Shown: positions 1 to 11,432 of the stretch, piece after piece | How positions within the stretch are numbered: position 1 is the stretch's first letter | How the letters are laid out: the number at the start of each line of letters is the position of its first letter | Source: a plasmid | Strand: one strand, 5' to 3' | Sequence record: NZ_CP060116.1 | Length of the DNA stretch: 11,432 nucleotides | Program-made: the position numbers and the translations under genes | Notes under the pieces: model-generated | What the model saw: only the letters and a program-made list of their open reading frames with translations | What the model was told of the DNA's origin: nothing | Database searches by the model: none

Positions 1-5
1 AATAA

Positions 6-40
6 AAAAACTAGCCAATAAATCCAGGCCAGTTTTTTTT
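6..40 (+). terminator. Hairpin (ctagcc...ggccag, one mismatch) followed by a T8 run. If the replicon is circular this is the likely terminator for the last gene of the window.
   Basis: Stem 11-16/27-32 with A/T extension, loop aataaatcca, T-run 33-40. Confidence 0.4.
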
Positions 41-108
41 ATTTTATATTCTATATATGAGTTTAGAATATTATATCATTTTTCTTTTATATTTCAATAT
101 AAAATAAA

Positions 109-136
109 AACACCACTTATTCCAGTAAGTAGTGTT
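109..136. terminator. 10-bp hairpin (one mismatch) flanked by an A-run upstream and T-rich sequence downstream. Possible bidirectional terminator.
   Basis: aacaccactt / aagtagtgtt with loop attccagt. The T-run on the minus-strand side is the stronger one. Confidence 0.3.
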
Positions 137-219
137 TTAGCTTTGTTTTTCAAGTTTTTTTGCTAGTGATACATCTCTATATCTAATTCAATTATAATAT
201 TTTCTTTTTTAGTTGTCAA

Positions 220-228
220 TGATATAAT
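220..228 (+). promoter_or_regulatory. Extended -10 promoter TGaTATAAT for the small peptide gene.
   Basis: TG at 220-221, TATAAT at 223-228. No good -35, which is acceptable for extended -10 promoters in low-GC Gram-positives. Confidence 0.35.
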
Positions 229-275
229 ATATTGCTTTTGTTTTTCCTGCTTCATCTACTAAAAAGGGGGTGAAG

Positions 276-347
276 TTGTTGAAAAAGTTTTTTTTGCTAG
301 TCTTGATAGTAGTTATATTCTTGCTATTATCTAAAAATGCCTATTAG
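276..347 (+). CDS. Small hydrophobic peptide of about 23-24 aa, (M)LKKFFLLVLIVVIFLLLSKNAY, with a TTG start. Candidate small membrane peptide or type I toxin-like gene.
   Basis: Strong RBS AAAAGGGGG at 261-269, in-frame TTG at 276 and 279, TAG stop at 345-347, terminator immediately downstream. Absent from the ORF track only because of its length and non-ATG start. Confidence 0.35.
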   Translation: MLKKFFLLVLIVVIFLLLSKNAY

Positions 348-358
348 TATTTTATGTG

Positions 359-392
359 GGTAGTTTGTTCCAGCAGACTACCTGCTTTTTTT
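359..392 (+). terminator. Rho-independent terminator after the small peptide ORF.
   Basis: ggtagt/actacc (or gcag/ctgc) stem followed by a T7 run at 386-392. Confidence 0.5.
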
Positions 393-509
393 ATTTCATT
401 GTTTTAACTTACTATAAGTCATTTGAAAGACTTAAAACATCAAAAGGTACTTTTATCTTCTCAATCTAAAAAAAGAAGAAATAGACCTATCCTAGTGATT
501 ATTTTAATT

Positions 510-540
510 GGTAGCTTTTCAATCCTTGCTACCTTTTTTA
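510..540 (+). terminator. Rho-independent terminator (ggtagc / gctacc, then TTTTTT).
   Basis: 6-bp GC-containing stem, 12-nt loop, T-run at 534-539. It closes a roughly 110-nt region (400-510) that contains no ORF, which may be a small RNA. Confidence 0.4.
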
Positions 541-1036
541 TTGTCCGTGGAGAGTAGGGACTAGGTGTTTTATGTAGTCCCTTATGTAGTCCCTTTTTTT
601 TTCTTTTGTATACCAATATATTTTTAATACTTTTTTTTATTCAGGGACTAAAAGGACTACTTTTTTAATTGCTTTCATTATATATTATTTTTAGTATTTT
701 TCTTATATATACCAATACTTCTATTATTACTTTGAATTTCAAAGTATATTTTTTTTTCTTTATTTTCAATACTTTTTTAGTTTTTTATATGTGTTTTTTT
801 TTATATATATAGATTTTCTAGTCCCACCAGTCCCTAATAAAAAAAAAACTTTTAATTGCAATGGAAAAAGTAGGGACTAGGTATAGGGACTAGGTAGGGA
901 CTGTATCTTTTTTGACTTCAAAAAAATATATATTAGAATTATGATATTATCAATAGTATAAATCGTTTTTTAATTAGGGACTGTTTTAAAATCGGAAAAA
1001 ATAATTTTCCTCTTTCTTTTACTTCTCCACGGACAC
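541..1036. repeat. Iteron-like repeat field and probable replication origin. About 11 copies of core GGGACTA (TAGGGACTAGG, TATGTAGTCCC x2, AGGGACTAA, GGACTAC and others) in both orientations. It also contains an AT-rich ACCAATA-repeat stretch. The field is bounded by the inverted repeat TCTCCACGGACA (541-552 on the minus strand, 1024-1035 on the plus strand).
   Basis: Direct reading: plus-strand copies at about 557, 645, 873, 887, 899, 977; reverse-complement copies at about 577, 588, 820, 830. Located immediately upstream of the rep operon. Confidence 0.6.
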
Positions 1037-1099
1037 AATAGGGAGAGCGTCAAGAAATATCAAAAAAATGAATTAATGGTATTTAGAATTAAAAAAAAG

Positions 1100-1128
1100 T
1101 TGAAATAATAGACTATATATGTTAAAAT
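1100..1128 (+). promoter_or_regulatory. Candidate promoter for the HTH-helicase-primase operon.
   Basis: TTGAAA, 17 nt, then TGtTAAAAT (extended -10-like), about 35 nt upstream of ATG 1161. Confidence 0.3.
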
Positions 1129-1160
1129 TAATTATCAAATAATAAAGGGGGTAACTGAAA

Positions 1161-1400
1161 ATGCTTGAAACTAATGTAAATACTATTGTTTATAATGCTA
1201 AACTAGGTAGAAAAAGTAAATATAACCTAGCTAAAAATTATCTACTTGAAAAATATTGTAATGATGAAGAAGTTACTATTTCTCAACTAGCAAAAGATTT
1301 AAGGGTAGGATATAGCACAGCTAGAAATTACCTTCTTCGTTTCCTTGATGAAGAACTAAATGTTGTCAATGTTGCAAAGTATTATAATTATAAAAGATAA
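1161..1400 (+). CDS. Small helix-turn-helix DNA-binding protein (79 aa). Candidate replication or copy-control regulator.
   Basis: Strong RBS AAAGGGGG. HTH-like segment VTISQLAKDLRVGYSTARNYL. First gene after the iteron field. Confidence 0.55.
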   Translation: MLETNVNTIVYNAKLGRKSKYNLAKNYLLEKYCNDEEVTISQLAKDLRVGYSTARNYLLRFLDEELNVVNVAKYYNYKR

Positions 1401-1625
1401 AAATATAAAAAAAATTCACTATTGGCACTAGTGAATTTAGAAGATAAAGAAAAAAAAACAATTCCGTTTATGATAGTTTTTTCTTTTGTTGTTCATATTA
1501 TACCACATAGAAAACCACATTTCAAGAAAAATCTGTACTATATATATTATGGCAAAAAAGTTCAAAACTATCGAAAAAATCTTCTGTTTATGTTTTTATC
1601 TATCCAAAAAAGGAGAGATAAAAAA

Positions 1626-3515
1626 ATGAAAAAAATAAAACCATTCCCAAAGTATGAAACACTAGAAAAAGATTTTCCACTTTCTATCAAAACTAAAACT
1701 ACTGTTAAATGGAACAATTTATCGCCATCTAACATCGCTAGATATATAATAAATGCAAAATTGGTAGGCAAGTACATCTATAAAGATTATGCAGAAAAAA
1801 ACGGAGAAGTCTATGAAACAAACAAAGGTATGTTAAAAATTTTTAATGAAGAATATGGTATATTTGTAAATGCAGATAATGTATTAAAAAAAATGATTTT
1901 TGAATTTTTTGAAGATGATGAAACTAAGCAAATTCAGAATTGTTGTAAATTCAGGTATACCAAAAATCCCGATGAAATCATAAAGAAGTTATTACTTCCA
2001 AGCCTGAAATATGAAATTAATAGGGTTTTAGAAAAATTGCATAACCACTGGAACGCAGGATTTGAGAAAGGATTTTTAAGTATTGTTTTTAAAAATGGTA
2101 CTCTATTGATGAATGTAAAAGAGAAAAAATGGCACTTTACAGAAGAAAAAAGTCCACAATTTTTGGCACAAGTTTATTTTAATACAAATTTTTTTCCACT
2201 TATAGCAGAAAAAAGGGAAAATAGACTATTTAATTTTTTAAATTTTAAGCTAGATTTACAAACAAAAGAAAAGCAAGATTTTATCAAAGCCTTGCTATTC
2301 GATTGGTTTTTCATAGAAAATAAAAGTCACCACATAATTTGCTTTGTTGGACGCCATAGCAGTGGAAAAAGTAGTTTTATGGAACATATAAAAACTTTTA
2401 GTAACTTTCATTCTTGGTGCAACAATATAAGTCTTAGCAGTTTGGTAGGGAACAAGTTTTCTGTCCCTGATTGGTTTTACTCGAATAATATATTCTGTAA
2501 TGAAACTAGCGAAAAATACTTCAAAGATAACAGTACATTTAAACTTCTAGTTGCAAAAGAAGTCTTAAGCGTGGAGCAAAAAGGCTTAGATATAGTATTT
2601 TTGAGAGCATTTAGCAAACTTATTTGCTTGGGAGAAGAGCCAATAAAGATAAAATCGGACGGGGGAGTTGACAAAAGAATAATGAACTTCCATTTCTCAG
2701 AGCAACAGTATCTTTTTTCAGAGCGAGAAAGATATGATTATAAAGATTACTTAGAACAAATACAGGAAGAAGATGAAACAGGAAACGACGCATTATTGCA
2801 ATATCTAGCATTCGGAAAATATGAAGACATTACACAAATTTTAATAGAGGGTTTTGAAGAATTTTGCAATAAAAAATACAATGATAACAAAAGAAAATTT
2901 AAAAGTAAATACGAAGAATTATTTGGAGAAGATATGGAAGTATTCGCAAGAATACAAAGTCCATACATCAATGGATATGAAACTTTTTTAGAGGCTTGTC
3001 CAAATTGTTGTGTGCAACTAACAACTTTTTTAAACATCTTAAAAGAATTAGAAGTTGAACAATATATTTCATCAACTGATACTTTAAGGGAGCATATAAA
3101 GAAAATAGATGAAACAATAAGAGATTATAAAAATGTTTATAGAGAATACTATTCTAAAACAAAAAATGTTAAAGTAGCAGTAGAAGAGCGAGGAAATGAA
3201 GATTTTTACACAACTTTGGCAAAAAAGAATAACTACATCTTTGGATTTAGGCTAAGAGAAAAAAAAGAAATTTATGATTTATTATTACAAAAAGTTAAAG
3301 ATACAGAAAAAGTTATTGCAACATATAACAGAATAAGAAGTTGCTTTAAAACTCTAACTGAAGAAAGTTTTAATAATTTGTTTCCACTTGCAACAGTAAC
3401 TAAAATAGAAGTTGCAGAACAACAAACAATAGATTTAGGTACTCCCCACGGACAAAAAGAAAAAACTATTGATGAAATGGAAGAAGAATTAAAAAATTTT
3501 TTTAAGGCAGAGTGA
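1626..3515 (+). CDS. Replication initiator/helicase with a P-loop NTPase fold showing D5/P4-type (SF3) helicase motifs. About 630 aa from ATG 1626. The track ORF starting at 1422 has no RBS.
   Basis: RBS AAAAAGGAGAG 8 nt before ATG 1626. Walker A FVGRHSSGKSSF. Downstream LVAKEVLSVEQKG, FSKLICLGEEPIKI and DGGVDKRIMNFHF resemble the conserved K-L-t-g-g-D, N-x-x-P and RR-finger blocks of the P4-family primase C-terminal helicase domain (compared from memory of that domain's consensus, not searched). Family assignment confidence is lower than the confidence that this is a CDS. Confidence 0.6.
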   Translation: MKKIKPFPKYETLEKDFPLSIKTKTTVKWNNLSPSNIARYIINAKLVGKYIYKDYAEKNGEVYETNKGMLKIFNEEYGIFVNADNVLKKMIFEFFEDDETKQIQNCCKFRYTKNPDEIIKKLLLPSLKYEINRVLEKLHNHWNAGFEKGFLSIVFKNGTLLMNVKEKKWHFTEEKSPQFLAQVYFNTNFFPLIAEKRENRLFNFLNFKLDLQTKEKQDFIKALLFDWFFIENKSHHIICFVGRHSSGKSSFMEHIKTFSNFHSWCNNISLSSLVGNKFSVPDWFYSNNIFCNETSEKYFKDNSTFKLLVAKEVLSVEQKGLDIVFLRAFSKLICLGEEPIKIKSDGGVDKRIMNFHFSEQQYLFSERERYDYKDYLEQIQEEDETGNDALLQYLAFGKYEDITQILIEGFEEFCNKKYNDNKRKFKSKYEELFGEDMEVFARIQSPYINGYETFLEACPNCCVQLTTFLNILKELEVEQYISSTDTLREHIKKIDETIRDYKNVYREYYSKTKNVKVAVEERGNEDFYTTLAKKNNYIFGFRLREKKEIYDLLLQKVKDTEKVIATYNRIRSCFKTLTEESFNNLFPLATVTKIEVAEQQTIDLGTPHGQKEKTIDEMEEELKNFFKAE

Positions 3516-4564
3516 TAAAAATGTCTAATATAAAATCATTAGCCTTTAAAGATAAGCTAGAAAAAATACATAGTTTAGAATATAAAATTTTAAGTTATTA
3601 TGGAGTGGACTTAGACAATTTCTATTGTCCACACTGTAATTCAAAAAGAATGAAACCTTTTAAGAGCAACAAGGGAGAATATCACAAGCTAAAATGTTAT
3701 GGTTGCAGTAGCACCCTTGATATCTTAGACATAGCAAAATTAATGGATAGTAACTTAAAAAATTTTAATCCAGGTGCAGTGGTAGACTATTTATTAAGTT
3801 TAGATTATAGTAATATAGAAAGTGCTTCACAAGTGGAACAAATAAAAAAATCAAAATCGGATCCGTTTTTAATAGATTATGATGAGTTCATAGCAAATAG
3901 TTTAAATAAATTTAATCGTGCAGTAGATACTAAGAATGCAGATGAATTAGAGTACCTTTATAGCAGGGGATATAATAATGAAGATTTAATCTATTTAAAA
4001 AATTTTCTAGGAATAGATGAACATAATAATATTATGTTTGCTTGTAGCAGAGAAAGTTTTATACTTAGACTGTTGAAACCTTGGCACGATAAAAATGGTA
4101 AGGAAATTAGATATAAAAACTCTCCTAGATTAGAAAATACAAGACATTATTGTTACCTGTTAGATACTGTAAATCAAAATAATATTATAAAAAATAACTA
4201 TAATATTTTCATCTTTGAGGGAGGATTTGACACTATAACATTTAGAATTTTATGTAAAAATAAATGCTTATGCTTCGCAACGGGGGGAGCAGATAGCAAC
4301 CATAATTTAATAGCAAATAAGATAAATGATATAGCAGGTAGATTAAATTATAAAGTTAATGTATTCATCTTATTTGATAACGATGAAGCAGGAGAAAATA
4401 ACACAACTTTACTTGCAGAATTATTTAATAAAAACTATATAAATGTATATACTAAAATGTCAAAATTCTTATTCAAAAACAGTAAAGATATAAGCGAAGA
4501 ATTTAAAAATAATCGTGCAGAGTTAGAAATAAGAATAAAATATTTATTAAATAAAATAAGTTAA
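3512..4564 (+). CDS. DnaG-like DNA primase with an N-terminal zinc-binding domain and a TOPRIM domain. The start is GTG 3512, overlapping the upstream stop, or ATG 3521.
   Basis: Zinc finger CPHCNSKRMKPF...YHKLKCYGCSSTLDILD (compare DnaG CPFH..EKTPSF...YHCFGCG). TOPRIM E-G-x-x-D in IFIFEGGFDTITF and D-x-D-x-x-G in FILFDNDEAGEN. Translationally coupled to the helicase gene. Confidence 0.8.
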   Translation: MIKMSNIKSLAFKDKLEKIHSLEYKILSYYGVDLDNFYCPHCNSKRMKPFKSNKGEYHKLKCYGCSSTLDILDIAKLMDSNLKNFNPGAVVDYLLSLDYSNIESASQVEQIKKSKSDPFLIDYDEFIANSLNKFNRAVDTKNADELEYLYSRGYNNEDLIYLKNFLGIDEHNNIMFACSRESFILRLLKPWHDKNGKEIRYKNSPRLENTRHYCYLLDTVNQNNIIKNNYNIFIFEGGFDTITFRILCKNKCLCFATGGADSNHNLIANKINDIAGRLNYKVNVFILFDNDEAGENNTTLLAELFNKNYINVYTKMSKFLFKNSKDISEEFKNNRAELEIRIKYLLNKIS

Positions 4565-4568
4565 AAAA

Positions 4569-4600
4569 TAAGGGGTACTATTATATAGCTACCCCTTTTA
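4569..4600. terminator. Bidirectional rho-independent terminator between convergent genes.
   Basis: AAGGGGTA / TACCCCTT 8-bp stem with T-rich flanks on both strands. Confidence 0.6.
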
Positions 4601-4620
4601 AAATGATTTTAAACGCTATC

Positions 4621-5061
4621 TCAGGCGTTCGTTTTTTCTTCTGTTTTTTCTTCTTCATCAACTTTCTTTTCTTCTTTTATTTCTTTACTTTTATTTTTTA
4701 TATCTTCAAAAGAATTTTTTATTTTTTCTTCAATTTCTTCAAGGAACAGTTTCGCATTTTCTACACTAAGTTTATTCACAGATACATTAATTAATTTTAC
4801 AATTTCTTCAATTTTCAAATCATTTTCGGCTACCTTGGTGAACTTTAAAATCTGAGCAGGAGTTAAGCCAAAGTCCTTATAACTTTTCTTTTTAGCCTTA
4901 TTTTTAGCTTCATTTTTCTTCTCCACGGACTTATTCTTTTCTTCAATAATTTTCTTATAAGCTTCAGTCTTACTATAATTTTCTTGGTCAGGAATATTTA
5001 TTTTTTCTTCTGTATTTTCTTCAACATTTATATTTTTATTTTCTTCAAATTCATTATACAT
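4621..5061 (-). CDS. K/E-rich hypothetical protein (146 aa), probably coiled-coil. Function unknown.
   Basis: RBS AAGGAG 10 nt upstream of ATG on the minus strand. Own promoter, and convergent on the shared terminator. Shares the identical 20-nt stretch AATAAGTCCGTGGAGAAGAA (NKSVEKK) with the relaxase gene. Confidence 0.55.
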   Translation of the reverse strand: MYNEFEENKNINVEENTEEKINIPDQENYSKTEAYKKIIEEKNKSVEKKNEAKNKAKKKSYKDFGLTPAQILKFTKVAENDLKIEEIVKLINVSVNKLSVENAKLFLEEIEEKIKNSFEDIKNKSKEIKEEKKVDEEEKTEEKTNA

Positions 5062-5096
5062 ATTTTTTCATCTCCTTAGTAAGTTATATAATACTT

Positions 5097-5125
5097 ATTG
5101 TATTATATTCCTTAGCTAATGTCAA
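5097..5125 (-). promoter_or_regulatory. Near-consensus sigma-A-type promoter on the minus strand (TTGACA, 17 nt, TACAAT) for the 146-aa gene.
   Basis: Reverse complement of 5096-5125 is ttgacattagctaaggaatataatacaata. About 30-nt leader to the ATG at 5061. Confidence 0.45.
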
Positions 5126-5224
5126 TAAAAAAATATGCTATTTCCCCTTTTAAATCAATATCTTTTTTTAATAAAATATGTTATAATTTATATACAAAAT
5201 AGTACTATATTTATTAAAAGGGGA

Positions 5225-5400
5225 AATAGGCAAGATACTCGCTATACCGTAAACGGTATGCTTTATCTTGCAAAGGGTTGCACCCTTTTGAAACCTGCAT
5301 TGCACTTATACTTCATAAAAGCAGTGCTTTTAATTGTATCGTGCAAGTGGGGAAGTTTTAGCACTCCCCACACCCCTTGCTATTGCGAATTAATGTTTAA
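5225..5400. other. GC-enriched, highly structured element with at least four hairpins. Candidate oriT (the relaxase nick region) or a single-strand initiation site or structured RNA.
   Basis: Nested hairpin GCAAGATA...[ATACCGT aa ACGGTAT]...TATCTTGC at 5230-5271. AAAGGGT tgc ACCCTTT at 5272-5288. GCACT...AGTGC at 5302-5327. GTGGGGA...TCCCCAC at 5347-5371. Lies immediately upstream of the mobC-relaxase operon. The track ORF 5135-5422 over it is judged spurious. Confidence 0.4.
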
Positions 5401-5515
5401 ATTTTTATCGGGACAACGATAAAAATTCAAAATTAACTCGCTAGAAAAAAGCTAAAAATATAACATACTTTGAAGAAAAATTATATATTATTAAGTTTGA
5501 AGAAAGGAGTAGTAA

Positions 5516-5905
5516 ATGTATAGAGAAGAAGTAGAAAAAGTTGAGCCTATCAGGAAGAAAAGAGTAGAATTTCAGGTTGAAGAAGAACTATTAAATTTAT
5601 TAGATATAAGAGCAGATATAAAAGAAATTAGTAGGAGCGAATATATAAGAAATTTAATTTTAAAAGATATAGGAAATATTAATAATAGTATAGATATAGA
5701 CACATTGAAGAAGATAAAAAGGTTAATGGTAGAGTTTAGAAAAATGCGAATAGCATTCACTAAATTAGGAGTAGTTTTTAATCAAGGAATTAAACTATTT
5801 ATTAAAGATAAAAAAGAAGAATTAGAAGCCATAGAAGATGAATTGATTAACTTGCTAGATGAAGAAAAAGAGAAGCTAGAAGATTATAAAAAGTATCTAT
5901 TGTAA
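5516..5905 (+). CDS. mobC: MobC-like relaxosome accessory protein (ribbon-helix-helix N-terminus).
   Basis: RBS AAAGGAG. N-terminus RKKRVEFQVEEELLNLLDIRADIKEISRSEYIRNLIL is RHH-like. KLGVVFNQGIKLFI resembles the MobC family G-N-N-L-N-Q-I-A motif. Directly precedes the relaxase. Confidence 0.65.
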   Translation: MYREEVEKVEPIRKKRVEFQVEEELLNLLDIRADIKEISRSEYIRNLILKDIGNINNSIDIDTLKKIKRLMVEFRKMRIAFTKLGVVFNQGIKLFIKDKKEELEAIEDELINLLDEEKEKLEDYKKYLL

Positions 5906-5914
5906 GGGGGATAT

Positions 5915-7315
5915 ATGCCAATTTTAAAAGCAATAGGAAAAAACAAAGATAAAAAGAAAGGAAGTACCAAGCAAACATTAGCAGGAATGAAAGCAGTATT
6001 AAATTACATAGCAAGAGCAGGGAAAGAAGAACAAATTTATAAAGCTTTTGGAATGGGATTAAGCGATAATGTAGATAAGGCTAATAACACAATAATTTTT
6101 AATAAAAAGACGCACGATAAAGTGGATAGTAACTTATATAAACATTTTGCTTTATCGTTCCCCCCGGGATTTGATAATCTTGAACTAATAGAGAAGATTA
6201 CAAGAGAATTTGTACAAAAAGAATATGTAGATAAAGGCTTTTTGTGTTATGTGGGGATACATATAGATAAAGACCATTACCATAGCCATATTTTAGTTGA
6301 TACAGTGAATTTTAATACAGGTTATAAGCTACATCAATTAGATAATGCAGATATGAAGAAAGCAAGATATAAAGACAAAATTCTTCCTGAACAAGAAATA
6401 TCACTTGAACATTTAAAGGATAGTATGGAAGAAATAGCAATGTCTTATGGAGTAGAAAGCCCTGAGCGAAAAAAGGAAAAGAACAAGAGTATAAACATAG
6501 GAAAAATGGCTAAGTATAAAGGAATAACAAAAGAGAATTCGTGGCGAACTAAGATAGCAAAAAATTTTGAAGATATTGTTTTAAATCTTAATACGACAAT
6601 AGAAAATTTGCAGGATAAGTTAAAAGAAAAAGGTATCTTCTTTAATCGTTTTAATAAAGAAAAAAGAACTCTAACACTAGGTACAATGTACGAGGATAAG
6701 GGGAAGACTAAAAAAGGGTTAGTAAAACTTAGTACACTAGAAGCAGAAGAAGATTATAGATTTCAAGCAACTAAAAATATTTATAATTGGGATAATTTAT
6801 GGAAAGAACTAGACAAGCACAATGTTAAATTATTGGAGCAGGAGAAAGAAAAAAATAACGAAATTAATTTAGAATTAGATTTAGATATTTTTGATGAAAT
6901 AGAAAAAGAAATTAAATTAGAATTAGAAAAAGAAAAGGAACTAACTAAGTCTAAGACAAAGACAAAGACAAAGACATATACTATTGAAGAAGAAAGACAA
7001 ATTGATGAAAATACAAGAATATGGATTGAAAATTACAATAAAAAGCAGGAAATAGAAAAAGAAAATAATAAGTCCGTGGAGAAGAAAGAAGAAAAGCCAA
7101 AAGTTGTTGAGTTAAATGCTATTGAAAAAGCCAAAATAAGCCAACAATTAGCAGAAGAACAAAGATTAAAAGAATTAGAAGCAGAAAAATTAGCAAAGAA
7201 GAAGAAAGCGACTGTAACTGAATGGGTTGATGAGAAAGACCAGTGGGTAGACGAGAAAGATGAGTGGGTTAGTGAGTGGGAAGATGATAAAAATGATTGG
7301 GATTTAAGTAAATAA
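5915..7315 (+). CDS. Mobilization relaxase, MOBP-like (relaxase/mobilisation nuclease domain), with a long K/E-rich low-complexity C-terminal tail.
   Basis: RBS GGGGG. N-terminal motif I with candidate catalytic Tyr in KAVLNYIAR (compare RP4 TraI ELVKYITD). Histidine-triad motif III HIDKDHYHSHILVDTVN (HxDxDHxHxHxxxN). Confidence 0.85.
   Translation: MPILKAIGKNKDKKKGSTKQTLAGMKAVLNYIARAGKEEQIYKAFGMGLSDNVDKANNTIIFNKKTHDKVDSNLYKHFALSFPPGFDNLELIEKITREFVQKEYVDKGFLCYVGIHIDKDHYHSHILVDTVNFNTGYKLHQLDNADMKKARYKDKILPEQEISLEHLKDSMEEIAMSYGVESPERKKEKNKSINIGKMAKYKGITKENSWRTKIAKNFEDIVLNLNTTIENLQDKLKEKGIFFNRFNKEKRTLTLGTMYEDKGKTKKGLVKLSTLEAEEDYRFQATKNIYNWDNLWKELDKHNVKLLEQEKEKNNEINLELDLDIFDEIEKEIKLELEKEKELTKSKTKTKTKTYTIEEERQIDENTRIWIENYNKKQEIEKENNKSVEKKEEKPKVVELNAIEKAKISQQLAEEQRLKELEAEKLAKKKKATVTEWVDEKDQWVDEKDEWVSEWEDDKNDWDLSK
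6953..6976 (+). repeat. Perfect tandem hexanucleotide repeat (AAGACA)x4 inside the relaxase gene, encoding (KT)4.
   Basis: Read directly. In-frame unit, so slippage would change length but not frame. Confidence 0.8.
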
Positions 7316-7325
7316 GGAGCGTAAA

Positions 7326-8591
7326 ATGGAAGAAAACAAGGAGAAATTCTTAGAAAATCTTAAAATAATTGGAACTATTCCAGGTTTATTAAAAAATAAT
7401 ACAGAGCAAATGGCGAAGATAGAAGCAGAATTAAATGATTTTAAAAAAGATATTGGAAAATCTTCATCTGTTATTGCTACTAATTATAGCAAATTAATTG
7501 AATTAAAGGCTTTATTATCCAACCTAAATGAAGAAGAATTAAAAGAGATTACATTAAAATTAACAAATACATTAGAGCCTTTAAAAAAGGATTTAAAAAC
7601 AATAATTTTAAAAGAAATTTTAGTAGATATAGAGCCACAAATAAAAGAAGTGGTATTAAAAGACCTAAAAACTTTAATAACAACTGAATTTATCGAGAGT
7701 ACAAGCAATATAATAAAACAGTATGAAGAAGATTTTAGAGAAAAAATCGAAAGCAGGAGCAACACTATAATTGAAAGTATTGAGAATAACACAAAAAACA
7801 TTGAAATTATGAATAATAATAAAATAAAAATGAAAGAAGATATATTAAATCTTATAAATGCCCTTGGAGAAGATAGAAGCATAAGAACTGATATACTTGA
7901 AAAAGATAGAAATGCAAGAGCAAGAGAAGTACAGAGCATTAAAGATACATCTAGCGAAATCATAAAGAACACTAACGAATATAACTTCTTAAATAGTAGC
8001 GAATTTCATTTCTATAATAATATATCACAGGCTATCCTAGGAGCAGTTTTAACAGTAGCAGGAGCGATTAAGAGATACAATATAATCTTAATCTTAATCT
8101 TATTAGCATATACAGTTTTTAAAGGCTTCATTGCATACAAAGTAGGAACTAAGCAGGATAAGTACAATCTAAAAGCAATAGATGAAGAATTTTTTAATAA
8201 AGTTAAGGACAAAATTGTCTTGCAAGTCCTTTATTTTCTTTCAGGAATTGCTTTAATAATCTGTAATATGATAATTTATGATTTTTTTAACAAAAAAATT
8301 AATATAAATCTATTTAATATAGCATTAATTACAATAGATTTCATTGTTAAATATCAAATTTTGGGAATTTTTATTATTAATCTACTTGGTTTTATACCAT
8401 TTTTAATATTTACAAAAATAGAAAATTCTTTTAAACTTACTTTTAAGGAGCAGGAAACTTACACAGAAGATGAAAAAAGAAAAAAGGAAATAGTTAGCAG
8501 GGGGTTTAAATTTATAGGCTTTCTATTACTTGGAATGTCTATTTTTATATCTATTTATTACTTCGTTCCAACTTTATTTTTAAAGTATTAG
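7326..8591 (+). CDS. Membrane protein (421 aa) with an N-terminal coiled-coil/soluble domain of about 225 aa and four predicted TM helices at the C-terminus. Possibly a MobB-like mobilization accessory protein. Function unknown.
   Basis: RBS TAAGGAG 7 nt upstream, in an operon with the relaxase. Hydrophobic segments AILGAVLTVAGAI..ILILILLAYTVF, VLQVLYFLSGIALIICNMII, LFNIALITIDFIV..ILGIFIINLLGFIPFLIF, FIGFLLLGMSIFISIYYFV. No P-loop motif. Confidence 0.6.
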   Translation: MEENKEKFLENLKIIGTIPGLLKNNTEQMAKIEAELNDFKKDIGKSSSVIATNYSKLIELKALLSNLNEEELKEITLKLTNTLEPLKKDLKTIILKEILVDIEPQIKEVVLKDLKTLITTEFIESTSNIIKQYEEDFREKIESRSNTIIESIENNTKNIEIMNNNKIKMKEDILNLINALGEDRSIRTDILEKDRNARAREVQSIKDTSSEIIKNTNEYNFLNSSEFHFYNNISQAILGAVLTVAGAIKRYNIILILILLAYTVFKGFIAYKVGTKQDKYNLKAIDEEFFNKVKDKIVLQVLYFLSGIALIICNMIIYDFFNKKININLFNIALITIDFIVKYQILGIFIINLLGFIPFLIFTKIENSFKLTFKEQETYTEDEKRKKEIVSRGFKFIGFLLLGMSIFISIYYFVPTLFLKY

Positions 8592-8598
8592 CAACATA

Positions 8599-8627
8599 AG
8601 GCACAATTAAGGTTGTGTCTTTTTTTA
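8599..8627 (+). terminator. Rho-independent terminator of the mob operon.
   Basis: aggcacaa / ttgtgtct stem (one G-U pair), 6-nt loop, T7 run. Confidence 0.6.
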
Positions 8628-8790
8628 CTTAAGGGGAACACCCCTTAACAACCCCCTATTATGCGTCATTATCCCCAGTCCCCCAACGAGCAGGGGAACT
8701 CTTGGGGACACTCGGCGTTGCTAGTTCTTATAGAACACCACTTATGAGCCACCCTTGTTACTTCCTATACAGTCCGTGGGGAAATACTCA
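8628..8790. other. GC-rich structured island in an otherwise AT-rich intergenic region. Candidate ncRNA, single-strand initiation site or recombination/attachment site.
   Basis: Perfect hairpin TTAAGGGG aaca CCCCTTAA at 8629-8648. Multiple C4-5/G4-5 runs (ccccag, tccccc, agggga, tgggga) that could pair. Ends with a fifth copy of the CCACGGAC motif at 8772-8779 on the minus strand. Confidence 0.3.
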
Positions 8791-9166
8791 ATAATTCAGT
8801 TATTAACTTCTTATTTGTAGTATATTAATTATTCATTTTTATTTTATTTTGATATACTAATATTTAAAAATACTTAATTATACAATATCAATACATTTTT
8901 ATTAATATCAATTACTATTTAAGTTCAGTATATAGAATTTATTTTATATTGATATTAAATAATATTTTTTATAGTATACTATAACTATATCTATAACATA
9001 TCATCATAATTTGAGTTCTATTATAGTATTTTATGTATTTAAAAATATTATATTGATTTTAAAATAATTTAAAATTAAAAATTTATTTCAATTTTTGCTA
9101 GAATACCGATTTTACCTTATATTCAATCTTATAGTGTATATATAGTTTATATATAATATATCAGTG

Positions 9167-9182
9167 ATATAGTTATAATATA
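9167..9182 (+). repeat. 16-bp direct repeat ATATAGTTATAATATA, copy 1, inside a TATAGT-rich AT tract.
   Basis: Identical to 10039-10054. Region 9130-9230 carries at least 7 TATAGT(G/T) units. Confidence 0.6.
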
Positions 9183-9256
9183 GTTATATTATAGTGCATT
9201 ATTGATAGTATATATAGTTACAATATAATATTGTTTCTTCCATTTTTTTAATTAAG

Positions 9257-9265
9257 TGGTATAAT
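9257..9265 (+). promoter_or_regulatory. Perfect extended -10 element TGgTATAAT. Candidate promoter of the RHH-protein gene. An alternative TTGACA, 17 nt, ATAAAT lies at 9311-9339.
   Basis: Read directly. Tandem CACTGAT repeats lie just downstream of the predicted start site. Confidence 0.3.
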
Positions 9266-9275
9266 ATAGACATAG

Positions 9276-9307
9276 CACTGATGAACACTGATACAAGATA
9301 CACTATA
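9276..9307 (+). promoter_or_regulatory. Candidate operator. Direct repeats CACTGAT (9276, 9286) and CACTATA (9301), the first two spaced exactly 10 bp apart.
   Basis: aCACTGATgaaCACTGATacaagataCACTATAaaa. Direct repeats on one helical face are typical of RHH repressor operators. Confidence 0.35.
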
Positions 9308-9417
9308 AAATTGACAATAATTTATTATTGGAAATAAATAGAAAAAACTATCATTTTTTATAGTATATGTTATATTAGTATTGCATTTATTTTATAAAAT
9401 ACAAGGGAGGTTTTATT

Positions 9418-10017
9418 ATGAGCGTACATCGTTTGACGCAGGAAAAAATTGACAGTATTAAAAAGAAAATTCAAGACAAAATTGATTTAAAAGAGATTAT
9501 AATTGCACATTTTGGGAATAGCAAACACAGGTTTGATGAATGGTTGAGTAAAAACAGTTCTCATTTTACTGGTGCAGAATTAGATTATTTAAACTTTGTA
9601 ATTGTTATTGATAACAAGGCTTCAGGAGCAGGAGCAAAAGTAAAAGTAAAAGATGAAGAAATGGAAGTAATTCAAGATAAAAAAGAAATTGATATTGAAG
9701 AAAAAAACACTATCTTAACAGTAGCTGTTCCTAACTTAACACAAGTGGCACTAATGAGCAGAAAAGATAGAGAAAACTTCCTATTAAGTAATCAAGTAAT
9801 TGAAAAACTTGTAAATCTATTAAGTAATACAGATATAAAAGACACAAACATAGTAATAAGAGATGAAGCAAGAAACTTAAAAGATTTAAAAATACAGAAT
9901 ATAAGGATATCAGAGCAAATTTATAAAGATTTTGTAAACATCTGTAAAAAACACAACTTAACTATAACAAGTGTAATTAATAGTATGTTCTTAGATTTCA
10001 TCAGTCAACACAAATAA
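9418..10017 (+). CDS. Putative DNA-binding protein (199 aa) with a C-terminal ribbon-helix-helix-like fold. Candidate transcriptional or partition regulator.
   Basis: Strong RBS GGGAGG. C-terminus IRISEQIYKDFVNICKKHNLTITSVINSMFLDFI has a beta-strand/helix/loop/helix pattern like CopG/Arc/omega. Confidence 0.6.
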   Translation: MSVHRLTQEKIDSIKKKIQDKIDLKEIIIAHFGNSKHRFDEWLSKNSSHFTGAELDYLNFVIVIDNKASGAGAKVKVKDEEMEVIQDKKEIDIEEKNTILTVAVPNLTQVALMSRKDRENFLLSNQVIEKLVNLLSNTDIKDTNIVIRDEARNLKDLKIQNIRISEQIYKDFVNICKKHNLTITSVINSMFLDFISQHK

Positions 10018-10038
10018 TATAGTGTATGTATAGTATGT

Positions 10039-10054
10039 ATATAGTTATAATATA
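10039..10054 (+). repeat. 16-bp direct repeat ATATAGTTATAATATA, copy 2. It contains a TATAAT box just upstream of the 73-aa ORF.
   Basis: Identical to 9167-9182. Preceded by tatagtgtatgtatagtatgtat, which echoes 9130-9150. Confidence 0.6.
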
Positions 10055-10069
10055 AAAAAAGGGGAGAAT

Positions 10070-10291
10070 ATGGAAAAAGCAAAAGTATTAAGAAATTTAG
10101 AAAAATTGTTAAATAGAGATTTTGAGTTCATAAATTCAGGAAGAATTTTAGTGGTTGCAGATAATAAAAGCATTACAGGAGATTTAATAAATTCTCTATG
10201 TTTCAAACTGGATATAGACCCAAACAGAATATATAAAAAAGATTTAATCAAGTTTATAGATAGTATAAAAGATTTAAAAGAAATTGATTAA
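10070..10291 (+). CDS. Hypothetical small protein (73 aa).
   Basis: RBS AAAGGGGAG 6 nt upstream. The antisense ORF 10045-10251 is judged spurious. Confidence 0.5.
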   Translation: MEKAKVLRNLEKLLNRDFEFINSGRILVVADNKSITGDLINSLCFKLDIDPNRIYKKDLIKFIDSIKDLKEID

Positions 10292-10387
10292 AAACAGTCG
10301 TATAAAATCACCAAGAAGCAGGAATGAAAAATCATTACTTTTTTAGTATTAAAGACTGTACAAAAAGAAAGGGGGTTTTAAAACAAT

Positions 10388-11020
10388 ATGGCAATATATG
10401 GTTATGCAAGAGTTTCGAGGGAAGTGCAAGACTTAACAAGACAATTAAAAGCCTTAACAAGTGTAGGAGTTGAGCCACAAAACATCTTTAAAGATATTGG
10501 AAGTGGGAAAGACTTCAATAGAATAGAGTATCAAAAGCTAGTCAATCAAACTTTAAAAGCAGGAGATACCTTATACATTACATCTATTGACCGACTTGGT
10601 AGAGATATGAAAGCCATAGAGCAAGAATACAAGGTTATAACAGAACTAAGACAATGTAAGTTAATTAGCTTAGATGAGCCTTTTTTATCTTCATCTAATG
10701 ATGAAATTATGAATGAACTCCTAAGACCTATTCTTTTGAAGTTTTTAAGTTGGGTAGCAGAGAGAGAAAGAAAAGAAATGTTGAATAGACAAAAACAAGC
10801 CTACTCATCAATGAAAAAGGACTGGAAAGGACGATTGATAAGTAACAAGACAGGTAAAGTAATTGGACGACCTAAAAAGTATATAGACCTAACCAAAGAC
10901 CAAAGACATAAAGTCGAAGAATGGATTGCAGGAAGTAGAAGTTGTCTATCTGTTGCTAAGGAGTTAGGAATTTCAAGGACTACATTATATAGAATAAGAG
11001 AGGAAGAATATACAGAGTAA
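10388..11020 (+). CDS. Serine recombinase of the resolvase/invertase family (210 aa).
   Basis: N-terminal catalytic motif IYGYARVSREVQD (Ser in RVS). DRLGRD. GRPKK. C-terminal HTH SVAKELGISRTTLYRI. Collinear with Tn3/gamma-delta resolvase. Confidence 0.9.
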   Translation: MAIYGYARVSREVQDLTRQLKALTSVGVEPQNIFKDIGSGKDFNRIEYQKLVNQTLKAGDTLYITSIDRLGRDMKAIEQEYKVITELRQCKLISLDEPFLSSSNDEIMNELLRPILLKFLSWVAERERKEMLNRQKQAYSSMKKDWKGRLISNKTGKVIGRPKKYIDLTKDQRHKVEEWIAGSRSCLSVAKELGISRTTLYRIREEEYTE

Positions 11021-11022
11021 AC

Positions 11023-11097
11023 AAAAAAGGCTTCTCATTCAAGAGCAGTGAGGGACTACTCATATATTTTTTGAGGGGAGAGAAAAGCCTTTTCTGT
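11023..11097. other. Long imperfect inverted repeat (AAAAAGGCTTCTC ... GAGAGAAAAGCCTTTT) enclosing a 43-nt loop that contains GAGGGACTAC. Possible terminator or recombinase-associated site.
   Basis: Read directly. The loop carries the same GGGACTA core as the iterons at 541-1036. Confidence 0.3.
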
Positions 11098-11165
11098 TAA
11101 AATATTAATCTTATCAGTTGTATTATACCATAAATTAAAGAAAATGGAAATGTAAGGGGGAGTAA

Positions 11166-11417
11166 ATGCTAACAACAGATGAATTTATAGATAAATTTTA
11201 TAAAGAGCTACTAACAGATGAAGATTTAGAAGATATTAATTATCTAACTAACTTTATAGATACAGACAATACATACTGGGAAACAGTTGAAGAAGCAGAG
11301 GACTATATTATATTTAAAATAGTTAATAGAGAAGATAAATCAGAACAATTTTTTATATTTACCAAGAGAAGTTACAACATTTTTAAACTTCAATATGAGT
11401 ACCCAACATTTATTTAA
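11166..11417 (+). CDS. Small highly acidic hypothetical protein (83 aa).
   Basis: Strong RBS TAAGGGGGAG. D/E-rich (TDEDLEDIN, ETVEEAEDY). If the replicon is circular, the terminator would be the hairpin at 6-40. Confidence 0.55.
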   Translation: MLTTDEFIDKFYKELLTDEDLEDINYLTNFIDTDNTYWETVEEAEDYIIFKIVNREDKSEQFFIFTKRSYNIFKLQYEYPTFI

Positions 11418-11432
11418 AAATCTAACAATACC

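Follow-up and report, generated by a model that had tools for sequence, protein, structure and literature searches.

The block at 542-1035 of an 11.4-kb Fusobacterium plasmid is very probably its vegetative replication origin. We also consider it reasonably probable, if far from assured, that the block would act as an iteron origin read by a DUF5906 protein together with priming signals, comparable to the IncQ ssi sites, for a DnaG-type primase. The window, which means the whole stretch of DNA analysed in the present study (11,432 bp), is a complete circular Fusobacterium plasmid of 11.4 kb. Downstream of the repeat field it carries an operon for a small HTH protein, a DUF5906 SF3 helicase and a Toprim primase. 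An earlier note had described the block as suited to an initiator-binding origin, with an AT-rich stretch that could unwind, and this reading was supported by the non-random repeats, the conserved layout and the co-variation of the iterons with the DUF5906 protein. The features are listed in Table 1.

Table 1. Features of the origin, the replication operon and the dispersed signal copies in the window
Feature	Position	Strand	Basis
Terminator-like hairpin, GGTAGC-N12-GCTACC then T6	510..539	+	sequence; hairpin seen in single-strand fold of 503-593
Left signal copy, - strand reads 5'-TCTCCACGGACA-3', away from origin	542..553	-	motif search
Iteron I1, AGGGACTA	556..563	+	unit search
Iterons I2 (575-582) and I3 (587-594), inverted pair 12 bp apart	575..594	-	unit search
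T-rich spacer, 12.5% GC, conserved box ACCAATA at 612-618	595..642		composition and box search
Iterons I4 (643-650) and I5 (652-659, one mismatch), forward pair	643..659	+	unit search
Central AT-rich core, 13.8% GC, putative unwinding element; boxes at 711-717 and ~765	660..818		composition; SaPI-like layout (PMC9371898)
Iterons I6 (819-826) and I7 (828-835), inverted pair	819..835	-	unit search
Iterons I8, I9 and I10 (872, 885, 896), tandem forward triple	872..903	+	unit search
Iteron I11, AGGGACTG	976..983	+	unit search
Right signal copy, + strand reads 5'-TCTCCACGGACA-3', away from origin	1024..1035	+	motif search
Promoter-like TTGAAA-17-TAAAAT (with TG) of the HTH/DUF5906/Toprim operon	1100..1128	+	consensus match only
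79-aa HTH protein	1161..1400	+	weak Pfam HTH_29 match
DUF5906 protein, D5/P4/SaPI-Rep-like SF3 helicase	1626..3515	+	Pfam DUF5906 above threshold
Signal copy upstream of primase gene, TCCCCACGGACA, in DUF5906 C-terminus (encodes PHGQ)	3443..3454	+	motif search
Zn-ribbon and Toprim protein, DnaG/T7-gp4-type primase, proposed signal reader	3521..4564	+	Pfam Toprim_2
Right-arm signal copy, inside - strand 146-aa ORF (encodes KSVEKK)	4920..4931	+	motif search
Left-arm signal copy, inside relaxase gene (encodes KSVEKK)	7071..7082	-	motif search
Left-arm signal copy, conserved GC-rich non-coding block	8771..8782	-	motif search

The repeats, the AT-rich core and the DUF5906 protein

The hexamer GGGACT occurs 12 times in the 11,432-bp window, with 10 copies in 557-982; shuffled sequences gave an expectation of 1.33 per whole window and reached 12 in 0/200 shuffles. 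When one mismatch was allowed, 11 units of AGGGACTA were obtained within 556-983, 7 of them forward (starting at 556, 643, 652, 872, 885, 896 and 976) and 4 inverted (575, 587, 819 and 828), and the earlier count of about six GGGACTA units on the plus strand and four inverted was therefore essentially right. Among 11 plasmids, the iteron core was restricted to the bracket, with 6-13 copies inside and 0-2 elsewhere. The AT-rich stretch noticed earlier is also real and takes in both the spacer and the core of Table 1, while the "ACCAATA repeat" described between the units is a conserved A[TC]CAATA box, located at 612, 711 and 949 with TTCAATA at 765. In origins of the window's type, an enrichment of about 11-fold was found for this box.

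The repeats should not be called classical iterons. The field holds no helically phased tandem direct repeats of about 17-22 bp; its units are of 8 bp (at most 11 bp with their flanks), stand in both orientations and lie 9-13 bp apart inside clusters. Two further marks of a classical iteron origin were also absent, namely an adjacent winged-helix Rep_3-type initiator gene in the operon, where the Pfam matches are HTH_29 (weak), DUF5906 and Toprim_2 only, and the DnaA box TTATCCACA, of which 400-1160 holds no copy with up to one mismatch. An Rfam scan of the whole window gave nothing relevant, and a full-text literature search for the motif string and the replicon family gave no relevant paper. 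According to PMC9371898, SaPI Rep origins have 6-12 short iterons around an AT-rich centre, with at least two iterons per side in opposed orientation. The 11 units of the window are arranged in this way, with I4 and I5 (+) to the left of the core and I6 and I7 (-) to its right. Related plasmids carry five iteron sequences in one layout (AGGGACTA, AGGGACTG, GTGTACAC, TATGGAGT and ATGGACTG), and a terminal triple like I8-I10 is also present in L004, L006 and L009, with other iteron sequences.

Each of the five iteron types goes with one DUF5906 clade, and vice versa, whatever the clade of the HTH or Toprim protein; judged by this co-variation, the repeat sequence appears specific to its cognate helicase. 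A DUF5906 protein of 75% identity goes with AGGGACTA, at 61% the GGGACT core is kept, and at 42-49% other iterons are found. In addition, the cassette swapped between the window and L002/L003 consists of exactly the iterons, the HTH gene and the DUF5906 gene. The Pfam DUF5906 score was 33.9 bits against a cut-off of 27.6, 9/9 relatives also match, and the Walker A motif GxxxSGKS is invariant in these proteins. TIGR01613 (P4-family primase C-terminal domain) matched the protein at E=2.7e-6, below the curated cut-off. The AF2 model (pLDDT 78) gave ASFV PrimPol as the top Foldseek match (E 1.5e-9), and it also matched SaPI5 PriRep (7OLA/7OM0; E ~1e-8, TM 0.55 on target) and poxvirus D5/E5 (vaccinia D5, MPXV E5), all viral and SaPI matches being at E 1e-9 to 1e-7; the sequence identity to SaPI Rep is only ~15%. 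The DUF5906 protein is thus of the D5/P4-family SF3 NTPases that serve as initiators in SaPI/P4-type systems. The 1021-aa protein of L010, which was tried as a DUF5906-type control, was unrelated and without Pfam match.

We consider it likely, from the sequence comparisons and the model, that the DUF5906 protein is a self-loading initiator reading the iterons. The origin is, as sequence and model predict it, a self-loading initiator origin of the SaPI/P4 type, since the iteron type follows the DUF5906 clade and the predicted fold matches SaPI5 Rep and the D5 helicases. The HTH protein had also been thought of as an iteron reader, and this is unlikely because it does not co-vary with iteron type. 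In the natural chimera L005, TATGGAGT iterons occur with the DUF5906 protein cognate to them, but the HTH protein is 94-98% identical to that of ATGGACTG-iteron plasmids, and this pairing excludes the HTH protein as the iteron specificity factor; it is most likely a regulator of the operon. The terminator-like hairpin of Table 1, which lies immediately beyond the left bracket, probably protects the origin against transcription running in from outside.

The bracket motif and its link to the Toprim gene

A 12-bp inverted repeat of TCTCCACGGACA had been reported around the field. The repeat is exact, with its arms at 542-553 (- strand) and 1024-1035 (+ strand); the left arm had been placed at 541-552, 1 nt too far to the left. 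The core CCACGGAC is present in six exact copies in the window (543-, 1027+, 3446+, 4923+, 7072- and 8772-) against an expectation of ~0.07-0.45, the value being 0.45 even with one mismatch allowed. The full strand-specific signal has 13 nt, YTYY-CCACGGAC-W. The bracket sequence is not unique to the origin, a point overlooked in the earlier note. The suggestion that the repeat is a site for a second, distinct factor was supported. It is not a dedicated marker of the origin ends, as the 13-nt signal recurs four more times round the plasmid, three of them inside genes, in origin-polar orientation. Nor is it an origin boundary, as in relatives with other initiators it encloses either a 107-bp AT tract alone, the iterons lying beyond it, or 3.3 kb of iterons and rep genes.

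A hairpin requirement at the six window sites was rejected because the motif was unpaired in single-strand folds at 6/6 sites and a common stem was absent. Of all flank classes, that of the copy at 8771..8782 is conserved most widely; it has 30 members, all of them '-'. The possibility of a second, P4-crr-like iteron cluster close to this copy was considered and rejected, as the lone GGGACT there is kept even in plasmids with other iterons.

In 66 related replicons (695 kb in total), the core motif has 202 copies, with ~0.75 expected by base composition. These sites fall into 70 flank classes; many of them are homologous copies and only ~8 extra sites are of independent origin. The invariance of the core across sites is a product of site selection. 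Positions -4 to -1 are 100% pyrimidine, and the 5' flank is 70% pyrimidine against 34% in the 3' flank. With few exceptions, the 5'->3' direction of the copies leads away from the origin. The two members of a bracket pair diverge, and the counts by position are 56 plus / 0 minus immediately before the primase gene, 8 plus / 0 minus at +1 kb and 0 plus / 38 minus at +3.5 to +6 kb. The L002/L017/L019 lineage has one '+' copy on the wrong arm, inside a resolvase gene, and in L012 a variant site is inverted and its partner site is lost. Because of the small number of independent extra sites and the wrong-arm lineage, the polarity statistic alone reaches only ~p=0.04.

The motif and the Toprim gene go together. 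In 56/56 cases with sequence present, the Toprim match is preceded at 30-95 nt by a '+' copy, and this copy is non-coding in L009/L013/L015. A divergent pair on complementary strands was found in every related replicon with the origin region recovered, and the window likewise has two conserved candidate priming sites on complementary strands, as IncQ origins do (542-553 - and 1024-1035 +). Presence of the motif follows the Toprim gene across three initiator/helicase sets, which are HTH with DUF5906, Rep_3 with a DnaB-like helicase and a narrow 107-bp bracket (L014), and Rep_3 with a DnaB-like helicase and two sites 3.3 kb apart. Exact copies numbered zero in 45 kb of Toprim-less Fusobacterium plasmids sharing other modules. 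Divergent primases go with other sites at the same positions: a primase clade of 35% identity has T8-CACGGAT with a 14-bp hairpin, twice and divergent, and a clade of 29% identity has CAACTCCCCC with a hairpin, twice and divergent, one copy being 55 nt upstream of the primase gene. Hairpins at the sites were seen in the L054, L058 and L080 clades; sites of ~40 nt with a defined hairpin, as in IncQ, were not found in the window, and a GTCCGT...ACGGAC stem is present at bracket sites only in the L004-L015 subgroup. Two apparent cases of Toprim without bracket, L022 and L029, were set aside as chimeric metagenome contigs switching to 40-50% GC DNA. A small convergent ORF was rejected as motif reader, as the motif does not follow it.

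The Toprim protein matched TIGR01391 dnaG at 1.4e-7 (30.7 bits against a curated cut-off of 283.6) and PHROG 239 primase/helicase at 1.9e-5, and both matches are weak. Four Cys, EGxFD and DxD are invariant across clades. The single sequence had no match among PDB sequences, and the profile had weak matches only, 3 of the top five being primases. The AF2 model, built from a shallow alignment, was too poor for use (pLDDT 59), and a search of genome contigs for Toprim relatives gave no confirmed locus.

Proposed mechanism and competing explanations

With little more than even confidence, and on comparative sequence evidence, we take the bracket motif to be a putative priming signal of the DnaG-type Toprim primase. 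In the proposed mechanism, the eleven 8-bp AGGGACTA units would be bound by the DUF5906 protein acting as its own initiator, as co-variation and fold suggest. The inverted iteron clusters on both sides of the AT-rich DNA would bring two hexamers to face each other, and these hexamers would melt the 14%-GC core at 660-818. The 12-bp inverted repeat would then represent two copies of the 13-nt YTYY-CCACGGAC-W signal, to which comparative genomics and geometry point, and the signal would be the recognition and start site of the Toprim primase (3521-4564) on single-stranded DNA, a role that may be likened to that of ssiA/ssiB for the IncQ primase RepB'. Each bracket copy would sit at the 3' end of a template strand exposed on bubble opening, and primers from these copies could be extended inward across the origin to become the leading strands of opposite forks. 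The copies at 3443+, 4920+, 7071- and 8771- would lie on the lagging-strand template of their own arm, and in bidirectional theta replication these four, spaced at 1.5-3.2 kb, may give the plasmid priming sites of its own for the lagging strand.

A wider form of this account is only a tentative possibility. It supposes a Zn-ribbon/Toprim primase needing an 8-13 nt template signal, seeded on both arms as a private Okazaki-priming code every 1.5-3 kb, with two copies starting the leading strands. The signal would have co-evolved from CCACGGAC to CACGGAT with hairpin to CAACTCCCCC with hairpin, and its islands would double as joints for the shuffling of origin cassettes and cargo between Fusobacterium plasmids.

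Several points stand against the primase-signal reading. A requirement of 8-13 nt would be unusual for the DnaG/T7-type family, the Toprim matches to dnaG and PHROG 239 are weak as given above, and the window sites are without the hairpin of the two-site clades and of the IncQ ssi. Furthermore, mosaic breakpoints and cargo insertions coincide with motif copies, which fits recombination too. On that explanation the motif would be a site-specific recombination or cassette-exchange site, with origin-initiator and cargo modules swapped at CCACGGAC. The window and L002/L003 cease to be homologous at 555, 2 nt beyond the left copy, and become so again ~40 nt ahead of the 3443 copy; Toprim homology to distant plasmids begins at 3436-3454, and the junction of the L005 chimera is at the right bracket. 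A DMT-transporter cargo lies between duplicated left-bracket copies in L004/L007, L078/L079 have an extra bracketed orphan iteron field, and a serine recombinase gene is present in every plasmid. Conserved islands that simply anchor homologous recombination would, however, also lead to breakpoints at the motif. The motif is asymmetric, its flanks differ by strand, and the dyad partner half-site of a res or crossover site was not found beside it. If six sites in both orientations recombined with one another, the plasmid would be scrambled, whereas the gene order is stable. Three recombinase types, mutually only 50-61% identical, are present among motif-bearing plasmids, and the L058 recombinase is 98% identical to the L005 type, yet L058 is without CCACGGAC within one mismatch, so the recombinase was rejected as motif reader. 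With the polarity and the fixed site upstream of the primase gene also left unexplained, we judge this explanation unlikely.

It is quite improbable that the repeat is a double-strand site for a second protein, for example the 79-aa HTH protein, which would mark the origin ends or repress the rep promoter. The promoter-like site of the HTH operon does follow the right copy at ~65 nt, the HTH gene adjoins and another copy stands before the Toprim gene, but Rep_3 and DnaB-like replicons without the HTH gene keep the motif. The HTH proteins differ by ~40-50% between groups while the core motif is invariant, copies occur inside three coding regions and are antisense to two of them, and a dimeric operator would not look like a lone asymmetric site whose flanks are strand-specific.

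Fork barriers near the origin are described for plasmids such as R1 and R6K, and the orientation of the copies, polar on both arms and flanking the origin, could be explained by polar Ter-like barriers that let outgoing forks pass and stop returning forks, preventing rolling-circle over-replication. We regard this as decidedly doubtful. The motif is tracked by the Toprim gene alone and by no candidate terminator protein; the pyrimidine tract on one strand and, in the two-site clades, the 3' hairpin are reminiscent of single-strand signals, and the fixed site just upstream of the primase gene would be unexplained.

The linkage of motif and Toprim gene would fit equally a Toprim protein that is a site-specific nickase, nicking the motif to give 3'-OH ends from which strand-displacement synthesis could start. 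Gabija GajA is an example of a sequence-specific Toprim nuclease, and Toprim homologues are annotated as RNase M5 by JGI. Nevertheless, DnaG/T7 gp4 primase profiles align with residues 26-337 of the protein, across its N-terminal four-Cys zinc ribbon, central domain and Toprim domain, and the ATPase domain of the OLD/GajA type is absent, which makes a nickase very improbable. Finally, a host-level polar sequence (Chi-, KOPS- or uptake-like), present on these plasmids by chance, is hardly credible, for although the orientation bias relative to replication resembles Chi/KOPS, other Fusobacterium plasmids of these hosts, 45 kb in all, had zero exact copies and the sequence changes with the primase clade.

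Significance and comparison with known systems

Fusobacterium nucleatum and its relatives are associated with oral disease and colorectal cancer, and they are hard to manipulate. The Fusobacterium replicons in use or reported are only pFN1, pKH9 and pFN3 (bioRxiv 10.1101/2024.07.17.603877). A second family of replicons, abundant and present in oral metagenomes, is delimited by the present analysis. At least five iteron/initiator specificities occur naturally in its origin cassette and are candidates for mutually compatible vectors, and a second delimitable part would be a portable primase with its own predicted signal. To our knowledge, sequence-specific priming by a plasmid primase has so far been special to IncQ, with its primase of archaeo-eukaryotic type. 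If the proposed signal is true, a DnaG-type primase with a long, dispersed and polar signal would extend the IncQ principle to the main bacterial primase family, and it would be a simple system for how zinc-binding domains read template sequence.

From the same host, pFN3 is a classical Rep_3 iteron plasmid (PMC1924603). It has repeats upstream of the rep gene by AT-rich DNA and backbone modules in common with the window, but its repeats are 18-bp tandem units of ~22-bp spacing, its initiator is of Rep_3 type, and it is without both the Toprim gene and CCACGGAC.

In SaPIs, the helicase is its own initiator, with a separate or fused primase, as the accessible part of PMC9371898 describes, and the same text mentions no bracket, whereas the window origin is bracketed by a strand-specific motif. 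Within what that text covers, both systems have short two-orientation iterons round an AT-rich centre and a self-initiating helicase with a primase, but the units are of 8 bp in the window and 5-6 bp in SaPIs, and the origin is upstream of the operon in the window and downstream of rep in SaPIs. The predicted DUF5906 fold matches SaPI5 PriRep, and the iterons of the window family co-vary with the helicase. Unlike SaPIs, the window has the extra A[TC]CAATA box and a Zn-ribbon/Toprim (DnaG-type) primase.

The ori of phage P4 consists of short octamer repeats in both orientations, and we know of no dispersed primase signal described for P4. The P4 alpha protein unites a Toprim-type primase with a P4-family SF3 helicase and an origin-binding function (PMC4234260). 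The window has the same Toprim-type primase and P4-family SF3 helicase, its DUF5906 protein matching TIGR01613, but the functions are split into two genes and a second (crr-like) iteron cluster is absent. With T7 gp4 and DnaG the window shares a zinc-binding domain, a Toprim core and the proposed recognition on the lagging-strand template. Most primases either show no specificity or recognise triplets (PMC8567376), and the trinucleotide sites of this family differ from the 8 invariant bases with pyrimidine prefix, ~13 nt, of the window.

IncQ plasmids (RSF1010/R1162) use the RepC initiator, RepA helicase and RepB' primase, with ssiA/ssiB on complementary strands (PMC8567376). The combination of a RepB'-type (archaeo-eukaryotic) primase, a DnaB-like RepA helicase and RepC was not found in the window, where the primase is of DnaG/Toprim type and the initiator-helicase is SF3-like; relatives do encode Rep_3 and DnaB_C. 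The window sites differ from ssiA and ssiB in having no hairpin and no sequence similarity, and in being six dispersed arm-polar copies, whereas ssiA and ssiB occur once each. The window is like IncQ in its plasmid-encoded primase and its two complementary-strand sites beside iterons and an AT-rich tract. The relatives L014, L054 and L058 resemble IncQ in combining an iteron-binding Rep with a DnaB-like helicase and a primase, and at each site of the two-site clades a hairpin comes after a short conserved motif on the 5' side, as in ssiA (PMC8567376).

Plasmid, iteron field and the predicted iteron-binding protein

The window holds one complete circular plasmid. The two ends of the window abut in CP077121.1 (pKCOM1001B, F. 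nucleatum), the closest relative, with 93% identity across 89% of it. All 24 of the 24 PLSDB records matching it were Fusobacterium plasmids. The iteron field and its bracket lie within a 1.17-kb non-coding stretch 5' of the HTH/DUF5906/Toprim operon. An iteron origin bounded by an inverted repeat had been claimed here in an earlier note, and both elements were borne out: 11 units match AGGGACTA at no more than one mismatch (7 forward and 4 inverted), and the 12-bp inverted repeat is exact, only its left arm having been placed one position off. Across the window, 12 copies of GGGACT were counted against 1.33 expected, and 10 of the 12 lie inside 557-982. No DnaA box was found in the origin region (400-1160, up to one mismatch).

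Features of the plasmid in window coordinates
Feature	Position	Strand	Remark
pFN3-like block	5-395
Terminator	138-107	-
Promoter	219->191	-	perfect TTGACA-17-TATAAT
Hydrophobic ORF	276/279-347		22-23 aa
Terminator	356-385
Bracket, left	542-553	-	12 bp
I1		+	leftmost unit
I2, I3		-	then 48-bp T-rich spacer with ACCAATA box
I4, I5		+	then 159-bp core, 13.8% GC
I6, I7		-	then 36-bp A-rich spacer
I8, I9, I10		+	then I11
I11		+
Bracket, right	1024-1035	+	12 bp
HTH protein	1161-1400		first in gene order
DUF5906 protein	1626-3515
Toprim protein	3521-4564
Small ORF		-	after Toprim protein
NikA-like protein, then relaxase			after small ORF
Membrane protein			after relaxase
Two hypothetical proteins			after membrane protein
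Serine recombinase			after hypothetical proteins
83-aa ORF			last in gene order
CCACGGAC cores	543, 7072, 8772	-
CCACGGAC cores	1027, 3446, 4923	+
Structured non-coding block	8613-8790		GC-rich (~36%)
Most AT-rich DNA	8800-9100		9-11% GC

In related plasmids (here and below, the plasmids and metagenome loci compared have handles L001 to L081), the bracketed field is kept 5' of the same operon with differing repeat sequences: AGGGACTA in the window and L001, AGGGACTG in L006, GTGTACAC in L002 and L003, TATGGAGT in L004, L005 and L007, and ATGGACTG in L009, L013 and L015. All types have a common layout of inverted units, an A[TC]CAATA box, forward units and a long AT-rich gap, followed by inverted units and then forward tandem units, and the repeat cores occur 6-13 times within the bracket versus 0-2 times elsewhere. 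Iteron type and DUF5906 clade correspond one-to-one. DUF5906 proteins are 97-99% identical among plasmids with the same iteron (88-92% inside the ATGGACTG group), and those of 42-49% identity go with different iterons; the L006 protein, at 61%, goes with a common GGGACT core, and a metagenome protein at 75% retains AGGGACTA exactly. The HTH protein does not follow iteron type, because L005 combines TATGGAGT iterons and the matching DUF5906 protein with an HTH 94-98% identical to that of ATGGACTG plasmids. The window aligns with L002/L003 at 98% identity up to 555 and at 92% again from 3406, so the exchanged unit is iterons, HTH and DUF5906, while the Toprim gene stays put.

Modelled with AF2 (pLDDT 78, pTM 0.75), the DUF5906 protein matched the ASFV PrimPol helicase, the SaPI5 primase-helicase and the poxvirus D5/E5 helicases (E 1e-9 to 1e-7), and sequence profiles agree with this fold (DUF5906 over threshold; P4-family TIGR01613, E=2.7e-6). 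According to PMC9371898, SaPI Reps are self-loading SF3 initiator-helicases, and in SaPI origins an AT-rich centre is surrounded by 6-12 short iterons, of which two or more per side point in opposite directions; the window layout fits that description. Because of the co-variation and the fold, we conclude that 542-1035 is the probable vegetative origin and the DUF5906 protein the predicted reader of the repeats. The repeat field is very probably a genuine origin, a new Fusobacterium member of the SaPI/P4 self-loading-helicase class.

The block at the start of the window has a 96%-identical counterpart, unannotated, in pFN3 and in other Fusobacterium plasmids that lack the Toprim gene. It has a strong RBS, GGGGGTGAAG, and encodes the peptide (L)KKFFLLVLIVVIFLLLSKNAY, which is also encoded in L012; as a whole it looks like a type I toxin/antisense-RNA addiction cassette.

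Copies and polarity of the bracket motif

The bracket is a more interesting part than the repeat field. Its core, CCACGGAC, is present six times in the window versus 0.45 expected (up to one mismatch allowed). Half of the six motif copies lie in coding sequence, one as PHGQ at the DUF5906 C-terminus and two as KSVEKK, in genes unrelated to each other. Read clockwise, starting at the origin, the order is +, +, + and then -, -, -, with the switch opposite the origin, so that in each arm the motif is on the strand whose 5'->3' direction leads away from the origin, which is the predicted lagging-strand template of a bidirectional fork.

Exact copies numbered 202 across 66 sequences (695 kb) against about 0.75 by base-composition estimate; most share descent, and only about 8 extra sites are independent gains. 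The consensus, from one representative of each of 70 flank classes, is YTYY-CCACGGAC-W, with zero purines at positions -4 to -1, a pyrimidine-rich 5' flank and a purine-rich 3' flank. A divergent (-,+) pair lies 2.4-3.5 kb 5' of the Toprim gene. Sites 30-95 nt 5' of this gene were 56 plus and 0 minus, those 1 kb 3' of it 8 plus and 0 minus, and those 3.5-6 kb 3' of it 0 plus and 38 minus. The only site class against this polarity is an extra CCACGGAC within the resolvase gene, on the 'wrong' arm, in a single lineage (L002 567, L017 9567, L019 11017).

The copies at 4920-4931 (146-aa ORF) and 7071-7082 (relaxase) have about 35 nt of flank in common and both encode NKSVEKK, as though a single short piece of DNA had been duplicated into both genes. 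The copy at 8771-8782 lies in the structured block, conserved across the two main clades of Toprim plasmids; the adjacent AT-rich DNA carries ATCAATA boxes as in the origin. The region 8613-9300 may serve as terminus, res site or promoter.

Possible recombination role, partner genes and the putative primase

It is possible that the motif has a recombination role, or at least a side-effect on recombination, as its copies coincide with mosaic junctions and cargo insertions and orphan origin cassettes stand in tandem in L078/L079. There (L078 4596-6080; L079 1290-2860), three tandem iteron fields precede one rep operon, namely a bracketed orphan TATGGAGT, an unbracketed TATCAAGGTA and the cognate bracketed AGGGACTA, which suggests accumulated origin cassettes or incompatibility decoys. 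In L004 (6189 and 8261) and L007 (14415 and 900), a DMT-family transporter and a hypothetical gene lie between direct duplicates of the left-bracket motif with hairpin, which hints at module insertion at the motif. The 47.9-kb metagenomic contig BNJS01001424.1 (L039/L065) has two Toprim genes, and its bracket pairs are of both the wide and the narrow type; it is a cointegrate of several replicons or else an artefact of assembly.

The reading that we prefer is priming by the Toprim protein. Toprim tblastn gave 18 PLSDB plasmids, and a metagenome scan gave 61 loci (21-88% identity). The motif is present with three different partner-gene sets. The first is HTH and DUF5906, as in the window. In L014, it is Rep_3 and a DnaB-like helicase, and nothing but 107 bp of pure AT-rich DNA lies within the divergent pair, with three 22-bp iterons outside. 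L054/L055/L057/L067 also have Rep_3 and a DnaB-like gene, and only two copies, in each of which a T-run precedes CCACGGAC and a hairpin follows it; the two are divergent and 3.3 kb apart, the '+' copy directly 5' of the primase gene. The exact motif was absent from the Toprim-less Fusobacterium plasmids pFN3, L010 and L011 (45 kb), which have the recombinase family, relaxase and other backbone blocks in common with motif plasmids.

The recombinase was rejected as motif reader, since motif plasmids carry three types of only 50-61% mutual identity and the L058 recombinase is 98% identical to the L005 type, yet occurs without CCACGGAC; the small convergent ORF was rejected for its homologues in plasmids without the motif.

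At its N-terminus the Toprim protein carries a CxxC...CxxC zinc ribbon. It also has the Toprim motifs EGxFD and DxD, which do not vary between clades, and an RYKNSP stretch, which we take to resemble the DnaG KYLNSPET motif. It matched TIGR01391 dnaG at 1.4e-7, far under the curated cut-off, and PHROG 239 primase/helicase, in the primase half, at 1.9e-5; its PDB profile matches were weak, with primases as three of the top five, and its AF2 model was too poor for use.

The site varies with the primase clade. In the clade of about 35% identity (L058-L061, L066), both positions carry T8-CACGGAT-T and then a perfect 14-bp hairpin, divergent and about 3.4 kb apart, and L063 and L012 have the variant TCACGGAC. 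L080/L081, with a primase 29% identical to the window's (E 1e-21), have no CCACGGAC; in its place, a 25-nt element of CAACTCCCCC plus a CCCAGC/GCTGGG hairpin stands at the far edge of the iteron field (-) and 55 nt 5' of the primase gene (+). Geometry is thus kept while sequence and primase clade change, as enzyme-site co-evolution predicts. The iteron field of the distant L080-type replicon also lies between G/C-run elements, CCCCCCCACTCCCCCCCAGAAT, which form another inverted pair (L080 15-35 and 9622-9645) distinct from the putative primase sites. In L012 the site is degenerate and inverted, as a 220-bp segment (173-392) with TCACGGAC and hairpin that is reversed relative to L055/L063; the DnaB-like helicase gene and the second, primase-proximal site are lost, and a classical 22-bp-iteron Rep_3 origin adjoins. 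L012 may be a decaying primase system.

Proposed priming scheme and known systems

We infer the whole origin/primase scheme from sequence and structure models. The inverted iteron clusters would serve as loading sites for DUF5906 hexamers, which would melt the AT-rich core. Growth of the bubble would expose both bracket copies as single-stranded DNA, at the 3' end of their respective template strands; the primase would read the motif and make a primer, to be extended inward across the origin as the leading strand of the opposite fork. Inward priming would explain why the pair is always divergent, as a convergent pair would send synthesis into unopened duplex. SF3 helicases, according to PMC9371898, track 3'->5' on the leading-strand template, which would leave the motif-bearing strand free, and DnaB-like helicases would extrude it behind themselves, so that both partner types fit the model. 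The four non-bracket copies, 1.5-3.2 kb apart on the lagging-strand template of their own arm, could be dedicated lagging-strand priming sites. The bracket motif is a 13-nt signal that is conserved, polar and primase-linked; the best explanation for it is priming by a DnaG-type primase at an ssi-like site. No paper describing the replicon family or the motif was found in our literature search. If true, a DnaG-type primase with an ssi-like site would be a new variation on a known principle, and directly testable.

The closest functional precedent is IncQ, in which RepC (initiator), RepA (helicase) and RepB' (primase) act on ssiA and ssiB, present in one copy each on complementary strands (PMC8567376, PMC6925257, PMC4234260). 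Arm-specific polarity in the window favours forks meeting opposite the origin over IncQ-style full strand displacement. The two systems also differ in enzyme family, and the window's sites, unlike those of IncQ, are without hairpin and multi-copy.

Follow-up and report, generated by a model that had tools for sequence, protein, structure and literature searches.

The window, by which we mean the whole 11.4 kb stretch of DNA analysed, is a complete-looking Fusobacterium plasmid with a computed GC content of 26.7% (and not the roughly 24% estimated by eye in an earlier, sequence-only reading). Its putative origin core (556..985) combines TAGGGACT/AGTCCCTA iterons in both orientations with AT-rich stretches and lies upstream of the replication genes, the three features on which the assignment rests. 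The DUF5906 gene (1422..3515, plus strand; start codon uncertain) encodes a P4-type 'primase C-terminal' NTPase, presumed to be an SF3 replicative helicase/initiator, and the Toprim gene (3512..4564, plus strand) encodes a protein with a zinc-binding domain (CxHC...CxxC) and a Toprim RNA-polymerase domain. The window further carries orf146 (4621-5061, minus strand), a relaxase gene, a mob operon, a conserved GC island and a serine recombinase gene.

Dispersed among these features are six exact copies of the 8-mer CCACGGAC. The ori-left copy (copy 1, 542..554, core 543-550, 5'-ctctCCACGGACa-3' on the minus strand) is the left arm of an inverted pair around the iterons, completed by the ori-right copy (copy 2, 1023..1035, core 1027-1034, plus strand, 5'-ttctCCACGGACa-3'). 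Copy 3 (3442..3454, core 3446-3453, plus strand, 5'-ctccCCACGGACa-3') lies ~60-70 nt upstream of the primase start and is translated as P-H-G-Q, part of the variable tail at the C-terminus of the DUF5906 protein. Copy 4 (4919..4931, core 4923-4930, plus strand) is antisense within orf146, in whose frame it reads AAG TCC GTG GAG (K-S-V-E); copy 5 (7071..7083, core 7072-7079, minus strand), antisense in a low-complexity linker of the relaxase gene, also yields K-S-V-E, with the rare codons TCC, GTG and GAG. Copy 6 (8771..8783, core 8772-8779, minus strand) follows the mob operon and, at a constant distance of ~97-100 nt, the CCAGTCCCC core of the GC island. The sequence-only reading had placed five of these cores at exactly the right positions and strands and had overlooked the one at 3446-3453 (+); this sixth copy occupies C-terminal codons of DUF5906, which raises the number of copies in coding DNA from two to three. 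Its remarks that two copies bracket the origin (the TAGGGACT iterons at 556-985 lie between them) and that one closes the GC island (copy 6, beyond the conserved island core) agree with our results.

The motif is the top-enriched 8-mer of the window (6 observed vs 0.007 expected under a first-order Markov model); against a chance expectation of 0.01, far below one as had been supposed, its count of 6 was reached in none of 200 dinucleotide-preserving shuffles of the window. The surrounding 10-mer is CTCCACGGAC in four window copies and CCCCACGGAC in two, and the logo of 61 distinct instances from related plasmids reads T(-4) T(-3) C(-2) Y(-1) CCACGGAC W(+8), with a pyrimidine tract of 10-12 nt on the 5' side of the core and no G at positions -5 to -1. 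The recognition element thus exceeds ~3 nt, as the 8-nt core is invariant in 67/68 copies and the flanks are biased from -7 to +8, giving a signal with a total extent of ~13-19 nt (5'-(TCAT)YTTTCY-CCACGGAC-W-3'). It is asymmetric and without dyad symmetry, and around the six window copies, where the motif is mostly unpaired, no conserved secondary structure or hairpin was found.

The motif and its layout were conserved in 14 complete plasmids encoding Toprim proteins of clades A and B, which together held 67 perfect copies and only one with a single mismatch (0.34 per kb; 67 copies/194 kb). It was not equally frequent in unrelated host DNA: no copy was found in a small chromosome sample (68 kb in all, from F. 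polymorphum, F. pseudoperiodonticum and F. animalis), where the plasmid rate would predict ~23 copies and where the sub-words CCACGG and CGGAC are nearly missing as well, nor in 91 kb of further Fusobacterium plasmids present in these hosts. These counts speak against the earlier suggestion of a Chi-like or host-factor site, and make it very improbable that the motif is a host-level signal accumulated by these plasmids, be it Chi for AddAB/RecBCD, a DNA uptake sequence, a DnaA box or a methylation target. Such a signal would account for some features: the orientation of the motif relative to replication is that of E. coli Chi, its density (1 per 2-3.5 kb) resembles that of uptake sequences, and TTCTCCACG matches the DnaA box TTATCCACA at 7/9 positions. 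Chi and KOPS/SRS are likewise over-represented GC-rich 8-mers that reverse direction at the origin and again at the point opposite, but they are host-chromosome-wide and read by host enzymes, whereas neither the chromosome sample nor the same hosts' other plasmids contain the motif; uptake sequences, for their part, number hundreds to thousands of chromosomal copies. As for DnaA, the matches to TTATCCACA with at most one mismatch include no motif copy and none at the origin, and the invariant GGAC falls outside the box.

Gene presence and absence, compared by blastp across 16 plasmids (five of them motif-free), singled out Toprim as the sole window gene whose presence tracks the motif. All motif-bearing plasmids carry a DnaG-type Toprim gene, and plasmids without this primase, or with one of another clade, lack the motif. 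This co-occurrence spans two unrelated replicon backbones, one with the DUF5906 helicase and the other with Rep3 and a DnaB-like helicase. On the DUF5906 backbone the motif is present with Toprim A or B and absent with D-like Toprim (L055, L058, L059); on the Rep3+DnaB backbone it is present with Toprim B and absent with Toprim D; Rep3/RepB plasmids with Toprim C also lack it. The primases of clades C, C', D and D-like function without CCACGGAC. DUF5906 is part of the replicon and not the determinant of the motif, since the latter occurs on Rep3+DnaB plasmids without DUF5906 (L026, L038) and is missing from the DUF5906 replicon equipped with another primase clade.

The other window proteins fared differently as candidate readers. 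Homologues of the RHH/MobC protein and of the relaxase are encoded on the motif-free L024 and L025, and the HTH protein has no blastp homologue on the motif-bearing L026 and none annotated on L038. A partition-protein site, one of the functions floated earlier, finds no counterpart in the data, as the Pfam matches of the window proteins include no partition gene and the sites are dispersed and polar, not clustered. The serine recombinase, also put forward, would require the motif to be a crossover site, with each inverted pair (543/1027 and 4923/7072) enclosing an invertible segment; flipping the latter segment would exchange the C-termini of relaxase and orf146. The longest inverted repeat of the window (4909-4943 / 7059-7093; 35 nt, 91% complementary) suits this idea, and because both of its arms encode N-K-S-V-E-K-K in the same frame, inversion would leave both reading frames open. 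We nevertheless find it scarcely credible: recombinase homologues are present on all 16 compared plasmids, including 5/5 of the motif-free ones; no copy adjoins the gene (the nearest lie ~0.95 kb away, for copy 1 across the window end taken as a circular junction, to 1.6 kb away, for copy 6); the dyad symmetry of res/hix-type sites is missing; gene order was constant and inverted isoforms were not found among the related plasmids examined; and the relaxase and orf146 copies are missing from most clade A/B plasmids.

The motif-linked Toprim proteins (clades A and B) are 347-381 aa long. The protein has a Pfam Toprim_2 match and a partial match to TIGR01391 dnaG (E 1.4e-7), and the family profile matches Aquifex DnaG (2au3, E 2.9e-11), the T7 gp4 primase (8e-10) and T4 gp61, its matches not extending to archaeo-eukaryotic primases. 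Residues C36/C59/C62, E233-G234-x-x-D237 and D286-x-D288 are invariant in the family. Judged on its sequence, the window protein is a DnaG-type primase; its AlphaFold model is of low quality (pLDDT 54.7), and nothing could be learned from the fold search. The Toprim gene had not featured among the candidates of the sequence-only reading.

Selection on DNA rather than on protein as the force that keeps the motif is strongly supported by three lines of evidence, namely the rare codons of the coding copies, the ratio of perfect copies to near-misses (67 vs 1) and the absence from homologous genes on motif-free plasmids, and this bears out the view of a recognition motif under selection. TCC accounts for 3/145 Ser codons of the plasmid, and 2 of those 3 lie within motif copies. 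In L024, both the orf146 homologue and the relaxase (57% identical) lack the motif at the aligned position, and the GC island is kept in the motif-free L024 and L025, whose sequence diverges exactly at the position of the clade A/B motif.

The clade A/B plasmids share a fixed layout composed of the inverted pair around the iterons/AT-rich origin, a pre-primase copy and a post-mob copy. A homologous ori-left copy is present in 14/14 complete plasmids, and every plasmid has one copy 20-70 nt upstream of the Toprim start (coding in the window, L004 and L006; intergenic in L023, L026, L028 and L036-L038), which in clade B adjoins the ribosome-binding site. When the initiator changes, the iterons change with it and the motif does not: in the L004 subfamily different iterons (TATGGAGT) are bracketed by the same motif pair, and in L026 the copies at 620(-) and 735(+) enclose a 115-bp AT-rich stretch beside the iterons, an arrangement shared by L038. 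Like iterons, the motif is a short repeat tied to the plasmid origin; however, true iterons are clustered and initiator-dependent (TAGGGACT here, TATGGAGT in L004), whereas the motif is dispersed, flanks the origin and is invariant across DUF5906 and Rep3 initiators.

Strand polarity follows the same geometry: with the circle divided at the origin, copies in the right half use the plus strand and those in the left half the minus strand, a rule obeyed by 66/67 copies (P about 0.02, over ~10 site classes that are not independent) and broken once, by a recombinase-allele copy in L002, L039 and L040. The polar copies would all sit on the lagging-strand template. A polarity that switches at the origin and opposite it, together with kilobase-spaced dispersal, could also mark a polar fork or translocase signal of another factor (helicase pause/unloading, a Ter-like barrier or a KOPS-like guide), with the link to the primase being indirect, via shared replicon-module ancestry. 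We hold this to be quite improbable, given that the motif persists whether the helicase is the SF3-like DUF5906 or the unrelated DnaB-like type, and with either of two initiator types, and that Toprim alone among window genes tracks it; a host factor is unlikely in view of the copy-free chromosome sample, and origin-flanking barriers would stop the plasmid's own forks.

We reason, with a probability of about 45%, that the motif is a long, linear, strand-specific priming/loading signal for the plasmid DnaG-type primase (clades A and B), similar to ssiA/ssiB of RSF1010. We infer that the primase binds the motif, which strand it reads, where its primer starts and that replication is of the bidirectional theta type. 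The initiator (DUF5906, or Rep3 in the sister plasmids) would melt the iteron/AT-rich origin, and the plasmid helicase would widen the bubble until both flanking copies become single-stranded. Each of these is carried by the strand whose 5'->3' direction leads away from the origin, so that primers templated there (predicted 5'-pppGUCCGUGG-RRRR...) would be extended inward, through the origin, as the two leading strands. Bidirectional replication would put the remaining copies on the lagging-strand template, where, at intervals of 1.5-7 kb, they could be favoured places for loading primase or starting Okazaki fragments. The dispersed copies number 4-8 per plasmid; many plasmids make do with four, which leaves gaps of 5-7 kb. 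Lagging-strand synthesis could start at the motif alone only with very long Okazaki fragments, with replication by strand displacement or with help from host DnaG.

The copy upstream of the primase gene would, under the priming hypothesis, genetically link signal and enzyme and might allow autoregulation, but its position fits a regulatory operator equally well. Instead of marking a primer start, the motif could be an operator or anchor bound, on dsDNA or mRNA, by the Toprim protein or its complex; it would set primase dosage by way of the upstream copy and recruit or park the replisome at the origin. The association with Toprim A/B is shared by both explanations, a copy always stands 20-70 nt ahead of the primase start (where clades D and D-like also put an element of their own), and a low copy number (4) suits regulation better than lagging-strand priming. 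We consider an operator or anchor rather unlikely all the same, because it leaves unexplained the antisense copies in relaxase and orf146, the post-mob copy and the strand polarity; moreover, the predicted rep-operon promoter (1100-1128) is not covered by the ori-right copy, which precedes its -35 box by ~66 nt, and a ~13-nt asymmetric site without dyad symmetry would be unusual for a dsDNA operator.

Characterised DnaG-type primases recognise trinucleotides (CTG for the E. coli enzyme, GTC for T7 gp4), and we know of no precedent among them for an invariant 8-mer within a longer signal. The Fusobacterium motif resembles such sites in the class of the enzyme (zinc-binding plus Toprim), in its likely action on the lagging-strand template and in that its complement starts with GTC; yet the known sites span 3-5 nt and occur everywhere by chance, whereas the motif is expected at ~0.01 per plasmid. 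Most primases show no specificity or recognise a triplet only, and RSF1010 RepB' needs ssiA and ssiB, present once each on complementary strands at oriV (PMC8567376). The resemblance to RSF1010/IncQ (RepB' primase, RepA helicase, RepC initiator) comprises a plasmid-encoded primase with a private long signal, proposed here on sequence grounds, and two signals on complementary strands at an origin of iterons and an AT-rich region (PMC8567376); in L026 and L038 the parallel extends to the gene set, an initiator, a DnaB-like helicase and a primase. The two systems differ in that RepB' is an archaeo-eukaryotic-type primase and the Fusobacterium enzyme is DnaG-type, and in that ssiA/ssiB are 40-nt hairpins occurring once each, whereas the present signal is linear, with an invariant 8-nt core and 4-8 dispersed copies.

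More doubtfully, an isolated small family of plasmid DnaG-type primases may have acquired long 'private' priming codes, each evolving together with its primase clade. With similar reserve, the codes might be T-T-C-Y-CCACGGAC-W for A/B, a CCGAC..GTCGG palindrome for D and CAACTCCCCCAGC..GCTGGG for D-like; that of A/B would be written, again tentatively, as an origin-flanking inverted pair plus dispersed lagging-strand-template copies, some of them forced into coding DNA via rare codons. Were this so, these plasmids would prime their replication by a programme written in their sequence and shielded from the host primase, and the motif would be a DnaG-class, hairpin-free counterpart of the IncQ ssi signals, spread across the whole replicon. 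In clade D, a different GC-rich element (the palindrome, with the spacing CCGAC-N2-3-GTCGG) is common to the origin region and to a site just upstream of the primase gene. The D-like clade has its own GC-rich element, CAACTCCCCCAGC..GCTGGG, in the origin region and just upstream of the primase gene, and both of its origin-flanking copies are on the same strand.

The plasmid, 11,432 bp long and 26.7% GC, aligns end to end (93% identity) with the complete circular Fusobacterium plasmids pKCOM1001B, pKKCOM1330C and pFh1249-2, and carries six exact copies of the 8-mer CCACGGAC (extended motif on one strand, 5'-TCATCTTTCTCCACGGACT-3'), at positions 543 (minus strand), 1027 (plus), 3446 (plus), 4923 (plus), 7072 (minus) and 8772 (minus). 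Five of these had been listed in the sequence-only reading, all of them correctly, while the copy at 3446-3453 had been overlooked; the claimed over-representation was borne out (6 observed vs 0.01 expected, with none of the shuffles reaching 6), the core being the top-enriched 8-mer of the window. The longer form CTCCACGGAC is found in four of the six copies and CCCCACGGAC in two, and the logo drawn from 61 distinct instances in related plasmids reads T(-7)..T(-4)T(-3)C(-2)Y(-1)-CCACGGAC-W(+8), with roughly 10 nt of pyrimidines before it. We conclude that the motif is real. A hairpin was considered and rejected, as no conserved hairpin surrounds the copies. Literature searches with the motif string returned unrelated primer or oligonucleotide matches only, and found no paper on Fusobacterium plasmid primases or on the motif.

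The distribution of the motif was assessed in other plasmids and scaffolds (numbers beginning with L). Every plasmid encoding a Toprim protein of clade A (79-100% identical to that of the window) or clade B (41-47%) holds four to eight copies. None was found on plasmids with other replication proteins and no Toprim (L008, L009, L027, L024), on those with a clade C/C' Toprim and no plasmid helicase (L025, L054-L056), on clade D plasmids (L047-L050), on D-like ones (the second replicon of L055, L058-L060), or in approximately 68 kb of chromosomal flanks from F. polymorphum, F. pseudoperiodonticum and F. animalis. The totals (67 copies in 194 kb vs 0 in 68 kb of chromosome and 0 in 91 kb of other plasmids) argue against Chi, KOPS, uptake-sequence and other host-factor readings; the first three were rejected on this sample of chromosomal flanks, on which the Chi-like or host-factor site proposed from the sequence likewise finds no support. 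A DnaA box was excluded at one mismatch or fewer.

When the presence or absence of all window genes was compared with 15 other plasmids, only the Toprim gene (3512-4564) tracked the motif. The recombinase (10388-11020), the relaxase (5915-7315) and the NikA/MobC-like protein (5516-5905) have homologues on motif-free plasmids, and the small HTH protein (1161-1400) and the DUF5906/P4-type NTPase (1422-3515) are missing from the motif-bearing L026 and L038. Hence, recombinase, relaxase, MobC and HTH were rejected as cognate proteins, and the earlier suggestion that the serine recombinase, the RHH protein or the HTH protein could read the motif is not supported. A recombinase inversion site, suggested only by a 35-nt inverted repeat (4909-4943 / 7059-7093), is contradicted by the same presence/absence pattern and by the invariant gene order. 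This repeat is the longest inverted repeat in the window (91% complementary), with arms that lie in orf146 (4621-5061, minus strand) and the relaxase gene and encode N-K-S-V-E-K-K in the same frame, so that inversion between them would exchange the two C-termini without a frameshift; the related plasmids showed no inverted isoform.

The backbone/primase combinations amount, as judged from sequence, to a natural swap, in which the compared backbones are only about 30% identical: DUF5906 backbones bear the motif with a clade A or B primase and lack it with a D-like one, and backbones with Rep3 and a DnaB-like helicase bear it with clade B and lack it with clade D. The motif goes with a single primase lineage. 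That it is conserved across two helicase superfamilies fits poorly with a fork or translocase signal for some other factor.

Selection on the motif is very strong and acts on DNA, not protein. The search of related plasmids for its conservation, which the sequence-only reading had put forward, returned 67 perfect copies in 14 complete plasmids against a single one-mismatch copy, although between clades the primases of these plasmids share only about 41% identity. In both orf146 and the relaxase gene the copy reads K-S-V-E with the codons TCC-GTG-GAG, in a plasmid where TCC makes up 3 of 145 Ser codons (two of those three within motif copies), GTG 12% of Val and GAG 18% of Glu codons, and the DUF5906 copy is spelled CCC-CAC (P-H) within a tail that is variable elsewhere. 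In L024, which is motif-free, the homologues of the relaxase and of orf146 have no motif at the aligned positions. The conserved GC island 3' of the mob operon is shared with the motif-free L024 and L025, whose sequence departs from that of the motif-bearing plasmids exactly at the motif.

The Toprim protein matches Pfam Toprim_2 and, partially, TIGR01391 (dnaG), and belongs to a tiny family (at E <= 1e-3, 1.84 billion proteins yield 15 cluster representatives) found in PLSDB on 17 Fusobacterium plasmids and one uncultured record; neither the protein nor an alignment of it recovered relatives from genome contigs, and a search of viral contigs gave none. A profile of the window protein and these representatives matched, among solved primases, Aquifex DnaG (2au3, E 2.9e-11) across the zinc-binding and polymerase domains, as well as T7 gp4 primase (8e-10), T4 gp61 and further DnaG polymerase domains; the acidic Toprim motifs E-G-x-x-D and D-x-D are invariant, as are the zinc ligands. 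Because the AlphaFold2 model was poor (pLDDT 54.7) and a Foldseek search with it against the PDB gave no significant match, the assignment as a DnaG-type primase rests on sequence profiles.

The putative origin is, as had been noted, bracketed by two copies: the 556-985 region between those at 543 and 1027 is filled with TAGGGACT iterons in both orientations. The same pair brackets TATGGAGT iterons in the related plasmid L004, and in the Rep3+DnaB plasmids L026 and L038 it brackets a 115-bp AT-rich stretch adjoining three 22-bp iterons; the iterons therefore change with the initiator while the motif stays constant. With the primase gene set on the plus strand, the same four copies recur on every plasmid, namely to the left (minus) and right (plus) of the origin, 20-70 nt upstream of the primase start (plus) and after the mob operon (minus), with extra copies in orf146 (plus), the relaxase gene (minus) and a Fic-DMT accessory region (minus). 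With the midpoint of the origin as reference, 66 of the 67 copies are on the plus strand if they fall in the half of the circle to its right, and on the minus strand if they fall in the half to its left. This polarity, which corresponds to about ten site classes with one exception (P ~0.02), is suggestive rather than conclusive; the exception is a CCACGGAC (codons S-T-D) in one recombinase allele (L002 10910, L039 11079, L040 2270). A relation to the direction of transcription was rejected, as copies are sense, antisense and intergenic; GC skew is uninformative on the direction of replication because nearly all window genes lie on one strand.

We reason that this layout around the origin is best explained by a priming or loading signal for the Toprim primase, a function that we infer and to which we assign a probability somewhat below one half (about 0.45). 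The lagging-strand template is the strand tracked by a DnaB-type helicase and worked on by a DnaG-type primase. If replication were bidirectional from the iteron region, 5'-CCACGGAC-3' would always lie on this template, and primers templated by the two copies beside the origin would point inward, run across it and be extended into both leading strands. Such a primer is predicted to read 5'-GUCCGUGG and then purines; it would be of roughly normal length, and its first eight nucleotides would have a GC content of 75%, against 27% for the plasmid. It is also possible that the strands are assigned the other way, in which case the template would be 5'-GTCCGTGG-3', which begins with a T7-type GTC, and primers would point outward. 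A regulatory or anchoring site for the primase would explain the pre-primase copy well, but leaves the polar, partly intragenic copies unexplained; an operator over the rep promoter was not supported.

The closest precedent is RSF1010, in which ssiA and ssiB, located on complementary strands of an oriV with iterons and an AT-rich region, are required by the primase RepB' (PMC8567376). L026 and L038 resemble IncQ in their triad of initiator, DnaB-like helicase and primase. The system described here nevertheless departs substantially from RSF1010, with a primase of a different superfamily, no hairpin, and an invariant linear 8-mer in dispersed copies.

Sister primase clades show partial co-variation. 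Clade D plasmids have exactly two CCGAC-N2-3-GTCGG palindromes, one non-coding upstream of rep and one directly before the primase ribosome-binding site (L047 465-476 and 3996-4008), and in D-like plasmids CAACTCCCCC(C)AGC..GCTGGG flanks the iterons and recurs just before the primase gene (CAACTCCCCCAGC..GCTGGG at L058 166, 2714 and 9715). Thus, three primase clades (A and B counted together) have a clade-specific GC-rich element common to the origin and the primase upstream region, although the sister-clade elements have few copies and the two origin copies of the D-like clade, being on the same strand, do not fit a simple model. The helicase-free clade C/C' plasmids (L025, L054-L056) show no element of this kind, and a search of them for a substitute dispersed motif found clustered iterons only. 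Separately, CAGTTGCA occurs in clade D five or six times per plasmid on one strand only (0.16 expected), at L047 2411, 6479, 7558, 9669 and 9703 and at six sites in L050, with two copies 34 bp apart in non-coding DNA.

If the primase reading is true, the Toprim protein would be the first primase of the DnaG type whose recognition sequence greatly exceeds a trinucleotide in length, primer-start positions would be written into the replicon and readable from sequence, and the system would offer a simple means to study the reading of template DNA by a zinc-binding domain. For Fusobacterium vectors it would provide a handle, since a minimal replicon would have to include the matching primase and the copies that flank the origin; it would also hint at why plasmids that share a host but differ in primase clade might be incompatible or insulated from each other. 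Should the motif turn out to be a site for loading or regulation, its strict pairing with the primase clade is still a clean and testable case of protein-DNA specificity, in a genus of clinical relevance.

Several other features were observed. The GC-rich island, which is about 170 nt long and lies 3' of the mob operon (window 8600-8770, plus strand; also L025 7470-7640, L024, L026 and L038), contains nested stems (AAGGGGAACACCCCTT; GTCCCC..GGGGAC) around or beside a core, CCAGTCCCC, that is conserved. It is kept in mobilisable Fusobacterium plasmids both with and without the motif, and may be a small RNA or an element resembling a single-strand origin; it had no Rfam match, and an Rfam scan of the window gave no relevant one. 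Beyond orf421 (7326-8591), an extremely AT-rich non-coding stretch (8800-9400, 16-19% GC) upstream of orf199 (9418-10017) holds many TATAGT/ATATAG-type repeats and an inverted repeat (8975-9004 / 9153-9182), and might serve as a res site, as an array of promoters or as a second region of unwinding. AGCAGGAG occurs seven times, always on the plus strand (4387, 4855, 6837, 7752, 8057, 9627, 10558; 0.12 expected under a first-order model), mostly in coding DNA and often as GCA-GGA-G codons, an excess that may simply reflect purine-rich codon bias. Some metagenome scaffolds (L013, L014, L045, L051-L053, L010, L042) join two different Fusobacterium plasmids, or plasmid and chromosomal DNA (in L042 a Val-tRNA synthetase gene adjoins the origin; in L010 the plasmid sits at the end of a 231-kb contig), and may be cointegrates, integrations or assembly chimeras. 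A 25-aa hydrophobic ORF (MKLLKKFFLLVLIVVIFLLLSKNAY; 270-347, plus strand) has a strong ribosome-binding site and is flanked by hairpins that, by eye, resemble terminators; a similar peptide was read by eye in L055. The 390-bp module that holds it (1-395) is 96% identical in otherwise unrelated pFN3-type plasmids, and the cassette looks like a type I toxin-antitoxin or a small membrane peptide.

Follow-up and report, generated by a model that had tools for sequence, protein, structure and literature searches.

A conserved non-coding island beside the mobilisation genes of Fusobacterium plasmids probably represents a small RNA gene or a site for priming on single-stranded DNA

Analysis of a Fusobacterium plasmid sequence revealed a GC-rich island of ~170 bases, which is better conserved than the genes around it and folds on a single strand. 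For these reasons it probably represents an undescribed gene for a small RNA or a priming site on single-stranded DNA, and not a recombinase site. The window, by which is meant the whole stretch of DNA analysed here (NZ_CP060116.1; 11,432 nt, overall GC content of 0.267), is probably a complete plasmid. The entire conserved island occupies positions 8622–8784 and is assigned to the minus strand, with homology limits of 8613–8784 when compared with a group of 14-kb plasmids. It was detected as one copy each in ~45 related plasmids and metagenome contigs, and it is this conservation that carries the case for the island being real beyond chance.

Fusobacterium nucleatum and its relatives are cancer-associated and genetically hard to manipulate, and their native plasmids represent raw material for shuttle vectors. 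The island is the best-conserved non-coding element common to a family of mobilisable plasmids of 11–17 kb. Should it act as a regulator of mobilisation or establishment, or as a site of complementary-strand priming, it would be needed in vectors that are to be efficiently transferred and maintained, and it would add an RNA or single-strand origin (sso) class from a phylum for which none has been described on plasmids. Were the island to be neutral, little would be lost, and it is presented here as a modest lead rather than a surprise.

Plasmid organisation and boundaries of the island

The gene layout of the window was read from ORFs with Pfam and NCBIfam. Genes encoding an HTH protein of 79 aa (1161–1400), a DUF5906/P4-type helicase (1422–3515) and a Toprim primase (3512–4564) are followed by a 146-aa gene on the minus strand, located between the Toprim primase gene and a GC-rich region with nested inverted repeats (5220–5400). 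Downstream of this region, genes were identified for a NikA-like accessory protein (5516–5905), a MobA/VirD2-type relaxase (5915–7315) and a 421-aa coiled-coil and membrane protein (7326–8591), the last of these being the final gene of the mob operon. The island and then an AT-rich tract lie between the 421-aa gene and the gene for a 199-aa protein with a weak Arc/RelB-like C-terminus (9418–10017), beyond which a serine resolvase is encoded (10388–11020).

Just upstream of the replication genes, ten AGGGACT/AGTCCCT iterons were found around a core of 16% GC (540–1000). This iteron region, rather than the AT-rich tract beside the island, is likely to represent the vegetative origin (oriV); the tract was rejected as a replication origin, given that it is missing from three relatives (L007, L008 and L030) and that an iteron-type origin is present at 540–1000. 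An oriT-like architecture, consisting of an inverted repeat and a nick region upstream of the accessory and relaxase genes, was observed at 5220–5400, as well as at the equivalent place in two relatives (L042 and L043). The possibility that the island is a second oriT or nick region was discarded, as its alignment with the oriT-like region (5195–5425) scored 18 against a shuffle mean of 16.9.

An earlier note, based on the letters of this DNA only, had described the island as a non-coding, GC-rich stretch in sharp contrast with its flanks, which follows a terminator and ends at a copy of a recurrent motif, and each of these features was recovered. The GC content was 0.46 in 8601–8800 as opposed to 0.12–0.25 in the flanks. 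Just before the island lies the intrinsic terminator of the mob operon (8598–8626, plus strand), composed of a hairpin with a 10-bp stem and a 4-nt loop (8598–8621) and a T-run, and at the island end the motif GTCCGTGG is present at 8772–8779. The island contains ORFs of 21–30 codons only; most relatives do not have the ATG at 8661, and indels of 1–2 nt among relatives disrupt every reading frame. None of these ORFs is hydrophobic or conserved across the indels, for which reason a small peptide or type I toxin–antitoxin system was rejected.

Conservation and distribution of the island

Using blastn, the island was found in 14 Fusobacterium plasmids of PLSDB, to which a pattern scan added 28 metagenome contigs. 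An nhmmer profile built from the island alignment retrieved five further PLSDB plasmids, in which the island is either whole (pKCOM2517, pKCOM1001A and pSB006A) or diverged (pKCOM3036A and pKCOM1250), with exactly one full copy per plasmid. The best matches to positions 8560–8830 were found in pFh1249-2 of F. hwasookii (97% identity), pKCOM1001B (94%) and pKKCOM1330C (89%). Phage records and viral contigs yielded no island match, and a pattern scan of the genome collection identified no true island in species-representative genomes, its lone match being a chance occurrence in GC-rich coding sequence from a Microbacterium MAG. Literature searches returned no description of the element or of the non-coding regions of this plasmid family.

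The island is 81–97% identical between plasmids whose coding DNA is only 64–70% identical and whose relaxases and replication proteins differ. Compared with the 14-kb plasmids, identity amounts to 81% in the island and 64–70% in coding DNA, and the mob module cannot be aligned. In pFh1249-2, an island that is 97% identical to that of the window is accompanied by a helicase of only 43% identity; across the plasmids that share an 81–97% identical island, the DUF5906 helicases are only 42–47% identical. Furthermore, the island was observed beside a DnaB-like helicase (pSB006A; L043) and, in a diverged form that scores 85–88 bits with nhmmer and keeps both of the hairpins described below, in association with RepB-type initiators (L042 and L046). 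The earlier note had named a lack of conservation or covariation among relatives as one of the findings that would speak against it; both were clearly found.

In every annotated case, the final gene of the mob operon and its terminator were found to directly precede the island, which in annotated plasmids is followed by an AT-rich spacer and then by an operon ending in the resolvase gene. At least three mob-module lineages are represented, with relaxases of 466, ~515–595 and ~760–780 aa and last mob genes of 421, ~335 and 137 aa; these lineages share an oriT-like architecture in which a long inverted repeat is followed by AAAGGGG..CCCCTTTTGA. The spacer is dispensable, as a distance of 50–70 nt separates the island from a TTGACA-17-TATAAT promoter in pSB012B, the ChDC F306 plasmid and L030-type contigs; in most plasmids, 350–750 nt of dispensable AT-rich DNA is present between the island and the operon.

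Two relatives (L048 and L049) were shown to be without the island yet to retain the module of phd, a ~200-aa protein gene and the resolvase gene, and these carry a MobV relaxase or no relaxase. Their resolvase is 61% identical to that of the window, as compared with only 50% for the island-bearing 14-kb plasmids. This pattern of co-occurrence indicates that the island goes with the MobA/VirD2-type mob module, and that it is tied neither to the resolvase nor to any one replication machinery. Weak nhmmer matches in L048 and L049 (E=0.4–0.5) correspond to a different, perfect 16-bp terminator-like hairpin and were not accepted as homologues.

Strand-specific hairpins

The island had also been described as structured, on the grounds of a perfect 8-bp hairpin with a tetraloop and of dense complementarity between C-runs and G-runs. 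When compared with shuffled sequences, a 174-nt stretch folded as RNA gave z-scores of −1.4 for the plus strand and −2.4 for the minus strand, and of ~−2 when folded as DNA. The whole stretch is thus only moderately more stable than shuffles, and the description holds for two hairpins, though not for the island in its entirety.

The perfect hairpin is indeed present at 8629–8648 (hairpin 1; TTAAGGGG-AACA-CCCCTTAA), with a predicted stability of −7.2 kcal/mol as DNA (z=−3.1). In relatives it takes the form GGGG-TTTA-CCCC or GGGGG-TCT(T)A-CCCCC, so that three unrelated GC hairpins occur at slightly shifted positions. Since hairpin 1 is swapped among unrelated sequences, its structure is conserved and its sequence is not. 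On the minus strand, a U-rich run follows two of the three forms, and none follows the form found in the window.

The C-run/G-run complementarity, which is likewise present, resolves into a single bulged hairpin (hairpin 2; 8671–8709, minus strand), the only part of the island with covariation support. It is built from a 6-bp outer stem and an inner stem of at most 10 bp, with a 3-nt bulge between the two, and is capped by a 5-nt loop, C-U-Y-G-W (YUNR type); it reads 5′-GUCCCC / AAG / AGUUCCCCUG / CUCGU / CGGGGGGACU / GGGGAU on the minus strand, where two G·U pairs are conserved. A covariation analysis with RNAalifold, as had been proposed in the earlier note, recovered hairpin 2 from each of three alignments (12, 35 and 36 sequences), with compensatory changes present. 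Across the 36 sequences, 99.8% of the cells are paired, a level reached by none of 500 column shuffles, and this proportion falls to 64–66% when the partners are slid by one column. Double compensatory changes were observed for two pairs (UA↔CG, 19/17; CG↔AU, 18/17), four pairs change on one side with pairing kept, and all ten inner pairs stay intact throughout. The double changes occur together and divide the family in two, indicative of few evolutionary events. In pKCOM2517 and pKCOM3036A, the order of a C-G and a U·G pair is swapped with pairing intact, and the loop variants (CUCGU, CUUGU and CUUGA) all keep C-U-N-G, a pattern that we take to be typical of antisense-RNA recognition loops.

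Among the 16 distinct versions of hairpin 2, all 32 non-Watson–Crick cells are G·U on the minus strand and A·C on the plus strand, and one extra cell is mismatched on both strands, which brings the plus-strand mismatches to 33. As the non-Watson–Crick pairs are G·U on the minus strand only, this strand is considered to be the working one. G·T pairs also form in single-stranded DNA, however, so that the asymmetry does not separate RNA from single-stranded DNA; folded as DNA, the minus version of hairpin 2 is only 0.7–3 kcal/mol more stable than the plus version. The data require that function is exerted by the minus strand in single-stranded form, be it RNA or DNA.

Adjacent to hairpin 2, a 60-nt block (8710–8771, minus strand; TCGGCGTTG ... 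AGCCACC when read on the plus strand) is kept in sequence without supported pairing. Helices proposed by RNAalifold within this block, as well as a long-range CUCC/GGGG closing stem, were rejected, as their pairs are either invariant or altered on one side without compensation, and are not maintained in L041/L042. A short unit, ACTTCCTA, is variably duplicated at the right end of the block in some relatives. Between the two hairpins, a G-run (8656–8652) is preceded on the minus strand by a −10-like hexamer, CATAAT (8663–8658; the two together spanning 8652–8663), which is TATAAT or TATATT in relatives and of which A2, T3, A4 and T6 are invariant in 36 sequences. A minus-strand G-quadruplex was also considered and rejected, since only three G-runs are left in one of the hairpin 1 forms (form B), and the arrangement is therefore not conserved.

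A putative minus-strand small RNA

Our preferred, though tentative, reading is that the island is the gene for a putative small non-coding RNA of ~160–200 nt, which is encoded on the minus strand and is convergent with the mob operon. A structured small RNA was among the candidates of the earlier note; it is compatible with the present results and represents the best-supported reading, in view of the minus-strand pairing with compensatory changes, a promoter-like element, and the hairpins and bidirectional terminator at the left edge. Invariant or swapped G·U pairs, such as those of hairpin 2, are the usual signature of RNA helices.

We infer that transcription would start near 8784, from a weak sigma-70-type promoter for which a candidate is located at 8819–8791 on the minus strand (TACAAA at 8819–8814, a 17-nt spacer and AATTAT at 8796–8791), in which case the first bases of the RNA would be the CCACGGAC motif, i.e. 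GTCCGTGG as read on the minus strand. The RNA would then pass through the conserved unpaired block, form the bulged hairpin 2 with its YUNR loop and subsequently hairpin 1, and end at hairpin 1 or, alternatively, at the bidirectional terminator (8621–8598) common to the island and the mob operon. The terminator hairpin also forms in the minus-strand RNA folds of three relatives and, when read on the minus strand, could end the predicted island transcript; its U content on this strand is only moderate. The putative RNA may act on mobilisation or plasmid establishment by means of its loop and single-stranded segments, an action that we infer from the fact that the element travels with one type of mob module (MobA/VirD2-type relaxase and NikA/MobC accessory protein).

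In each of three unrelated flank types, a promoter-like element was observed at a distance of 9–11 nt upstream from CCACGGAC. The element of the 14-kb plasmids (TTTACA-17-TATACT) matches up to 10 of 12 positions and that of the L030 type (TTGAAA-16-TAAATT) matches nine, while that of the window type matches seven. In AT-rich background DNA, 42% of positions score at least 7/12, 6.8% at least 9 and 1.7% at least 10; the match in the window is thus not above background, and a Fisher combination of the background frequencies for the three flank types gives a marginal p of roughly 0.04. In the short-spacer relatives, the candidate promoter and the TTGACA-17-TATAAT promoter that serves the phd operon are arranged back-to-back. 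The conservation limits coincide with the candidate promoter on one side and with hairpin 1 and the common terminator on the other, and the predicted full-length minus-strand RNAs gave z-scores of −3.8 to −4.2. The hexamer at 8663–8658 was rejected as a duplex promoter, as neither a −35 element nor a TG extension is present in any relative.

A comparison with Rfam 15, which had been suggested as a means of identifying such an RNA, produced no match at the gathering threshold over the whole window. At E≤10, the region 8500–8900 returned only ohsC_RNA (16.5 bits; threshold 50) and Clostridiales-2 (12.1 bits; threshold 58.6), and a search for tRNA and tmRNA returned nothing.

The candidate RNA resembles the YUNR-loop antisense RNAs CopA, FinP, RNAI and Sok in its bulged GC-rich stem-loop, its conserved G·U pairs and its 5-nt C-U-N-G loop, as well as in being plasmid-encoded and in sharing a terminator region with a convergent operon. 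It differs from these RNAs in that the island is not positioned upstream of a rep or transfer-activator gene and in that a complementary target loop was not identified. The convergent genes do not have the same 3′ ends in different plasmids, which makes a conserved target in cis-antisense unlikely, and a simple seed-to-target reading fails because the other copies of GTCCGTGG occur in both orientations relative to genes.

A further parallel is offered by sgm-sRNA of SGI1, a small RNA which is encoded inside a mobilisation module and is needed for transfer (PMC9299015). Like the candidate RNA, it is located next to mob genes, and it is unlike a classical base-pairing regulator (PMC9299015). The two are nonetheless unrelated in sequence, host and mob proteins, with a tyrosine-recombinase-type MpsA in SGI1 as opposed to a MobA/VirD2 relaxase; moreover, sgm-sRNA, whose place is between mpsA and oriT, arises by processing of a longer mRNA, whereas the candidate RNA would be read towards the operon.

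A possible single-strand origin or priming site

A close rival, in our judgement somewhat less probable, is that the island functions as DNA, namely as an sso- or ssi-like site at which the minus strand, when single-stranded, folds into hairpins 1 and 2 and is free of SSB. The minus strand would in this case be the conjugally transferred strand or the lagging-strand template of a fork leaving oriV. Host RNA polymerase, DnaG or a PriA-type primosome would lay a primer at the island, and extension of this primer would copy the entire maintenance and replication backbone, which on the minus strand is situated to the 5′ side of the island.

The position of the island fits such a role, as in every plasmid it directly follows the mob operon, in the same way that sso1 of ICEBs1, a ~200-bp, orientation-specific element, is located immediately downstream of the relaxase gene (PMC4595007). 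Its strand-specific structure is equally consistent with such a site, as is its co-occurrence with the MobA/VirD2-type module across three diverged relaxase lineages and its absence alongside MobV or no relaxase. In addition, a fork that moves left from the iteron-type oriV at 540–1000 would have the minus strand as its lagging-strand template. In systems of the RP4/R64 type, it is the template strand of the relaxase operon that is transferred, and if these rules apply, the transferred strand of the present plasmid would be the minus strand. In pMV158 and ICEBs1, on the other hand, the transferred (and active) strand corresponds to the relaxase sense strand, which here is the plus strand and thus the poorer-pairing one, the best-folding strand of the island being antisense to the relaxase operon.

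The earlier note had suggested an ssi site serving the plasmid's own primase. While an ssi/sso function stands as the main rival to the small RNA, the link to the plasmid's primase fails, since islands of 81–97% identity occur together with DUF5906 helicases of 42–47% identity, a DnaB-like helicase or a RepB-type initiator. This independence from the plasmid's own helicase, primase and initiator would instead fit recognition by host enzymes. Theta-type replication with a dedicated primase and helicase may, however, render a special priming site unneeded. As for the fold itself, the advantage of 0.7–3 kcal/mol for the minus strand of hairpin 2 as DNA is small, and G·U pairs in RNA are easier to account for than two near-invariant G·T mismatches within a stem of DNA. 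A long-stem single-stranded promoter of the Frpo type was rejected, as no arm is complementary to the TATAAT region.

The island shares with sso1 of ICEBs1, ssoT of pTA1060/pBAA1 and ssoA/ssoU of pMV158 a length of ~170–200 nt, an abundance of G-runs and C-runs, a strand-specific and presumably orientation-specific character and a location directly downstream of the relaxase gene or operon. It differs from them in sequence: nhmmer and blastn detected no similarity to ssoT of pTA1060 (sso at 6349–6549), neither CS-6 nor RSB is present in the island, and TAGCG[TA], which includes CS-6 (TAGCGT), occurs on neither strand of 8622–8790. Its host plasmid is, furthermore, a theta replicon with iterons, helicase and primase. 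The ssiA and ssiB sites of RSF1010 and the G4- and phiX-type signals of ColE1, F and R100 are similar to the island in being hairpin-containing, strand-specific and present on mobilisable plasmids, where they permit the complementary strand to be primed, either following transfer or in lagging-strand synthesis. The RSF1010 sites, however, measure 40 nt, are found on both strands within oriV and work only with that plasmid's own primase, whereas the island is a single copy at 3 kb from oriV and shows no co-variation with the plasmid primase or helicase. Sequence-based comparison placed the island in none of the known classes examined, and with no match in Rfam or the literature it constitutes a family-restricted element.

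Less likely readings: protein binding, recombination and a relic

A function of the island as duplex DNA is unlikely. According to this explanation, it would be bound by a protein, either as an accessory or crossover site of the resolvase, as a partition or regulatory site of the Arc/RHH-like 199-aa protein, or as a far-upstream regulatory region of the maintenance operon. The near-invariance of the 60-nt block at 8710–8771 in spite of its lack of supported pairing would be expected of such a site; the edge motif GTCCGTGG behaves like a dispersed protein-binding site, a protein with a weak Arc/RelB-like C-terminus is encoded downstream, and in the short-spacer relatives a mere ~50 nt lies between the end of the island and the −35 box of the phd–resolvase operon downstream. 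Most plasmids, though, have 350–750 nt of dispensable DNA before this operon, and recognisable homologues of the 199-aa protein were found in only six plasmids, as opposed to the many more that carry the island. The island is also absent from L048 and L049 despite their phd/~200-aa protein/resolvase module and their more closely related resolvase (61% versus 50%). No repeated half-sites are present, and the arms of hairpin 2 are made asymmetric by the 3-nt bulge, which, together with G·U imperfections confined to one strand, is not expected of a site bound by a dimer on duplex DNA.

The serine-recombinase res or att site that had been put forward in the earlier note is disfavoured: the island is located 1.6 kb upstream of the resolvase gene rather than adjacent to it, its pairing is strand-asymmetric, two plasmids with the more closely related resolvase (L048 and L049) do not carry it, and its only dyad is asymmetric with a bulge. 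A dif/Xer site was likewise considered, as ACGCATAA presumably resembles the XerC arm of E. coli dif, and was rejected on account of a spacing that is off by one and of the loss of the TGTTAA part in hairpin 1 forms B and C; the likeness of ACTTCCTA to the left arm of B. subtilis dif is not conserved among relatives.

It is very unlikely that the island is a functionless relic kept similar by recent recombination, for example at a favoured crossover at the junction of mob module and backbone, for although homology between plasmid groups starts exactly at the left edge of the island and the mob modules to its left are unrelated at the DNA level, the compensatory and wobble-preserving changes of hairpin 2 and the replacement of hairpin 1 by three sequences point to selection on structure, the diverged copies of RepB-type plasmids (85–88 bits) still hold both hairpins, and the other boundary of the mob module has no matching repeat. 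A related cassette model was rejected, as the site at this other boundary (4555–4640) aligns no better than shuffles.

The motif at the island edge

The sequence at the right-hand edge of the island recurs elsewhere in the plasmid. The octamer GTCCGTGG at 8772–8779 is one of six exact copies in the window, where ~0.45 copies would be expected with one mismatch allowed and 0.007 exact copies. It forms part of GTCCGTGGGGAA (8772–8783, plus strand), a copy of a plasmid-wide 12-nt motif, GTCCGTGGRGAR, of which 4–6 copies were observed in every helicase-plus-Toprim replicon of the family (0.007 expected). In these helicase-type replicons the copy at the island edge is invariant, whereas the motif is absent from four RepB-type relatives, their islands included.

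Two convergent copies of GTCCGTGGRGAR (543 on the plus strand and 1027 on the minus strand of the window) enclose the region that precedes the HTH and helicase genes, and further recurrent copies are located near the 3′ end of the helicase gene and at the island. In every complete plasmid, all copies, including lineage-specific extra ones, were found to point toward the bracketed origin. This distribution and orientation indicate that the motif belongs to the replicon and not to the core of the island.

That the island and the dispersed motif are two parts of one undescribed plasmid system is distinctly unlikely. Such a system would combine a mob-linked, strand-specific RNA or single-stranded DNA element with an origin-pointing, polar 12-mer that has its strongest site at the island, and the helicase–primase machinery or the HTH protein may read GTCCGTGGRGAR and thereby direct priming, fork polarity or gene control. 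If true, the motif would represent a small-plasmid counterpart of polar signals of the Chi, KOPS or Ter type.

Vegetative origin and a dispersed sequence motif

The vegetative origin of the plasmid is likely to be an iteron region at window positions 540-1000, rather than the AT-rich tract adjoining the island (the conserved GC-rich non-coding element that follows the mob operon). In this region, which immediately precedes the HTH, helicase and primase genes, a core of 16% GC is surrounded by ten AGGGACT/AGTCCCT iterons in both orientations. The presumed oriV is bracketed by a convergent pair of a 12-nt motif, GTCCGTGGRGAR, and every copy of this motif is oriented toward oriV. In the window, copies were observed at 543-550(+), 1027-1034(-), 3446-3453(-), 4923-4930(-), 7072-7079(+) and 8772-8779(+).

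The motif is present at 4-6 copies per plasmid, compared with an expected 0.007, and was identified in all helicase-plus-Toprim replicons. Related plasmids and contigs that also carry it are L021, L028, L031, L035, L039, L041, L043 and L047, and it was not found in four RepB-type relatives. Candidate roles are those of an operator, of a signal for priming or for the helicase, and of a polar site resembling Chi or Ter.

Two motif copies were also shown to lie inside a 35-nt inverted repeat, the arms of which (4909-4943 and 7059-7093) exhibit a 91% match. One arm is located within a 146-aa minus-strand ORF and the other within the relaxase, and both encode K-S-V-E-K-K in an identical codon phase.

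The AT-rich repeat tract

The AT-rich repeat tract (window 8800-9400; 1692-2150 in the related sequence L006) is dispensable; it is absent from L007, L008 (compared site, 1680-1760) and L030-type contigs. In L006, the tract has direct repeats, GCTTG(T/A)AATCAATC, on both sides, as would be expected if recombination between these repeats had removed or introduced it. The tract also holds 5.5 copies of an 11-nt periodic repeat, ATATAGTTATA, upstream of the gene encoding the 199-aa Arc-like protein.

A candidate oriT

The first GC island of the plasmid, at window positions 5220-5400, resembles an oriT: its long inverted repeat (GCAAGATA..TATCTTGC) precedes AAAGGGT-TGC-ACCCTTT TGA. Two plasmids with relaxases of other lineages, the RepB-type relative L042 (4680-4770) and the DnaB-like-helicase relative L043 (12170-12260), exhibit the same architecture upstream of the accessory gene. 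A 95-aa ORF (5135-5422), which overlaps the candidate oriT and had no Pfam match, is probably spurious.

Other features

Two relatives that lack the island (L049, 3780-3870; L048, 10245-10330, minus strand) have, in the corresponding position ahead of the phd operon, a perfect 16-bp hairpin whose loop is CGACCAGCA and which precedes a T8 run, ~150 nt past the terminator of the preceding gene. This region could represent a separate small plus-strand transcript.

On contig ERZ773022 NODE-991 (20.5 kb; L018, 1-13091), ~9.5 kb of DNA with 45-55% GC is joined to island-bearing Fusobacterium-type plasmid DNA of 25% GC; this junction reflects either a chimeric assembly or the placement of a plasmid segment within a foreign context.

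Two further non-coding stretches, at window positions 11021-11165 (just downstream of the resolvase gene) and 1-230 (after an 83-aa ORF, and including a terminator-like hairpin, CACCACTTATTCCAGTAAGTAGTG), exhibit 80-96% identity to the island-bearing 14-kb plasmids and are better conserved than the genes.
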